A DNA stretch of 64,000 nt from Candidatus Methanoperedenaceae archaeon (GCA_963753595.1 CAVWCX010000034.1:32001-96000), one strand, 5' to 3'. Numbered from the stretch's first letter, positions 1 to 64,000 are shown. Notes: generated by a model from the letters alone, not told the origin. Numbers and translations: made by a program.

Positions 1-1287
1 TTCGGTGAACCAATCATTATTATTAAGGATTTGAAGAAAAAATATTACTCTTATTCAAAAGGCATGATCCCTGCCGTAAATGGCGTGAACTTTGAAGTCA
101 CCGAAGGAGAAATTTTCGGTATACTGGGTATAAGCGGAGCAGGTAAAACAACACTCTCTAAGATCATAGCAGGTATTATGGAGAGAGACAGCGGTAAAGT
201 GGATGTAAGAATAGGGGATATATGGGTTGATATGACCGAGAAAGGAACAGATTTCAGGGGGCGCGCAAAACCGCATATAGGTTACTTGCATCAGGAATAT
301 TCCCTTTACCCTCACAGGAATGTATTATCTAATCTGACCGAGTCGATAGGTTTAAAATTTGAGCCTGAATTCGCAAGAAGAAAAGCGATTGCTTCATTGA
401 AAGCAGTGGGCTTTGATGAAAATACAGCACGCGATATCCTGGAGAAGACATCATATGAACTCAGTGTTGGAGAACGTCAGAGGGTGACAATGGCGCAGGT
501 TCTCATAAGAGAACCGGGGATTATTATTTTTGACGAGCCAACGGGAACAATGGACCAGATCACAAAGAACGAGGTTGCAAACTCGATCCTCACAGCAAGA
601 AAAGAAACGGGGACGACATTTGTTATAGTTTCTCATGACATGGAATTTGTCAGGAATGTTTGCGACCGCACTGCGCATATGAAGCTTGGCAAAATAACAG
701 CGATGGGAGATGCCGGTTCGGTGCTTGAAGAAATTAAGATCGAAGAAAAAGCAGACAGGGAAAAGACCAATGAAGACAGAAATAACGACCTGGAAAGATT
801 TCTTAAAAGAGCACAGCGGTGCGCAGATCTAAATGTTTTATCAGATGTTGATTTTTATGTATCAAAGGCAAAGCAGACTGCCGTAAAACTCAACACTGAT
901 ATTAGCGGTGAGCTCGAAATGCTGAAGCCAGCATATGAAAAAGGAATCTCAGAAATACTTAAAGAAGCGGAAAAATATGCATCAGAAGGGCAAATCTATG
1001 GAATGCATGTGTATATAGAAAACGCGATAAATTATGCATCTAAAGCAGGTATCGATATTTCAGGGGAGCTTGTGAAATTTATGCATGCGTATGAGGAAGG
1101 TCTCAAAGAGGCTTTGCAGGAAGCCCAAAAGCATGAAGCTGAAGGTTTCCTGGGCATGTCATATCAATATATTCATAGAGCGGGCAATTATGCAGAAAAG
1201 CTTGGAAAAAACATAGAAGATATCTTAAAATCATTACCTTGGTATGAGAAATGGACACTGACAGATATTCACATGAAATTGAGGTGA
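1..1287 (+). CDS. AtwA (methanogenesis component A2)-like ABC ATPase, 5'-truncated, with extra ~180-aa helical C-terminal domain
   Basis: Frame is open from base 1 (FGEPIIIIKDLK). Walker A GISGAGKT, LSVGERQR, FDEPTG, and the AtwA-typical insert RIGDIWVDMT...RGRAKPHIGYLHQEYSLYPHR. Confidence 0.8.
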   Translation, partial: FGEPIIIIKDLKKKYYSYSKGMIPAVNGVNFEVTEGEIFGILGISGAGKTTLSKIIAGIMERDSGKVDVRIGDIWVDMTEKGTDFRGRAKPHIGYLHQEYSLYPHRNVLSNLTESIGLKFEPEFARRKAIASLKAVGFDENTARDILEKTSYELSVGERQRVTMAQVLIREPGIIIFDEPTGTMDQITKNEVANSILTARKETGTTFVIVSHDMEFVRNVCDRTAHMKLGKITAMGDAGSVLEEIKIEEKADREKTNEDRNNDLERFLKRAQRCADLNVLSDVDFYVSKAKQTAVKLNTDISGELEMLKPAYEKGISEILKEAEKYASEGQIYGMHVYIENAINYASKAGIDISGELVKFMHAYEEGLKEALQEAQKHEAEGFLGMSYQYIHRAGNYAEKLGKNIEDILKSLPWYEKWTLTDIHMKLR

Positions 1288-1292
1288 AAAAT

Positions 1293-1460
1293 ATGTGCAT
1301 GGTCGGAGATGTGCCTGAATTCGATATAGAAAAAATAGAAATGGATTTGAAAGAATACGTTTGCCTGGATTGCGAAAATAAATTTAAGGGACTGGGGAAA
1401 AGCGTTATCTGTCCAGCCTGCAAATCCAGTAACATTGAAACGGTGAGTGCAGAGAAATGA
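1293..1460 (+). CDS. small zinc-ribbon protein (CxxC...CPxC)
   Basis: YVCLDCENKF...VICPACKSSNI; GAGGTG at 1281 precedes ATG 1293; stop overlaps the next start (ATGA). Confidence 0.75.
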   Translation: MCMVGDVPEFDIEKIEMDLKEYVCLDCENKFKGLGKSVICPACKSSNIETVSAEK

Positions 1461-1984
1461 AAGATAGTTGCTGTGAGATTGATAATGCTGCATCCCGGCA
1501 CTCCTGCTGCGATATTAAAGCGGGTGAAGATACCGCTATATGCAAAGAATGTGGCAACAAAGGGCATGCTGTTGGGGAAATAACACTGAAAAACCTTGTT
1601 AAAGAACCAGTGCTTGAAGCTATCAAGAGCCGGGATGGAATTTATTATTGTGAAACACCTACCTGCGGGGTTGTTTATTTCAATAATGAGCAACAGGCCT
1701 ATTTGCATAAAGAAGATGTGAAAGTCAGGGTTGGCATTAAAGAAACAGAAAGCTCCATCCCTGTATGTTATTGTTTTGGATGGACGCAGGAGAGGATTTT
1801 TGAACAAATTAAGCAGCAGGGAAAAAGTACTGCTGTCAAAGAAATCAGCGCCAGAGTAAAATCCGGGGAATGCGAATGCGAGAAAAAAAATCCTTCCGGA
1901 AGATGCTGCCTTGGTAATATCTATAAAGTGATTAGAATAGGAATGGAACTATACGGTAAAACCAGTAAAAAGAGTAAGCATTAA
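1457..1984 (+). CDS. CopZ N-terminal-like Zn/2Fe-2S metallochaperone (BFD-like)
   Basis: CKECG, YYCETPTCGVVYF, PVCYCFG, CECEKKNPSGRCCLG pattern, as in the A. fulgidus CopZ-NT-like family. Confidence 0.8.
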   Translation: MKDSCCEIDNAASRHSCCDIKAGEDTAICKECGNKGHAVGEITLKNLVKEPVLEAIKSRDGIYYCETPTCGVVYFNNEQQAYLHKEDVKVRVGIKETESSIPVCYCFGWTQERIFEQIKQQGKSTAVKEISARVKSGECECEKKNPSGRCCLGNIYKVIRIGMELYGKTSKKSKH

Positions 1985-2040
1985 CCACTTCATGCCACTA
2001 CATTGATAGTAAATAACAGTATCTTACCCAAAAACTATAT

Positions 2041-2056
2041 ATGAACATATGTTCAT
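2041..2056. promoter_or_regulatory. perfect palindrome ATGAACATATGTTCAT, SmtB/CzrA (ArsR-family)-like operator
   Basis: 16-bp perfect inverted repeat with TGAA-N6-TTCA core, directly after a TATATA element and 35 bp upstream of the SEC-C mini-ORF. Confidence 0.65.
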
Positions 2057-2091
2057 GTGATATAATACCTTTAATAAAAGGAGAATAAACA

Positions 2092-2202
2092 ATGAATGAG
2101 AAACCTTTTGAAAAGAAAAAGAGACCAAATCAAATTGATCCATGCCCATGCGGCTCGGGAAAGAAGTATAAGGACTGCTGTGGCAAAGTAAGCTGCTGTT
2201 AA
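2092..2202 (+). CDS. 36-aa stand-alone SEC-C motif peptide (not in ORF track)
   Basis: MNEKPFEKKKRPNQIDPCPCGSGKKYKDCCGKVSCC; exact SEC-C motif DPCPCGSGKKYKxCC; AGGAG upstream. Confidence 0.75.
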   Translation: MNEKPFEKKKRPNQIDPCPCGSGKKYKDCCGKVSCC

Positions 2203-2290
2203 AAAATGAGCTGCTGCGCTGAATGAGGCAGGTAAATCACAAATGCTATACCCCAAACATAAGATTATCAGATATTGACCCGAAAAAAGT

Positions 2291-4426
2291 TCATTTAAAC
2301 ACTGCCAGCCGCATCGCATTCACTATCACAAGTAGAGACAGGCCCATATCTCCAAATGCAACAGCCATCCACAGCGTCACAATGCCTGGAAATGCAAGAA
2401 CAGCAAAGCTTCCTTTTACTGCGATTGAAGTAAAGATGTTCTGCTTAACTATCCCAAATGTCTTTTTGCTAAGCTCAAATAAATAAGGAATCTTTGATAT
2501 ATCATCATGCATTAACGCTATATCGGCGGTCTCAAGGGCAACATCGCTGCCGATTGCTCCCATCGCAATGCCAACACTTGACTTTGCCAGCGCAGGTGCA
2601 TCGTTCACTCCGTCACCTACCATAACTACCTTACCGTATTTCTGGTTCAGTTCCTCGATCATCCTGACCTTATCTTCTGGAAGAAGATTTGAATGGTATT
2701 CATCAATCTCAAGCTTATTAGCTATCGTATTTGCAATTCTATCATTGTCTCCTGTCAGCATCACCACACGCATGTCCTTTTTCTTTAACAAGCGTATGGT
2801 TTCAGGCGCAGCGTCCCTGACTTTATCCATTATTGCAATAATTCCCATACATTCCTGGTTCCCTACAAGTATTGTTGTCTTCCCTTCCTCTTCAAGCTCC
2901 TTGACTTTTGCCTGCGAAAAAGGGATCGATAGCTCAGAAAACATCGCAGGACTGCCGATATAATAGGTCTTACCGTTTATGTTTCCTTTTAAGCCCTTGC
3001 CTGGAATCGCCTTAAATTCGCTGGCAGATTTTAAACTCATGCCACCGGATTCAGCTTTCGCAACAACTGCCCTTGCAAGAGGATGCCCGGATAACGACTC
3101 TACGGATGCGGCTATCTCCAATATTTCGTTAGCTGAATAATTATTAACCTCCATCACATCTGTCACCACAGGTCTTCCCTCTGTCAGGGTGCCTGTCTTA
3201 TCAAAAACAAAAACTTTTGCCTTCGCCATCTCCTCTATGTAATTTCCGCCTTTTATCAAGACCCCGTTCTTTGCAGCGCCTGTTATTCCCGATATCATGG
3301 ATACAGGCGTAGAAATTGCAAGGGCGCAGGGGCAGGAAATCACCAAAAGAACCAGGGCTTTATAAAGCCATTCATCAAAAGGCTTACCGAAAACAAGGCT
3401 TGGAACAACCGCCACACTCACTGCCAGGAAGATTACTGTCGGGGTATAATATCTGGCAAATTTATCCACAAATTTCTCAGTCGGGGATTTTTTCCGTTCA
3501 GCCTCCTCAACCAGCCTGACGATTTTTGAAACTACTGTATCTTCAGACCTTTTTGTGACTATTATTTCAAGATAGCCGTGTTCATTCAGCGTTCCTGCAT
3601 AGACTGAATCTCCTATCTTTTTATGGACTGGCATTGATTCTCCGGTGATAGCTGCCTGATTTACACTCGATTCCCCGCTAATCACAGTACCGTCAAGAGG
3701 TATCTTCTCACCCGGTCTGACAACTGTAATATCATTGATATTCACATCATGAACATGTACATTGACCTCTTTTCCGTCCCTTCTTACTATGGCAGTCTCA
3801 GGCGCAAGCTTAACAAGTGCCCCGATGGAGTTCCTCGCCCTTTCGCCTGCATACTCTTCTAAAAACTCGGCAATGAAAAACAGATAAAGTACAGAAGCTC
3901 CCTCTTCCCCGTAGCCAATGGAGAAAGCACCAATGGCAGCAATTGTCATCAGGAAATTCATATCAAGGCGTTTTTTAAGAAGAGAAGATATGCCCTTTTT
4001 AGCTATGCTGTATCCAGAAACTATTCCTGCGAAAAGAAAGAGAATGTGAGATAATGTTGTTGTTCCCGTTGCGTATTCTATGGAAAGCCCAAGAACCAAT
4101 AACACGGACGAAAGTGCTATAATACGTATTTTCCGTTGTTTCCAGAGAGGAAGTTTTTCCTCAAAAATATCGGTTGAACATGAGGAACAGCTTCCTTCAT
4201 GCTTTTCTTCTTCAAGAAGGGTATATCCTGCTTTTTCAATCGCTTCTCTGATTTCTGATGTGTTGGTGTGGGACGGGTCGTACTTTATCGCTGCTTTTCC
4301 AGTAATGAAATCCACGTTTATGTCAGCGATACCGTTCAGTTTCCTGATCGCATTTTCTACGTTCATACTGCAGGAAGGGCAGTCCATGCCTTTGATTTCT
4401 AATTCAAAGTCCTTTATCTCAACCAT
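2291..4426 (-). CDS. cadA: heavy-metal P1B-2 ATPase (ZntA/CadA type; Zn/Cd/Pb)
   Basis: HMA GMDCPSC, TGES, CPC, DKTGT, HP, GDGVNDAP; Lys in TM7 (AVKG) and Asp in TM8 (GDMG). Confidence 0.9.
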   Translation of the reverse strand: MVEIKDFELEIKGMDCPSCSMNVENAIRKLNGIADINVDFITGKAAIKYDPSHTNTSEIREAIEKAGYTLLEEEKHEGSCSSCSTDIFEEKLPLWKQRKIRIIALSSVLLVLGLSIEYATGTTTLSHILFLFAGIVSGYSIAKKGISSLLKKRLDMNFLMTIAAIGAFSIGYGEEGASVLYLFFIAEFLEEYAGERARNSIGALVKLAPETAIVRRDGKEVNVHVHDVNINDITVVRPGEKIPLDGTVISGESSVNQAAITGESMPVHKKIGDSVYAGTLNEHGYLEIIVTKRSEDTVVSKIVRLVEEAERKKSPTEKFVDKFARYYTPTVIFLAVSVAVVPSLVFGKPFDEWLYKALVLLVISCPCALAISTPVSMISGITGAAKNGVLIKGGNYIEEMAKAKVFVFDKTGTLTEGRPVVTDVMEVNNYSANEILEIAASVESLSGHPLARAVVAKAESGGMSLKSASEFKAIPGKGLKGNINGKTYYIGSPAMFSELSIPFSQAKVKELEEEGKTTILVGNQECMGIIAIMDKVRDAAPETIRLLKKKDMRVVMLTGDNDRIANTIANKLEIDEYHSNLLPEDKVRMIEELNQKYGKVVMVGDGVNDAPALAKSSVGIAMGAIGSDVALETADIALMHDDISKIPYLFELSKKTFGIVKQNIFTSIAVKGSFAVLAFPGIVTLWMAVAFGDMGLSLLVIVNAMRLAVFK

Positions 4427-4490
4427 GCAGACCTGTATTACATCCTTTTAAAAGTAAGTTGCTAAGAAACTGGCTGAAAGTTAATAAAAA

Positions 4491-4868
4491 TCAGACGGAA
4501 CAGCGGCAGATCACAACATCTTTTATTGCAGATATGCGCTCTACAAACTGTTTGATGCTGTCATTATCTCCCTGAAGGATTACCCACTCAGCGCACCTGT
4601 CGCCAAAATGAGTGTGGGTTGCAGATTTTACAATATTTTTAAATTCATGGATAATGTTGTGTACTGGCTGTTCTCTTTTATCGTCATAAACAATAGTCGC
4701 GATGAACGGAGTGCTGCTATCAATATGCTCTATCCACTTATTCTGGGCAACGAATCTATGAAGGGCTTCACGGACTGCATCCGAACGGCTGGAAAAGCCC
4801 ATTTTATTCGTGATATTATCGAATTCCTTCAGTTCAGAACCTGAAAGTGATATGCTTATAACTACCAT
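4491..4868 (-). CDS. nikR: NikR-like ribbon-helix-helix metalloregulator
   Basis: ISISL...FD...GFSSRSDAVREAL RHH domain; C-terminal H..HTH....C metal site. Confidence 0.75.
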   Translation of the reverse strand: MVVISISLSGSELKEFDNITNKMGFSSRSDAVREALHRFVAQNKWIEHIDSSTPFIATIVYDDKREQPVHNIIHEFKNIVKSATHTHFGDRCAEWVILQGDNDSIKQFVERISAIKDVVICRCSV

Positions 4869-4933
4869 GGAATACTCAGTAGCACTTGATTAACTTATAC
4901 TTTTGTAAACGTCTTAATATTTACATTTTAATT

Positions 4934-4949
4934 TGTTATAAACATAACA
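4934..4949. promoter_or_regulatory. inverted repeat TGTTAT-N4-ATAACA in the divergent nikR/chrB promoter
   Basis: 6-bp arms next to TTTAAATA; AT-rich, so it may be chance. Confidence 0.35.
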
Positions 4950-4979
4950 TTTAAATATAAAACAATTGTTCTATGATAT

Positions 4980-5516
4980 ATGAAATGGATATTACTGATA
5001 ATCAAATCAATAAATGTTTCATCAAGGGACAGGATGTTCATCTGGAGGAATATTAAGAATACCGGTGCAGTTTCATTATCCCATTCTGTTTATTTATTAC
5101 AGGATTCGGAAGATAATAGGGCTACAGCATCGAATATTTCCAGGATAGTGCATGAGAGAAAGGGCGAAGTAATACAATTTTTTGCGGATGCTTTTAATAA
5201 AGAGCAGGAACAAAAACTGAATAAACTGATCGCGGAAGAAATTGTATCAGAGATTAAGGGATTTTCTAACGAATGTGAAGACTTTATTGCAGATGTAACC
5301 AAAAGAATTTCAAATAAAAAATTCAAGGTCTTTGAATTGGAAGAATTGAATGAAGACCTCCATAAGCTTGATAAGTGGAGAATAAAGCTTGTCCAGAAGC
5401 ATAAACTTGATCCGGATAAAATCGAAATTTTAAGTAATGAAATAAGAGGATGTAAAGAAAAATTAAATGAATTCGAAGAGAAAGTCCTCCAAAAAAGCGA
5501 CATTATAGGTCAGTAG
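4980..5516 (+). CDS. ChrB N-terminal-like domain protein
   Basis: MKWILLI...SSRDRMFIWRNIKNTGAVSLSHSVYLL resembles ChrB_N, followed by a helical region with FxxEELxEDLxKLxKW. Confidence 0.7.
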   Translation: MKWILLIIKSINVSSRDRMFIWRNIKNTGAVSLSHSVYLLQDSEDNRATASNISRIVHERKGEVIQFFADAFNKEQEQKLNKLIAEEIVSEIKGFSNECEDFIADVTKRISNKKFKVFELEELNEDLHKLDKWRIKLVQKHKLDPDKIEILSNEIRGCKEKLNEFEEKVLQKSDIIGQ

Positions 5517-5523
5517 ACAGTTT

Positions 5524-6456
5524 ATGCTCTATGATTCTTTTTATCTGTCACTTGATTACCTTTTTACCATAATTCCGGTAATGGTGATAGGAGTTGTAGC
5601 AGCCGAATTTTTAGTAGAGATAGGCTGGGTTCACAAAATAGGTTTTATAGTTTCACCAATGACCAGGTTTGCACACCTGCGCGAGGAATGCAGCATAAGT
5701 TTCATCACCGCATTCGGCTCTCCGGCGGCTTCTAATTCGATGATCAAAAAATTATATGATGATGGATTGGTTGAAAGAAAAGAAGTGATAGTAGCCTCCC
5801 TTATAAATTCATTTCCATCCATTATAATGCACTGGAGAACGCTATTGCCTGTTTTTATTCCTATTCTTGGTATGGCAGGTATGATATACCTTGGAATACT
5901 GACGGCTGTCGGGCTTTTAAGAACGTTCATCACTCTTTTGATAGGACATTTTTTACTGGATGAAAAGCAGTATGGCCTGAATAATAATGTTCATCAGCCT
6001 GCTTCATTTTTAAATGCGTTTAGAACCAGTATAAAAAAATCTAAAAATACGATATTCAGGATCACCACCACGACTATCCCGGTCACAGTACTTGTTTTTG
6101 CTTTGATCGACGCAGGATTTTTTGATGTACTGGCTGCTTTTTTAAAAGAGCATGCCGTTTTTGTACCTGTGCCGGGTGAAGCGCTTCCGATAATAGCTGC
6201 ACAATTTACAGCCAACATTGCAGCTTATACCATAGCCGGGAACCTGTTATCAGCAGGTATTCTTAACACCAGAGAAATAGTGCTATCCTTACTGATTGGA
6301 AAGATTCTTTCAAGCATTGTGAGTATAAGATTCCTTATTCCGTATTATGTGGGAATATTCGGTTCAAAGCTCGGGACACAGATAATGATATACTCTACAC
6401 TACTAAGAGAAGGCATCCTGGTCGTTGCCACTGTTATTCTGGCGCTTTCCTGGTGA
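5524..6456 (+). CDS. nucleoside-recognition (Gate) domain membrane protein
   Basis: Multi-TM; SFITAFGSPAASNSM and LINSFP motifs. Confidence 0.65.
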   Translation: MLYDSFYLSLDYLFTIIPVMVIGVVAAEFLVEIGWVHKIGFIVSPMTRFAHLREECSISFITAFGSPAASNSMIKKLYDDGLVERKEVIVASLINSFPSIIMHWRTLLPVFIPILGMAGMIYLGILTAVGLLRTFITLLIGHFLLDEKQYGLNNNVHQPASFLNAFRTSIKKSKNTIFRITTTTIPVTVLVFALIDAGFFDVLAAFLKEHAVFVPVPGEALPIIAAQFTANIAAYTIAGNLLSAGILNTREIVLSLLIGKILSSIVSIRFLIPYYVGIFGSKLGTQIMIYSTLLREGILVVATVILALSW

Positions 6457-6462
6457 TTGTTA

Positions 6463-6476
6463 TTCGGTTAACCGAA
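6463..6476. promoter_or_regulatory. DtxR/SirR-like box 1 (TTCGGTTAACCGAA)
   Basis: Perfect 14-bp palindrome upstream of the iron-uptake operon; similar to the SirR/MntR box TTAGGTTAACCTAA. Confidence 0.7.
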
Positions 6477-6508
6477 ATATTTAATAACTACTATTGCATT
6501 ATAAAACA

Positions 6509-6522
6509 TTAGGTAACCCTAA
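6509..6522. promoter_or_regulatory. DtxR/SirR-like box 2 (TTAGGTAACCCTAA)
   Basis: Near-palindrome 13 bp before the FTR1 ATG. Confidence 0.7.
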
Positions 6523-6535
6523 TAAAGGTGAGATA

Positions 6536-7837
6536 ATGTTTGAAACACTGACAATTACTTTAAGAGAAGGAATAGAAGCGGCGCTTGTAATTGGTATAAT
6601 ACTTGCATACCTTGGCAAGACCAATAAAAAGGCGCTGAAGAAATATGTATATGCAGGAATTATTGCAGCAGTAGCAGGAAGCGTCGCAACCGCCATTGCA
6701 ATACAGATGCTCCTGGCAGAATGGAGCGAGTTCATGGAGGGCTTGATGTTCTTCATAGCGGCATTCTTCCTTGCAACAATGCTTGTATGGATGCACCGTA
6801 CTTCGAAACACATCAGGCAGGATGTAGAGCAGGGCATTGAAAGTGCCTTCGATAAATCGCAGGCGCTCGGAGTCCTGGCGCTTACATTCTTCATGATATA
6901 CAGGGAAGGCGCAGAAATAGTATTGTTCCTGTCTGCAACAGCAAAAGAAGCAAGTGCTGCTACTGCGCTTGAGGGCGCCACAGGTCTGGCATTGGCTGTG
7001 CTATTTGGTTATCTGTTCATCAAAGGCAGCCTCAAGATGGACCTTGGGAAGTTCTTCAAGATAACAGGCGCGATGCTTGCCGTAATAATCTTCCAATTGA
7101 TAATCGGCGGTATCCATGAGTGGTCGGAAGTAGGAATTATAAACCTGAGCCAGACCGGAATGAGTATAATAGGTCCCCTGGTGAAGGAGTCGGCATCCAT
7201 TCTATTCACAGGAATAATGCTTGGTTTCCTTGTGCTGTTATTTGTGATGGTACCGTGGAAGCAGATTAAAATTGAGGGTATTGAAGGCATTGAAAAAAGA
7301 AAAGCGCTCGGTGCCATGCGTAAAGAGAAAAACAGGAAAATCACAGTGGGCATAGTAGCAGCATTTTTAATATTTGCTTTCGTGAGCGCCCAGATATCGG
7401 CGCTGCCGGCTGGAGTAGACCCAAAGCCTGAAAAAGTGAGCACAGCAGGAGGCGTGATAAAGATCCCCGCAGCAAGCGCATCTGACGGAAATTTGCATAA
7501 ATACGTTTGTGACATGCAGCACGCTGCGGGTGAAGCCTGCCCAATGCATGGAAGTTCAGGCGAAGCCAATGTGAGGATTTTAGCAATTACAAAAAGCGAT
7601 GGAAGCGCTGCCGTAGCTTATGATGCCTGCGCCCTGTGCGGTGCAGCAGGATATGTGCAGGAGGGAGAGCAGCTCATATGCAAGCGATGCGGGGCGCCGA
7701 TTAACCCTGATACTATTGGGGAAACAGGGGGATGCAACCCCATACCCCTTAAATATACAACTGCTGGCAATGAGATCGTAATAAAAACAGACGATGCCGG
7801 AGAAAGAGCCGACCTGTTCAAAGACTCCCGTATTTAA
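6536..7837 (+). CDS. FTR1 iron permease fused to DUF2318 Fe-S/Cys domain
   Basis: Two REGxE motifs (LREGIEA, YREGAEI); C-terminal DACALCG..GY.Q.G..LICKRC...GGCNPIP. Confidence 0.88.
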   Translation: MFETLTITLREGIEAALVIGIILAYLGKTNKKALKKYVYAGIIAAVAGSVATAIAIQMLLAEWSEFMEGLMFFIAAFFLATMLVWMHRTSKHIRQDVEQGIESAFDKSQALGVLALTFFMIYREGAEIVLFLSATAKEASAATALEGATGLALAVLFGYLFIKGSLKMDLGKFFKITGAMLAVIIFQLIIGGIHEWSEVGIINLSQTGMSIIGPLVKESASILFTGIMLGFLVLLFVMVPWKQIKIEGIEGIEKRKALGAMRKEKNRKITVGIVAAFLIFAFVSAQISALPAGVDPKPEKVSTAGGVIKIPAASASDGNLHKYVCDMQHAAGEACPMHGSSGEANVRILAITKSDGSAAVAYDACALCGAAGYVQEGEQLICKRCGAPINPDTIGETGGCNPIPLKYTTAGNEIVIKTDDAGERADLFKDSRI

Positions 7838-7853
7838 ATTAGGTGAGTAATAT

Positions 7854-9119
7854 ATGTTCTCTCGTCTGCTCTTTTCGGCAATCCAGCGAAGAAAGCTAAG
7901 AATTGCCCTGGCAGTACTCGCTGTAGTAATGGGCGCATCCATTGCCTCAAGCCTTCTTACAGTATCATTTGACATCAATGATAAAATGGGAAGGGAGTTA
8001 AAAAGCTACGGCGCGAACATTCTTTTGCAGCCTTCATCCGAAGGCGCTTTCATAAATGAGAGCGAACTCTCCAAAATGAAAACAATCTTCTGGAGGCACA
8101 ATATAATAGGATATTCTCCCTACCTCAGCGACACTGTAAAAATAAAAAACACGGAAATAGTACTGAGCGGCACCTATTTTGACGAGGAGATCAGGATACC
8201 AGGGCTCAATAAGACATTTATCGGGAACAGGAAAGCACAAGAGAAAGAGGCAACTATCAGGACAGGGGTAAAGACAATAGCGCCCTGGTGGAAGGTGGAT
8301 GGGGAATGGCCTGCGCCGAAGGAAAAGCTTGTTGGGGACGCGCTTGTTGGTATCATTGCCGCTGAAAAGTCAGGGCTAAAGCAAGGAGATATTTTCAGGG
8401 CAGAGTTCGGCAGTAATAATTGGACTTTCAAAGTATCGGGTATCCTCTCCACTGGCGGGGATGAGGATGAGCAGGTGATAGTATCCCTCAGGGATGCACA
8501 GGTGCTTTTCGGGAAGCAGGGCATAGTTGACCGGGTGGTGGTCAGTGCATTAACTAAACCTGAGCCTGTGGAGGAGATAGACCCGTCCACCCTTTTGCCT
8601 GATGAATATGAAACCTGGTACTGCACTCCGTATATTTCCTCCATAATGCTCCAGATCGAAGAGGTAGTGCCCGATGCAAGCGCCAGGCCCATCAGGCAGG
8701 TTGCGGACAACGAAGGAAAACTGCTTAAGAAATTTGAATGGCTTATGTTCCTGATCACAGGAATAGCTATGACCACATCAGCTCTCGGGGTCGCAGCCGC
8801 CATGAATACCTCGATTTTCGAAAGGAAAAAAGAGATAGGGTTGATGAAAGCGATAGGTGCCGATGGAAACCAGATCGCCGGTCTTTTCTTTGCAGAGGCG
8901 GCTGTTACCGGCATCATAGGCGGGGCAATTGGAATTCTTATTGGCGTTGCACTGGCCAGGATGGTAGGCATGTGGGTATTCGGCGCTATCATAAATCCCT
9001 CCCTTTTCCCTGTATTGATCTCAGGGATACTATCGCTGGCAATTGCTCTTCTTGGCAGCATGCTGCCGGTGAAAAAAGCTGTTGAAATAGAACCATCCAT
9101 CATACTCAGGGGTGATTAA
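7854..9119 (+). CDS. ABC permease (FtsX/MacB type) of FTR1-associated system
   Basis: ELKSYGANI, WYCTPYISSI, ERKKEIGLMKAIGA. Confidence 0.88.
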   Translation: MFSRLLFSAIQRRKLRIALAVLAVVMGASIASSLLTVSFDINDKMGRELKSYGANILLQPSSEGAFINESELSKMKTIFWRHNIIGYSPYLSDTVKIKNTEIVLSGTYFDEEIRIPGLNKTFIGNRKAQEKEATIRTGVKTIAPWWKVDGEWPAPKEKLVGDALVGIIAAEKSGLKQGDIFRAEFGSNNWTFKVSGILSTGGDEDEQVIVSLRDAQVLFGKQGIVDRVVVSALTKPEPVEEIDPSTLLPDEYETWYCTPYISSIMLQIEEVVPDASARPIRQVADNEGKLLKKFEWLMFLITGIAMTTSALGVAAAMNTSIFERKKEIGLMKAIGADGNQIAGLFFAEAAVTGIIGGAIGILIGVALARMVGMWVFGAIINPSLFPVLISGILSLAIALLGSMLPVKKAVEIEPSIILRGD

Positions 9120-10170
9120 ATTGTTCACCCGCCTGGTAACAAAATCACTCCGGGTAAGAAGAGAGCGCCTCTTGATATCTATAATTGCAATAATGCTTGG
9201 TGCTGCCATGGTGGCTTCATTGCTTACTATCTCCCTGGATATAAGGGAGAAGATGGGTAAGGAACTTAGAAGCTATGGAGCCAATATAGTTGTCCTTCCA
9301 GGCGAAGGAGAATATATCAACCAGTTCAATGCCACGCATAATTCTATTATAGGTTCTGTCCCTTTTCTTTATTTCAAAGCCGATGTCAATGCAAAAAATA
9401 TGGATTTTGCAGGGGCAGACCTTGAAGCAGCCAGAAAAATGAACCCGTGGTGGCATATTGAAGGGGCACTTCCGAAACAGCAAGAGGTGCTGCCGGGCAT
9501 TAATGCTGCAAAAAAACTTGGGCTTAAAATCGGTGATCCTCTAATCGTAGGGGAGAAATCTTTTAAAGTCTCAGGTATCCTGGATACAGGCACATCTGAT
9601 GATAACAGGATTTTCATCACTATGGAAGCTGGAGAGCAGATATCAGGCAAGAGTGGGGCTATATTGGTACAGGTGAGTGTTCTTGGGGATATCGATGAAG
9701 TAATCAGGTATCTTGAAAATGAAGGCTATAAAGTAAAGAAGATCCGGCAGGTGGCCGAGAGTGAGAAAGCTCTTCTTGATAAAACCCAGCTTTTAATCTC
9801 CCTTGTGGCCTTTTTTGTCCTTTTGGCATCGAGCCTCACCCTCTTTAGCACAATGGTAACAAGCGTGCTTGAGCGAAGCCGGGAGATAGGACTCATGAAA
9901 GCGCTTGGCTGCGGAAATGGCAGGCTTGCAGCCATGTTTCTTGCCGAGGCAGGGGCGATGGGCGCAGCAGGCGGCATCCCCGGATATTTTGTCGGGCTTT
10001 TACTTTCGCAATTCATAGGAATGGAGATATTTGATATTCAGGTGTCGATAAAGCCTGAAGTGTTCGTTCTCACCGTTTTGATCTCGATATTGGTCGCAGC
10101 AGTCGCAAGTCTTCTGCCCATCAGGCGTGCAATTTCAATCGATCCTGTCATAATACTAAGAGGTGAATAA
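9112..10170 (+). CDS. ABC permease (FtsX/MacB type), second subunit
   Basis: ELRSYGANI, ERSREIGLMKALG; overlaps the previous gene. Confidence 0.88.
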   Translation: MIKLFTRLVTKSLRVRRERLLISIIAIMLGAAMVASLLTISLDIREKMGKELRSYGANIVVLPGEGEYINQFNATHNSIIGSVPFLYFKADVNAKNMDFAGADLEAARKMNPWWHIEGALPKQQEVLPGINAAKKLGLKIGDPLIVGEKSFKVSGILDTGTSDDNRIFITMEAGEQISGKSGAILVQVSVLGDIDEVIRYLENEGYKVKKIRQVAESEKALLDKTQLLISLVAFFVLLASSLTLFSTMVTSVLERSREIGLMKALGCGNGRLAAMFLAEAGAMGAAGGIPGYFVGLLLSQFIGMEIFDIQVSIKPEVFVLTVLISILVAAVASLLPIRRAISIDPVIILRGE

Positions 10171-10172
10171 AA

Positions 10173-10814
10173 ATGATAATCGCAAAAAATCTTGTCAAAA
10201 AATACGATACCACATGTGCATTGAAAGATGCCAGTTTCACTATTGAAAAAGGAGAATGGGCTAATATAATGGGGCCTTCAGGCAGCGGAAAAACCACGCT
10301 TTTGAACCTGATAGGCTGCCTCGATTCCCCGACAAGCGGTTCTTTGCTGGTGAATGGAATTGAAACGACAAAGCTTAACCAGAAGGAGAGAACGCGTTTT
10401 CGGCGCGAGAACATTGGTCTTGTTTTCCAGCAGTTCCACATGATACCACACCTTACCGCAATTGAGAATGTTATGATAGCCCAGTACTTCCACAGCATCG
10501 AGGATGAGAAAGAAGCAGGAGAAGCCCTTATACGCGTTGGCATGGGGCACAGGCTGCATCATTTGCCCTCCCAGCTTTCTGGCGGGGAACAGCAGCGTGT
10601 ATGCATAGCGAGGGCGCTGATAAACCAGCCCCAGATAATATTAGCGGACGAACCCACAGGAAACCTCGATAAAACTAATGAAGAAGCTGTTCTTGATATA
10701 TTCAGGGAACTCCACAGCGAAGGGAGAACGATAGTGATCGTAACCCACAACCCTGAGATAGGTGAAATAGGGGATAAAATAATACGAATATCACACGGTG
10801 AAGTAAAGTATTAA
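10173..10814 (+). CDS. ABC ATP-binding protein (LolD/MacB type)
   Basis: GPSGSGKT, LSGGEQQR, LADEPTGNLD. Confidence 0.92.
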   Translation: MIIAKNLVKKYDTTCALKDASFTIEKGEWANIMGPSGSGKTTLLNLIGCLDSPTSGSLLVNGIETTKLNQKERTRFRRENIGLVFQQFHMIPHLTAIENVMIAQYFHSIEDEKEAGEALIRVGMGHRLHHLPSQLSGGEQQRVCIARALINQPQIILADEPTGNLDKTNEEAVLDIFRELHSEGRTIVIVTHNPEIGEIGDKIIRISHGEVKY

Positions 10815-10906
10815 TTATATTGGAACCTTATGATTAATCCGGAGTTCAAACGCGCTGCTGTTAAAGGTCAATTTCAAACCTGAAAGCCAAGAGGTAAATC
10901 CGCTTT

Positions 10907-11410
10907 CTATTTGATCTTGACAAAAATCTTCTTCCTCGTTACGGGAATTAATTTTTTCCATTCGATTGTGCAGTCTTTTTCTATCTTAAAATCCTCAGTT
11001 GTTGAATTTGGTGAGTTCCCGTTAACTTCATAGAGATAAAGCCCATCTTCTCCATCGATAGCCATAACAAACTCTTTGCCGCCAACCGTTTTTAATTCTA
11101 CCCCGGATACTTTTCTCAGGGCTTCCAGAATACTGGCACCTTTTTGCAGATCAATCGTGTGTGAGTCGGCAAGCTCATCAAGCATACCATACATGTTTTT
11201 TATTTTACTGCCAAGCACATGGGTTTTGCCAAACTTTCTTATTTCAATTAAATTTGCTCTCTCCAGAAGTTTAGCATGTTTAGCCACTACCGGAACCGAG
11301 AGATTTAATTCTTTTGCAATACCTGTGATATGCATTTCTTTCTTAGCCAATATTCTCAGCATTTTCAATCGCGTAGTACTGCTGAGTGCTTTAAAAATAT
11401 CGTTAGCCAT
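10907..11410 (-). CDS. ArsR-family regulator with C-terminal ubiquitin-like (DUF4430-like) domain
   Basis: IFKALSSTTRLKML...IAKELNLSVPVVAKHAKLLERANLI; C-terminal FVMAIDG...LYEVNG; start taken at MANDIF. Confidence 0.75.
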   Translation of the reverse strand: MANDIFKALSSTTRLKMLRILAKKEMHITGIAKELNLSVPVVAKHAKLLERANLIEIRKFGKTHVLGSKIKNMYGMLDELADSHTIDLQKGASILEALRKVSGVELKTVGGKEFVMAIDGEDGLYLYEVNGNSPNSTTEDFKIEKDCTIEWKKLIPVTRKKIFVKIK

Positions 11411-11488
11411 ATGGATAACAACTATTGCTTGAAATGTTAAATATTTTATCTCTTGTGTGATTATCCAGGTTAATTGTGAGGTATAATA

Positions 11489-11692
11489 ATGACAGAAATG
11501 AGCAGTGAATACAGATATGTACATAAGTATCGATATGAATTGGACTATGCAATGCTCGCAAAGCTTGCTATAATTTTTCTTACCATCGCCCTTGCGATCT
11601 ACATTATAGGATTTTCAAACTTTGAAAGCTTTCCAGCACTCCACGAGGGATTTCATGACCTACGCCACGCAGCAGGCTTCCCCTGCCATTAA
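11489..11692 (+). CDS. cbtB: cobalt transporter subunit CbtB
   Basis: One TM plus the diagnostic LHEGFHDLRHAAGFPCH C-terminus; true start may be 11552. Confidence 0.85.
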   Translation: MTEMSSEYRYVHKYRYELDYAMLAKLAIIFLTIALAIYIIGFSNFESFPALHEGFHDLRHAAGFPCH

Positions 11693-12410
11693 AGGCTCAC
11701 TGGATTTTTTATCAATTCTGAAAGCAGGAATTGTAACAGGTATGGTTGCAGGCACAGCCCTCGGAGGACTTCTCCTTTTGTTCCTGACGCCAATCATATT
11801 GGAAGCAGAAACTTACGAAATCCAGATACCTGATTTCCATCCATTAATTCCAAGGAATATTGTTCACTTCTGGACATTCGCTGGAGCAATAATGCTTGGA
11901 ATCCTCTATTCTATAATATTCACTTTCGTGTATACTATGGTTCAACACAGGATTCCGGTAAAAAACGCTGAGTTTAAAAGTCTGATTATGGCTTTAAACG
12001 GTTTTTTAGTAGCGGTGCTTGTCCCTTCTCTCTATCTGCCGCCTAACCCGCCTGGCATGGAGACCTCGCTGTCTGTGATGACAAGGCAGAGCATCTTTAT
12101 CGCTATGATCATTGCTGGTATTCTTGCTTCAATAGCCTTCTGGATTATTTATTCACGTTTATCCCGGAAATATAATCCCATGTCCGGGCTTTCAATAGGA
12201 GCAATTGCCTTTGTCGTCATAATTATCACTGCATTCTTATTGTTTCCCCCTAATTCCAACATACCTTCAATTCCTTCAGATTTACTATGGAAATACAGGG
12301 TCGAGAGCCTTGGAGCTATGTTTACTTTCTGGGTAACTATGGGAGTAATGGTTAATACCATGCTGGAATATTTTAGACCACACTTTAGGACTTCAGAAAA
12401 ATTGCATTGA
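11622..12410 (+). CDS. cbtA: cobalt transporter subunit CbtA
   Basis: PIILEAETYE, PSLYLPPNPPG, IPSDLLWKYRVESL; start uncertain (probably near 11700). Confidence 0.85.
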   Translation: MKAFQHSTRDFMTYATQQASPAIKGSLDFLSILKAGIVTGMVAGTALGGLLLLFLTPIILEAETYEIQIPDFHPLIPRNIVHFWTFAGAIMLGILYSIIFTFVYTMVQHRIPVKNAEFKSLIMALNGFLVAVLVPSLYLPPNPPGMETSLSVMTRQSIFIAMIIAGILASIAFWIIYSRLSRKYNPMSGLSIGAIAFVVIIITAFLLFPPNSNIPSIPSDLLWKYRVESLGAMFTFWVTMGVMVNTMLEYFRPHFRTSEKLH

Positions 12411-12448
12411 CCGATTAAATACTTCAGTTACTTCGTTTATCCGCCCCC

Positions 12449-12506
12449 GATAGGTGAAATAGGGGACAAAATAATCCGGATATCCCATGGTGAAGTAAAG
12501 TATTAG
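12449..12506 (+). pseudogene. orphan duplicate of the last 58 bp of the ABC ATPase gene (10757..10814)
   Basis: Encodes the identical IGEIGDKIIRISHGEVKY*; 6 differences, all silent third positions. Confidence 0.9.
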
Positions 12507-12533
12507 TCATCATGAAACCTACTGAAATCATAG

Positions 12534-13190
12534 ATGACAAAAGAATCCCCAAGGATAGAAGAATATCTGGAGTATATATATAAACTCCAGGAGATGCATG
12601 AATCTGCCACCACCTCGAAATTAGCCCAACGCCTGGAGTTAGCCCCTTCATCCGTTTCCGAGATGCTAAAGCAGCTTGAACAGAAGGGACTTGTGGAATA
12701 CGCTGATAAAGGAGTCGTATTGACAAAAGAAGGTGAACTTAAAGCCAGGAAAGTAATAAGAAAACATCGCCTCTCAGAGCGCCTGCTTACGGATATTCTG
12801 GGTTTTGAATGGGATAAAGTACATGAGGAGGCATGCAGGCTTGAACACGATATAAGTCCTGAGATGGAGGAAAAAATCGAAGAGAAACTTGGCAATCCCA
12901 GAACATGCCCGCATGGTTATCCAATACCTGATAAAAATGGTTTTATAGCCCATGATAATACTGTAAAGCTTTCAGAACTCAAAGCAAATGAAAAAGGAGT
13001 TATTATAAGCGTCTTTGAAGAGAACTCTGAGATGTTGCAGTATCTGGGGAGCCTTGGTTTATATCCTGAGATAGAAGTGGAAATAAAGAGTGTCGCTCCT
13101 TTCGGAGGACCGATCCTTATCAGGGTGACAGGGTCGGAAAAATCAGTTGGAAAGGAACTCGCAGAAAAGATAATGGTGCAAAGGAAATAA
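12534..13190 (+). CDS. DtxR/IdeR/MntR-family metal-dependent repressor with FeoA domain
   Basis: EEYLEYIY, RKHRLSERLL, HEEACRLEH, CPHGYPIP, FeoA-like LGLYP...APFGGPI. Confidence 0.92.
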   Translation: MTKESPRIEEYLEYIYKLQEMHESATTSKLAQRLELAPSSVSEMLKQLEQKGLVEYADKGVVLTKEGELKARKVIRKHRLSERLLTDILGFEWDKVHEEACRLEHDISPEMEEKIEEKLGNPRTCPHGYPIPDKNGFIAHDNTVKLSELKANEKGVIISVFEENSEMLQYLGSLGLYPEIEVEIKSVAPFGGPILIRVTGSEKSVGKELAEKIMVQRK

Positions 13191-13192
13191 AG

Positions 13193-13594
13193 TTATGCAG
13201 ATTGAGCGGTGATAGTAACGAGGGCACTTATCTGTTCCAGTCCATGACCTGACTCTGGCGGCTGCTGCCCGGTGAGCCATTTCTCTCCCCAGGCTTTTAC
13301 CTCCTGCATTAACTTTCTTAAATCCTCGCCCTTCCGGGTAAGTACATATTCTGTTGTTTCGGGCTGATCCAGAGTTGTCTTTTTTTCGATAATACCGTTT
13401 TTTTGAAGTTCGGATAAATTCTGAGTAAGAACCTTGGAAGAAATCCCTGGAATGCAGGTTTTCAATTCATTGAACCTTTTTGGTGATTTCATTAAATTAT
13501 AGGTGATAACAAGCGACCACTTATTCCCTATTGTATATATCGATTCTACTACAGGACATATCTCTTTTTGTGAAGTTGATGTACCGGGGGTCAC
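13193..13594 (-). CDS. HxlR-family winged-helix regulator
   Basis: CPVVESIYTIGNKWSL...RFNEL...ISSKVLTQNLSEL...EYVLTRKG. Confidence 0.88.
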   Translation of the reverse strand: MTPGTSTSQKEICPVVESIYTIGNKWSLVITYNLMKSPKRFNELKTCIPGISSKVLTQNLSELQKNGIIEKKTTLDQPETTEYVLTRKGEDLRKLMQEVKAWGEKWLTGQQPPESGHGLEQISALVTITAQSA

Positions 13595-13629
13595 AATCCG
13601 GTGTATATCATTGTTATATAATATATCTT

Positions 13630-13661
13630 TGGTCTTTTTACATGATGGTCTTTTTACATGA
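13630..13661. repeat. tandem 16-bp duplication TGGTCTTTTTACATGA x2
   Basis: Exact copies at 13630-13645 and 13646-13661. Confidence 0.9.
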
Positions 13662-13662
13662 G

Positions 13663-13678
13663 GTTACCTGTTGGTAAC
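13663..13678. promoter_or_regulatory. inverted repeat GTTACC-N4-GGTAAC, probable HxlR operator
   Basis: Lies between the divergent hxlR and doxX units. Confidence 0.55.
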
Positions 13679-13730
13679 TTTAATTTTAAATATAATATAA
13701 TAATTAATAAGGGATTTGAGGTTTTAAAAT

Positions 13731-13862
13731 ATGAGTTTTGACAAAGAAAAAATAAAAACAGCAATCAATGCTGTAAACGATGCATGCCTGCACTGCGGCA
13801 GCAGCCACACCAATGAATGCCCTGTAAGTATGGCAAGGCAGGCTTTGAAATCCGTGGAGTGA
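13731..13862 (+). CDS. 43-aa Cys/His mini-protein (CxxC-x3-H-x3-C), not in ORF track
   Basis: MSFDKEKIKTAINAVNDACLHCGSSHTNECPVSMARQALKSVE; GAGGT upstream; ends 5 nt before doxX. Confidence 0.7.
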   Translation: MSFDKEKIKTAINAVNDACLHCGSSHTNECPVSMARQALKSVE

Positions 13863-13867
13863 GCCAG

Positions 13868-14311
13868 ATGTCGGAAAAAACGCAAAATTTCAGCCTGGTA
13901 TTTCTGCGTGCGGCCCTGGGCGTAATCTTTTTCGCCCACGGCTCCCAGAAGCTTCTTGGCTGGTACGATGGTTTTGATGCGACCGTCCAGTTCTTCCAGC
14001 AGATGGGCATACCGCCAGCTCTTGGCGCGCTTGCGATCCTTGCTGAATTCTTCGGAGGACTCATGGTACTCCTCGGGTTCTTCACACGCATCGGTGCGGC
14101 AGGCATATCTGTAACCATGGTTGTAGCGCTGTTCACGGTCCACCTTTCCCAGGGATTTTTCATAGCAGGCGATAAGATCGGTTATGAATATGTATTCGCG
14201 CTGCTTTTGATGGCATTATATCTTGTGATAAACGGTGCAGGCGAACTGTCGGTAGATAAATATATCAGGGAAAAAACAGGAAGCGGTTTTATCGGGAAAT
14301 TACTATCCTGA
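13868..14311 (+). CDS. DoxX family membrane protein
   Basis: LRAALGVIFFAHGSQKL, EFFGGL..LLGFFTR, GYEY, GAGELSVD. Confidence 0.9.
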   Translation: MSEKTQNFSLVFLRAALGVIFFAHGSQKLLGWYDGFDATVQFFQQMGIPPALGALAILAEFFGGLMVLLGFFTRIGAAGISVTMVVALFTVHLSQGFFIAGDKIGYEYVFALLLMALYLVINGAGELSVDKYIREKTGSGFIGKLLS

Positions 14312-14342
14312 AAAACTACTCCACCTTTTTTATTTTTGTCGG

Positions 14343-15182
14343 CTAAACCCCAAAGACCATCGCCAACAAATTCCTTGCCCCCATCGAGAAACCAAGAACG
14401 ATCAACGTCAATGCCAGCATGTACTTCTCACCATTGTCCTGATCATCCCGGGAATCTTTTTCAAGCATCCAAACTATCACAAGTACCAGAATCAGGGACA
14501 GGGGGATAAGTATGGCTCCAGTTCCAAAAATGGAAGTAAGAAAGGAACTGAAAGGATGTTTGTTCGTGTAGCCTAACATATCCACACCAATATATGTTGT
14601 AAAAGAATCAAGTAAGAATGAAAATATCGCAAATGAATACATTTTGCTTCGAACGTATGTCATTCCAATCGCAGGCGATACTTTTTGGACAATCCAGGTA
14701 AGTATGAGAGCAGGCACAAGACTGTAAGCCAGGATGTTGATATTCAATTTAAAAGAACTATTGAAAATGAGGATAGCAACTCCTGCTAACGATAATGCAA
14801 CACCGGCAAGTGCGTATGCATAGATATGATCTTTTATTTTCTGAACCTTCTCAAGATATCTTGTGAGGAGAAGAGTACCGAAACATATCGCAAATATCAC
14901 GAAGTAAATAAGCGGCGTGATAAAAAAATATTTGACGGGCGGCTTCAGGAGATCCGCATCCTCGATTACCCGGAATACTGAACCCATGAAAATATAGGGG
15001 ATCGTGGCAATAACAAACTGCTCGTCAATCTTGATCCTTAATTTATTCAATAGTTTTTGAACAGCATATATTCCCACAAATAAAATAATGACATATGTGA
15101 TCATGTCAAAATGATTATAACTTGTATCGTTGATTAGACCTTCAATAAAATTCCGATTTATGAAATCAATAAATCCGCTCAT
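14343..15182 (-). CDS. archaeal DUF63-like membrane protein
   Basis: SYN..DMITY, RVIEDA, FITPLIY, LLDSFTT...YTNKHP, GARNLL. Confidence 0.75.
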   Translation of the reverse strand: MSGFIDFINRNFIEGLINDTSYNHFDMITYVIILFVGIYAVQKLLNKLRIKIDEQFVIATIPYIFMGSVFRVIEDADLLKPPVKYFFITPLIYFVIFAICFGTLLLTRYLEKVQKIKDHIYAYALAGVALSLAGVAILIFNSSFKLNINILAYSLVPALILTWIVQKVSPAIGMTYVRSKMYSFAIFSFLLDSFTTYIGVDMLGYTNKHPFSSFLTSIFGTGAILIPLSLILVLVIVWMLEKDSRDDQDNGEKYMLALTLIVLGFSMGARNLLAMVFGV

Positions 15183-15220
15183 TATTATCCTCCACCTGAA
15201 ATGTTAATACTTTAATATAT

Positions 15221-15863
15221 TCATTCAAGTTTCACCGCCCTGTATAAAGAGATAGTACCAAAAATAGACATGTATCTGTCAGTTTCGTTAATCTTCTCAA
15301 ACCCAGCATCATGGAACATTCCGGGCAATAAACCCTTTATATTGTCACCAGTTTCCTCTAACCTCCTCATAACAAGGGATATCAGGTACATAATGAAATT
15401 CTGCGGCTTTCCGAAGTCTGCAACATGCAGTTCTCCCCCGGTTTTAAGGACGCGGAACACTTCTTTTAAAGTTCTTTTCTTGTTCCCGCGGGTCAGGTGG
15501 TGGAGCATCAGGCTTGAAAAAATACGATCAAAATACTGATCAGGATAAGGAAGTTCAAAGGCCATTCCAGTATCCAATGGAATATCAAAACCTGACTCTG
15601 TAAATATTCGATCTGGCTAATTCAAGTATCTTCGGGTCTCCGTCAAGACCGATCACATCAGCATCGGGATAGGACTTCTTTATAAGGATTGTGAGCGTGG
15701 CTGTACCGCATCCAAGGTCAAGTATTCTTTTATCCTTCCCGATATTTGCATGCTGCACAAGACTATTTTTGATTTTGTTTTCAGGAATTGCCAATTTCAT
15801 CACCGGATCATAGAGGCGCGTGAGCATTCCAAAGCTAAGAGCTGGGACATATTTATCGTTCAT
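15221..15863 (-). pseudogene. class I SAM methyltransferase split by a 1-nt frameshift
   Basis: ILDLGCGTA in 15585..15863 and LPYPDQYFD...LMLHHL...VLKTGG in 15221..15577; removing one base at 15602-15604 fuses them (LARSNI-TESGFDIPLDTGMA). Confidence 0.85.
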
Positions 15864-15881
15864 TTGTTCATTTATCCTGTG

Positions 15882-16649
15882 TTACTTGTATTTAATTTTT
15901 TTATTGACGGCAAAAACATCGGGCGTCTGCCGTTTATATTCTTCATATCTCTCCCCAAAAGCCTCTATAGCTTCATTTTCTTCTCTTTTCGCCAGCCTGT
16001 AATACATTACCACAAGAACAGGCCACATGGCAAGCGTGATTATAGTGGGCCACTGGATGAGCAGCCCAATGGTCAGTACTATAAGACCCAGATATTGTGG
16101 ATGCCGGACATACCTGTAAATGCCGCCGGTCACAAGTTCACCGTAAGATGCGTGTATCATGCTCCAGCCTTTTGACATCAGGAATAAGCCAAGGAATATA
16201 ACAGCGCTGCTTGTCACCATCACAAGAGCCCATGCAGCTTCCATACTCATTAAACCTGCGCTGGAAATAAGCACTCCGAGCAGGTGCCCCTGTGCGTGTC
16301 CAAAAGAAAGGTTCAGCCCGAAAACCGAAGAGAGAACATATATCGTGAGCGGAAAGCCGTACATTTCTGAGAACAGGGCAATTATGAACGCTTCATATAT
16401 CCCCAGGGTGCGCCAGTTCTGCTTTTTCAGCGGGGTAAGGAAGCTGAGCACAAAAACCGAAAAAATCCCGACGCTAATAATTGTTGCTGCCCAGTTGCCA
16501 TAAGCGTATCCTGTCAGGTCATGATGGTCTCCACCTTCGATATTTTCAGGCTTTTCAAAACCCAGGAGAACTGAAAGACCTGAGATTAAAACCAGTACCA
16601 TGAGCGTAATAAATCCAAGCGAGATAAGATTGTAAAAGAATTTTCTCAT
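15882..16649 (-). CDS. isoprenylcysteine carboxyl methyltransferase (ICMT/PEMT)-like membrane protein
   Basis: ALFSEMYGFPLTIY, LVTGGIYRYVRHPQY, LAKREE...FGERYEEY. Confidence 0.85.
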   Translation of the reverse strand: MRKFFYNLISLGFITLMVLVLISGLSVLLGFEKPENIEGGDHHDLTGYAYGNWAATIISVGIFSVFVLSFLTPLKKQNWRTLGIYEAFIIALFSEMYGFPLTIYVLSSVFGLNLSFGHAQGHLLGVLISSAGLMSMEAAWALVMVTSSAVIFLGLFLMSKGWSMIHASYGELVTGGIYRYVRHPQYLGLIVLTIGLLIQWPTIITLAMWPVLVVMYYRLAKREENEAIEAFGERYEEYKRQTPDVFAVNKKIKYK

Positions 16650-16651
16650 TA

Positions 16652-17161
16652 TTATCCTCCTATGCTTTTTACTGCTTCATCGATGAGCCTTGAGCGGTAT
16701 GTACTGTCGGGGTTGTTTACAGCAATCCATATCACAAGATTGTTTTTCGAGTAATAGTAATGATACTCGCCCCCGCCCTGGGTATAGTATATTTTCAGTT
16801 CGTTCATTTCCAGGACTTCAGGAATGCCAAACATTCCACCCATTCCCTTTGTCATGTTAACTACCTTTTCGACTGCTCTCTTTTCCGTGTCTGCTGATGT
16901 TAAGGATATGGTTGCCCTGTTTCCTTCGCTGTTCCTGTAGCGGGCTATGTGCGCCTGGTCCGGGCTGATATTATCCTTTGCAGAGTGCGAGTTTTGTATC
17001 TCACGGACTGCCACTTCACCTTCCCTGTGGAGTTTAAGTTCCATGTCCCCGAGTTTTTCCGGAAAAAATGTCTCCTGGGTTAAGTATAAGAATAACACCG
17101 AAGCAATAATAATTGCAACAAAACCAGTTATCAGAAAAATCCCATTTTTTTTATGTTTCAT
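16652..17161 (-). CDS. membrane-anchored hypothetical protein, paralog 3
   Basis: N-terminal TM; FPEKLGDM...G..A..EI...H; HYYY...VIWI. Confidence 0.75.
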   Translation of the reverse strand: MKHKKNGIFLITGFVAIIIASVLFLYLTQETFFPEKLGDMELKLHREGEVAVREIQNSHSAKDNISPDQAHIARYRNSEGNRATISLTSADTEKRAVEKVVNMTKGMGGMFGIPEVLEMNELKIYYTQGGGEYHYYYSKNNLVIWIAVNNPDSTYRSRLIDEAVKSIGG

Positions 17162-17165
17162 TGCG

Positions 17166-17693
17166 CTAAATCCGTTTTATAGACTCTTTCACGAAGTTAA
17201 GTCTGTAAGCTTCGTCAGGATTATCTACCTGTATCCAGAACACTCTTTTATCTTTGGCATAGAAATAATGATACGGGCCAACTTCCGGTTTTCCGCTGAC
17301 AAAATAAACAGTAATACCTTCTATGTTCATTGATGTGGAATCGCTGAACATGCCAGTCTTTCCCACCTTCAGGTTCATGGTCTCAAGAAGGGATGCTGCT
17401 TCTATGCTGCTTCTGGAAACCGAAACCCAGAATTTAGCTTTATTAGCGGGCGTACTCTTGTAGTTCGCAATATATGCATTCTCTATCTTTACATCCGGAT
17501 TATTGCCATGTAACCCTATTACCTCATTCATTGCAATTTCACCATCCCTGTAGAGTGCCATGTTCATATCGCCCAATTTTTCAGGGAACATGCCATAGGG
17601 ACTGTTCTGCGTCTGCTGATAGAGGAATGCAGTAATAGCTAAAACTGCGATTATGAATATTAAAAGATATATTTCCAATCTGTTTTTCTTCAT
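17166..17693 (-). CDS. membrane-anchored hypothetical protein, paralog 2
   Basis: N-terminal TM; FPEKLGDM...GEIAMNEVIGLH; HYFY...VFWI. Confidence 0.75.
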   Translation of the reverse strand: MKKNRLEIYLLIFIIAVLAITAFLYQQTQNSPYGMFPEKLGDMNMALYRDGEIAMNEVIGLHGNNPDVKIENAYIANYKSTPANKAKFWVSVSRSSIEAASLLETMNLKVGKTGMFSDSTSMNIEGITVYFVSGKPEVGPYHYFYAKDKRVFWIQVDNPDEAYRLNFVKESIKRI

Positions 17694-17701
17694 AGTGTCA
17701 C

Positions 17702-18298
17702 CTATATGTCCATTACCGCCTGTTTCACAATTGACATCTGGTAGTCTAAATCAGGTGAATCAAAAATTATCCAGTAGACTCTCCCCATGTTGTAATTCAT
17801 TTTAAAATAATAGTAATTAATTGAATTATTTGTCCTCATCATATAAACATCCGGGATCGTAAACTCCATGATGTCAAGTTTTACAGGTTTAGTGAAAGAT
17901 TCATCCATCATGCCGGTATCGCCGTGCTGGTTATGGGTCTCTGACTGTCCCACATCACCTGAGTTTTCATGTTCTTCGTGTCCTGTTGAACCTCCGAGCA
18001 TGGAATTCATAGCCTTGAATGCATCGTTTGCGACATTATGATCCGGAGGTTCGGCGACCCACATCTGCATGGTGCCTTTTTTGCTCTTATACACTGCTGA
18101 ATAAGATTTTGCCAGTGGTATATTCTTCAATCCATTCATGCCCGATATCTGTTGTGCTACCGCATCGCCTGTTTCATATCCGGTCAACGTCATGTCGCCT
18201 ACTTTCTCTGTAAAAATGCTTTTTTTTGCACCTGATGAATATAGAAAAATTGCTGTAAGCACTAAAGACACAATGATTAAAATATAAACTTTTTTCAT
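17702..18298 (-). CDS. membrane-anchored hypothetical protein, paralog 1, with His-rich insert
   Basis: N-terminal TM; FTEKVGDM; GHEEHENS...HNQHG; YYYF...VYWI. Confidence 0.75.
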   Translation of the reverse strand: MKKVYILIIVSLVLTAIFLYSSGAKKSIFTEKVGDMTLTGYETGDAVAQQISGMNGLKNIPLAKSYSAVYKSKKGTMQMWVAEPPDHNVANDAFKAMNSMLGGSTGHEEHENSGDVGQSETHNQHGDTGMMDESFTKPVKLDIMEFTIPDVYMMRTNNSINYYYFKMNYNMGRVYWIIFDSPDLDYQMSIVKQAVMDI

Positions 18299-18308
18299 AT
18301 TATCTCCT

Positions 18309-18812
18309 TTAGACCGTAGATTTTTTGGCATGCTCGATAATTGCCCTGTCCTTCAGGATCGCCCTTGCAATATAAGCGCTCCCGATCATGTTTGCCAGCA
18401 ATCCTATTGTGATTATGGCATCTTTATACCGGATGAGGAATGAAGATGCGGCCAGGATAAAACCAACTGCGGGCAACAGATCGCTTACATGGTGCAGGCA
18501 GCAGGCTACCATCGTAAGAGATGAAGTTGCAGAACCGGCCATCCCCATTTTTTCTGAACCGCCTATATTTCCAGTAGTAATATTCCTGTGGTATCTGAAA
18601 AGCCCCATCTGGATTCCCACTGCCAGTGGGATCAGGTAAACAAATATGCCGTTCGATAGATAAACATCGTATCCTTTCTCAATCGAACCTTCTGCCAGGG
18701 ATGCAACAGAGATGTTGAAAAGTATTACAAGTATCCCTATGCCTGATCCGAAAATAAAAGGATTTCTCAGAAGGTTTTTGATACGCTGTATCCCGGACAT
18801 TTTATTTACCAT
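18309..18812 (-). CDS. conserved-looking membrane protein with MVACCLHH motif
   Basis: 4 TM; GIQMGLF and TMVACCLHHVSD; overlaps both neighbours. Confidence 0.75.
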   Translation of the reverse strand: MVNKMSGIQRIKNLLRNPFIFGSGIGILVILFNISVASLAEGSIEKGYDVYLSNGIFVYLIPLAVGIQMGLFRYHRNITTGNIGGSEKMGMAGSATSSLTMVACCLHHVSDLLPAVGFILAASSFLIRYKDAIITIGLLANMIGSAYIARAILKDRAIIEHAKKSTV

Positions 18813-19225
18813 TTTAAGACTCTTTCTTTTACCCCTGCAACGTCATTGATCACAAGTTCAAAACCTGCGCTATCATCAAATTCCGGGAATTTCATGTAAC
18901 CTTCAATATGATGCCCTCCCATGCCTCCATCCCACGACTCCGGTTTGATGGTATTCCCTTTACTGTCACGGATATAAGATAACTTTGCCAGCTCATAATC
19001 CAGCGATCCGGAGTGGGTATCAAGCTTAATTTCAAATTCATTATTCCCAAGATACACAGCAGTGATAGTTACTCCCGCTTCAGAGTTTTCTCTCATGTCA
19101 GGTGAATCCGAAGTTTTATCTGAAGAAGCTGGAGCTACAGTAGCTTCGGTTTTTTCTGACAGGCACCCGCTGACTGCTGCCGTAATCAAGATCAAAAGTG
19201 CTATTATTATTCCTGATATTCTCAT
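18806..19225 (-). CDS. putative lipoprotein with DTHS and GGHH motifs
   Basis: Lipobox-like AVSGC; FEIKLDTHSGSLDY; WDGGMGGHHIEG. Confidence 0.75.
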   Translation of the reverse strand: MRISGIIIALLILITAAVSGCLSEKTEATVAPASSDKTSDSPDMRENSEAGVTITAVYLGNNEFEIKLDTHSGSLDYELAKLSYIRDSKGNTIKPESWDGGMGGHHIEGYMKFPEFDDSAGFELVINDVAGVKERVLKW

Positions 19226-19485
19226 GTAAGTTCCTCCTTTTTTGTATCATTAGTCTGACTTTGAGGGTTCTGCGCACCATGATTCATGTTTTTCATCATC
19301 AAAAGATGCATTATTGGGCAAAGCAGCAGTATTCCAAAAGAAAGTATATTCTGCGAAACTCCTGCAACCCACAGAAACCCGATGAGCAAAAGCGGGATTA
19401 CGCAGCCGAGCAACATCATTATTGCATGCTTATGCCTGCTGAAAAATCCTTCCTTTATATTTGGAGTATTTGTATCGCTTTCCAT
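19222..19485 (-). CDS. DUF2933-like small membrane protein
   Basis: HAIMMLLGCVIP and LLCPIMHLLMM. Confidence 0.8.
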   Translation of the reverse strand: MESDTNTPNIKEGFFSRHKHAIMMLLGCVIPLLLIGFLWVAGVSQNILSFGILLLCPIMHLLMMKNMNHGAQNPQSQTNDTKKEELT

Positions 19486-19507
19486 TCATGCACCTCTGCA
19501 AAAAAAA

Positions 19508-19699
19508 TTACCAGAACTTCCACCAGGGTTTTTTCTCACTCATGCCTGCATGCCCACTTTTCTGGTATTTTTCTGGATCAGAATCAAAAGCTTTCTTGCA
19601 CCCGGGCGCGCAAAAATAAGTAGTCTTCCCTTTATATTCTGATTTGTACTGTGCCGTATTTTCATCTACTAACATTCCACAAATTGGGTCTTTCTGCAT
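19508..19699 (-). CDS. YHS/TRASH metal-binding protein
   Basis: KDPICGM.VD...YKGKTTYFCAPGCKKAFDSDPEKY. Confidence 0.88.
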   Translation of the reverse strand: MQKDPICGMLVDENTAQYKSEYKGKTTYFCAPGCKKAFDSDPEKYQKSGHAGMSEKKPWWKFW

Positions 19700-19737
19700 A
19701 TTGTTCATATCTCCTTTTATTGTTTTTAACATATTTG

Positions 19738-19760
19738 TACTTTACGTTTAATGTAAAGTA
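19738..19760. promoter_or_regulatory. TTTAC-N7-GTAAA operator, copy 1 (TACTTTAC-gtttaat-GTAAAGTA)
   Basis: 8-bp arms upstream of the YHS cluster; motif recurs six times in the window. Confidence 0.8.
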
Positions 19761-19766
19761 AGTATC

Positions 19767-20258
19767 TTATGACGGCGGTGATGTATTTGTTCCAACACCC
19801 CTGCCTGAATACCTGTCATCGATGATTTTTCTGACATCTTTGAGTGAATATCCCGTCATCAACATGTCCCTTGCTTCAAGCGTTATGTCATTGCATAACT
19901 TGCATTCCGACGCATGCGGCTCATAGTTTCCATCAGATTTGATGTAACAATCCTTGAGGCTCTTATGTGACAGGAGCTTGTCTGAATGCTGCATGCCAGC
20001 ACAGCCGCAGTAGCAGGCCAGGTACATGACCTTATCCTGATTCTGTGACGCAAAGATATAGGCTTCAGCCACCCGGCTGGTTTTCCGGGCGAAATCCGGA
20101 AGTTCAGGTTTGACTAATATATTAGTACTGTAAGCTCCTGATTTGTCCAGACTTGTTTTGTTCAATATTTGCGAGTCACTGGATATTGTATACATTGTAT
20201 ACACTATTATTAAGATCACCAGGATCGAAATTGCACCAGGGATAAATTTAAATTTCAT
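19767..20258 (-). CDS. PCYCGC-motif family membrane-anchored protein
   Basis: EAYIFA...LACYCGC...HKSLKDCY...HASECKLC...IDDRY. Confidence 0.85.
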   Translation of the reverse strand: MKFKFIPGAISILVILIIVYTMYTISSDSQILNKTSLDKSGAYSTNILVKPELPDFARKTSRVAEAYIFASQNQDKVMYLACYCGCAGMQHSDKLLSHKSLKDCYIKSDGNYEPHASECKLCNDITLEARDMLMTGYSLKDVRKIIDDRYSGRGVGTNTSPPS

Positions 20259-20270
20259 GCATTCTCCATA

Positions 20271-20966
20271 TCAAATTATTTCCAGTATCACAAATCCCAT
20301 AGCCACCATGAACGACCCCATCAACAGTTTTATTCTCATTTTGTTCCTTGACTGCCATGCTATCATTTTATCTACAACAGCCCTATTGGTGGAGGCAAGA
20401 AGAACTGCAACAAGAGGCACGATAAGCATCAGGTTGTAGAGCAAAAGGTATAGTATGCCCTGAGCCAGCGTGGATTGTAGTGATAACAAACCAATAACTG
20501 CAAGATATATGCCGCCGCTGCATGGCACTGTACAAAGACCGACAAGGACACCGGCTCCGAAGACACCTGGTACAGTTGTGCGCCTTATCCAGTTGTTTAT
20601 TGAGGTGTGCATGCTCCCTGGAATTGCCAGGAGGGGGCTGCCAGGTATGAAATAATCCTTCATTACTATCACGCCAAGTATGATGGAAATTAATCCGGCA
20701 GCCTTACCCACAGCATGAGTTGTTGAAAAAAAGGATATAGCGCTCAGGAAACCGATACCTATTAAAACATAGGTTACAAAAATTCCGCTGATATATATCG
20801 AACCCACTTTCATCAGTCCATACCTGTAATCAGATTGAAACTGGAGCATTCCCATAGTAAAAGTGATGAAAAGAAGCAGGACTGCAAAAGCGCAGGGATT
20901 GAAACCGTCAATTAAGCCTGCCGTAATCACCAGGGGAAGTGTTAAAGTCTGTGGGTCGATCGCCAT
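20271..20966 (-). CDS. CcdA/DsbD-TM-like cytochrome c biogenesis protein
   Basis: GLIDGFNPCAF and TVPCSGGIY redox Cys pair; LLYNL. Confidence 0.82.
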   Translation of the reverse strand: MAIDPQTLTLPLVITAGLIDGFNPCAFAVLLLFITFTMGMLQFQSDYRYGLMKVGSIYISGIFVTYVLIGIGFLSAISFFSTTHAVGKAAGLISIILGVIVMKDYFIPGSPLLAIPGSMHTSINNWIRRTTVPGVFGAGVLVGLCTVPCSGGIYLAVIGLLSLQSTLAQGILYLLLYNLMLIVPLVAVLLASTNRAVVDKMIAWQSRNKMRIKLLMGSFMVAMGFVILEII

Positions 20967-20973
20967 TGCTGCC

Positions 20974-21438
20974 TCAAACCACTATAAGTGTCCCATGCAT
21001 GCCCGGATTCTCCTTTCCTCCACAGCAAATATCGCAATACCAGTGATATTCGCCTTTCTGAGTTGGCGTGAAGGTAATAACTTCCTGGCTTTCAGGCTGG
21101 ACTGTGACATTCAGATTGGCCAGTCCTGTTGTGAGAATGAAGTTGTGCATTCCACCGCCGTCGGTATGGTATGAATTATCAGGGTTTATAAGGTTTATGG
21201 TGACAGGCTGCCCTGCTTTTGCTGTGATTGTATTTGGTTCAAAGCCTGCCATGCTGATGGTCATTTTTATGGCATTTTTGTCAACTGGTTCCATAGCCTC
21301 TGATTTACTCAGGATCAAATAAATCGCGCTGCCAAATATCGCAATAACGATAACGATGAACAGAATGCTCATGTATGGAATCTTTTTCTCCAGATTTCCT
21401 TTTGTTCTTTTATGTTTTTTTGATATTGACATTTTCAA
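20974..21438 (-). CDS. membrane-anchored cupredoxin-domain protein
   Basis: GFEPNTITAKAGQPVTI...HNF...GEYHWYCDICCGGKENPGMHGTLIV. Confidence 0.85.
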   Translation of the reverse strand: MKMSISKKHKRTKGNLEKKIPYMSILFIVIVIAIFGSAIYLILSKSEAMEPVDKNAIKMTISMAGFEPNTITAKAGQPVTINLINPDNSYHTDGGGMHNFILTTGLANLNVTVQPESQEVITFTPTQKGEYHWYCDICCGGKENPGMHGTLIVV

Positions 21439-21447
21439 TCCTCCTGA

Positions 21448-22380
21448 TCACATTTTATTATTCGGCTGTTTAATCCCCGTTTGAAAAAAGTTCGGACCGG
21501 GCTTCTTTTTTAATTTATCGATCTTAATACAAATCCGGATTGCTTTCTGCCGGTATTCTTCCATTAATTTCCTGTATTCTTCCGAGATTTCAGGCCCTGC
21601 ATGTTTTTCAAATCCATGAATTGTCATGAAAATGTTTCTTTTCTCATTCTCAAGCTCTTCCAGGGTGTATTCTTTTTTATATTTCCTGAAGATTTTCCTC
21701 CTGAAACGATAGACTAAACCAATTGAAAACAAAAAAAGAACTCCAATTCCCGCATATTGATAATCCGGTTCCTTCGTCATTTTAACCGGAATACTTACAG
21801 TCTCCCCCGCTTTGATATCATTAAAACTGATGATTTGATATTCATTTCCTCCAAGCGTTATAGTCTCATTTGATCTATCTATGCGCAAGCCATTTTTTTT
21901 ATCGATGAACATCACAATGGAAATGGTATTATATATGGCAGTTTTATTGAACGTATATTCTTGATACTGAAAAGGAAGTGCATATGATATCTGCATCTCA
22001 AAGTTAGCCGCCGGCGCGATCGACTTCATGGGATCTATATATACGACACCTTCATCCTGAACAAGGCAGCATTCCATTGCCTGAGCTTCAAGGTTTCTTA
22101 TATCAGGGGGAGTTGATATGGCAAAGAATGTATGGTTATCCTTGCTGTAGTGAATTTCAGGCCCCTCATTCCTGAATACAACGATCTCAGATATCTCAAG
22201 AGATTTATTTTTCATTGAGATGAAAATATGATCAAGAGCAACACTTATATTGTAATTTCCAGCATTATTTACATCGGTGATATTTACATCGGTGATCTTT
22301 TCATCAATCCGGGCAGAAGCTATGCCTGTGAAATACAATAGAGCTATGAATATAGAAATGGATCCCTTCAAAGCTATCAC
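21448..22380 (-). CDS. exported MECCL-motif protein with TM and CcmI-like tail (short paralog)
   Basis: Signal peptide; LDHIFI...AMECCL...IDPM; TM; LEELENEK...EEY.KL..EY.QKA. Confidence 0.7.
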   Translation of the reverse strand: MIALKGSISIFIALLYFTGIASARIDEKITDVNITDVNNAGNYNISVALDHIFISMKNKSLEISEIVVFRNEGPEIHYSKDNHTFFAISTPPDIRNLEAQAMECCLVQDEGVVYIDPMKSIAPAANFEMQISYALPFQYQEYTFNKTAIYNTISIVMFIDKKNGLRIDRSNETITLGGNEYQIISFNDIKAGETVSIPVKMTKEPDYQYAGIGVLFLFSIGLVYRFRRKIFRKYKKEYTLEELENEKRNIFMTIHGFEKHAGPEISEEYRKLMEEYRQKAIRICIKIDKLKKKPGPNFFQTGIKQPNNKM

Positions 22381-22853
22381 TGCTTATCCTCCAGTGTTGA
22401 TGTGTCATTAGATACATGTTTTTCATTCGTGTCAGGTTCATCAATTTCAGAAACAAAATTCCTGTATTCTTCTTCAAACTGCTGTTCATACTTTTTCATA
22501 TCGGGTATAATATCCATTTTCATTTTTCTTGAAAAAATGAATACAATAAACACAAGTAGAAGGCTTAATGATGTACCAATGACCCATAATTTTGAGATGT
22601 CCTTCCCGGGAGGAGCTATTATCTCCGTTCCATATTCTGCCTGAAGGGCTGAGAATATCTGCTTTTTGGAAAATCCGCTTTCCTTCATCAGAGTAATTTC
22701 TTTTTTTACCTGTATTGCTGTTGTGCAATCGCATGTTGAAATAACCATGGCACATTCGCATGGGCATATCAGGCCGGATGTCATATCATCATCTGCCATG
22801 ACAGGTTTAATTCCTGATATTAGAAGTGTAAAAAGCATAATTACCCTGAGCAT
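22377..22853 (-). CDS. CcmH/NrfF-like protein 2
   Basis: LICPCECAMVISTCDC...IKKEI-like segment...QI...L.AEYGTEIIAPP, then TM. Confidence 0.75.
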   Translation of the reverse strand: MLRVIMLFTLLISGIKPVMADDDMTSGLICPCECAMVISTCDCTTAIQVKKEITLMKESGFSKKQIFSALQAEYGTEIIAPPGKDISKLWVIGTSLSLLLVFIVFIFSRKMKMDIIPDMKKYEQQFEEEYRNFVSEIDEPDTNEKHVSNDTSTLEDKQ

Positions 22854-22921
22854 TATTTTCCTCGTATCGCAGGGGCTTTATTGAACACAAGATGCGGGTC
22901 TCCCCGCAATCTCATGCATGT

Positions 22922-24559
22922 TTACTCATTGCGTTCGATATCATCTATCCTCTGTTCAATAATTTCCTTTAATTCTACCCTGTTCTCTCCTTCTTTTTCT
23001 CTATCAAGCAGCTCTTCCAGGATATCTATGTCGCCTATATGTGCGATCATTTTTTCAAGGACATATACGGGCTGGTTGAGATCAAGGTTCAAGGCTGCTT
23101 CTTTCAATTGTTTTAATACAAGCGTTGCATTTTGTTTATGTTCTTTCTTTTGCTCCTTGTAATCTTTTTGTGTAATTTCTCCTGCATTGAATTTATTTTC
23201 AAGGGCGAGAATAGACCCGAATGCTGCATTCTTTTCAACAAGCAATTCATCGAATGACATTTCAGCAATGTCTTTCTCCACTACATTTTCTAAAAGAACA
23301 CCTGGTTGCGGGCTGACCGCTGCCTGGGGCTCATCAATCGATACCTTCGCTACAGGAGTTGTTCTAACAATGTGCCTTTTTGGCTTTTTGCCTATTTTGT
23401 TTTTAAGGAACGGGTATGAGACAGCCCCGATCAATATTACTGCAACAACAGGGATAAGATAATTGAAATCCTCGCCGCCGCTTGTCTTTGGAACATACCC
23501 GGTTATCCGGATATCCAGTCCCTGCTCTTTTGGCACGTTCTTGAAGCTTAAGACTTCAAATTCTTTTCCCTCCCTTGGCACTATTTCCTTATTGCCAGAT
23601 TGGCTTTCTATCCCAAAACCGTTATTTTTTTCAGATAGCAGCGTCAGGTATGATGTATTGTAGATCATACCTTTGTAAAATATATCTTTCGAGGATCCAG
23701 GATTAAAAATATATGAGATCGAGACACTATATGTTCCACCCGGTAAAATAGGATACATCGGGTCTATCCATGCAGAATCTTTCTCCCTTTGCAGGCAGCA
23801 TTCCATTGCATCCGTTGTGAATCTCGTTATACCTTCTGGTGTTGCTATGCCAACAAATGCCCTGTCTTTGCTAAAGAAAACCTTATCTCCGGTATTCACG
23901 AATTCAACGTATTCATCAACTTTTATTCCGCCCGATGCCGAAGAAAGGACAATATGGTCAATACTTACAGTAAGTACATCCCCTTCTTTTGTGCTATCGT
24001 AAACACTGAAATCAGCTTTTTCTGAAGAATTCACCTGTTTTGTGTAAGGAGCATCTGCATAATTTGTCTCTACGAAATAACTTTTCCCGGCACTTACACT
24101 GTTGAATGAATAATTACCATTCTTATCCGTAGAAGTATTCATTACTTCGATCCCGGTCGCATCCATAAGGCGTACCGGTACCCCTTCAATTGTCTTATTT
24201 GCCTTCCGGACATATCCTGAAATCTTCTCTGAGAGATTAAAATCCACTACAGCTTTCCACTGTAGACCGATATTTTCTCCATAAGTTATATCATTGTAGG
24301 TCACATTGACCCGGTACATACCGTCTTTGAGATCATTAAATACATAATTCCCATCTTTATCTGTTGCAGAATCCGAGAGCTGTTTGAAAGTATAAACAAC
24401 ACCTGCTTCCGGGCTCTGTGTGGCGTTTACGCTGCTTAGTGTGACTTTCTGGTCAGCAAGCTTTTTACCGTAAGATATTACATTACCGCTTATCTCTGAG
24501 GCTGAAGCTGCATTTGCGAAAATAACCAGCATTATAAAAATTGATACTAATTTATTCAT
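22922..24559 (-). CDS. exported protein: two CarboxypepD_reg-like domains + MECCL domain + TM + CcmI-like tail
   Basis: TDKDGNYVF and TDKNGNYSF repeats; IDHIVL...AMECCL...IDPM; LENKFNAGEITQKDY; start taken at MNKLVS. Confidence 0.75.
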   Translation of the reverse strand: MNKLVSIFIMLVIFANAASASEISGNVISYGKKLADQKVTLSSVNATQSPEAGVVYTFKQLSDSATDKDGNYVFNDLKDGMYRVNVTYNDITYGENIGLQWKAVVDFNLSEKISGYVRKANKTIEGVPVRLMDATGIEVMNTSTDKNGNYSFNSVSAGKSYFVETNYADAPYTKQVNSSEKADFSVYDSTKEGDVLTVSIDHIVLSSASGGIKVDEYVEFVNTGDKVFFSKDRAFVGIATPEGITRFTTDAMECCLQREKDSAWIDPMYPILPGGTYSVSISYIFNPGSSKDIFYKGMIYNTSYLTLLSEKNNGFGIESQSGNKEIVPREGKEFEVLSFKNVPKEQGLDIRITGYVPKTSGGEDFNYLIPVVAVILIGAVSYPFLKNKIGKKPKRHIVRTTPVAKVSIDEPQAAVSPQPGVLLENVVEKDIAEMSFDELLVEKNAAFGSILALENKFNAGEITQKDYKEQKKEHKQNATLVLKQLKEAALNLDLNQPVYVLEKMIAHIGDIDILEELLDREKEGENRVELKEIIEQRIDDIERNE

Positions 24560-24974
24560 TTTTTTCATTCTCCTGCAAGAACTTTTCATATTCCAATTCA
24601 AATTCCTCGTTCTCATCCATTCTTTTCCTGCTGATCTTGTAAACAACAACCCCGCCAACTAAGATCCCGGCAGGTAATGCAAGCCATACTATCCAGTCAA
24701 ATCCTTCTTTAGGCGGTGTGGCAAGTACGCCTTTTCCGTATTCTGCCACAAGTTTATTGTAAATCTCTTTCTCAGAAAGACCCTGGCCGATCATAGCCTT
24801 GATTTTATCTTTAATTTCAAGTGAGCTGGGGCATGTGCAGTCGATCACGATCATGGTACATCCTCCCTGGTCGGGGCAGTTCAGGTTCGCTGTTATGTCA
24901 TCTTCTGTCACGGCCAATACCGGCACTGTTAATACAAGGAGGAAGAACCAAATTGCAACTATTTTATGTTTCAT
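24552..24974 (-). CDS. ccmH: CcmH/NrfF-like protein 1
   Basis: LNCPDQGGCTMIVIDCTCP...G.SEKEI...LVAEYG..VLATPP..GF.W..W..P. Confidence 0.8.
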   Translation of the reverse strand: MKHKIVAIWFFLLVLTVPVLAVTEDDITANLNCPDQGGCTMIVIDCTCPSSLEIKDKIKAMIGQGLSEKEIYNKLVAEYGKGVLATPPKEGFDWIVWLALPAGILVGGVVVYKISRKRMDENEEFELEYEKFLQENEKNE

Positions 24975-26971
24975 ATACTCTCCGCAGTAATTGTTTTTTG
25001 TACATTTTGATTTATATTTATATCATCAGATGTTATTTTTCGCCTTATCGGTACAACTGTTGACAGGCATATCAGGATCCCCAGTATAAGCACATGGAAT
25101 CCACCTAACCACATCAGGAACATCATTGGCATCACCTTGATCTTGACAGTGGCGCTGTCAGCCGTGATGGCCTGGGCTGAGAAATAAAGGTCATCTATAC
25201 CCACCCTGTAAGACATGGGTTTGACATTCGTGCTCTCCTGCTTTGGATAGTGATACATGCGAGCTTCGCCTTTTGTCAGGACTTTCTCGCCTTTCTTATA
25301 GACATCAAAATATGCCGCCTGTACATCTCTGTTACCCTGGGTATACTGGTCGATATTCATTAGCTTGAAGTCATAATCTCCAACGCTGTATGTCCCGCCA
25401 ACTCGCATATTGTAGGTCTGTGCCTGCTCATATACTACGGCGCCAGCTGCGGCTACGATTATCATAAGGATTCCAATATGGCACATGTAGCCGCCAAAGG
25501 TGCGGCGGTTATTCATGAACGCCCTGTAAATATTCTTCAGGGCTCCTGCATCGTCAATCTTTTTCTGCTTTTTCACTATTCTGGATATATCCAGAAGATG
25601 AGTGGCGCTGACCAGTACGGAGCCGGCAACCGCAACCTGTGCATAAAAATCACGTATACCGATGATGAAAGCGATTATCATTGCAATAACAGACAAAGCA
25701 AGTGGTTTTGTAAAGTTCCTCTGGAGATGGGAAATGGACGCCTTGCGCCATGCTATGAGAGGACATATGCCCATCAGGAATAGAAGCGCTATGCCAAGCG
25801 GGACATTTATCTGGTTGTAGAAAACCGGACCTACCATCACCTTGTAACCCCTGAAGGCTTCAGATAAGAGAGGATATGTAGTCCCCCATAGCACTGACGT
25901 GGTCGCAGCGATGAATATCCAGTTGTTATAGAGAAAACTTGCCTCACGCGATACGAATGATTCAAAGATATTCTTGCTGTTTATCGATTTGTATTTCCAT
26001 GCTACAAGCGCCAGGGTTGCTGCAAGCACCACTATCATGTAATTGATATAATAATATGCGGTCTCAGACGCACCAAAGGTATGTACAGAAGCGATTATCC
26101 CGCTCCGGGTAAGAAGCGTCCCATATATCGTGAGTTCCCATGTGAAAAGGATGAGCAGGATATTCCAGAACTTCATTCCGCCCTTACGTTCCTGTATCAT
26201 AGTGCTGTGATAGAATGCCGTCAGGGTAAGCCAGGGGAGGAATGAAGCGTTCTCAACAGGGTCCCAGCCCCAGAAGCCGCCCCAATTGAGCACAGTATAT
26301 GCCCACCAGCTCCCGAACATGTTGCCAAGAGCCAGTCCAAGCCACGCCCACAGCGCCCAGCGGCGTGCGCGGTAAATCCATGTATCATCTGAAAGATAGA
26401 TACCTGCGGCCATCAGGGCGAACGGGATCAATACCCCTGCATAACCCCAGAATAGCGTTGTGGGGTGAAACAGCATTCCAGGGTCCTGGAGAATCGGATT
26501 GAGACCATTTCCGTCCACAGGCATGAAATCAAGCATCCTGAAAGGACGGGATACTGTAAGCAGCATGTAGAAGAAATAAGCAAGAGTGACAAGGATTATA
26601 GGCATTGCATGTTTGATGAGGTTATCATAGGATTTCCCACGGACTGCGATTATTGCTATATATATGGATATGAGCCAGGCCCATAGCAGTAATGAGCCAT
26701 CAGCGCCAGCCCAGAATCCAGAAATGGTATAGATCAACGACAGGTCAAGGCTGCTGTACATCGCAACATACTCATACTGGAAGTTGCGGGTAATAAAGAG
26801 ATTAAAAAGCCAGATTGAAGCAATAGTGGTCAGAACCGCGATACCGACGATGGCGATCCTTGCGCTGCTGAAAAGTTCATCTTTCTTTTTCCATATCCCG
26901 ATTATGTGCGCAATAAGTGCATAAACGGTTAATAACAGTGCGATTATTAATGTTGTTTCACCTAATTCCAT
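24971..26971 (-). CDS. ccmF: cytochrome c heme lyase CcmF (copy 1)
   Basis: WAGADGSLLLW, GNGLNPILQ, FHP, WGGFWGWDPVENASFLPW, TRSG...SVHTF. Confidence 0.95.
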   Translation of the reverse strand: MELGETTLIIALLLTVYALIAHIIGIWKKKDELFSSARIAIVGIAVLTTIASIWLFNLFITRNFQYEYVAMYSSLDLSLIYTISGFWAGADGSLLLWAWLISIYIAIIAVRGKSYDNLIKHAMPIILVTLAYFFYMLLTVSRPFRMLDFMPVDGNGLNPILQDPGMLFHPTTLFWGYAGVLIPFALMAAGIYLSDDTWIYRARRWALWAWLGLALGNMFGSWWAYTVLNWGGFWGWDPVENASFLPWLTLTAFYHSTMIQERKGGMKFWNILLILFTWELTIYGTLLTRSGIIASVHTFGASETAYYYINYMIVVLAATLALVAWKYKSINSKNIFESFVSREASFLYNNWIFIAATTSVLWGTTYPLLSEAFRGYKVMVGPVFYNQINVPLGIALLFLMGICPLIAWRKASISHLQRNFTKPLALSVIAMIIAFIIGIRDFYAQVAVAGSVLVSATHLLDISRIVKKQKKIDDAGALKNIYRAFMNNRRTFGGYMCHIGILMIIVAAAGAVVYEQAQTYNMRVGGTYSVGDYDFKLMNIDQYTQGNRDVQAAYFDVYKKGEKVLTKGEARMYHYPKQESTNVKPMSYRVGIDDLYFSAQAITADSATVKIKVMPMMFLMWLGGFHVLILGILICLSTVVPIRRKITSDDININQNVQKTITAESI

Positions 26972-26983
26972 GAAAATTCTCCT

Positions 26984-27394
26984 TTATGTTTCGTTGTGGT
27001 CCCCATGATCAAGATCTCCACCGTATTTTGAGGGACATTTCGTTACGACCTGGGTTGCCTCAAAAGTGCCATTTATGAAAATACCGGTAACAACCGCCGG
27101 GATTCCTTCTTTATAATTTCCCGGCATTCCCTGGTTCGATACAACAGTGATCGAAGAGTTCTTATCCGCAAGTTTAAACGTCAGAAGGGCTTTTTCCGGC
27201 ACCCAGACCGTTGAGCCTTTTAGTATGGTGCCATTAACATTCACGATTTTACCGTCTAATGTATCAGCTTTCTGGACGAATTCATCCACTTCATAGTAAA
27301 ATGAGAGTGCGTTGCTGAAGCTCTGCGCTGTAAGAAATAATATAAGTATAACCACGATCCCGACACCGAGCATGTTTTTTTGTTTTCTGTTCAT
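26984..27394 (-). CDS. ccmE: heme chaperone CcmE, CxxxY type
   Basis: N-terminal TM, OB fold, TKCPSKY. Confidence 0.92.
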   Translation of the reverse strand: MNRKQKNMLGVGIVVILILFLTAQSFSNALSFYYEVDEFVQKADTLDGKIVNVNGTILKGSTVWVPEKALLTFKLADKNSSITVVSNQGMPGNYKEGIPAVVTGIFINGTFEATQVVTKCPSKYGGDLDHGDHNET

Positions 27395-27420
27395 TCAGTT
27401 TCCTCTTATCCAGATTCAAC

Positions 27421-27437
27421 TTTACAAGCCTTGTAAA
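27421..27437. promoter_or_regulatory. TTTAC-N7-GTAAA operator, copy 2
   Basis: TTTACaagccttGTAAA, 26 bp upstream of ccmE. Confidence 0.8.
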
Positions 27438-27682
27438 CATAATCAAATATACCCCTCCCTTTTTAAGTGGGTTGCGGTTTATAAAAAACAAATTAAAACG
27501 ATATTTGTTTAAAATTTGTAAACCTGGATTCGGGAGATCAATTAGAATTACCCCTACACATAGGGGTTACGTAAAAATAACTTATTTAATTTTATGTTAC
27601 TCATCTAAACGTTTGAAATAAAAACAAAATTTGCATATTTTGTAGGTAATAAATGTGGTTGTTATGGATAATGAATAAATGG

Positions 27683-27712
27683 AACCGCAGATGAACACAG
27701 ATGAACGCAGAT
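27683..27712. repeat. short 10-bp tandem repeat (C[G/A]CAGATGAA) x~3, REP-like element
   Basis: aaccgcagatgaacacagatgaacgcagat. Confidence 0.6.
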
Positions 27713-27840
27713 TTATTACTACGCTTTCTGAAAATCATATTAATATTGAGGTTACAACATAAAATATTATATAAAATATATAAATTCTTGTGTAACCCTA
27801 TAGGATATATTTGGATGAACTGTTCCAGAAGAAAATAATA

Positions 27841-27980
27841 GGATAGATGTGACCGGAAACGGGTGGAAAAAAAGTTTTTTTCCGGCCACTAATTTATTAA
27901 TACTACATACTTTTTAATGTGAATTTTGGTTTAAAAAATGCAAAAAAAGTACTGTTTTTTTTTAATTTTCTTTAAACCTT
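27841..27980 (-). ncRNA. candidate sRNA unit A (promoter + hairpin), direct repeat copy 1
   Basis: Imperfect repeat of 28076..28212; minus-strand stem GUGGCCGGAA/UUCCGGUCAC with G-U pair; TTAAAAAG about 20 nt upstream. Confidence 0.45.
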
Positions 27981-28075
27981 CTAAGACGAACACGTACGAA
28001 CTCTGGCATTTGGAGCAAATCCCTTGTTTACGATGTTGTGGTCCTCCAGCGATAGGACGAAATCGTATAACAAAT

Positions 28076-28212
28076 GGATAGGTGTGACCGGAATATAGGA
28101 GTACGGAAAAAGGCTGTGTTTTTTCCGGCCACTAATTTACTAATACAACATGCTTTTTAATGTGGATTGTGGTTTAAGAATACAAATAAAATAACTATTT
28201 TCTTTAAACCTT
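28076..28212 (-). ncRNA. candidate sRNA unit B (promoter + hairpin), direct repeat copy 2
   Basis: Same stem and promoter-like flank, different loop. Confidence 0.45.
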
Positions 28213-28362
28213 TTAAATATGGGACATTATTATTTTAAAACTCTTACCTGGAAACCATATACAATACATGGCTTCTAATGATTGTGAATTTTCCCACCAG
28301 CCTGCCGCAAAAAAAAAGAATAGAACCTTTGCCGCTTAATCTGCGGTATAAATTACTATATA

Positions 28363-28713
28363 TTACATCAAGTTTTTCATGCCCGGACCTTTCGAACCCA
28401 TCATCGAACCCATGTTATTACCCATATCCTCACAATGATTCTCGCCTGATGTGACAGTATTTTCCACATCAGGATTTTTGTTGCCCATCATTCCACTTTG
28501 GCCTTTTTCACCATCCATCATATTTTTACCATCACCAGATTTCATCATCTGCTCAGGGCAATTTTTTGCCATATCCTCCATCATTTCAGGAGTACATTCA
28601 TGATTTTCCGTTTCCTTTTTTTTCTCACTTGTATTCTGGGCAAACCCGACAACGGCGCCGAATATAACAATCGTTGCCAGGATTCCGATAATTAAGACTG
28701 TCTTTCGGTTCAT
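28363..28713 (-). CDS. exported Met/His/Cys-rich hypothetical protein
   Basis: Signal/TM; HECTPEMM, CPEQMM, HCEDMG and many MM pairs. Confidence 0.7.
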   Translation of the reverse strand: MNRKTVLIIGILATIVIFGAVVGFAQNTSEKKKETENHECTPEMMEDMAKNCPEQMMKSGDGKNMMDGEKGQSGMMGNKNPDVENTVTSGENHCEDMGNNMGSMMGSKGPGMKNLM

Positions 28714-28718
28714 ATTTC

Positions 28719-28922
28719 TCACGACCTGGTAAAATATGATATTGCTAAAAATACTATGACCATCAGCGCAATGTGCACTAACATATCTCTGGTTCCGCCG
28801 CCCCCACAGCAGCCACCGCCATGTTTCTGCTCCTTTTCGACAGGATTTTGTTCAGTGCCTGTTTGTTCTTTTTTTATTTCTTTATCTGTTTCTTTTGGTT
28901 TACTTGATCCACAGCAGTCCAT
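28719..28922 (-). CDS. small membrane protein with two vicinal CC motifs
   Basis: MDCCGSS...HGGGCCGGGG, C-terminal TM; GGAG upstream. Confidence 0.7.
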   Translation of the reverse strand: MDCCGSSKPKETDKEIKKEQTGTEQNPVEKEQKHGGGCCGGGGTRDMLVHIALMVIVFLAISYFTRS

Positions 28923-29015
28923 TTTTTAATTCTCCATATTAATTATTATCTTGTGTTATGTATTGTCTGTATTAATGGTCATTTTGGTTTAAATTTTGAA
29001 GATTTTTTGCCAAAT

Positions 29016-29249
29016 TTATTCAATTTTCCTAAGCTTTCCACCTGTGAACTGCCCGGCGGCAAAGGATAAAATAAGCACCGGTATTACATTCCACCCGAAA
29101 CCTGAAGATATTCTCAATAAGAACACAAATGGTACAGGTATGTGCACAGCCATCATCCATTTTCTTGAGAATCTGGGGGTATTGTATCTCCAGTAGCCAA
29201 AGGGCAGGTTGATCAAAAACACAAGGAGCATTAATTCTATTATGGACAT
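29016..29249 (-). CDS. small 3-TM hypothetical protein
   Basis: INLPFGYWR...FSRKW..AVHIPVPFV...AGQF.GG. Confidence 0.7.
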   Translation of the reverse strand: MSIIELMLLVFLINLPFGYWRYNTPRFSRKWMMAVHIPVPFVFLLRISSGFGWNVIPVLILSFAAGQFTGGKLRKIE

Positions 29250-29370
29250 AACTTAGCACCATTTGTTTCCATGAGATTAAATCTGCTTTCTCCATTAATC
29301 TCATTTGTGCTTCAAAAATCTAATTAAATAGATAAATAAACTTTAATTTTTTAAAGCGCAAACTATATAA

Positions 29371-29412
29371 TTTACACTGCTCGTAAAGTATTTAGTTTAC
29401 ATCGTGTGTAAA
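29371..29412. promoter_or_regulatory. tandem TTTAC-N7-GTAAA operators, copies 3 and 4
   Basis: TTTACactgctcGTAAA (29371-29387) and TTTACatcgtgtGTAAA (29396-29412), right after TATATAA. Confidence 0.82.
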
Positions 29413-29450
29413 GCACGCGCAGGCTGACAATACTATATCAGGAGGAATCT

Positions 29451-30119
29451 TTGAACATTATTGAACTTGAAGACGTATGGAAGGTTTATAAGATGGGAGA
29501 AGTAGAAGTCCCGGCTCTTAAAGGCCTGAGCTTAAAGGTAGCGCCTGGCGAATTTATAGCGCTCATGGGGCCAAGCGGAAGTGGTAAATCAACAGCTATG
29601 AACATGATCGGCTGTCTTGATATCCCCACAAAAGGCAGTGTGCGGCTTGAAGGACAGGATATTGCTGCCCTCACCGAATTGGAACTTTCCCGGATAAGAG
29701 GCAGGAAAATAGGTTTTGTATTCCAGTCCCATAATCTTTATCCAACATTAACGGCTCTTGAAAATGTCCAGCTGCCCATGAGGGTGCATGAGTTCAGCGA
29801 AGCAGATATATGGGATAGATCAGAGGAACTTCTGCAACTTGTGGGTCTTTCCGGGCGCGCCAACCATTACCCTTCCCAGCTATCGGGAGGCCAGAGCCAG
29901 AGAGTAGCGATCGCAAGAGCGCTTTCCACAAATCCCTTATTGCTCCTGGCTGATGAGCCAACCGGAAATCTCGATACAGAAGCCGGAAAAGAGGTACTGG
30001 ATATTTTCGGCCAGCTAAATGTGCAGGGGGTCACTGTAGTAATGATAACCCACGATGAGAAAATTGCCGGAATGGCGAACAAAATAGTGAGAATGAGGGA
30101 TGGAACACTCGCATCATAA
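29451..30119 (+). CDS. ABC ATP-binding protein (LolD/MacB type)
   Basis: GPSGSGKS, LSGGQSQR, LADEPTGNLD; TTG start after AGGAGG. Confidence 0.92.
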   Translation: MNIIELEDVWKVYKMGEVEVPALKGLSLKVAPGEFIALMGPSGSGKSTAMNMIGCLDIPTKGSVRLEGQDIAALTELELSRIRGRKIGFVFQSHNLYPTLTALENVQLPMRVHEFSEADIWDRSEELLQLVGLSGRANHYPSQLSGGQSQRVAIARALSTNPLLLLADEPTGNLDTEAGKEVLDIFGQLNVQGVTVVMITHDEKIAGMANKIVRMRDGTLAS

Positions 30120-30133
30120 GGAGTGAATAAAAC

Positions 30134-31387
30134 ATGAATCCTGTAAGAAAAAGTATTATGGTTTTACTTATATCGCTACTGTTTTTACAGAGCGCATCAG
30201 CAGCGACGAATGAATATCTTCTAACTGAACATGAACCAGTATCTCCAGGGGATACGGTTTTTATATGGGTTCCGATAAAAAACATTGGTTATGGGAACTT
30301 GATGACAGATACAGTAGTGAAGCTGGTCCCTGCAAATAATGCTACTGAAAAAGCAATACATGTCCTTGGTAATGAAGTGATACTCGGCAATATGGAAGAA
30401 TGGAATGACATGCGCACAGCCAAGTTTAAAGTCCATATAGATCAGAGTGCAGTCGAAGGGGAATACGAGTTTAACGTCTATGTAACTGCAAAAGGAAAAG
30501 ACAGCGGGATCAGTTCAACGGAAATGCAAAAGGACAGGATCCTTGTAGTTTCCGGCATGCCTGTGATAACACTTTCAAACGTTTCTATCGGAAGTGTCGC
30601 GCCAGGCTCAACAAATGAAGTTATTATTAAATTCAAGAACGAAGGGACAGGTACAGCAAGGAACCTGTATGCTGATATAAACACTGCAAGCGAGCATCTG
30701 GCATCCGTATTCTCAATACTTGGTTCAGGTACGCGATTTTCACTTGGAAGCCTGAGCCCGGGTGAAGAGACCCGGATAAGATTCAATATACTGGTTGATT
30801 CGCAGGCACAGACTGGTGTTTATAATATACCGTTACGGATTTCAGGATTTAACTATTCTGCCAGCGATTCCATTGGAATAGGCGTAGCAGGGATAACAGA
30901 ATTTGAGTTAAGTTACCAGGAATCAGGAACAAGTTTCCTCCTCAGTGTATCTAATATAGGGGTCAATCCGGCCAAAGCGGTAAGCGTGGAAATACCAAAT
31001 CAAAACAGTTTCAGCGTAACCGGGAGTAATACACAGGTGATCGGAAATCTCAACTCCGGGGACTACACCTCTGCAAATTTCCAGGTAAACCAGAAAGGCA
31101 GTGGCTCTCAAATGAATATCAAGTTACAGTACACTGACGCTGCTGGTATGCGGCGATCAATAGAAAAGAAGCTGACTGTGAAACTTTCAAACGGGATGGC
31201 TGGTGCAACATCTAAGGAAGCCAATGACCAGCATGCAGCGATGCATGGAACAAACTATTCGCAACAACTACTAAACTTTGCCCCTTACCTCGGGATAGTT
31301 CTTCTTGGCATCGTTGGCTTCTGGCGGCGAAAGAGCATCACTGAAATGTATCAGAGACTGAAATTCCAGAGGCCGAGAAAAAAATGA
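30134..31387 (+). CDS. COG1361-like S-layer/Ig-repeat protein
   Basis: Signal peptide; PVSPGD, KNEGTGTA, LGSLSPGEE, IGNLNSGD; C-terminal TM; lies between ABC ATPase and permease. Confidence 0.8.
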   Translation: MNPVRKSIMVLLISLLFLQSASAATNEYLLTEHEPVSPGDTVFIWVPIKNIGYGNLMTDTVVKLVPANNATEKAIHVLGNEVILGNMEEWNDMRTAKFKVHIDQSAVEGEYEFNVYVTAKGKDSGISSTEMQKDRILVVSGMPVITLSNVSIGSVAPGSTNEVIIKFKNEGTGTARNLYADINTASEHLASVFSILGSGTRFSLGSLSPGEETRIRFNILVDSQAQTGVYNIPLRISGFNYSASDSIGIGVAGITEFELSYQESGTSFLLSVSNIGVNPAKAVSVEIPNQNSFSVTGSNTQVIGNLNSGDYTSANFQVNQKGSGSQMNIKLQYTDAAGMRRSIEKKLTVKLSNGMAGATSKEANDQHAAMHGTNYSQQLLNFAPYLGIVLLGIVGFWRRKSITEMYQRLKFQRPRKK

Positions 31388-32640
31388 GGCTTCTGGATAT
31401 CATCCTGCTATCTCTTTCCCATGTAAAGAAAAGCAGGATGAGAAGCTGGCTTACCATTGTAGGTGTGATCATAGGTGTCGCTTCAGTTGTAGCCATTATA
31501 TCCATAGGCCAGGGAATGCAGGAAAATGTGCAGCAGAGGCTGGGAAGCTTCGGCGCGGATATAATAACCGTTATCCCTGGATATTTCAGGGCGACCGGCG
31601 TTCACAGCGAAATGCATACAGACAGGTCTGTGAGTACGAGTTCTTCGATCAACCTCACAGATAAAGACATTAAGGTGATCAAGCAGGTGCCAGGTGTCAT
31701 GTATGCAAACGGGCTCGTTTCGGGCAAAGCCGACCTCAAATACGATAATGAGAAAACAGTGGTTTCTGTAACCGGGGTAGATACTTCAATCTGGAGACTG
31801 ATGGATACTACAGGAATAGATGATGGAAGATATCTTCAGGCAGGGGATTCTAATTCAATTGTAGTTGGGTACAATCTTGCTTATGGGACTTTCCTTGTTC
31901 CCATAACTCTTAACCGTCCGATTACGATCGGAGGCAAGAGCTTCAGGGTTGTGGGTATTCTCAAGCAATCCGGTGGATTAGGGGGCAGCAGTGACACAGG
32001 GATTTATATGCCTGCCGAAATGGCAAGAGAAGCTATAACTGAAAAAGTAAGAAATAACCAGTTCACATCTATAGTCATTAAAGCCTCGGACTCTTCCCTT
32101 GTTGAATACATTAAAGCGGATATCGAGCAGAAACTCATGAGTTCAAGACAGGTAAATCCGCGAACAAAGGATTTTACAGTCATTGCATCTGCGCTTATAC
32201 GTGAACAGATGAGCGGTGTAACCCAGACATTATCCTTATTCTTGAGTGCGATCGCTGCTGTCTCGCTGCTTGTTGGGGCAATCGGCATAGCAAACACAAT
32301 GTTCATGTCGGTGATGGAACGAACCAGGCAAATAGGGTTATTGAAAGCGATAGGAACGAGTGAAGAGGAGATCATGAAGCTTTTTCTTATCGAGTCGGGA
32401 ATATTCGGACTCGCAGGCGGTATCATAGGTGTGATATTTGGTGTGGCTATTTCCCTGCTTATTCCTTACCTGGGTATCCAGGCGCTGGGCTTTGGCGGGG
32501 ATATGAAAGCAACAATAACTGCCGGGACCATATTTTTCGCAATAGGATTTTCGGTTGTTGTAGGCATATTATCCGGAATAATTCCTGCCAGGCACGCAGC
32601 AAAGATGAGACCCGTGGATGCTATAAGATATGATCAGTGA
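31384..32640 (+). CDS. ABC permease (MacB/FtsX type)
   Basis: RSWLTIVGVIIGVASVV, GIANTMFMSVMERTRQIG. Confidence 0.92.
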   Translation: MRLLDIILLSLSHVKKSRMRSWLTIVGVIIGVASVVAIISIGQGMQENVQQRLGSFGADIITVIPGYFRATGVHSEMHTDRSVSTSSSINLTDKDIKVIKQVPGVMYANGLVSGKADLKYDNEKTVVSVTGVDTSIWRLMDTTGIDDGRYLQAGDSNSIVVGYNLAYGTFLVPITLNRPITIGGKSFRVVGILKQSGGLGGSSDTGIYMPAEMAREAITEKVRNNQFTSIVIKASDSSLVEYIKADIEQKLMSSRQVNPRTKDFTVIASALIREQMSGVTQTLSLFLSAIAAVSLLVGAIGIANTMFMSVMERTRQIGLLKAIGTSEEEIMKLFLIESGIFGLAGGIIGVIFGVAISLLIPYLGIQALGFGGDMKATITAGTIFFAIGFSVVVGILSGIIPARHAAKMRPVDAIRYDQ

Positions 32641-32698
32641 GAAAATGATATATAAATGATATATGACTAAAGATAAATGAAGATGACTTAGATTATTT

Positions 32699-32920
32699 AT
32701 GACAGAAGATGACCTGGATTACAAATATGACATCGAAGCTATTGAAAAGGAGATGATGGAGGAACTGAAAAAGCCGCATGGCAAAAGGATACTTGTCTGT
32801 CCGGTCTGCGGCTCCTCCGATGTTACATATTACATGGGCCTAAAAATGGGATATCAGTACCAGTGCAAGGAATGCAATTATGTGGGAGCACTGATACTGG
32901 AAAAGGATGCCACTTCCTAA
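32699..32920 (+). CDS. small zinc-ribbon protein
   Basis: CPVCGS...YQCKECNYVG. Confidence 0.75.
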   Translation: MTEDDLDYKYDIEAIEKEMMEELKKPHGKRILVCPVCGSSDVTYYMGLKMGYQYQCKECNYVGALILEKDATS

Positions 32921-32991
32921 TATCCTAAATAGATTGTGGTTTAAATTCCTAAAACGAAACTACTTTAAAGGATATCGGACAATTAATTAAT

Positions 32992-33159
32992 ATGCCAATC
33001 GACCCTGTCTGCTGGATGCGTGTTGATGGAACTGCGGAACATACATCGGAATTTAATGGAAATAAGTATTATTTCTGTTCATCTAAATGCAAGAAAGAAT
33101 TCGATGAGGCTCCTGATAAGTACCTGGGTGTGAAAAGCCAGATGAAAATGCCTGAATAG
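32992..33159 (+). CDS. 55-aa YHS/TRASH protein (not in ORF track)
   Basis: MPIDPVCWMRVD...NGNKYYFCSSKCKKEFDEAPDKY. Confidence 0.85.
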   Translation: MPIDPVCWMRVDGTAEHTSEFNGNKYYFCSSKCKKEFDEAPDKYLGVKSQMKMPE

Positions 33160-33195
33160 AACTGGAAATTCAATCTTTATTGTGGGAGGTAAACT

Positions 33196-33426
33196 ATGAC
33201 ATTCGGAATGATGGACGGTTACGGTATGAGCTTTGGAATTATGTTAATTCTTGGGCTGGTATTCTGGATATTAGTAATAATAGGACTTGTGTTGCTTATC
33301 AAATATCTATGGGAGGGAGGAGCCGGGAAAGAACAGGAATCTGCAATTGAAATCCTGAAGAAAAAATACGCCCGTGGAGAAATAAGTAAAGAAGAATTTG
33401 AAGAGAAAAAGAAAGACCTGACATGA
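33196..33426 (+). CDS. SHOCT-domain small membrane protein
   Basis: GMMDGYG, TM, AIEILKKKYARGEISKEEFEE. Confidence 0.88.
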   Translation: MTFGMMDGYGMSFGIMLILGLVFWILVIIGLVLLIKYLWEGGAGKEQESAIEILKKKYARGEISKEEFEEKKKDLT

Positions 33427-33899
33427 ATAAGCTTTATAAAAAAATCCTGATAGCAACAGATGGGTCAGAGCATACTGAAAAAGCAATAACCCACGCGATC
33501 GAACTTGCAAAGCTCACAGGAGCCGGGCTTCATGCTGTTTATGTGATAAGCATCGTTTCCCCGCATGCCGCATTGGAAATAAAATCCGACTCTGGTACTG
33601 GATCATATGAAGCCATAGATGCATCCATAGAGGGTTTGAAGAATATCCTGAGACATGAAGGCGATAAAGCAATAAAATACATAGAGGAACTGGCAAACAC
33701 TGAAGGCGTGGATGTCACAAAATGGATCCTGGAAGGCCAGCCTGCAAAGGAGATCCTGAAACTTGCTGAAGAGGAGTCTGTTGATATAATAGTGATGGGT
33801 ACACTGGGCAGGAGTGGGATCGAAAAATTCCTGCTTGGAAGCGTGGCTGATAAAGTGGTGCGTGGTTCAAGGATCCCTGTGCTTGTCGTTAGAAAATAA
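33423..33899 (+). CDS. universal stress protein
   Basis: KILIATDGS...DIIVMGTLGRSGIEKFLLGSVADKVVR...PVLVV. Confidence 0.93.
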   Translation: MNKLYKKILIATDGSEHTEKAITHAIELAKLTGAGLHAVYVISIVSPHAALEIKSDSGTGSYEAIDASIEGLKNILRHEGDKAIKYIEELANTEGVDVTKWILEGQPAKEILKLAEEESVDIIVMGTLGRSGIEKFLLGSVADKVVRGSRIPVLVVRK

Positions 33900-33922
33900 A
33901 GAAAGAATCAATGTTCATTCCG

Positions 33923-34630
33923 CTATTCCCACCATCCCATTGGTGGGATTCTCCTTGAATAACCGCCTCTTGTACCGTTTTCTTCACTATATCTGCCGAC
34001 TTGATCATCCCTGGTTTTGACTTCTGTATCATTTCTTTCTCCCCGCCCGAAAATAGGCGGCCCATTCTGGAACATGCGCATAAATCTCCGGTCAGTCCTG
34101 GATTCAAACTTATCCTCAAGTTGCGCGCTGTTATCCAAGGCTCTCTTTAGTCCCTTGTTATCAGGGTAATCATCAAGCAGTCGTTCCAGGACGAACTGAT
34201 GCATGATAATCTTCCTCTGTGCACCGAAAAGTTCTGAAACATTTCCGGTGGTGTTCGAAATTGACTCATCAACAGCTTTGATCTTTTCCCTGTAGCGTTC
34301 AATCGCGACATTGGCGTTATTCTCATTATTGCTTCTTAATTCAGTTTTTGCCTCAGCTATCCGCGATCTTGCATGTTCTATTTGTTTTTCGATTCTTTGG
34401 CTCTCATTAAATATGAATATCTCACCAAAGTTCTCAAATGCTATTTTTAATCCATATAAAGCGCTGTCCGGGCCTATTGAACCTTCATAAGGCGCTATGT
34501 CCTCAAAATTTTCATCAGTTGTGCCATTGGCCAGGTCATCCAGTTGTGCCATGCCAATATTTATTGTAAAGGCAAGAGATAACAGGATTGTTCCTGAAAT
34601 CATAATATGCCTCATATTTATATTTTTCAT
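33923..34630 (-). CDS. exported helical protein (DUF5667-like)
   Basis: Signal peptide; IGPDSALYGLKIAFEN...HARSRIAEA. Confidence 0.65.
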   Translation of the reverse strand: MKNINMRHIMISGTILLSLAFTINIGMAQLDDLANGTTDENFEDIAPYEGSIGPDSALYGLKIAFENFGEIFIFNESQRIEKQIEHARSRIAEAKTELRSNNENNANVAIERYREKIKAVDESISNTTGNVSELFGAQRKIIMHQFVLERLLDDYPDNKGLKRALDNSAQLEDKFESRTDRRFMRMFQNGPPIFGRGERNDTEVKTRDDQVGRYSEENGTRGGYSRRIPPMGWWE

Positions 34631-34785
34631 ATCCTACCTTCTAATTCTGGCATTTTGCCATAAATTTAATTATTATAGTTTTAGAAGGGGCTCATTCTTT
34701 AATCGGTTTTTGCTTTAAAAAGTTAAAATCGTCCATATCGTTTTTTACTTTTTTATGGGAAGCTCTGCGCCATTAAGTACCATTT

Positions 34786-35088
34786 CTACTTTTCTTTATT
34801 GAGAAGCCTATACCACATAAATATTATCTGCACAAGTATCAGTATAACAACCGGAAACACACCATAGTAAACAGGATGCAGTTCTGGTGGTAAAGTTCCC
34901 CCAAGCTCAGTAATTTCCATTATTATGTGGAAGGTCACCAGCCCTATCACAACCAGTGTAAGTTTGAAATTGTTATACAAAAATGATTTATCCAGAAATA
35001 CCCTCGCTTTCAGTATGTTGAGATCACTTTTCTTCAAATGTTCCCAGCTCTTGAGAGAAAAATATACCCCGATGCATGCAACTATCAA
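34786..35088 (-). CDS. small hypothetical membrane protein
   Basis: 3 TM; LKARVFLDKSFL; 5' end uncertain. Confidence 0.55.
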   Translation of the reverse strand: MIVACIGVYFSLKSWEHLKKSDLNILKARVFLDKSFLYNNFKLTLVVIGLVTFHIIMEITELGGTLPPELHPVYYGVFPVVILILVQIIFMWYRLLNKEK

Positions 35089-35260
35089 TGCTTATATGGT
35101 TTGTGCTTAAATAAAACAAAAAAATTTATACTATTTATTCATTTTTTTAAACGGAAACTAATATAGCAACGAAATTAATTAAATGCTATTATGAGTGTTC
35201 CTTTAAGCTTCCTTTCTATCAGGCTTTGGAACAGAGCCGCATCTTTGGTTATAAAGAGGA

Positions 35261-35596
35261 ATGGCAATGATAATGAAAGAAGTAATCGAAGAAATAAAGA
35301 GGTTCATAGATAACCACGATAAAACAGATTCTCCATTGTTCATTTACTACGAACCCATAAAAACCAATGAAAAAGGTAAAGTGCTCAAAAATACCGGATT
35401 CTTGGCCACAATAGACGAGTCCATTGCAGTAAAATCCAATAATATGTATGTAACTTTTTATGGAGAGGAATATGTATGCACGCTGGATATGAGACTGTGG
35501 CTTCGTGGTATAGTGCCGCTGTCGGAGATTGAGACCCTCGAGATAATTGAAAGTTTATTTGTGAATGGTGATGAAATAAATGAACATTTTAGATAG
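35261..35596 (+). CDS. hypothetical protein
   Basis: 111-aa ORF with GAGGA upstream; no motif recognised. Confidence 0.5.
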   Translation: MAMIMKEVIEEIKRFIDNHDKTDSPLFIYYEPIKTNEKGKVLKNTGFLATIDESIAVKSNNMYVTFYGEEYVCTLDMRLWLRGIVPLSEIETLEIIESLFVNGDEINEHFR

Positions 35597-35837
35597 ATTG
35601 TTTGGTAAGAAGAATAAAAGAGATACAATGGAGACTAGAAATAGAAGGATAAAGGTTCGACTCTCAAGTATGGTAGGAGATACAAATAGATTAATGACTA
35701 TTCAGGAACTGAAAGAAGATTATATAGACTATTTAATAATAGATACTAAATCTGGAGAAAATATAGATATTGAAAAATTGGAAAATTTAGATACAGAAGA
35801 AGTAGTAGTAAAAAAACGTGACGAAGAATGTTGTTAG
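35580..35837 (+). CDS. hypothetical protein, AT-rich
   Basis: 85-aa ORF overlapping the previous gene; GGTGA upstream. Confidence 0.5.
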   Translation: MNILDRLFGKKNKRDTMETRNRRIKVRLSSMVGDTNRLMTIQELKEDYIDYLIIDTKSGENIDIEKLENLDTEEVVVKKRDEECC

Positions 35838-35840
35838 ACC

Positions 35841-37793
35841 TCAAATTCCCCATCCCATGACTCTGGTTTTTTTCAGCGAAAAAAGCCTGGCCTTTATCAG
35901 GACAATAAAACCCCCGATCATCAAAAAAGTTCCTCCCCAGAGAATATTCACCAGCGGCATGACCTTTGTGGTCAAACTTATCGGAGATTGATTTACCGTA
36001 TCTCCATTAGAATGTACTATTATATCCGTGAATAAGGTCCGATGAATAAGGATTTTATGGAACTGGTCTGATCTCTCATTTTTCGTTAAGAACACAGTTC
36101 CATATCCATGAAGTAATCCGTTTTTATAAAAATTTAGATCCAGTGCCTGTTCCGATCCATTCACATTATTCACGATTTTATTATTGGCTATCTGGACGCT
36201 CCATTCCGGATCTATATTTTGTGGGGTACTTAAATCCTTAAGATCATAATCAAGGATACCACCCCTTCCAAAAGATGTGGACACAATTGCACCAAGTATG
36301 ATAAAAATAAATCCTGCATGGATCAACGCTATGCCGACATTGTTTTGTGAAAACCGATGTTTGATGCGAAAAGACCTGAAAAATATCCCCCCGGCCACAA
36401 GAACTGTCATCGAAACATATGGGATGACAGTCCTTGAACCAATGAATTGCACAAGAAACGAAGATCGTTGATAGAAGTCCGAATCCGGGCTAAGAAGTGT
36501 GGGTGTTCCGGGCAAAAATGAGGTCAATGCTGAGATCATGGCCGCTGCAAGCATTATTCGCAGGAGGCTCTCAGGTTTTGCTACTACCTGGAGCATGCAA
36601 TATCCCGTTAATAAAACCAGCAACAGTATAATGGGAAAACTCCAAAAATTATAGAAGTCTTCCGGCATTGGGACAATTTCACCTGATATATTTTCTGAGA
36701 TAATTGAATTAACTGTGCCCCATAAAGGTATGAATGCCAGCAAACATAGAAAAAGAATGGTAGCGTGAAATGAACTTCGCATCGAACTCAGTGACTCTCT
36801 TCTCTGATTTTGAATATTTCTGTCTGGATCCGATCTATTTAAAACCAGGAATAATATTGCGATAATGGCCAGGAACAAAGCCGCAAGCAAGATCCGCCAC
36901 ACTTCGCTTCCCAGGAAATTGTGTTCCGAGCCGCGCACTCCTTTTCGCGCAAAGAACATTATGAAAATATTGAGAATTAATACGGATGCGGCTAACAGCG
37001 GTGCAGTTGTCCTGTACTCTTTTTCATTTCGCCTGTGTCTTACTATCGCATGCAGGGCGGCGGTCAGGATCAGCCAGGCGGCCAGGGTGCCGGATTGGAT
37101 AGTATCCCATTTCCAGTAACCTTTCCACTCCAGTGTCTCATATGCCCATAATCCTCCTGTCACCATCCCAAGTGATAACATAAGCCAGGATAACCTTCCC
37201 CATGACCTCGCCGTGCCAGCCCACTCTTTTTCCCCCGAGTACAGATAGGCGGCAGCGGCTGCAAACAGGATGATGCTTGAAGCATATGCAATAATTAACA
37301 GCGGTGGATGGATCAGGAACCATGGGCTGATAAATTTTGGGCTTAAACCTATACCAGAAGATGCGTCTCCATTAAATGCTTCAAGAGTGAGTTGAAAAGG
37401 CGAATCGACAAGAGTGATCACTAGCAATAAAAATTCTATACCCAGGGTTATACATAGTGTTATCCCGGAAAATCCATTATCCTCCCTGTTTTTTGCATGG
37501 AATATTAGAATGCACAACAAGGTCGCCCATGCCAATAATAATTGCATCCCCTGTTTTCCGGCCCACATGGCTGCAACTTTATAAAAAATAGGATATTCCC
37601 CGCCATATACATAGACATAATTTATATGAAGTCCTGCTGAAATAAAGTAGTAAACCAGCAGTAAAACTGCCGATGAAATAGAAATAAACGCCAGGCCAAG
37701 CATCCAGGAAAAATATTTTTCATTTTTTCGAAGCATTATAGAAACTGCCAAAGCAAAAAATGATACCAATAAAAATATGTTTCCAATATTCAT
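35841..37793 (-). CDS. ccmF: divergent CcmF heme lyase (copy 2), directly downstream of the multiheme genes
   Basis: WAGKQG, IHPP, GGLWAYETLEWKGYWKWDTIQSG (atypical WWD), SEHNF, IHAG. Confidence 0.85.
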   Translation of the reverse strand: MNIGNIFLLVSFFALAVSIMLRKNEKYFSWMLGLAFISISSAVLLLVYYFISAGLHINYVYVYGGEYPIFYKVAAMWAGKQGMQLLLAWATLLCILIFHAKNREDNGFSGITLCITLGIEFLLLVITLVDSPFQLTLEAFNGDASSGIGLSPKFISPWFLIHPPLLIIAYASSIILFAAAAAYLYSGEKEWAGTARSWGRLSWLMLSLGMVTGGLWAYETLEWKGYWKWDTIQSGTLAAWLILTAALHAIVRHRRNEKEYRTTAPLLAASVLILNIFIMFFARKGVRGSEHNFLGSEVWRILLAALFLAIIAILFLVLNRSDPDRNIQNQRRESLSSMRSSFHATILFLCLLAFIPLWGTVNSIISENISGEIVPMPEDFYNFWSFPIILLLVLLTGYCMLQVVAKPESLLRIMLAAAMISALTSFLPGTPTLLSPDSDFYQRSSFLVQFIGSRTVIPYVSMTVLVAGGIFFRSFRIKHRFSQNNVGIALIHAGFIFIILGAIVSTSFGRGGILDYDLKDLSTPQNIDPEWSVQIANNKIVNNVNGSEQALDLNFYKNGLLHGYGTVFLTKNERSDQFHKILIHRTLFTDIIVHSNGDTVNQSPISLTTKVMPLVNILWGGTFLMIGGFIVLIKARLFSLKKTRVMGWGI

Positions 37794-37795
37794 AA

Positions 37796-40027
37796 CTATC
37801 TAAGTTTCCGATATAGGTAAATCAATGTCAATACTCCAATAATAACAAATACCAGTTCCATATATTCGTATAAAAACCATGAACTCTCTTTTTTTAATAT
37901 AACAAGAGGCGCAGGCTTCACATCCCCCCATCTTCCTTTTGAATCCTGCGCATGTATTGAAACTATATGCGTTCCCTCTTTCAGGCCTGAGGTATCCACC
38001 TGTGCATAAGCCTCCCTCACCTGCCCTCCTGCCAGTTCTTTGCCCAGGGTCAAATTCCTGCCCCTTCCCCCTTCTCCAACCATGTCAATAAAATACTCAA
38101 CATTTGTAATGTTCGCCTCCCAGTCTGAGACCGCAAGGACGCTTAAGGAGATATTCTCGCCTGCATAGTTTTTCAGGGGGAGCATGATTATGTCCTTTAT
38201 ATATGGTTCTGAATTTGATCTCTGGAGAACATGCAGGGCAATAGGAGTATCTCCGCCGTGGCAGAGCGTGCAGTTCTGTGCTGCCCTGTGCATAGGCTGG
38301 GTCAGGTTGGTGGCATTAAACGGAGGCTGGCTGCCATATCTAACATGACAATCAGAGCATTTGTTGATCCTGCTTCCATTGCTTGAGTTAAACACTCCAG
38401 GTGATTGTATCGCTCCCGTGGGGAATTCGCTATAGTGGAATCTCTCAGTTCCAGTGGCGTTATGGCACGAATCGCATGATATGGTTCTTGATTCATTTGC
38501 TTTTGGCCCGGATTTTAAAAAATCTTTATCTTCTCCGGTCAGATTGTGGAACTGGTTTTTATTTTCATTATGGCAAACGCCGCAGGTGAGGGTTTTGTTT
38601 ATCTTTTCTACAACAAATGAGCTATAGTGGGAGGCGTCATAACCCAGATGGCAGGTATTGCATGTAACATTTTGCAGGGTTTGTTTTATATGGGTATTAT
38701 GGCAATCCGTGCAACTGGCAGGGCTGCTGTCCGTTGTCCTGCCCACAGGTCTCTCCCATACCAGAGAAGGCTTATGAAACCTGCTTATCCTTGATGAATC
38801 ATGACAGGTCTGGCAGTTTATTTTCATTCCGATTGCAGTATGTTCGGTCTGGTTACCATGGATAAGCCTTGGGATCTGGACCGCTGGCTTATAGGGATAA
38901 TCTCCTTCGACACCGTGACATCCATAGCAGGATGAAGAATTGCCCTGTGAGATATTCTGATAAAGGATATTTTTAGTAAGAGAAAAGTTGTGCAAAGAAA
39001 AGTTAGAAGTTGTAATGTCACCAGTATTGGTATCAGCACTGACTAAAGTACTGGAAGATGTATGGCATTTTTCACACGTATAACTGGAATTTACTTTGAT
39101 AGTGTTTGCACGTTCCTCAGGCGCGCCAGGATAATGCGTACGAATCTGATCTTTTGCCCCGTATTTTTTTACAGCGTCTGCTGAAGTATGGCATCTGACG
39201 CATGTTTTTTCAGAAGGAACAGTGAGATTTGCGTCATGAAGCGTTCTAAGTGCACCTGAGGCATGGCAATCAGCGCACGACCCATTCTTTGTATGGGAAT
39301 ACACCTGGGTTGCATTGCCCCACACCGTAGCATTGGCACTGTCTTTATGGCAGGATGAACAATCTGTTGAATTGTATATTACCTTCCCGCCGTAATGAGA
39401 TATATTAGCTCTCGTATTATTAACTCCTTTTTTTACAACAGCATTGCTGTGGCAGTTCTCACAGCTCGTTTTGACTGTCAGTTTGTCTCCTGCTTTTGTA
39501 TGACCGCTAATGAGAGGGGCATTGTAAGCAGATCCGAATGAATGACACATTTCACAGGATTTCGGGGACCTGTAGTCTTCGGGATGCCCTGACGGCTTGC
39601 TCCCGTTACCGTGGCATGCCCAACATGCTTTATTAATGGGATCAACTGCCACTGCGTTTTCAGTCCTGTTATTGAGTTTTGCATGAACACTCTTCCTGAA
39701 AGCTTCAACATCGACTTGTTTTGGCGCAACTCCTCCCAGGCGGTGGCAGCCTGCACAATCAGGAGAAAAAGTTCCATTCATCAGGGCAGGTTCATGAAAT
39801 GTTCCCGGAACACCACCGACAAGGACATCCTGGCCTGTACTTAATTCAGAACCTGTGTAATTACCGATAGTCTCATTGTAACCGATGATCACTGTCTCGT
39901 TTGATATCTGGCGCACATCTTCGATGACAATAACTACATCAGGAGCTGAACTATCAGCGGCTGTTGAAATATTAATAACAACGATTAAAATGGCGGCCAA
40001 GAGTAGGGATTTCAGGTCTGTTTTCAT
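37796..40027 (-). CDS. 16-heme multiheme cytochrome c with Ig-like domain and C-terminal TM anchor
   Basis: Signal peptide MKTDLKSLLLAAILIVVINISTA; 16 CxxCH counted; NVEYFID...GTHIVSIHAQDSKGRW; TM followed by RKLR. Confidence 0.93.
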   Translation of the reverse strand: MKTDLKSLLLAAILIVVINISTAADSSAPDVVIVIEDVRQISNETVIIGYNETIGNYTGSELSTGQDVLVGGVPGTFHEPALMNGTFSPDCAGCHRLGGVAPKQVDVEAFRKSVHAKLNNRTENAVAVDPINKACWACHGNGSKPSGHPEDYRSPKSCEMCHSFGSAYNAPLISGHTKAGDKLTVKTSCENCHSNAVVKKGVNNTRANISHYGGKVIYNSTDCSSCHKDSANATVWGNATQVYSHTKNGSCADCHASGALRTLHDANLTVPSEKTCVRCHTSADAVKKYGAKDQIRTHYPGAPEERANTIKVNSSYTCEKCHTSSSTLVSADTNTGDITTSNFSLHNFSLTKNILYQNISQGNSSSCYGCHGVEGDYPYKPAVQIPRLIHGNQTEHTAIGMKINCQTCHDSSRISRFHKPSLVWERPVGRTTDSSPASCTDCHNTHIKQTLQNVTCNTCHLGYDASHYSSFVVEKINKTLTCGVCHNENKNQFHNLTGEDKDFLKSGPKANESRTISCDSCHNATGTERFHYSEFPTGAIQSPGVFNSSNGSRINKCSDCHVRYGSQPPFNATNLTQPMHRAAQNCTLCHGGDTPIALHVLQRSNSEPYIKDIIMLPLKNYAGENISLSVLAVSDWEANITNVEYFIDMVGEGGRGRNLTLGKELAGGQVREAYAQVDTSGLKEGTHIVSIHAQDSKGRWGDVKPAPLVILKKESSWFLYEYMELVFVIIGVLTLIYLYRKLR

Positions 40028-40034
40028 CCTCAAC

Positions 40035-43000
40035 TCATCCTTTTACAAATATGTTCGCGATTTTCAGGCGCAAAATCGTGATATCCTTATCATTCAATGT
40101 AGTGTTGTATGTGAAGTATTCCCCTTCGGTTACAAATTCCTCTTTGACTTTTATATTGTCCTTTGTAAGAACTAACCATACATTCTTATTATCTGGACTG
40201 AAATCCTTCATATAAAGTTCATAACCGTTTCCCATGTTCCAGGAATTATTTGAATAAAGCATTTTTTTATCCGCGGTATCAAAATCAATATCTATCGGAC
40301 TTAATGTTACATTCTGTTCATCCTTTTTGAGTACGGAATATTTCTGTCCGTCAGGCCAGTCAGCCCTGTATTCTTTGACATGGCAGGCATAGCACTGCAC
40401 ACTGGTCGTTTCAGTATGTATATGCGTTGGCACATACCCTTTGAATGTTATTAAGCTGACCATACCACCGTAGAAAATTTCAGGTATCTGCATATCTATA
40501 ATGGTTTTATTTTCTCCTTCCTGCACCAACCTGTTTTCATATTTGAAGCCGCCCCCTTCCGTAACCAGCTCATCTTTTATTAATAGCCCATTATAATATA
40601 ATTCTACCCATATGGATTTTCCTTCTTTATCTATATCCGCGATAGATATACTGTAGTTTTCGTTAATTCGCCAGGTATCATCTGAAACAAGCTTTTTTTC
40701 GATGCTCGATAGACGTATTGTTTCCCTTGGGTCAGGCGGATTGCCCCATTTTTGGCTTGTTCTTTCGTTCTGGTGGCAGCTTATACAGTCCTTTGTATCT
40801 ATTGTCGGATATTTTGCAAAATGAGATACGCTGGAATTTACGGTTTTACCAGAATAAAGGACATCATTAATATGGCAGGTAGTGCAGGCAGGTGTTCTTA
40901 TCTGGCTGCTTCCCGGACTATGTGAAGAAATGTGCCCTCGCTTTATTTTCCCGGTCAGGTTAAGCTCACCCTCGATGTGGCATGATGAACAGGTGTTCGG
41001 AGGCTTCCCAATATCAGGATGGTCATTCGGTGCCGTTATAATATTTGAATGGCACGCCCAGCACGCCCTATCCAGTTCAGACCTGGCACCGTTTAAGTTT
41101 GCGTGCAGGCTCTTATTGATAGTTGACTCGCTTACTTTATTTGAGGCAAAGCCATCCGTTCCATGGCACTTTACGCAATTCGATAATGTATAACCCGTCA
41201 TGTTAACAATGGTGGAATTATGGAGCCTGCCTGTGCTGTGGCACGAAGAGCAGCTCAGACCACCATTATGGGTTATATTAGTTCTTGAAATTTTATTGAA
41301 TACATCCGAGAATTCAGAGGCAGGGTTCTGGTGGCAGTATGAGCAATTGGTACTGGTTTTATTTAAATCCAGCATATCAGTCCTGTTCTTGCCATAGTGA
41401 GAAATAGTTGAATTTACAGTGCTGGCATTGAAATTTATCATCTGCGATTTTCTATGGCATAGCTGGCATGTTGCATTTACGGTGATGTTAACAGCATGGG
41501 TCGTATGTTCCGTCGCCTCAGGCGAACTGAAGAGTACAGTATTGTTGACATGGCATGTACTACAGGTATTTGCAGGTTCGGATAGGCCTGGATGCGTATC
41601 AGGCGCTTCACTGGAATTGGAGTGGCATGCCCAGCAGGCCTGATTGAGATTAGAGCTGGAACTCGCATTATTCAGGTTTGCATGGATGCTCAGGTTCATC
41701 ACGGTTTCATTTATTTTCTTCGGAGCAAAGCCGCCGGTGCCGTGGCACTGCACGCAATTCGATAAACTATATCCCTGCATATTCGCAATGGTGGAATTAT
41801 GAAGCCTGCCTGTTCCATGACAAGAAGAGCAGCTCAGGCCGCCATTATGGATGATGTTAGTCCTTGATGTTTTGTTGAAAACATCCGAGAATTCAGAATC
41901 AGGATCCTGGTGGCAATATGAACAGTTTGTATTTGTTTTATTTAGATCAATCATGTCTGTTCTTTTCTTGCCATAGTGAGAAATTGTTGAATTCAGAGTA
42001 CTCCCGTTGAGGTTTATCATCTGCGATTTGCCATGGCATAGCTGGCATGAGGCGTTCACAGAGATATTAGTTGCATGGAGTGTATGCTCTGTAGCTAATG
42101 GAGATTTGATTTTTCCAGAATCGTTCACGTGGCAGGAAGCACATGTGAGCGCAGGCTTATGCATGGGATGTTTTTTCGGTGGTGTTGTTGAATTGGAATG
42201 ACATGCCCAGCATGCACGATTGAGGTTTGAGCTTGAATCATTTATATTAGAATGTATGCTCTGGTTCATGATATCCTGATTTATTTTCGGAAAGAGCCCT
42301 CCCATCATTTCTTCACCCAATGCCTTACTATTGGTTCCGTGGCATCTCAGACAGTTTGATATTACTCCCATACCCATGCCGCCTGTCCCTGAAAGAGATG
42401 AAATTGCAAATAGAGATAACGACTCTACGTAGTTAATCAAATTATTTTCTTTTGAATCAACCTCAGTTGGCAAAGTCACCCATGTTGAATTAGTATAATG
42501 AATGATCGAAAGGTTGCTCTCGTTTACTTTTGTAAATTCTGCGTCATTATAAGTCACTTTAATATTTACACCACTGTAAGAATAGTTCCTGGCGGATATG
42601 CTGAAAAATTTAACAGGGCTCCCTGGCGGTGATGAGTCGGGCATGTCGTTACTGTTCACCTCAAGAGTTAATTCCGTTTTTTCTCTTCCAATAAAAGAAA
42701 CAGATATGGTTTCATCTCCCATTTCTTCGCAATCGTGCGATTTCACTGTCTGGACAGTAGCATTATGGATATGTTCTGAGTTATTTTCAGAATGGGAACT
42801 GATTGCAAATAAAGACAGAGACCTGGCAGATGCATTCAATATGTTTTCTTCCTCATTTACATCCGTAGGCAGCATGGTCCACGTGGAATTTTCATAAATG
42901 AAAAGACGCAGGTCTTTCTCATTGATCCCATTTAAGTCCATTTCACAGTACGCTGCACTGATAGAGATGGATTCAAAAGATAGGTTTTGGGCACCCGGTC

Positions 43001-43325
43001 TGAAAAACCTGGCATGCAAACCATGCGGATGAACATCTACTGGATTATTTTTCTCAAAGTCCTCAATATTTACCGTTACATCTTGGGTACCGTTCTGTAT
43101 AATGGCAGCTGTAATGGTCAGGTTCGCATGAGCGTGCTCCGTTGAATTAGTAGAGTTTTCAGTCGAATTAGAATGGGTATGGTTCGATCGGTCCGCAGAT
43201 TGCTCATTAATTGATGAATCGTAAGAAGAAGTGTTCGCAGCATTTACCACCGATGGAATAAACAGCAGACCCAATAGTATAATACCTGCAACCTGAGTTG
43301 CATGAAAATTATTGTTTCTGTTCAT
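40035..43325 (-). CDS. 18-heme multiheme cytochrome c with two PGF-pre-PGF-like domains and C-terminal S-layer domains
   Basis: Signal peptide; 18 CxxCH counted; hexaheme repeats; Methanosarcina-like S-layer segments YSISIADIDKEGKSIWVELYYNG and YELYMKDFSPDNKNVWLVLTKD; no C-terminal TM. Confidence 0.93.
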   Translation of the reverse strand: MNRNNNFHATQVAGIILLGLLFIPSVVNAANTSSYDSSINEQSADRSNHTHSNSTENSTNSTEHAHANLTITAAIIQNGTQDVTVNIEDFEKNNPVDVHPHGLHARFFRPGAQNLSFESISISAAYCEMDLNGINEKDLRLFIYENSTWTMLPTDVNEEENILNASARSLSLFAISSHSENNSEHIHNATVQTVKSHDCEEMGDETISVSFIGREKTELTLEVNSNDMPDSSPPGSPVKFFSISARNYSYSGVNIKVTYNDAEFTKVNESNLSIIHYTNSTWVTLPTEVDSKENNLINYVESLSLFAISSLSGTGGMGMGVISNCLRCHGTNSKALGEEMMGGLFPKINQDIMNQSIHSNINDSSSNLNRACWACHSNSTTPPKKHPMHKPALTCASCHVNDSGKIKSPLATEHTLHATNISVNASCQLCHGKSQMINLNGSTLNSTISHYGKKRTDMIDLNKTNTNCSYCHQDPDSEFSDVFNKTSRTNIIHNGGLSCSSCHGTGRLHNSTIANMQGYSLSNCVQCHGTGGFAPKKINETVMNLSIHANLNNASSSSNLNQACWACHSNSSEAPDTHPGLSEPANTCSTCHVNNTVLFSSPEATEHTTHAVNITVNATCQLCHRKSQMINFNASTVNSTISHYGKNRTDMLDLNKTSTNCSYCHQNPASEFSDVFNKISRTNITHNGGLSCSSCHSTGRLHNSTIVNMTGYTLSNCVKCHGTDGFASNKVSESTINKSLHANLNGARSELDRACWACHSNIITAPNDHPDIGKPPNTCSSCHIEGELNLTGKIKRGHISSHSPGSSQIRTPACTTCHINDVLYSGKTVNSSVSHFAKYPTIDTKDCISCHQNERTSQKWGNPPDPRETIRLSSIEKKLVSDDTWRINENYSISIADIDKEGKSIWVELYYNGLLIKDELVTEGGGFKYENRLVQEGENKTIIDMQIPEIFYGGMVSLITFKGYVPTHIHTETTSVQCYACHVKEYRADWPDGQKYSVLKKDEQNVTLSPIDIDFDTADKKMLYSNNSWNMGNGYELYMKDFSPDNKNVWLVLTKDNIKVKEEFVTEGEYFTYNTTLNDKDITILRLKIANIFVKG

Positions 43326-43356
43326 TATCCTCTACTTTCACACGCATAAAATTTTC

Positions 43357-43377
43357 AGTTTACAAGACATGTAAACT
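43357..43377. promoter_or_regulatory. TTTAC-N7-GTAAA operator, copy 5 (AGTTTAC-aagacat-GTAAACT)
   Basis: 7-bp arms in the divergent promoter between the multiheme operon and the peptide/rSAM cassette. Confidence 0.82.
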
Positions 43378-43512
43378 AAATCTATTAAGACCTTGTTTAT
43401 TTAAGCAGATTGTGGTTAATGCAAATATAGAAAATCACCAATATTTTTTTAAGAATTTTAACCAAAAGCCAGATAAAGAATCAAAGGAATCTATATGAAA
43501 GAGGTGAAAACA

Positions 43513-43578
43513 TTGAAGATCAGAAAGATAAAGAAAATCGCCAAGGGAACATGTAAATGTCACTCTTCCTGCGCTTAA
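43513..43578 (+). CDS. 21-aa basic Cys-rich peptide, candidate RiPP precursor (not in ORF track)
   Basis: MKIRKIKKIAKGTCKCHSSCA; GAGGTG at 43501 then TTG (in-frame ATG at 43495 is an alternative start). Confidence 0.7.
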   Translation: MKIRKIKKIAKGTCKCHSSCA

Positions 43579-43599
43579 TCAGACTGAATTGGTTAATCA

Positions 43600-43764
43600 A
43601 TGACAAACAAAGAAATAAATCCTTATGTAAGCCTTATCTGCACCCACTGCGAATTCTTCAAGGAAGATGATTTCGAGCTTGAATGTGCAGCATTCAAAGT
43701 ATTAAAAACCATGCTTCAGGAAGGCAGGATAAAACCAGCTGAGATAAAAGATGTCTTCAGGTAA
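43600..43764 (+). CDS. 54-aa CxxC...C accessory protein (not in ORF track)
   Basis: MTNKEINPYVSLICTHCEFFKEDDFELECAAFKVLKTMLQEGRIKPAEIKDVFR; overlaps the rSAM start. Confidence 0.7.
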   Translation: MTNKEINPYVSLICTHCEFFKEDDFELECAAFKVLKTMLQEGRIKPAEIKDVFR

Positions 43765-44923
43765 ATATCACGTGCTTGCGCCGGGCTATATCCTGCGCGA
43801 GCTTGAATCCCCTGTTGTATATAATATCATTAAAGACGAGTTGTACGAACTTGACGAGGAGGCGTTTCATTTTTTAAAAAAATGTAATGGAGGGAATCCT
43901 TTCCCGGATCTGCTCTTGAATGGCAAAAGCGATGAAAATATTGATTTCATGCAGGATGAAGGGATCATCCGGTTGGCAGAAGGAAAGGAGATAAGAAAAA
44001 TTAAAACTCACAGATCACCGATCCCTTCACTACGTTATCTTCTTTTAAATATTACGAATATATGCAATCTCGCCTGTAAGCATTGCTATCTCCAGTATCC
44101 AGGAAAACTTGAGATAGATCTTGATGTTTTTGAAAAAGCGGTATCGCAATTTGAAGAAATTGGCGGTTTAAAACTCATGATCTCTGGTGGTGAACCGCTG
44201 GTCCATTCAAGATTCTGGGAACTTATGGAGATACTTCCATCGTATGAATTAAGAGTGGTTGTCCTGTCAAACGGAACCCTGATAGACAGGAACACTTCAA
44301 GAAAATTATCCGATTATGTTCATGAAGTGCAGGTCAGTATCGACGGTATCTATTCTCATGATTTACTGCGAGGAAAAGGTTCGTATGCAAAGTCAATGAA
44401 AGGTATTTCCAACTTAAATGAATACGGGATACCCATTTCGATCGCTACCATGGTACATAAATTCAATACAGGTGAATTTGAGGAGATGGAAAAGCTTTTT
44501 TCAAAGACAGGAGCAATTTCATGGAGCGTTGATGTTCCATGTATCGTGGGTTCACTTTGTGAAAACAAGGATTTTGTTCTTGATTTGAAAGAAGCCGCCA
44601 ATTTTTTGGAATACGGTTTTGGTGCCGGATCACATGAAAGCACTGGTGATCATACCTGCGGTTCTCACTTATGTTCGGTATCGCCCGATGGTTCAGTCAG
44701 TAAATGCGGATTTTTTGAAAATGAACCTGCAGGGACTGTTAATGATCTTCGGTCTGCATGGAAAAACATTTGCATGTCCTACTTATGGAAACTTGATGAA
44801 CTTGAATGCAAGGATTGCGCTGTACTTTCCGAATGTAAAGGCGGATGCAGGTTCAGGGCAAAGCAATACAAAGGAATACTTGCGCCTGACCCTTTGATGT
44901 GCCAGGTTAATTTACATTTGTAA
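43751..44923 (+). CDS. radical SAM/SPASM protein with N-terminal PqqD/RRE-like domain
   Basis: CNLACKHC, SGGEP, SNG, VSIDG; C-terminal CGSHLC...DG.V.KC...CKDC.....CKGGCR...DPLMC; ~85-aa N-terminal extension. Confidence 0.9.
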   Translation: MSSGKYHVLAPGYILRELESPVVYNIIKDELYELDEEAFHFLKKCNGGNPFPDLLLNGKSDENIDFMQDEGIIRLAEGKEIRKIKTHRSPIPSLRYLLLNITNICNLACKHCYLQYPGKLEIDLDVFEKAVSQFEEIGGLKLMISGGEPLVHSRFWELMEILPSYELRVVVLSNGTLIDRNTSRKLSDYVHEVQVSIDGIYSHDLLRGKGSYAKSMKGISNLNEYGIPISIATMVHKFNTGEFEEMEKLFSKTGAISWSVDVPCIVGSLCENKDFVLDLKEAANFLEYGFGAGSHESTGDHTCGSHLCSVSPDGSVSKCGFFENEPAGTVNDLRSAWKNICMSYLWKLDELECKDCAVLSECKGGCRFRAKQYKGILAPDPLMCQVNLHL

Positions 44924-44969
44924 ACCAAAAGCTAACTGAAAAAATAATTGACATTACGCATAATATGGA

Positions 44970-44996
44970 TATACTTTACATACACCGTAAAGTATA
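44970..44996. promoter_or_regulatory. TTTAC-N7-GTAAA operator, copy 6 (TATACTTTAC-atacacc-GTAAAGTATA)
   Basis: 10-bp perfect arms, about 105 bp upstream of the thioredoxin-ccmF pair. Confidence 0.85.
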
Positions 44997-45100
44997 TGGT
45001 GGAACAGAAGAAATACACCTTATAAATAAATCTTTAACAAAGGAAAACGCAAGATAAAAACATATCTACCAATATCGATTAAACTAATAGGAAAAACCTT

Positions 45101-45580
45101 ATGAGAACCAAAAAACTGTTGTCCATACTTATCCTGGCATTAATTTTAGCATTCGCATATTTCAGTTATCAAACTGCACTTAATAATTTTACCTTGAGCG
45201 ATAAGAACAACAGCTATCTTGGTGGCATAAAATTTCACCGCGCAGCAGAAGGACTCGAAGAAAGTTTCCAGATAGCACAGCAGGAAAATAAGCCTGTCAT
45301 GATGTATTTCTGGGCGATCTGGTGCCAGTATTGTGCAAAATTCCAGACAGAAACTCTGGGAAATCCCCAGGTCAAGAAAATCCTTGAGGAAGATTATCTT
45401 CTTGTTGCGATGGACCTCGATATTGACAGGGAAGTCGCCCAAAAATATGGGGTGAGTTACCCCCCATATCTTGTTTTCATGGACCCGAAAGGAAATGTCC
45501 TCGAGAGAGTTCCAGGGGCGGTTGACGCGGATTATCTGCTTCCAATTGTTACCCGGGTAAGAGACCAGGTCAGGAGATAA
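45101..45580 (+). CDS. membrane-anchored thioredoxin-fold protein (CcmG/SoxW-like)
   Basis: N-terminal TM; KPVMMYFWAIWCQYC; YGV..PP. Confidence 0.88.
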   Translation: MRTKKLLSILILALILAFAYFSYQTALNNFTLSDKNNSYLGGIKFHRAAEGLEESFQIAQQENKPVMMYFWAIWCQYCAKFQTETLGNPQVKKILEEDYLLVAMDLDIDREVAQKYGVSYPPYLVFMDPKGNVLERVPGAVDADYLLPIVTRVRDQVRR

Positions 45581-45583
45581 AAC

Positions 45584-47935
45584 ATGATACCATTAGGAGA
45601 CATATTACTTTATGCAAGTCTTGCAATTAGCGTTCTTGCACTTGCTGGATTGCTGTTGAAAGACCGGAAAAATATAGATGTTCTGGACCGGTATGCAACA
45701 CCTGCAATATTACTGGTGGCAGGGCTTCTCACATTCGCTTATCTTCTCCTTACTTATTATTTCGTAACAGGCAACTTTGCCTTTGATTATGTCTGGCAGT
45801 ACTCAAGCAACGACCTTCCTCTTGTTTATAAACTATCCGGTACATGGGCGGGGCAGCCAGGTACATACCTCCTCTGGGTGTGGGTAGTATTCCTGTCAGC
45901 GGGATGGCTTGCATGGACTACAAAACATAATACCTCGCTTGCAAGAAGAACCCAGATAATTACACTTATCACAGGCATATACCTGATAATTCTTACACTG
46001 ATACAGTCGCCATTCAAGTTAATAATCGACAGGCCTGAAGTTGTTAAATTGATTGCAGATGGGACCCTGACACCTGATTTTGTTCCCGAAGTCGGCAATG
46101 GCCTGAATGCTCTTCTTGTCAATTTCTGGATGATCGTGCATCCGCCTTTTATGTTCATTGGATACGCGACAATGACGATACCATTTGCCGCAGCTATTGT
46201 TTACCTGCTTACTAAAGAAGATGGCTGGGAAGAACTTGGCAGGCAGTGGACGCGGTTTACCTGGTTGATCCTTGGAATGGGCATAGCAGTGGGCGGAGTC
46301 TGGGCATACCTTGTGCTTGGATGGGGCGGATTCTGGGCATGGGACCCTGTTGAAACGGCTTCGTTCATACCATGGCTTACACTCACAGGTTTCATGCATG
46401 CAGCAGCCATTCACAGAAAGGACAAAACTACATTTTCAATAGCAGCTCCCATGCTTGCTGCGGTTTCATTCATCCTTGTACTATATGCAGCCATCGTTGT
46501 TCGAAGCGGACTTTTCAATTCAGTCCATGCTTTCGGGGATACATCAACCGGAACCCTTCTCATATTGTCCATAGTAATTACATCGATCGTTTCCATCGTC
46601 CTGGGAATGCGTCGTTACTTTGAAGAGCCTGATAAAGTGGAGGAAGACCGCGGGTTCTGGAACAAGACGAATATTTTCTATGTTTCTCTTCTTATGTTCG
46701 TGGTGCTGGCATTCATATCTTTCTGGGGTATTACATTCCCGGCTTTTATCCAGCTTACGCAGGGTCTTAAAGTGGGAGTGGCCTCAGATACAAAGAATTT
46801 TTTTAACGTCTGGAGTTATCCTTTCACGATCATTCTGTTGATGGCACTTGGTTTCTGTCTGACCTACAATGAAAAGAAAAAGGAAGAACAGAAAAGGACA
46901 TTGTACATGGTAATTGTTTTGACAATTATAACAATGTTCGCCCGGACTGAAAACTTTTATGTACTTGACCATAGCAGTCCCTTCTGGGTAAGGGAGCCGC
47001 CGTTCTATAAATTGATCGGCAATATCTCGGTAATATCTCTTTTCCCATCCATGATATATGCAACATGGGCAATAATAAAACGAAGTATTGACTATTTGCG
47101 GATAAAAAGTTTAAGACCAAAGATAAAAGGGATTGGTATAGCGATAGTTCACTTTGGTGTTATATTCATTCTTTTTGGAGCGGTCATTAGCTCAAATTTC
47201 ACCGAGAAAATCGAGGGGATAAATATACCCCTTTCGGCAAAAGGAGAAAGTGTAAATGTCGGGCATGGTTATGATATTAAGTTAATTGATTTTACAACAC
47301 GCAGCCTCTCCGGCGATGCGCCGGCAGGTGGATTAAAGATATCAGAAATATTCGTAAATCCAGGGGATTATGTAAATAAACCTGTTAAAGTAAGCGGTAA
47401 AGTCAAAGATGTCGCCGTAGTCAAGACTCCACCATCTTTTACTACATATATGGAAATAGATGACGGGTCAGGCAGCCTGTGGGCTGTAGCGCAGGCGGAA
47501 AGTCCCCTGGATATCCGGAAAGGTGAGGAACTTTCCGTGAATGGTTTCATGATGACAAATTTCAGGAGTAACTCAACTGGCAGGACATATGATCTCATCA
47601 TATTCTCAAATCCGGAAGAAATCACCGGTGCGGTTTCCTCAGGCAAATATAAAGTCCAGAGCGTAGAACTTGAAGTTTATAAGGATCAAACGAAAATCGG
47701 AAGCGGAACCGCCGAGTACCTGGAATCAGACGGTGGAAGCGGAACATTCCCGCTTGTAGAGAGCAGCATAACAGGAACGGATGTTTATGTTATTTTCCAG
47801 GGTATTGGCGGCGGAGTGATCCCTCTTACTCTGCGGATCATACCTGCAGTGAATTTTGCATGGATCGGCATAGTACTCTTCGCGATTGGGATAATACTGA
47901 TAATGGCAGTGAAATCAAGACAAAAAGAAGGATAA
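45584..47935 (+). CDS. ccmF: CcmF heme lyase (copy 3) with inserted OB-fold-like domain
   Basis: WAGQPG, GNGLNALL, VHPP, WGGFWAWDPVETASFIPW, RSG..SVHAF; insert KISEI..NP..Y....VKVSGKV...IDDGSGSLWA. Confidence 0.93.
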   Translation: MIPLGDILLYASLAISVLALAGLLLKDRKNIDVLDRYATPAILLVAGLLTFAYLLLTYYFVTGNFAFDYVWQYSSNDLPLVYKLSGTWAGQPGTYLLWVWVVFLSAGWLAWTTKHNTSLARRTQIITLITGIYLIILTLIQSPFKLIIDRPEVVKLIADGTLTPDFVPEVGNGLNALLVNFWMIVHPPFMFIGYATMTIPFAAAIVYLLTKEDGWEELGRQWTRFTWLILGMGIAVGGVWAYLVLGWGGFWAWDPVETASFIPWLTLTGFMHAAAIHRKDKTTFSIAAPMLAAVSFILVLYAAIVVRSGLFNSVHAFGDTSTGTLLILSIVITSIVSIVLGMRRYFEEPDKVEEDRGFWNKTNIFYVSLLMFVVLAFISFWGITFPAFIQLTQGLKVGVASDTKNFFNVWSYPFTIILLMALGFCLTYNEKKKEEQKRTLYMVIVLTIITMFARTENFYVLDHSSPFWVREPPFYKLIGNISVISLFPSMIYATWAIIKRSIDYLRIKSLRPKIKGIGIAIVHFGVIFILFGAVISSNFTEKIEGINIPLSAKGESVNVGHGYDIKLIDFTTRSLSGDAPAGGLKISEIFVNPGDYVNKPVKVSGKVKDVAVVKTPPSFTTYMEIDDGSGSLWAVAQAESPLDIRKGEELSVNGFMMTNFRSNSTGRTYDLIIFSNPEEITGAVSSGKYKVQSVELEVYKDQTKIGSGTAEYLESDGGSGTFPLVESSITGTDVYVIFQGIGGGVIPLTLRIIPAVNFAWIGIVLFAIGIILIMAVKSRQKEG

Positions 47936-47944
47936 ATATCTATT

Positions 47945-48355
47945 TCAAACGTCTGCAGTTTCTTCCGTAGTTTCTTCTGCAGTTTCGCGCAATACCTCAA
48001 ATCCTATATTCTGCTCAAATGAAATATCTATCTCTGGCAATATATCAACATAGTTTACTAATTCATGATATATCTCATGCCTTGGACTTACAATTATTAC
48101 GTGTGCCGGCGGGTGGATCTTTCTAAGCCTTCCTATTGCGACACTTGCCTGGTCCTCAAGAGGAACTATCGCAGCTGACGAACAACACGCTCTTAATGGA
48201 CTTTTCATTATGTGTGTAAGAATGTTATCTGCAAAAGTCGGTTCCAATTTTCTTGCCTGGTCTGAAAAAGTCAAATTTGCATATCTGACAAGGTCATATA
48301 GTGCAATTTTTACTTTCGAGACATCATCTGCTCTGACTACTGCCATTGAGTTCAT
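47945..48355 (-). CDS. DUF356 family protein
   Basis: VRADD..K...AL.DL.RYA...AIGRLRKIHPPAHVIIVS. Confidence 0.8.
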   Translation of the reverse strand: MNSMAVVRADDVSKVKIALYDLVRYANLTFSDQARKLEPTFADNILTHIMKSPLRACCSSAAIVPLEDQASVAIGRLRKIHPPAHVIIVSPRHEIYHELVNYVDILPEIDISFEQNIGFEVLRETAEETTEETADV

Positions 48356-48542
48356 TTTTTCCCCCTTATTTTTAATTTCCATTTTTACTATTATCTAAAT
48401 GGTAGTGGTACTGATATAAATGCTGGTACTAACAAAGACTATTTTCGTGCTACCAGGTGTTAACAATTAAAAACCAAACCATTCAAACTATCTTTGCGGA
48501 CTTTGCGACCTGGTATGAAAAAAATTAACAACTGACTCGTAG

Positions 48543-48574
48543 GAACTGATACGAACTCATGCGCTGGAGTTCGT
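48543..48574. repeat. REP-like palindromic element (GAACTGATACGAACTC...GAGTTCGT)
   Basis: Shares 16 bp exactly with 57239..57254; short hairpin ACGAACTC/GAGTTCGT. Confidence 0.65.
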
Positions 48575-48737
48575 CATATTAAAATATACTCTAACGATAC
48601 ATTGCCTATTAAAATCTTATCTCCAACCATCGGATTATAATCATTTTCCGTCTTTAAAAATGCTTCTGACATCAATTTTACCAAAATATTTATAATTCCA
48701 AACCCCAACTTTAGCACATCATTGAGGTCATAATATA

Positions 48738-49679
48738 ATGCAAAAAATAATAGTAACAGGAGGAGCGGGTTTCATCGGAAGCCATGTGGTTGATAAATTA
48801 CTTTCAGGGGGAAATGAAGTCACAGTTATTGATAACCTGAGTTCCGGGAAAATGGAGTTTCTTGAACATCATATTCATGATAAGAATTTCAAATTCGTTA
48901 AACTCGATATGCTGGAACTTGAAAAACTAACAAACGCCATCAAAGGCGCTGATTTCATATATCATCTTGCGGCAAATCCCGATGTTCGCCTTGGAGCTGA
49001 AAATACAAAAGTCCATCTTGAGCAGAACATAATCGTTACTTATAACCTGCTTGAAGCGATGCGGATGAACAGGCAGCAAAATATTATTTTTACATCCACA
49101 TCCACCGTATATGGCGAGGCTTCAATTATACCAACACCTGAAAATTACGGGCCGCTTATCCCGATATCATTATACGGCGCCTCAAAACTTGCCTGTGAAG
49201 CGCTCATCACTTCATATTGCCATACATTTGATATGAGGTCATGGATATTCCGTTTTGCAAATATCGTGGGCGAGCGGGGAACCCACGGGATAATAATAGA
49301 TTTTATTAACAAGCTCAGGAAAGATCCCGAAACTCTTGAGATCCTGGGAGACGGGCAGCAGCGAAAATCTTATATCCATGTTTCTGATTGTGTAGATGCT
49401 ATTTTATTCGTAGTAGAGAACAGCCATGAAATGGCAAATATATTCAATATCGGTTCAAATGATACAATAAATTCAACCGAAATTGGCGAGTTGATCGTTA
49501 AAGAAATGAGATTAAAAAATGTTAAATTCACATATACAGGCGGAAAGCGCGGCTGGAAAGGAGATGTGCCAAAAATGCTTCTATCCATCGAAAAATTACA
49601 GCAGCTGGGCTGGAAACCTAACAATAATTCCAAAAGCAGCATAAGCGCCGCGACAAAAAGTACTTTAGGAAAAATATAA
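48738..49679 (+). CDS. NAD-dependent epimerase/dehydratase (UDP-glucose 4-epimerase-like)
   Basis: VTGGAGFIGSH, HLAA, STSTVYG, YGASK. Confidence 0.92.
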   Translation: MQKIIVTGGAGFIGSHVVDKLLSGGNEVTVIDNLSSGKMEFLEHHIHDKNFKFVKLDMLELEKLTNAIKGADFIYHLAANPDVRLGAENTKVHLEQNIIVTYNLLEAMRMNRQQNIIFTSTSTVYGEASIIPTPENYGPLIPISLYGASKLACEALITSYCHTFDMRSWIFRFANIVGERGTHGIIIDFINKLRKDPETLEILGDGQQRKSYIHVSDCVDAILFVVENSHEMANIFNIGSNDTINSTEIGELIVKEMRLKNVKFTYTGGKRGWKGDVPKMLLSIEKLQQLGWKPNNNSKSSISAATKSTLGKI

Positions 49680-50725
49680 TGGCAACTTTATTCTGTCCAA
49701 AATGCGGTAAAGATACAGATGTCTTTTTTGAAAACATATGCCTGGAGTGCTTCACAGGGAACAGGACACTGATCGCGTGCCCCGCAGTTATTTATTCGCG
49801 CATCTGCCGGACTTGCGGTTCCGTGTTCAAGAAAGGTAGATGGTCATCAAGGGAAGATGAGGAAAAGACCGTCCGGGAATGTGTAAATGAGTCCCTGAAG
49901 ATAGATGATGAAGCCGATGACCTGAAATTGACAATAACGCCAAAATTTCTTGATTACTCAAGATACAGGGCCCATGTAGATGCAAGCGCTAAAATCAAGG
50001 ATGCGCCAATTGAATGTTCACTTGATACCGAATTGAGGATCAGCTGGGAGACCTGCGATACTTGCAGCCGGATGTCCGGGGGTTATTTTGAGGGAATTGT
50101 CCAGGTACGTGCGGATAAACGCCTACCGACAAGTGAAGAACTTAAAAGATCAACCCAGATCGCCCAGGCTGTTGCGGGGCGCTCGCGGGAAAAGGGTGAC
50201 AGGCTTGCATTTATTTCACAAACTCTTGATCTTGAAGAGGGTATTGATTTTTATGTGGGGTCAATGAAGCTTGGAAAGCAGATATGCAGGGCGATCATAG
50301 AAGTTTTCGGGGGGAAATTCCTGGAATTTCCCAAGCTTGTGGGACAGAAGAACGGGGTGGACCTATACAGGATCACGTTCGCCCTTCGGCTCCCGGAATT
50401 CGTCAAGGGGGACATTATAAGCGTCGGTGATAAAGTCATTGAGGTCCAGAACTGCGGAAAGCATGTGAGCGGCCTTGACCTTGAAACAGGAAAAAGGTTC
50501 ATGGAAAATTTCAATGACCTGATAGACGTTAAGAAATTAAGCAGGAGACTGGATGCAGTTCCCGCAGTACTCGTTGCTGATGAAGGAAGAACGATACAGG
50601 TCATGGACCCAGAAACTTATGTGTCGGTTACCATAAAAAGGCCGGAATTCCTGAGCGTGGAGCCTGGAAATGAGATTAATATCGTTAAAACTGCGAAAGG
50701 GATTTTTGTGGTGCCTGGGGTTTAG
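49679..50725 (+). CDS. NMD3 family ribosome-biogenesis protein
   Basis: FCPKCG, CLEC, CRTC, CDTCSR..GGYFEGIVQVR, GIDFYVGS. Confidence 0.9.
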   Translation: MATLFCPKCGKDTDVFFENICLECFTGNRTLIACPAVIYSRICRTCGSVFKKGRWSSREDEEKTVRECVNESLKIDDEADDLKLTITPKFLDYSRYRAHVDASAKIKDAPIECSLDTELRISWETCDTCSRMSGGYFEGIVQVRADKRLPTSEELKRSTQIAQAVAGRSREKGDRLAFISQTLDLEEGIDFYVGSMKLGKQICRAIIEVFGGKFLEFPKLVGQKNGVDLYRITFALRLPEFVKGDIISVGDKVIEVQNCGKHVSGLDLETGKRFMENFNDLIDVKKLSRRLDAVPAVLVADEGRTIQVMDPETYVSVTIKRPEFLSVEPGNEINIVKTAKGIFVVPGV

Positions 50726-50830
50726 CTTAGATTATTTTTGAGGCAACTCTGAGTGAATAATAACCGTCAAATATATATTACATGAGCATTATGGTTATCT
50801 CTCGGTATTAATAAAAAATAGGGGTAAATT

Positions 50831-51001
50831 ATGTCGAAAATTTCACATGTAGTAATTGAAAACGTCTTGTATGATGTAAGTAAACTTCCAATACCTACTC
50901 TAGAAGAATTCATAGTGGATGTCACAAAAGCTGAGTTAGATAAAGTACTGAAGAATCCTAGATATAAAGAGATTATAAAAGGTAAAAAAATTACAAAATA
51001 A
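50831..51001 (+). CDS. 56-aa AT-rich hypothetical ORF (not in ORF track)
   Basis: MSKISHVVIENVLYDVSKLP...; AGGGGT upstream and a TATA-like element near 50770. Confidence 0.45.
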   Translation: MSKISHVVIENVLYDVSKLPIPTLEEFIVDVTKAELDKVLKNPRYKEIIKGKKITK

Positions 51002-51020
51002 CCGCCATATTAAGATTCAA

Positions 51021-52307
51021 TCATTTCTCTTTTTTTAAAGTTTTTTTCCCCATAACATCTCTCATGATCTTGATCGAGCACAATTCCCCGCACATGCTGC
51101 ATGTGTCAACATTCTTGCTTCTTGCATGTATCGCTTTTGCCTTATCAGGATCTATGGCATTCCTGAACTGCCCGTTCCAGTCAAGATCGCGCCGCGCCAG
51201 CGCCATCTCGCGGTCATGGGCGCGCGCCCGATCCCTCACTCCTTCCTTTGTGAGGTCGGCGGCATGCGCCGCAATTCTTGTGACGATGGTTCCTTCTTTA
51301 ATATCATCAACACTTGGGAGAGCCAGATGTTCGGCAGGCGTGGTCATGCATAGGTAATCTGCGCCGTGCATTCCAGCGACTGTTCCGCCGATAGCGGCGG
51401 TAATGTGGTCATATCCCGGCGCGATATCAGTGACAAGAGGACCAAGAAGATAAATGGGCGCATTTCCGGTAAGGTGCTTCATAGCCGTAACTGAAAGTCC
51501 GATCTCATCAACAGGAACATGTCCCGGGCCTTCAACAATGGTCTGTACGCCCGCTGCCCGTGCTCTTTTAACGAGTTCGCCAAGGATTATGAATTCCTCG
51601 AATTTTGCCCTGTCCGAAGCATCGTTTATACAGCCCGGGCGCATGCCATCGCCAAGGCTTATGGTCAATTCATATTCCCTGGCAATTTCAAGCAAATAAT
51701 CATATTCAGAATAAAATGGGTTTTCCATATTATTATGTTTCATCCAGGATATTGTAAAAGCGCCTCCTCGGCTCACGACATCAAGTATCCGGCCACTGTT
51801 TTTCAGGCGCTCAAATGAGGACAATGTCACACCGGCATGGATCGTGACAAAATCTATCCCGTCTTCGGCATGTTTCCTGACCGCATTGAACATGTCATCA
51901 GAAGTCATATTCTCAATACTTTCACCCGCAGCCTGGTATATCGGGACCGAACCCACAGGAACGCTCACCGAATCCATAATTCGCCTGCGTATAAGATCAA
52001 GGTCTCCGCCTGTAGATAAGTCCATTATGGTATCGGCGCCGTATTTTTCTGCTGTCAAAGCCTTTTCAACTTCAGCTTCGAGATCAACATTATCCCTCGA
52101 TGTACCCACATTAGCGTTGATCTTTGTCCGCATCATTTTACCTATGCCAATTGGTTGCGATCGGCTCTTCAAATTCCTGGGAATGACAATTAATCCCTGC
52201 GCAAGGAGTTTTCTTACGGTCTGGGGATCAATACCTTCTTTTACCGCTACGCTTTTAATCTCTTTTGTTACTATCCCGGAGTGTGCCATTTCCATTAAAG
52301 TTGTCAT
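51021..52307 (-). CDS. thiC: phosphomethylpyrimidine synthase ThiC (or BzaA/B-like paralog)
   Basis: [40 protein letters not shown]. Confidence 0.92.
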
Positions 52308-54136
52308 TTCTTCCTCGATCCGAACATTTTGCGATAAATACTTGGTTCGTGTTTTCCCTTTTTTCGTTCTATCTGCTCTTTGATCTCTTCATGCTGTTGG
52401 GGCTCTTGGAGTTGTTCGGTCTTTTTCGTTTCTATTTTTGTTTCGATAATTGTTTTAGCTTTATTAATTATAGCCTTTGGGGATTCGATAATATTCCTTG
52501 CATTATCAATTATCTTCCTAGAATTTGTCTTTGAATTATCAATACTGCTTTGAGAATCATTAATAGGTCTTACAATATCCGTGATTTTTAAATCAATAAT
52601 TGGTTTCGGTTTATCATCAATTCCAGTCGATACAACTCTTGTCCCAGGAGTCTGGTCAAGGGGATCTTTGACTACAGGAACACTTGCCCCGCCGTGTTTG
52701 CTTTTTCGTGTTCTTATGTCAACAAGAATGGGGCGCTCGATGTAAGTGCTTACGATCATCGCCACACCCGGAGAAAGACTTTTGATATCATCTTCAACAT
52801 CCGAACCTATGCCTTCAAGCCCTTTGCTGATGGCTTTCAGGTCATTGGGATTTGTCACTTTCATTATGATCTGGGTATTGCATTGCGAAAGTATGTTCTT
52901 ATCAACACGTGCCGGACGCTGCGAAACGACCATGAGCCCAAGCCCGAATTTCCTGCCTTCGGAAGCGATCGTTCGAAGGATATCGGTGCTGACAGTTCTT
53001 TCAAAACCTTTTTCAGGGCAGAAATTATGCGCTTCTTCAATTACAAGCATGCACGGAGGTACAGTATTTAGTTTCCTGGCATCGAAAATATCAGCGGCCA
53101 GTTTCGCCACGATCATGGCCTGGAGGTCTGGATTAACGCCCTTCATATCGATTATCGAAGCCCTTGCATCCTGCACAAGCTCGTTTATGGTAGTTGCCTT
53201 ATCTGCAAGAATCCCTGTTTCACGAAGCGTTTCAAGCTTATTGATAACATTCCATTTGGCTTTGCTCTTATTCTGTCCTACTTCAAATATTATATCATCA
53301 ATAGTATAATTCTGTTTTTCAACTTTAAGTTTTGAGACCGCCTCGAATAATATTCCTGTCTCGTTCTGTGACCTTTCATCAGAGAAAAACTGCGATAATT
53401 CCTTTATACTGAGATTAATGCCATTTAACCTGAAAAGAGAATCCGCGCCAGGATTGAGTACCTTATTCGCCGGAGTATAAACGGTTACCTGCGCTGCATA
53501 CCCTTTTGGCGTTATCCCGTACCTTTCAAAAGATGAAGGTTTATCATCATTGGGTAGTTTCAGGGTCGCATATTCCCCGTGAGGGTCGATGATCAGAAGT
53601 GGAACTCCCTTATCAAGAAGTTCTTCAAGAATTACGCCTCCGGTATAGGATTTTCCCGCTCCTGTTTTTGCAAGGATGCTGCAGTGCTTCTGCACAAGGT
53701 TATTTGCATCAAGGTTTACACGAACGGTTTGCCCGTCAAGAAGCCCGATATAGACATCACCGCGCATAAGTCCAAGAGTCTGTTTTATCAGGACATCATC
53801 CGCCTTGAAGATCTTATCACCTGGACTGAAAGGTGATTTGGGAACTCGAAGTACACCATCTTTATCCCGCACACCAATTACGGTAGCATCAGCGATAATA
53901 TGTTCATCCATATCGCCTATTTTTGATGTACCTTCAGCCGCGTCCACAGCTTCTTCTACTGAGAAATCTTCGCTTGAACTTGTTATCGTTGATACCTGTG
54001 CAAGCGCCCAGCCGTCAGATTCATGCCAGACCTTGATATAGTCCGATCTCCGTGTTGCCAGGCTGTCAGAAACAGCAAACCGAAAGCTTGTTGAACTTGT
54101 CTTTCCGAATATTACGCCGATTGAGTCCTTCGCCAT
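52304..54136 (-). CDS. HerA-like (DUF87) ATPase with HAS barrel and low-complexity tail
   Basis: [32 protein letters not shown]. Confidence 0.88.
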
Positions 54137-54195
54137 TGTGTACCAGAATTAATTCAATAATGTATGAGGCTTTCGATAATGACATTTTTTAAAGC

Positions 54196-54549
54196 TTATA
54201 TTGCAACCGCAGAAACCGCTGCAGGCGCTGGTACAGGTATCCTTATGTCCATACTCTCATGATTTACAGGTAAACGAATGACCAGCAAAATATAGGTCAG
54301 CTCTTTACCACGATAAATACTCATCCCCGCAGATTCTATTCTCGATAAGGCATCTTTTGTTATATCGTTTTCTGATAATTCGCTCAATATCCTGGAAGCG
54401 TCCATAATTTCAATTGCTACTATCTTATTATCAGAAGAAAAATCTATTACAAAATTTTCAATTTGCAGGCTGTCCTTGACCTTGTCACCCATATATAAAT
54501 ACAAAATATCATTTTCAGTATCAAAATCTATTTTTGCATTTTTAACCAT
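54196..54549 (-). CDS. DUF2283 family protein (putative antitoxin)
   Basis: IDFDTENDILYL...IDFSSDNKIVAIEIMDAS. Confidence 0.8.
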   Translation of the reverse strand: MVKNAKIDFDTENDILYLYMGDKVKDSLQIENFVIDFSSDNKIVAIEIMDASRILSELSENDITKDALSRIESAGMSIYRGKELTYILLVIRLPVNHESMDIRIPVPAPAAVSAVAI

Positions 54550-54851
54550 TTATCTAGCACCTTTCTTTTCTTCTTGCTTTGTATATGCGCAGTCACTACA
54601 TTTAAATCTTCTTTCACAGAAATTACAATTTTAAGATCATATTTATTAGATTTATTAAATATAAGTGCATACTTTTGTCCATCAGCCTCTTTTCCCTGAT
54701 ATTCAAATTGTACAATATTTTCAGGATTTATCAAATAAGATCGTATTTCTTCTTCTGTTATTCCTCTAATTTTAGCTTTTTCCTGAAAGTGTTTGCTGAA
54801 TGTGATTTTTTTGATTGATTTAATTTTTTCTTTTAAATCATCAATTTTCAT
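54528..54851 (-). CDS. DUF4258/RelE-like protein (putative toxin)
   Basis: FSKHFQEKAKIRGITEEEI...P...LKIVI...VVTAH; overlaps the DUF2283 gene. Confidence 0.72.
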   Translation of the reverse strand: MKIDDLKEKIKSIKKITFSKHFQEKAKIRGITEEEIRSYLINPENIVQFEYQGKEADGQKYALIFNKSNKYDLKIVISVKEDLNVVTAHIQSKKKRKVLDKWLKMQK

Positions 54852-54879
54852 GGCAATAATGAAAACAAATTATAGTTGC

Positions 54880-56388
54880 TCACATGAACTTTATGCCTTT
54901 TGGCATCTCGCCGACTTTCTCCCTGAAAACCTCAGGCCAATCCTTCGGTTCATACCCTTTCTGGGCAAAGAACGTGCTTGCCCATCTCTCCAGGCCAATG
55001 CCTGAACAGCCGCTCCATACGTCTTTTCCCGATTGCAGTTTCACATTGAAGCCTTTAGGATACTTATCCCCGTTGACGCTAAGGTTCTGGAACTCAAGAT
55101 ATTCCCCATCCTTCCCGCGGTAAGGAAGCGGCGCCTCAAAGTCAATTGTTCCCACACCTGTCTGGCCGGCAAGACCTGTGAGCCCTTCCTGTGCCATGAA
55201 CCAGGGTGTTACCCATGCCATTCTCCATTCAAGTTCCAGGATATCGTTGAAAACATGTTTATAGCACTCCTGCATCTGCTTTGAATGTTCAAGAACCTGT
55301 TCGGGTGTGCCTATGAACAGGAGTTCGATCCTGTGGAATTCATCTACTCTTTCCATACCATGTATGCCGCCGCTCTCGTACCTGTGCGATGTGCCTGAGC
55401 GGTCAAACACCTTTACCGGGAAAGATTCATCCGAAACCGTTTTTCCCTGTAAGAATGGCCAGAACGAGGGGCACTGGGCATAGCACATGCCGCCGAGAGG
55501 CTTGTCGATCTTCTCGGCTATAAGGTCAATTGGGACTTCCAGTGTGACTTTGTAATTATCTATAACTTCTTCCCAGAATGCCGGGTCTCTTGTTTTAGGA
55601 GGGCACACGTAGTAGATTTCAGGATATACGCCTTTTGCGTGTCCAGAATGTTTCCACACGTCCCAGGGAACAAGCTTGGGGAAGATCATTTCAACGTAGC
55701 CAAGGGGTTTTATTACTTCTTCAAGTACTATCTGTTCGAAAGTCCGGAATATCCGGGTCATCTGGGGGCCATGTATCCACTGCCCGCGGCCTGCGGCACG
55801 CTTTATCCAGCCGCGCTTTTCCGCTTCAACCGTGGGGTCGCCCTTGAATGTCATCTCCTGTTTAGGACCTTCCCAGAGAAGGCTCCAGTGTTCTGTTTTT
55901 CCACCAAAGCTTTGCGCTGCTATTTTGTCCTCAATGAGTGATATTATCCTGTCCGGGATCTTATTCTCAAGCTGCGTTTCACCCACCTCAAGTGAAAGAG
56001 TGATCATCCCGTCCTCAAATTCAATTGATTTTACAAAAGGTATTTTTTGCTGGTGCAAAGGCTGTTCTGATGGCATTTTTACAATGAACTCTTCAACTTC
56101 AACCCCTCTTACCCCTATCTTATATGCTTTGCCAATTACGCCTGCAAGAGGCTTCCTGAGCCTTATGAATGCGTCGTGGGCACGCAGGTACCTGTCTGAT
56201 TCGATATCAAAAAATATACTGTTTTCGCGTATTTCCCAGTTCAGGATCTTAGCGCCCCTTCCGGCCGGAACACCCTTCTGGAGAATAGTTGCTTTTGATT
56301 CTTCAATGAATTTTTCAATTTCTGCACTTGCAGCTTTTATATCGGCGCTTGTTTTGTAGCTGCCTTTTAAGTGAAAGTAAGGTTCCAT
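54880..56388 (-). CDS. serS: seryl-tRNA synthetase, methanogen type (SerRS2)
   Basis: RAHDA..RLRK N-domain, [40 protein letters not shown]. Confidence 0.95.
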
Positions 56389-56452
56389 AGTTTCAGTCCC
56401 ATAAATTATTGATATGAAGATATTGATTTCGATTTATCGGTTCTTATACGAT

Positions 56453-57151
56453 TTATAAGTTATTTAAACTTTCATTTTTTTGCGCCACCACCGCAAAATG
56501 ATCTGAATGATACGGTTCAAGATTCACCAATTCGTGTACCTTGAAATTTCCGCCAAGCTTTTTCACTTCCATATCAGTTACATCCCCCGGATCTTTTGAT
56601 GAATCAATACTTCTTGCTTTTATCATTAAAACAAGGATACCTTCTTTCTTAAGGAACATCCGGGCATTCCTGATAGCGATCTCAGCCTGCTCTTTTTGCG
56701 CCACATCCTGATAAATAACATCCGCTTGGGGAACCATATTTTGATATAATTTGGGATTTGAAGCATCTGCCAATATGGGAACAAGGTTCATCCTTGAAGA
56801 ACTGACATTAATGAGATCTTTCATTGCCCGTGACGAGAATTCTACGGCAAAAACAGTTCCTTCACTAACGATATCTGAAACATGGCTCACAGTCGTTCCA
56901 TTTGCCGCGCCAAGATAAAGAACACTGTTATTTTTCTTTAACGAGATCGTTGAACCTTTTAATACCAGGGCCGCAAGTTTACTTCGAAACGGGTCCCATA
57001 TGCGATATTCTTCTTTTTCAATATTGATGAGTTTTTCATCATAAACTCGTATTCCGGGAACAAGATTTTTTGTAATTAATCTTTTTGAACCATCTGAAAT
57101 AACAATAAAAGAATTATCAAGCCTGGTATTAATTAAATCGATTTTTTCCAT
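56453..57151 (-). CDS. flpA: fibrillarin-like rRNA 2'-O-methyltransferase
   Basis: WDPFRSKLAA, VLYLGAANGTTVSHVSD, YQDVAQ, IKARSID. Confidence 0.95.
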   Translation of the reverse strand: MEKIDLINTRLDNSFIVISDGSKRLITKNLVPGIRVYDEKLINIEKEEYRIWDPFRSKLAALVLKGSTISLKKNNSVLYLGAANGTTVSHVSDIVSEGTVFAVEFSSRAMKDLINVSSSRMNLVPILADASNPKLYQNMVPQADVIYQDVAQKEQAEIAIRNARMFLKKEGILVLMIKARSIDSSKDPGDVTDMEVKKLGGNFKVHELVNLEPYHSDHFAVVAQKNESLNNL

Positions 57152-57221
57152 TTATAGCAGATATTTTTAAATTTAATATTATCCGATCATTAAGTCTTTT
57201 GCTAAAACACCTGATAATTTT

Positions 57222-57288
57222 AAACAACGAACAAATACGAACTGATACGAACTCGTGAGTTCGTTGTGTTCATTTCAGTTCGTTGTTT
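57222..57288. repeat. long imperfect palindrome, REP-like element or terminator
   Basis: AAACAACGAAC...ACGAACTC gt GAGTTCGT...GTTCGTTGTTT. Confidence 0.65.
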
Positions 57289-57301
57289 TATCTTTTTTTT
57301 C

Positions 57302-58429
57302 TTATAAATCCTTAAGCAATCGCGCAATATCGTCCCCGACTTGTGTTGTCGTATTCGAGCCGCCCATATCGTAGGTTTTCACTTTTCCGTTAACGATATT
57401 TTTCTCGATAGCCTGAACGATCTGTGTGGAAGCCTCTTTTTCACCAAGCTGGTCAAGAAGCAGCGCCCCTGCCCAGATGGTTGCGATCGGATTTACCTTG
57501 TTCAATCCCTTATATTTTGGCGCGCTGCCATGAATTGGTTCGAACATGCTTGTCCCTTCCGGATTAATGTTCCCGCCCGGAGCAAGACCAAGACCACCCT
57601 GTATCATTGCGCCAAGGTCTGTTATTATATCACCGAACATATTTGGTGAGACAATTACATCAAAAAACTCAGGATTCTTGACAAACCACATGGTTACAGC
57701 ATCCACATAATTGAAATCTGTTTTTACCTGCGGATACCCGGAAGCGATCGAAGTAAATTCTTCTCTCCAAAAACCATAGATATCAGATAATACATTTGCC
57801 TTATCCACTGAGGATAGATGTTTGTTCCTGTTTTGTGCAAGCTCAAATGCATAACTGATAACCCTGCGTGTGCCTTCTTTGCTGATAAGCCCAAGCTGGT
57901 AACCTATTTCCTCGCTGTCAGAAGTGATATCAAGGCCAAATTTCACATTATACATATTCCTGGCAACTTCCAGCGTTTTCTTGCTCTTTCCTTTCTTGGC
58001 ACGTCCGCCAATGCCGATATAGAAGTCCTCGGTATTTTCCCGCACCACAACAAAATCAATATCCTTTGCAGTCTTATCTTTTAACGGCGTCCATACTCCT
58101 TCAAGGAGTTTCACAGGACGAAGGTTCACATACTCATCAAAATAGAACCTGATATTCAGGAGAATTCCCTTTTCAAGAATTCCAGGCTTTATTCTCTCAT
58201 CTCCGATCGACCCGAAATAGATCGCCTTGTATTTTGAAAGATCTTTTAGCGTATCTTCGGATATCAACTCGCCGGTTTCAAGATAATGGTCAGCTCCATG
58301 CGGATATTCGATCCAGTCTATATCAAAACCGAATTTTTCACCAGCTGTTTCAAGAACTTTACGCCCTTCTCTTATTATTTCCGGGCCGATACCATCGCCG
58401 GGGATCACAGGGATCTTGTATTGTGTCAT
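57302..58429 (-). CDS. leuB: 3-isopropylmalate/isocitrate dehydrogenase family protein
   Basis: [39 protein letters not shown]; substrate not provable from sequence. Confidence 0.8.
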
Positions 58430-58524
58430 ATAATATCCTCTAATTTAATTTCAATATTTTTCCCTCTGAATTCCCTGTCAGGTAATTAAATTAACTATAG
58501 TTGACAACACATAAGAAATAATAT

Positions 58525-61059
58525 ATGGAAAAATCCTTCGATCCGGAAAATATTGCCGGACTTTCGGAAGCAGAAGTAATAAAAAAATATAAAGAAGATG
58601 GATATAATGAAATACCATCCCGGGAAAAGCAGAGTACTCTTGCATTATTCATAAATATACTCAAAGAACCGATGCTGCTTTTGCTCATAGGTGCAGGTAT
58701 CATTTATTTGCTGCTTGGTGAGGAAAGTGATGCAATAATGCTGCTCTTTTTTGTTTTTGTGGTCGTAGGAATAACTTTTTACCAGGAAAGAAAATCTGAA
58801 CGGGCATTAGAAGCATTAAAGAACCTTTCAAGCCCCAGAGCCCTTGTTATCAGGGATGGTGTGCAAAAAAGGATCCCTGGAAGAGAGGTCGTAAGGGATG
58901 ACATCCTCATCTTAAAAGAAGGAGATCGTGTCCCGGCGGATGGCGTTTTGCAAATATGTTCAAATCTGCTTGTGGATGAATCAATGCTGACAGGTGAGTC
59001 ATTTGCCGTTCGAAAATCCGAATGGGACGGTAAGGATAAGCCAAAACAGCCCGAGGGCGACGATCTGCCTTTTGTTTACTCAGGAACGCTGGTTGTCCAG
59101 GGGCACGGAATAGCCAGGGTTACAGCTACAGGCGGATATACCGAGATGGGTAAGATCGGAAAAGCCCTGGAATCTATTTCCCAGGAAGAAACCCTGCTGA
59201 AAAAAGAAACACGGATAGTTGTCCGTAATTTCGCTATTGGCGGGTTGATACTATGCATAATAGTTGCGATCATATACGGATATACAAGGGGTGACTGGCT
59301 AAACGGGATACTTGCAGGCCTTGGTTTGAGCATGGCATTGATCCCGGAAGAATTTTCAGTGGTACTTGTAATATTTCTTGGAATGGGCGCATGGCGCATG
59401 TCAAAAAGAAAGGTACTGACAAGACATATGCCTGCAATTGAAACGCTTGGCTCTGCGACTGTCCTGTGTGTTGATAAGACCGGGACTTTGACAATGAACA
59501 GGATGATCCTGAATTCAATATTTTCAAATGGTCAATATTACGATATAGAAAAAAACGGGCACCTGCCCCTTCCTGAGAAATTCCATGAATTGCTTGAATT
59601 TTCATATCTTGCAAGCCAGAAAGATCCATTTGACCCGGTCGAAAAAGAAATAAAGACAGGCACAGAAAAATTCCTTTCAGATTCTGAACACGTTCACGAT
59701 AACTGGAAGCTTGTAAGGGAATACCCCCTTTCCAAAAATTTACTTGCTCTCTCAAATGTATGGGAATCAAATGACAAACGAAAGCATGTGATAGCTGCAA
59801 AAGGTTCCCCCGAGGCAATAATTGACCTTTGCCATATCGAAAGTGAAAAAAAGGATGAATTATTGGCCCATGTCCAGGAGATGGCAGATATGGGTTTGAG
59901 GATCCTTGGTGTTGCAAAATCAAGCTTTACTGAGGCGACTTTTCCTGAAAAACAGCATGATTTCCAATTTGAATTCATTGGTTTACTGGGTTTTGTAGAT
60001 AATGTCCGCCCGGGCGTCAATAAAGCACTTTCCGATTGCTATACAGCAGGAATACGGGTTATTATGATAACAGGGGATTATCCTGGAACAGCGCAGCATA
60101 TTGCGCGCCAGATAGGTTTAAAAAATCCTGAGAATTATTTGACCGGCGCCCAACTTTCAGGAATGGAAAAAGCCCGGTTGCAGGAACAGATCAAGACCAT
60201 CAATATTTTTGCGCGTGTAGTACCGGAACAAAAACTGGCTATAGTCGAAGCGCTAAAATCAAACGGGGAAATCGTTGCAATGACAGGCGACGGGGTTAAT
60301 GATGCGCCTGCATTAAAGTCAGCTCATATCGGTATTGCGATGGGTGAAAGGGGAACTGATGTTGCGAGGGAATCAGCAGCAATAGTATTGTTGAATGATG
60401 ATTTTTCTTCTATCGTCGAAGCTGTCAGGATGGGGAGAAGAATTTTTGATAATCTTAAAAAAGCGATATCATACATTTTTTCAGTTCATGTGCCAATTGC
60501 CGGACTAGCACTTTTTCCTGTAATGTTCAATCTGCCCCTGATACTTTTACCTGCGCACATTGCATTTCTTGAATTGATAATTGACCCTGCATGTTCTACG
60601 GTCTTTGAGGCAGAACCTGAAGAAAAAAATATAATGAACAGACCTCCAAGGGATCTAAAAGAAAAGTTATTTGGCAGGAAAAATGTTCTTGGCAGTTTCT
60701 TACAGGGCGTCAGTGTCCTTGTCGTTGTAATATTTGTTTTCCTTTTGGCCTTAACAATGGGAAAAAGTGACTCAGAAGCCCGAAGCCTCACGTTTGCCAC
60801 CCTTGTAATAGCCAATCTTACCCTGATCATTGCAGGCCTTTCATGGGAAACAAGCCTGATAAGGATCAATCCGGAAAATAAGGCATTATGGCTCGTGATC
60901 GCAGGAGCGCTTGGGAGCCTTATTCTGGTGCTCAATATTGCGGTTTTAAGGGAAATGTTCCATTTTTCGAAACTTCATATCAGTGACTTAATAATCGTGT
61001 TCCTTGCAGGTGTTTCCAGTGTATTATGGTTCAAGATACTTAATATCAGGGTAAAATAA
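58525..61059 (+). CDS. cation-transporting P-type ATPase (P2, Ca2+-like)
   Basis: TGES, IPEEF, DKTGT, KGSPE, TGD, GDGVNDAP. Confidence 0.92.
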   Translation: MEKSFDPENIAGLSEAEVIKKYKEDGYNEIPSREKQSTLALFINILKEPMLLLLIGAGIIYLLLGEESDAIMLLFFVFVVVGITFYQERKSERALEALKNLSSPRALVIRDGVQKRIPGREVVRDDILILKEGDRVPADGVLQICSNLLVDESMLTGESFAVRKSEWDGKDKPKQPEGDDLPFVYSGTLVVQGHGIARVTATGGYTEMGKIGKALESISQEETLLKKETRIVVRNFAIGGLILCIIVAIIYGYTRGDWLNGILAGLGLSMALIPEEFSVVLVIFLGMGAWRMSKRKVLTRHMPAIETLGSATVLCVDKTGTLTMNRMILNSIFSNGQYYDIEKNGHLPLPEKFHELLEFSYLASQKDPFDPVEKEIKTGTEKFLSDSEHVHDNWKLVREYPLSKNLLALSNVWESNDKRKHVIAAKGSPEAIIDLCHIESEKKDELLAHVQEMADMGLRILGVAKSSFTEATFPEKQHDFQFEFIGLLGFVDNVRPGVNKALSDCYTAGIRVIMITGDYPGTAQHIARQIGLKNPENYLTGAQLSGMEKARLQEQIKTINIFARVVPEQKLAIVEALKSNGEIVAMTGDGVNDAPALKSAHIGIAMGERGTDVARESAAIVLLNDDFSSIVEAVRMGRRIFDNLKKAISYIFSVHVPIAGLALFPVMFNLPLILLPAHIAFLELIIDPACSTVFEAEPEEKNIMNRPPRDLKEKLFGRKNVLGSFLQGVSVLVVVIFVFLLALTMGKSDSEARSLTFATLVIANLTLIIAGLSWETSLIRINPENKALWLVIAGALGSLILVLNIAVLREMFHFSKLHISDLIIVFLAGVSSVLWFKILNIRVK

Positions 61060-61204
61060 GAAGGAGGTTACTGTGAATAATGGACGATTGATGTTTTACT
61101 TCGAAGCTTAGATACCTGCTTCCCGGGATAAATCCCAAAAACCACAACATATATTTTAATGCAAAGACATTAAGACAAAAAATAGATTTTGGTTTTTATA
61201 AATT

Positions 61205-62353
61205 ATGGCAACTAAACGTGACTATTATGAAATCCTGGGCGTGGATAAAAAAGCGTCAGCAGACGATATAAAATCAGCATATCGTAAGTTGGCGATGCAA
61301 TACCACCCGGATAAGAACAAATCACCCGATGCTGAAGAGAAGTTCAAGGAAATATCAGAATCTTACGCAGTATTATCTGACCAGGGTAAAAGGCAGCAGT
61401 ATGACCAGTTCGGACACGCTGGAATTGATCAGAGATATTCACAGGAGGATATTTTCAGGGGAGCGGATTTCGAAGACCTTTTCCGTGATATCGGGATGGG
61501 AGGACGCGGAAGGGGAAGTGGCAGTATATTTGATATATTTTTCGGAGGAGGGGGAGGGGCAAGGCGTGAGGGCCCAAGCCGGGGTTCGGACCTTCTTTAT
61601 GAATTAGCCATAAATCTTGAAGACGCAGCAAAAGGGAAAGCAGTGGAGCTGGAAATCCCAAGAACTGAAAATTGCGATGTTTGTCATGGAAGCGGAGCAA
61701 AACCCGGAACATCCCCAAAGACATGTTCAACCTGCCGCGGCAGCGGCCAGGTGAACAGGACGCAGAATACGCCATTCGGGAGGTTCATGACGACCTCCAC
61801 GTGCGGAACATGCCGCGGAGAGGGGAAAATTATCGATTCTCCCTGCACGACCTGTCATGGCAGCGGTACAGTCCAGAAGAGACGTAAGATCGAAGTCAAG
61901 ATCCCGCCAGGCGTTGATACAGGTTCGAGGTTGCGTGTATCAGGCGAGGGCGAAGCAGGCGGGAAAAGCGGCCCTCCCGGGGATCTCTATGTGGAAATAA
62001 ATGTCAGACCCCATAATATTTTTACCCGCAATGAGAATGACCTTCTCATGGAAGCTACCATCAGCTTCACCCAGGCTGCTCTTGGTGATGAAATAATCGT
62101 GCCTACTCTTGACGGGAAGGCCGAGATGAAAATCCCGCCCGGAACGCAGAACAGCCAGGTATTCCGTCTTAAAGGCAAAGGAATACCAGGCCTTCATATC
62201 TCAGGGAAAGGCGACCAGCTTGTTAAAATAAAGGTAGAAGTTCCCACAAAGCTGACAGACAGGCAAAAAGAGCTATTACGGGAGTTTGCCCAGATAGGCG
62301 GAGAGAGAACAAAGGGCAAGAGCATTTTTGAGAAAGTGAGAGATCATATTTGA
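61205..62353 (+). CDS. dnaJ: chaperone DnaJ
   Basis: J domain with HPD, G/F region, four CxxCxGxG. Confidence 0.97.
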
Positions 62354-62362
62354 ATGTTTGAA

Positions 62363-63286
62363 TTAACATTTTTCAAGCAGCGTCAGCGACCTTATCCATT
62401 CCCCTTTAGGTTCTCTCGTTGTCCCTACGACAAGCCGTTTCATATTTCCCACGATCTCAACCATGCCGCGCGCTTCAATTCGCTCGCCCACTAACGCTTG
62501 CCCTGCATAAGTATGTGTATAAGACAGTACATAACTTATCTCAGGATGGTCAATTTTATAGATCGCAGGGCTGTCAAATGCAAAGTCAGCATTTATAACG
62601 GTTGCCTCGATGGTCTTATTGCCAATATCGATTCCTCGTAAACATGGTGTTATATCCTTCCAGTCACGAACATAAAGCAGGTCAAAATAGGTTCCTCCCA
62701 CCATTCCCCTGTTACCTTTCCTTATCTCATGGAGCAGGAATTCATCGAATGAAATATCGGGCCTGCGTTTCTTATAAATATCCTGCCACATATCTTCACT
62801 GATTTCTGTGATAGGGTTTTTCTTTTGTTTTTCCTGCCGGATAATATCACGCGCAGTGAACCATGAGATTCCATAAACGATGAAATCAATATCCGATGAT
62901 CCTATTTCAAGACCGGGAAGAAGAGAGCCGGTAACACCCATATTTTCAAGAGGCACATATTTTTCAAGCGATTTTACAATTGCTTTTACCTTTTCATTTT
63001 TTTCTGTTATCTGCGGCAGTCTTTTGTCAGGTGCAAGTATCTCTTTGACCGAATCCCATGGCACGATATGCACATCGCTCACCCATTCGGGACGCGCAGT
63101 TTTCATGAATATGAATGCATCATCAAAATCCATTTTTCGGTATTTTTTATCAACGCCTCTTGTGCCCTCCGGGTCCGGAACATACCTGAGGATGGAGCGG
63201 ATGCCCCCCTCATGGCAATAATCTGCGACTGCAAATATCCAGTCATCTTTTGTTAGGATGAAATCACGGAGTCGTGTACGAAGCAT
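62363..63286 (-). CDS. archaeal DNA polymerase beta-like nucleotidyltransferase
   Basis: GVTGSLL.G....SDIDF; C-terminal SYTHTYAGQA...VVGT.RE..GEWI. Confidence 0.8.
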   Translation of the reverse strand: MLRTRLRDFILTKDDWIFAVADYCHEGGIRSILRYVPDPEGTRGVDKKYRKMDFDDAFIFMKTARPEWVSDVHIVPWDSVKEILAPDKRLPQITEKNEKVKAIVKSLEKYVPLENMGVTGSLLPGLEIGSSDIDFIVYGISWFTARDIIRQEKQKKNPITEISEDMWQDIYKKRRPDISFDEFLLHEIRKGNRGMVGGTYFDLLYVRDWKDITPCLRGIDIGNKTIEATVINADFAFDSPAIYKIDHPEISYVLSYTHTYAGQALVGERIEARGMVEIVGNMKRLVVGTTREPKGEWIRSLTLLEKC

Positions 63287-63505
63287 CAGCGACTTTAGGG
63301 GATCAGGATTATATAAAGAATATCATTTGTAGCAACTGGATTTTATTTATTTTTTTGGGCAAAGTCTTATATATTGTAAAGACAGTAACAAATAAGATTA
63401 CAGGCTGTTCTAGCAGCAGCATTTACAGCAGCGAAAGGTTAAATCTGTTTTCTGCAGTTATGTTTGCCCTAGCAGACGATAATCTAACGTAAGGATGTGT
63501 AAAAC

Positions 63506-63715
63506 TTGAGTGAATATCAGGAAAAAGTTGCTCCGGTAAAAGTCGGAGAAAGCTATGATGTATCGATTGATGATATTGCAAAAGAGGGCGACGGAATTGC
63601 CAGAGTAGAGGGCTTCGTCATCTTCGTACCGCAGACAAAAGTCGGGGATAAAGTAAAGATAACAGTCAATAAAGTAATGCGCAAATTCGCGATCGCGGAA
63701 AAAGCAGCAGAATAA
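63506..63715 (+). CDS. single TRAM-domain RNA-binding protein
   Basis: [13 protein letters not shown]...[15 protein letters not shown]. Confidence 0.92.
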
Positions 63716-63739
63716 TTTTTATTCTGCTTTTACTTTTGA

Positions 63740-64000
63740 TCATAATTTTTTGTTGGTTTTTGAGGCGTTCTTTCTTATATCATTAAAAAAGTTCATAAGT
63801 GAATACTTAACGCGTTCAGGTTCCACATCTATGATCTCTGCTCTTTCTTCTTCAGGGAAGAATTTGAAAACCGAATATTTTCCATAACGCTTACCTGATG
63901 TTGATGTATAACGCCCGTCAAGTAGCACACGCGCTCCATGATCATCTGGTGAGCGAACCACACGTCCCAGCGCCTGCCGCACCTTCCTGATAGTCGGGAT
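63740..64000 (-). CDS. XPD/Rad3/DinG-like helicase, C-terminal part (truncated by window)
   Basis: PTIRKVRQALGRVVRSPDDHGARVLLDGRY (motif VI region). Confidence 0.85.
   Translation of the reverse strand: MPTIRKVRQALGRVVRSPDDHGARVLLDGRYTSTSGKRYGKYSVFKFFPEEERAEIIDVEPERVKYSLMNFFNDIRKNASKTNKKL

What the first reader, a model, noticed from the sequence alone, without database searches (positions are those of the whole stretch)
39880..40330. Multiheme pair appears split inside an S-layer domain: possible donor-strand docking into a 34-heme conduit
Seen: the 18-heme protein stops at TILRLKIANIFVKG*, whereas its first S-layer repeat continues after the equivalent EIFYGG with another strand (SLITFKG). 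The next gene starts 1-7 nt later with a clean signal peptide followed by DVVIVIEDVRQISN. From memory this resembles the strand (like AVFIKGIFQISE) that follows IFxG in Methanosarcina S-layer domains. The 18-heme protein has no C-terminal TM; the 16-heme one does. Inference: gene fission with a new signal peptide, where the anchored protein donates the missing beta strand and tethers its partner, making a two-part wire through the S-layer. A simple frameshift error would not create a signal peptide.
Basis: partly seen in the sequence, partly recalled or inferred. Interest (0 to 1): 0.82.

Follow-up and report, generated by a model that had tools for sequence, protein, structure and literature searches.

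The report
Split S-layer cytochrome wire, strand-docked
Two neighbouring genes of a methane-oxidising archaeon are the halves of one giant 34-haem "wire" protein, cut inside a cell-wall (S-layer) domain so that the membrane-anchored half appears to plug its first beta-strand into the outer half to rebuild the domain.

Summary
Gene A (40035..43325, minus strand; 1096 aa, 18 CxxCH, no anchor) ends at ...KIANIFVKG. Gene B follows 1-7 nt later (16 CxxCH, signal peptide, C-terminal TM helix), then a CcmF-like haem lyase gene. The genome is Ca. Methanoperedens.

The pair is a split form of the known ANME "MHC-B + CcmF2" cluster. Single-ORF homologues of 2114-2276 aa with 34-35 CxxCH, each followed by a CcmF homologue, occur in four families, including the same genus.

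The cut is clean. The last residue of A aligns with residue 1377 of the same-genus fused protein, and B residue 32 with residue 1378. Only the signal peptide and a few linker residues are added.

The cut lies inside the second DUF1608/PF07752 module. A stops at profile position 189. The first module of A reaches 201 and the fused homologues reach 192-224.

The split is conserved in two families, with dN/dS 0.06-0.29 on both sides.

A complex model places B residues 33-40 between two strands of A (ipSAE 0.75, best control 0.00). This is in silico only and may reflect memory of 3U2G.

Gene fission is near certain. Trans strand complementation is likely (~0.7) but untested. My literature searches found no mention of it.

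The parts
40035..43325 (-). Gene A, the outer half: 1096 aa, signal peptide, haem-free N-terminal region (about residues 30-320), 18 CxxCH, two S-layer modules, no membrane anchor.
   Evidence: ORF and translation. CxxCH count and hydropathy. Pfam PF07752 at 80.8 bits against a cut-off of 30, plus cytochrome families. TIGR04213 PGF-pre-PGF, E 1.5e-9, at residues 227-309.
40437..40700 (-). S-layer module 1 (A residues 876-963). It is contiguous and includes its own strand after IFYGG (MVSLITFKG).
   Evidence: PF07752 positions 111-201 (protein 8).
40380..40394 (-). Haem motif 18 (CYACH, A residues 978-982), in the linker between the two S-layer modules.
   Evidence: The same placement is described for all ANME S-layer MHCs in PMC9012536 (passages read).
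40038..40379 (-). S-layer module 2 (A residues 983-1096). It is truncated after IFVKG and is the predicted acceptor of B's strand.
   Evidence: PF07752 positions 106-189, ending at the protein's end. 3U2G chain residues 104-190 by phmmer. AF2 model alone has pLDDT 81.2, with residues 29-44 and 107-114 of the piece left as coil. Interface residues.
40035..40037 (-). TGA stop of gene A. This is the fission point, equivalent to the position between residues 1377 and 1378 of the fused same-genus protein.
37796..40033 (-). Gene B, the anchored half: 745 aa from TTG 40033, or 743 aa from ATG 40027 (more likely). 16 CxxCH.
   Evidence: Orthologue starts.
39956..40033 (-). Signal peptide of B (residues 1-26, ...INISTAA). 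The fused homologues have no counterpart to it.
   Evidence: Hydropathy. Alignment with fused forms. The cleavage site is inferred from the conserved S[ST]AA motif and was not predicted by any tool.
39899..39940 (-). Predicted donor strand (B residues 32-45, DVVIVIEDVRQISN), at the mature N-terminus.
   Evidence: Aligns with the strand after VFIG in fused homologues and with AVFIEGIFQISDEY of Methanosarcinaceae. In the complex model B residues 35-40 touch A 1087-1092 and A 1020-1023.
39878..39895 (-). Second N-terminal strand of B (residues 47-52, TVIIGY), predicted to pair with A residues 1006-1008.
   Evidence: pairs 1:24-26 with 2:22-23.
38258..39757 (-). The 16 CxxCH motifs of B (residues 93-592).
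   Evidence: All 10 split B orthologues have 16 motifs.
37799..37879 (-). C-terminal hydrophobic anchor of B (about residues 719-745).
   Evidence: Hydropathy.
35841..37793 (-). CcmF/NrfE-like haem lyase (650 aa), directly downstream. It occupies the CcmF2 position of the MHC-B cluster.
   Evidence: PF01578 and PF16327. TIGR00353/TIGR03145, E about 1e-42. BLASTP E 1e-59 to 1e-102 to the ORF downstream of all 10 split or fused loci examined.

Best explanation
Genes A and B are the two halves of an ANME "MHC-B" S-layer-spanning multihaem cytochrome that underwent gene fission.

The cut fell in the loop after the IFxG strand of the second DUF1608-type beta-sandwich module. A stop codon, a restart and a new Sec signal peptide were added there.

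Both halves are exported separately, and their haems are attached with help from the adjacent CcmF paralogue. After signal-peptide cleavage, the mature N-terminus of B (DVVIVIEDVRQISNET, then TVIIGY) inserts as the missing strand or strands into module 2 of A. It lies antiparallel to A's last strand (1087-1092) and beside strand 1020-1023. This rebuilds the module and tethers the anchorless, S-layer-embedded and extracellular half A (18 haems) to the membrane-anchored, pseudo-periplasmic half B (16 haems). The result is one 34-haem path from membrane to exterior.

Shown: the fission, its exact place, its conservation and purifying selection.

Predicted in silico only: the docking.

Inferred: the export order, the haem continuity and the physiological role in extracellular electron transfer.
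For: 1. Architecture. A+B have 18+16 = 34 CxxCH, an N-terminal haem-free region, two PF07752 modules with one CxxCH between them, a C-terminal TM helix on B and a CcmF-like gene next door. This matches MHC-B/CcmF2 as described in PMC9012536 (passages read).

2. Fused homologues. Six single ORFs of 2114-2276 aa with 34-35 CxxCH, an N-terminal hydrophobic segment and a C-terminal TM occur in G007 (same genus), G028, G034, G037, G029 and G033. There are also 52-haem forms in G021 and G013. All 8 are followed by a CcmF homologue.

3. Clean cut. The last residue of A (1096) aligns with residue 1377 of the G007 ORF, and B residue 34 with residue 1380, so B D32 falls at 1378.

4. The cut is inside a domain.
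- PF07752 reaches 189 in A module 2, 201 in A module 1, and 192, 197, 199, 216 and 224 in five fused homologues.
- Stand-alone modules in Methanosarcinaceae span about positions 97-213.
- A 19-haem paralogue in the same genome has the module contiguous.

5. Conservation.
- All 16 full-length homologues of A (60-85% identity over the query region; a 17th hit, P0018, is truncated) end at the same ...[FL][VI][KN]G.
- Adjacent split pairs occur in 4 other genomes of the genus and in 2 genomes of family f3. Two further f3 loci show B at a contig end.
- dN/dS is 0.13-0.17 for A module 2 and 0.06-0.29 for the B N-terminus, over 8 of 9 comparisons; one dS could not be computed.

6. Complex model of A 983-1096 with B 27-92.
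- ipSAE 0.74, 0.75 and 0.75. Best of 3 controls 0.00.
- The mark was reached by 58 of 80 solved complexes and 2 of 110 mismatched pairs. These counts hold only roughly because my own alignments were used.
- The runs agree in at least 87% of contacts, and the partner's pLDDT is at least 68.
- A's pLDDT is 79-80 with B and 48 with unrelated partners.

7. AF2 models.
- For the natural fused G007 segment, the post-junction strand (116-126) forms a hairpin with the last strand of module 2 (98-112). Block pLDDT is 88 and 75. Strand 39-42 also appears.
- In A module 2 alone, the equivalent segments 29-44 and 107-114 are coil.

8. Foldseek. 3U2G is the top hit for both models. It has E 4.8e-7 over 143 columns with the extension, against E 1.7e-3 over 112 columns without it.
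Against: - No experiment shows that A and B bind. The complex model can pass because the two halves rebuild a solved fold (3U2G, DUF1608) that the predictor may remember. It shows likeness to that fold, not affinity.
- AF2 folds module 2 of A alone with mean pLDDT 81.2 and pTM 0.70. The core may therefore be stable without B.
- The short strand motif is not statistically distinctive by itself. B's N-terminus alone has no Pfam or PDB sequence hit.
- The direction of change (fission rather than fusion) and the number of events are not resolved by trees. The relation among the three clades has support 48/29, and holding the split forms together gives p-AU 0.152. Polarity rests on the module being contiguous in canonical S-layer proteins and in paralogues.
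- In one genome (G004) the A orthologue is interrupted by a transposase-like insertion while B is intact. B can therefore persist beside a broken A, at least briefly or in an assembly.
- In 3 of 5 pairs in the genus, A and B are in one frame separated by a single stop. Occasional read-through is not excluded there.
Confidence: 0.7

Rival explanations
1. Fission without docking. The gene was cut at a tolerant surface loop and the halves now work as separate proteins. A is an S-layer-embedded or released cytochrome held by lattice contacts of its modules. B is a separate anchored periplasmic cytochrome. Electrons pass by transient collision, and B's N-terminal strand is a vestige or folds back on B.
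For: - AF2 folds the core of module 2 of A alone with pLDDT 81.2.
- The same loop tolerates 14-17 inserted residues in the 52-haem fused forms.
- The genome has canonical tandem DUF1608 S-layer proteins into whose lattice A could fit.
- A in G004 is interrupted while B is intact.
Against: - B's first 20 mature residues are strongly conserved in the genus (…[IV][IV][IV]IED[AV]…IS[NS]ET) and recognisably in family f3 (IVQIED..FIS). dN/dS is 0.06-0.29.
- The segment lies inside the PF07752 match in fused forms.
- The complex model passes with controls at 0.00, and A's pLDDT rises from 48 to about 80 with B.
- The two A segments that touch B are disordered when A is modelled alone.
Confidence: 0.2
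2. Promiscuous or exchanged strand. B's N-terminal strand, or the open groove of A, pairs with other partners such as canonical DUF1608 S-layer subunits or other S-layer cytochromes. The cut would then create a general plug-and-socket for the S-layer lattice and not a dedicated A-B pair.
For: - The genome holds 17 PF07752 matches, including full tandem domains and short single modules.
- The outer half A varies between 6, 12 and 18 CxxCH among homologues, while B stays at 16.
Against: - In the 5 genomes checked there is one module 2 of the A type per genome, and it lies next to B in all 5.
- No other protein with a module truncated at position about 189 was seen in the genome. The only exception is an apparently frameshifted S-layer gene.
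- This rival was not tested by any complex model.
Confidence: 0.06
3. Artefact or decay. The stop is a sequencing or assembly error, or the pair is a pseudogenised MHC-B. Alternatively, a fused protein is still made by read-through or frameshifting.
For: - In 3 of 5 pairs in the genus the two ORFs are in frame with one stop between them.
- No raw reads or RNA runs holding this stretch were available.
Against: - The same end occurs in all 16 full-length homologues from different assemblies and in a second family.
- The frames differ between orthologues: 2 of 5 are out of frame.
- A conserved signal peptide sits at the restart.
- All CxxCH motifs are kept, with 16 of 16 in all 10 B orthologues.
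- dN/dS is well below 1.
- Contigs of relatives from two other runs bridge the junction, and no change at 40035-40037 was listed. Not all differences were shown.
Confidence: 0.03

Closest known systems
ANME MHC-B with its adjacent CcmF2 paralogue (Chadwick et al. 2022, PMC9012536; passages read)
   Same: It shares the haem-free N-terminal region, dozens of CxxCH, the S-layer (DUF1608) domain with one haem motif between its two parts, the C-terminal TM helix and the position next to a dedicated CcmF. Fused homologues with 34-35 haems were found here in four families.
   Different: Here the protein is encoded as two genes cut inside the S-layer domain, with a second signal peptide. The anchor and the S-layer modules therefore sit on different polypeptides. 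The passages I read do not mention a split. The paper's figures and supplements could not be seen.
Methanosarcina acetivorans S-layer protein MA0829, DUF1608 domain (PDB 3U2G/3U2H; Pfam PF07752)
   Same: 3U2G and 3U2H are the only significant PDB matches for the models, and 3U2G/3U2H is the only PDB sequence match. The IFxG motif is followed by a strand of the AVFIEGIFQISDEY type.
   Different: Only profile positions about 106-201 of 259 are present, in two copies with a haem between them. The rest of the canonical two-subdomain domain is absent, and the second copy is split between two proteins.
Donor-strand complementation/exchange of chaperone-usher pili, and of archaeal donor-strand filaments (recalled from general knowledge; not searched here)
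   Same: A beta-sandwich lacking a C-terminal strand is completed by the N-terminal extension of another polypeptide. In the model the donated strand lies between two acceptor strands.
   Different: This is a heterodimer of two cytochromes, not a polymer. No chaperone or usher is evident. The arrangement arose by fission of one gene. Nothing has been shown experimentally.
MtrCAB-type two-cytochrome conduits of Gram-negative bacteria (the analogy is drawn in PMC9012536; the details are recalled)
   Same: An inner and an outer multihaem cytochrome meet within the outermost cell layer to carry electrons across it.
   Different: There is no porin. The junction is predicted to be a shared beta-sandwich of S-layer type. 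The two families are unrelated in sequence.

Membership tests
ANME MHC-B / CcmF2 cluster | Large c-type cytochrome with tens of CxxCH motifs | tested here: met
   18 + 16 CxxCH. Fused homologues have 34-35.
ANME MHC-B / CcmF2 cluster | S-layer (PF07752) domain with a single haem motif in the linker between its two parts | tested here: met
   PF07752 at 80.8 bits against a cut-off of 30, in two stretches. Modules at residues 876-963 and 1015-1093, with CYACH at 978.
ANME MHC-B / CcmF2 cluster | Haem-free N-terminal domain (annotated as peptidase M6-like in the paper) | tested here: inconclusive
   There is no CxxCH before residue 325. The hits are TIGR04213 PGF-pre-PGF (E 1.5e-9) and a weak DUF7438. 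No peptidase M6 family was returned.
ANME MHC-B / CcmF2 cluster | C-terminal transmembrane helix on the same polypeptide as the S-layer domain | tested here: not met
   A has no C-terminal hydrophobic segment. The helix is on B. The feature is met only by the pair taken together.
ANME MHC-B / CcmF2 cluster | Directly adjacent divergent CcmF paralogue | tested here: met
   Gene at 35841..37793 has PF01578 + PF16327 and TIGR00353. It is homologous to the ORF downstream of all 10 related loci.
Pfam PF07752 (S-layer / DUF1608) | Score above the gathering threshold | tested here: met
   80.8 bits against 30.
Pfam PF07752 (S-layer / DUF1608) | Full domain of about 259 positions | tested here: not met
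   Only positions 111-201 and 106-189 are matched. TIGR01567 scores 78.7 bits, below its cut-off of 121.9.
Donor-strand complementation systems | Acceptor fold lacks a strand that related contiguous domains have | tested here: met
   The profile ends at 189, against 192-224 in contiguous relatives. Segments 29-44 and 107-114 are coil in the model of A alone, while the equivalents are strands in the fused model.
Donor-strand complementation systems | The strand is supplied in trans by the N-terminal extension of another polypeptide | tested here: inconclusive
   Predicted only: ipSAE 0.75 against a best control of 0.00. The pass may come from memory of 3U2G. No binding data exist.
Donor-strand complementation systems | Dedicated chaperone/usher and polymerisation | not tested
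   No such genes were looked for beyond the ORF list of the window. The predicted assembly is a heterodimer.

The most novel reading that the evidence does not exclude
A natural two-piece electron conduit through an archaeal S-layer, assembled by donor-strand complementation. A constant, membrane-anchored 16-haem base (B) would plug its N-terminal strand into a socket in interchangeable outer modules (A, with 6, 12 or 18 haems by copy number of a hexahaem unit). The fission would then have created a modular "plug and socket". This would ease the export and maturation of a protein of more than 2000 aa and let the extracellular reach of the wire evolve independently. It may have arisen once and moved between two ANME families.
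Probability: 0.35. Interest if true: 0.8.

Novelty: new variant of a known kind. Interest (0 to 1): 0.64.

Why it matters
Giant S-layer cytochromes are the proposed route by which methane-oxidising archaea pass electrons to metals, electrodes or partner bacteria. No structure or assembly mechanism is known for them.

A conserved natural split exactly at the S-layer plane gives three things.

- **A prediction for how the conduit is built.** The inner and outer halves would be joined by a shared beta-sandwich.
- **Small, expressible test pieces.** A 114-aa module and a peptide of about 25-65 aa can be tested for binding without making a 34-haem protein.
- **A re-reading of published annotations.** The "12-", "18-" or "22-haem S-layer cytochromes" reported in Methanoperedens may be halves of longer wires whose partners are annotated as unrelated cytochromes. 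I did not check the published proteins, so this link is my inference.

The pair would also be a clear case of gene fission inside a domain that is rescued by trans strand complementation.

Tried and rejected
**Sequence searches that gave nothing or little**
- A short-profile test used a 28-column HMM of the Methanosarcinaceae tail after IFRG against 1123 six-frame ORFs of the window. The B open frame was not among the matches printed, and the best E was 1 (the printout was cut at about 50 rows and B's own score was never read).
- An ungapped 14-column matrix ranked B's strand 8th on a list holding the top three positions of each open frame (61,741 positions scored). This is suggestive but not significant.
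- B residues 1-100 against PDB sequences gave no hit at E up to 10.
- B residues 28-100 against Pfam at E up to 10 gave no family.

**Homologue search and trees**
- Searching 602-1918 aa proteins with the C-terminal part of A found only split forms. The fused forms are longer than that range and were found through whole-genome searches instead.
- Trees of the B-equivalent region (19 rows) and of CcmF (11 rows) give a 100/100 fused clade. They cannot root it or resolve whether the f1 and f3 splits share one origin. I therefore rejected using the trees to claim a single fission.

**Rejected readings**
- Sequencing artefact or pseudogene, rejected because of conservation, the differing frames, the retained haem motifs and dN/dS.
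- Conserved read-through, rejected because 2 of 5 pairs are out of frame.

**Reads**
- No RNA holder was listed, and no run holds more than 0.21 of the sampled words.
- The laid contigs come from relatives. X2 record 5 and X3 record 7 bridge the junction, but not all differences were printed.
- This is no evidence on expression and only weak evidence on the stop.

**Literature**
- Arbing et al. 2012 (3U2G) is not held. The strand topology of MA0829 was therefore not read from the paper.
- Passages of PMC9012536, PMC10874420, PMC7082337 and PMC12180501 and searches showed no mention of a split MHC-B or of strand complementation.
- Figures and supplements were not visible. Fig 11, Fig 12B and S13 Fig of PMC9012536 could show the ANME-2d or ANME-2a cluster as two genes.

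Full report
**What is there**

The window lies in a Ca. Methanoperedens (ANME-2d) genome. The homologues that carry a source name are called Ca. Methanoperedens sp. or Methanosarcinales archaeon. The window is G000:C34.

Three genes lie head to tail on the minus strand.

- **Gene A** (40035..43325) encodes 1096 aa. It has an N-terminal hydrophobic signal segment, no CxxCH before residue 325, then 18 CxxCH, and no C-terminal hydrophobic segment. It ends ...LRLKIANIFVKG followed by TGA.
- **Gene B** starts 1 nt (TTG 40033) or 7 nt (ATG 40027) later, in another frame. Orthologues begin at the ATG-equivalent M[KR]. B has a signal-like segment ending ...INISTAA, then DSSAPDVVIVIEDVRQISNETVIIGY..., 16 CxxCH, and a hydrophobic C-terminal segment at about residues 719-745.
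- **The third gene** (35841..37793) is a CcmF/NrfE-type haem lyase (PF01578, PF16327, TIGR00353).

**The S-layer modules**

- Pfam PF07752 (S-layer/DUF1608, 259 positions) matches A at 80.8 bits against a cut-off of 30, in two stretches.
- Scanned separately, module 1 (A 876-963) covers profile positions 111-201. Module 2 (A 1015-1093) covers 106-189 and stops because the protein stops.
- Haem motif 18 (CYACH, 978-982) lies between the modules. PMC9012536 describes this placement for all ANME S-layer cytochromes (passages read).
- In four Methanosarcinaceae genomes, single stand-alone modules in ORFs of 205-227 aa match positions about 97-213. The autonomous unit therefore runs some 15-25 positions beyond the point where A ends.
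- Ten canonical domains read ...IFRGTETNAVFIEGIFQISDEY at that place. Mature B reads DSSAPDVVIVIEDVRQISNET.
- This short likeness is not significant on its own. The B open frame was not among the matches printed by a 28-column HMM search (printout cut at about 50 rows). An ungapped matrix ranked B's strand 8th on a list holding the top three positions of each open frame (61,741 positions scored).

**Fused homologues and the exact cut**

A search of 41 genomes with B 1-140 found two kinds of locus.

*Split pairs.* Four other genomes of the genus have an adjacent pair. G004 has a further B orthologue whose A is interrupted, as described below. A second family (f3) also has split pairs. There the A-like protein ends ...VGRVFRG or ...IAEVFRR, and the B-like protein has a longer signal segment followed by GTEIVQIEDVTFISPDLW.

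*Fused forms.* Single ORFs of 2114-2276 aa with 34-35 CxxCH, an N-terminal hydrophobic segment and a C-terminal TM occur in G007 (same genus), G028, G034, G037, G029 and G033. Forms with 52 haems occur in G021 and G013.

- All 8 fused ORFs and both f3 pairs are followed by a homologue of the window's CcmF (E 1e-59 to 1e-102).
- This is the MHC-B/CcmF2 cluster of PMC9012536.
- In the fused forms the sequence runs ...KLDRVFIGK-TPAIVLTDVRLIAGEQ... straight into the B-like cytochrome.
- By BLASTP, the last residue of A corresponds to residue 1377 of the G007 ORF, and B D32 to residue 1378. Nothing is lost or duplicated. Only the signal peptide and about 5 linker residues are new.
- PF07752 runs across this point in five fused homologues, to positions 192, 197, 199, 216 and 224.
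- The 52-haem forms carry a 14-17-residue insertion in the same loop, so this loop tolerates change.
- The same genome also holds a contiguous 19-haem S-layer cytochrome with a TM helix (G000:C23). Its module 2 continues ...AKVSGIIQAKPKNMVILDEVAGISPE in one chain.

**Is the split real and maintained?**

- All 16 full-length homologues of A (60-85% identity over the query region) end at the same residue. A 17th hit (P0018) is truncated earlier.
- All 10 split B orthologues keep 16 CxxCH. The B-equivalent parts of the fused forms have 17.
- dN/dS between the window and orthologues in the genus is 0.13-0.17 for module 2 of A and 0.06-0.29 for the first 65 mature residues of B. One of the 9 comparisons had no computable dS.
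- The frame relation differs between orthologues: 3 of 5 are in frame across one stop and 2 of 5 are out of frame. This argues against a conserved recoding signal.
- Contigs of relatives from two other public runs bridge the junction. This is weak evidence because not all differences were listed.
- An error or a recent pseudogene is therefore excluded for practical purposes.

**Direction and number of events**

- Trees of the B-equivalent region and of CcmF recover a 100/100 clade of fused loci that mixes families. G007 of f1 sits beside G034 of f2 in two of the three trees (supports 95 and 99/99), but not in the careful B-equivalent tree. This agrees with the lateral transfer of large MHCs reported in PMC12180501 (passages read).
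- The f1-split and f3-split clades are long-branched, and their mutual position is unresolved (support 48/29). Holding them together is not rejected (p-AU 0.152).
- I infer fission, not fusion, because the module is contiguous in canonical S-layer proteins, in module 1 of A itself and in paralogues. A domain is unlikely to have been assembled from two genes.
- One fission is suggested by the shared 16-haem state but is not shown.

**Does B complete A?**

*Complex model.* A model of A 983-1096 with B 27-92 used my own alignments of 15 and 18 rows.

- ipSAE was 0.74, 0.75 and 0.75. The best of three controls was 0.00.
- The tool's mark was reached by 58 of 80 solved complexes and 2 of 110 mismatched pairs. 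These counts hold only roughly because my own alignments were used.
- The runs agree in at least 87% of contacts, and the partner's pLDDT is at least 68.
- A's own pLDDT is 79-80 with B but 48 with unrelated partners.
- The most certain contacts place B 35-40 antiparallel to A 1087-1092 (the last strand) and next to A 1020-1023. B 48-49 lies against A 1006-1008. B would thus give a central strand and a second strand, not merely an edge.

*AlphaFold2 models.*

- In the natural fused G007 segment, the last strand (98-112) and the post-junction strand (116-126) form a hairpin. Block pLDDT is 88 and 75. A strand also forms at 39-42.
- In module 2 of A alone, the core is confident (mean pLDDT 81.2, pTM 0.70). 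However, residues 29-44 and 107-114, which are exactly the parts that touch B, are coil.

*Foldseek.* It finds only 3U2G and 3U2H for both models. With the extension the match is E 4.8e-7 over 143 columns. Without it the match is E 1.7e-3 over 112 columns.

*Caveat.* The two halves rebuild a fold that has been solved, so the pass may come from memory. It shows that the halves are compatible with one DUF1608-type module, not that they bind in the cell.

**Proposed mechanism**

- Both halves are exported by Sec. Haems are attached outside the membrane with the neighbouring CcmF.
- B stays anchored by its C-terminal helix and spans the pseudo-periplasm.
- After cleavage of the signal peptide, B's free N-terminal strand inserts into module 2 of A.
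- A sits in the DUF1608-type S-layer through its two modules. The genome has canonical tandem DUF1608 proteins. A carries haem 18 in the S-layer plane and 17 more haems plus a haem-free tip outside.
- The cut thus falls exactly at the S-layer plane.
- Close coupling of stop and start would give matched amounts of the two halves.
- Shown: the fission, its site, its conservation and selection. Predicted: the docking. Inferred: the assembly order, haem continuity and function in extracellular electron transfer.

**What is known and what is new**

- The MHC-B/CcmF2 cluster, the S-layer-cytochrome fusions and their proposed role are known (PMC9012536, PMC7082337, PMC10874420; passages read).
- I found no mention of a split inside the S-layer domain or of strand complementation, in those passages or in searches. 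Figures and supplements could not be seen.
- I rate it a new variant of a known kind.
- It is interesting because it gives a concrete and cheaply testable assembly model for an important conduit whose structure is uncharacterised.
- It also suggests that the outer half is modular. Homologues of A carry 6, 12 or 18 CxxCH on a constant 16-haem base.

Noticed in passing
window 40773..42353 (A residues 325-851), and homologues P0002-P0017: The outer half A varies in steps of six haems. The 16 full-length homologues carry 6 (2), 12 (12) or 18 (2) CxxCH, and the window's own A has 18. All 10 split B orthologues have 16. The window's A therefore looks like three copies of a hexahaem unit of about 190 aa.
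   Followed up: partly
G000:C1:64909-66637 (locus L044, outside the window): A canonical tandem-DUF1608 S-layer gene in the same genome looks broken. It has an in-frame TAG in domain 2 and a frameshift right after ...VDSIFSGA, which is the same loop where the cytochrome is split. PF07752 matches 4-194 in one frame and 192-259 in the next. It could be a pseudogene, an assembly error in a repeat, or a coincidence.
   Followed up: partly
G004:C10 (loci L005, L043, L048) and G004:C50 (L046): In one species of the genus, a transposase-like ORF pair lies between module 2 of the A orthologue (a 126-aa remnant next to B) and the rest of A, which lies at the end of another contig. Either A is interrupted by an insertion element there, or the assembly broke at one.
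   Followed up: partly
G000:C23:101966-108186 (locus L045, outside the window): A contiguous 1133-aa ORF with 19 CxxCH, two S-layer modules and a C-terminal TM helix lies directly next to an 837-aa canonical tandem-DUF1608 S-layer gene. It is a smaller unsplit S-layer cytochrome in the same genome.
   Followed up: partly
loci L041 (G021) and L042 (G013): The 52-haem fused forms carry a 14-17-residue insertion (…VSG[FL]RLAEY…) in exactly the loop where the split forms are cut.
   Followed up: no
trees: The fused MHC-B clade and its CcmF do not follow the family labels. In two of the three trees (supports 95 and 99/99) the fused protein of G007 (Methanoperedens genus) groups with that of G034 (another family); the careful tree does not recover this pair. 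This suggests transfer of the whole cluster between ANME lineages.
   Followed up: no
window 43751..44923 (+): Upstream of gene A, divergently oriented, lies a 390-aa ORF with a CxxxCxxC-type motif (CNLACKHC) and a Cys-rich C-terminus. From recall this looks like a radical-SAM/SPASM maturase. It was not scanned.
   Followed up: no
loci L031-L036 (fused clusters): Upstream of the fused MHC-B genes lie conserved membrane-protein ORFs of about 258 aa and 350-363 aa. From recall of PMC9012536 these are probably its "signal peptidase" and "8x TMH" genes. No counterparts were looked for next to the split pair in the window.
   Followed up: no
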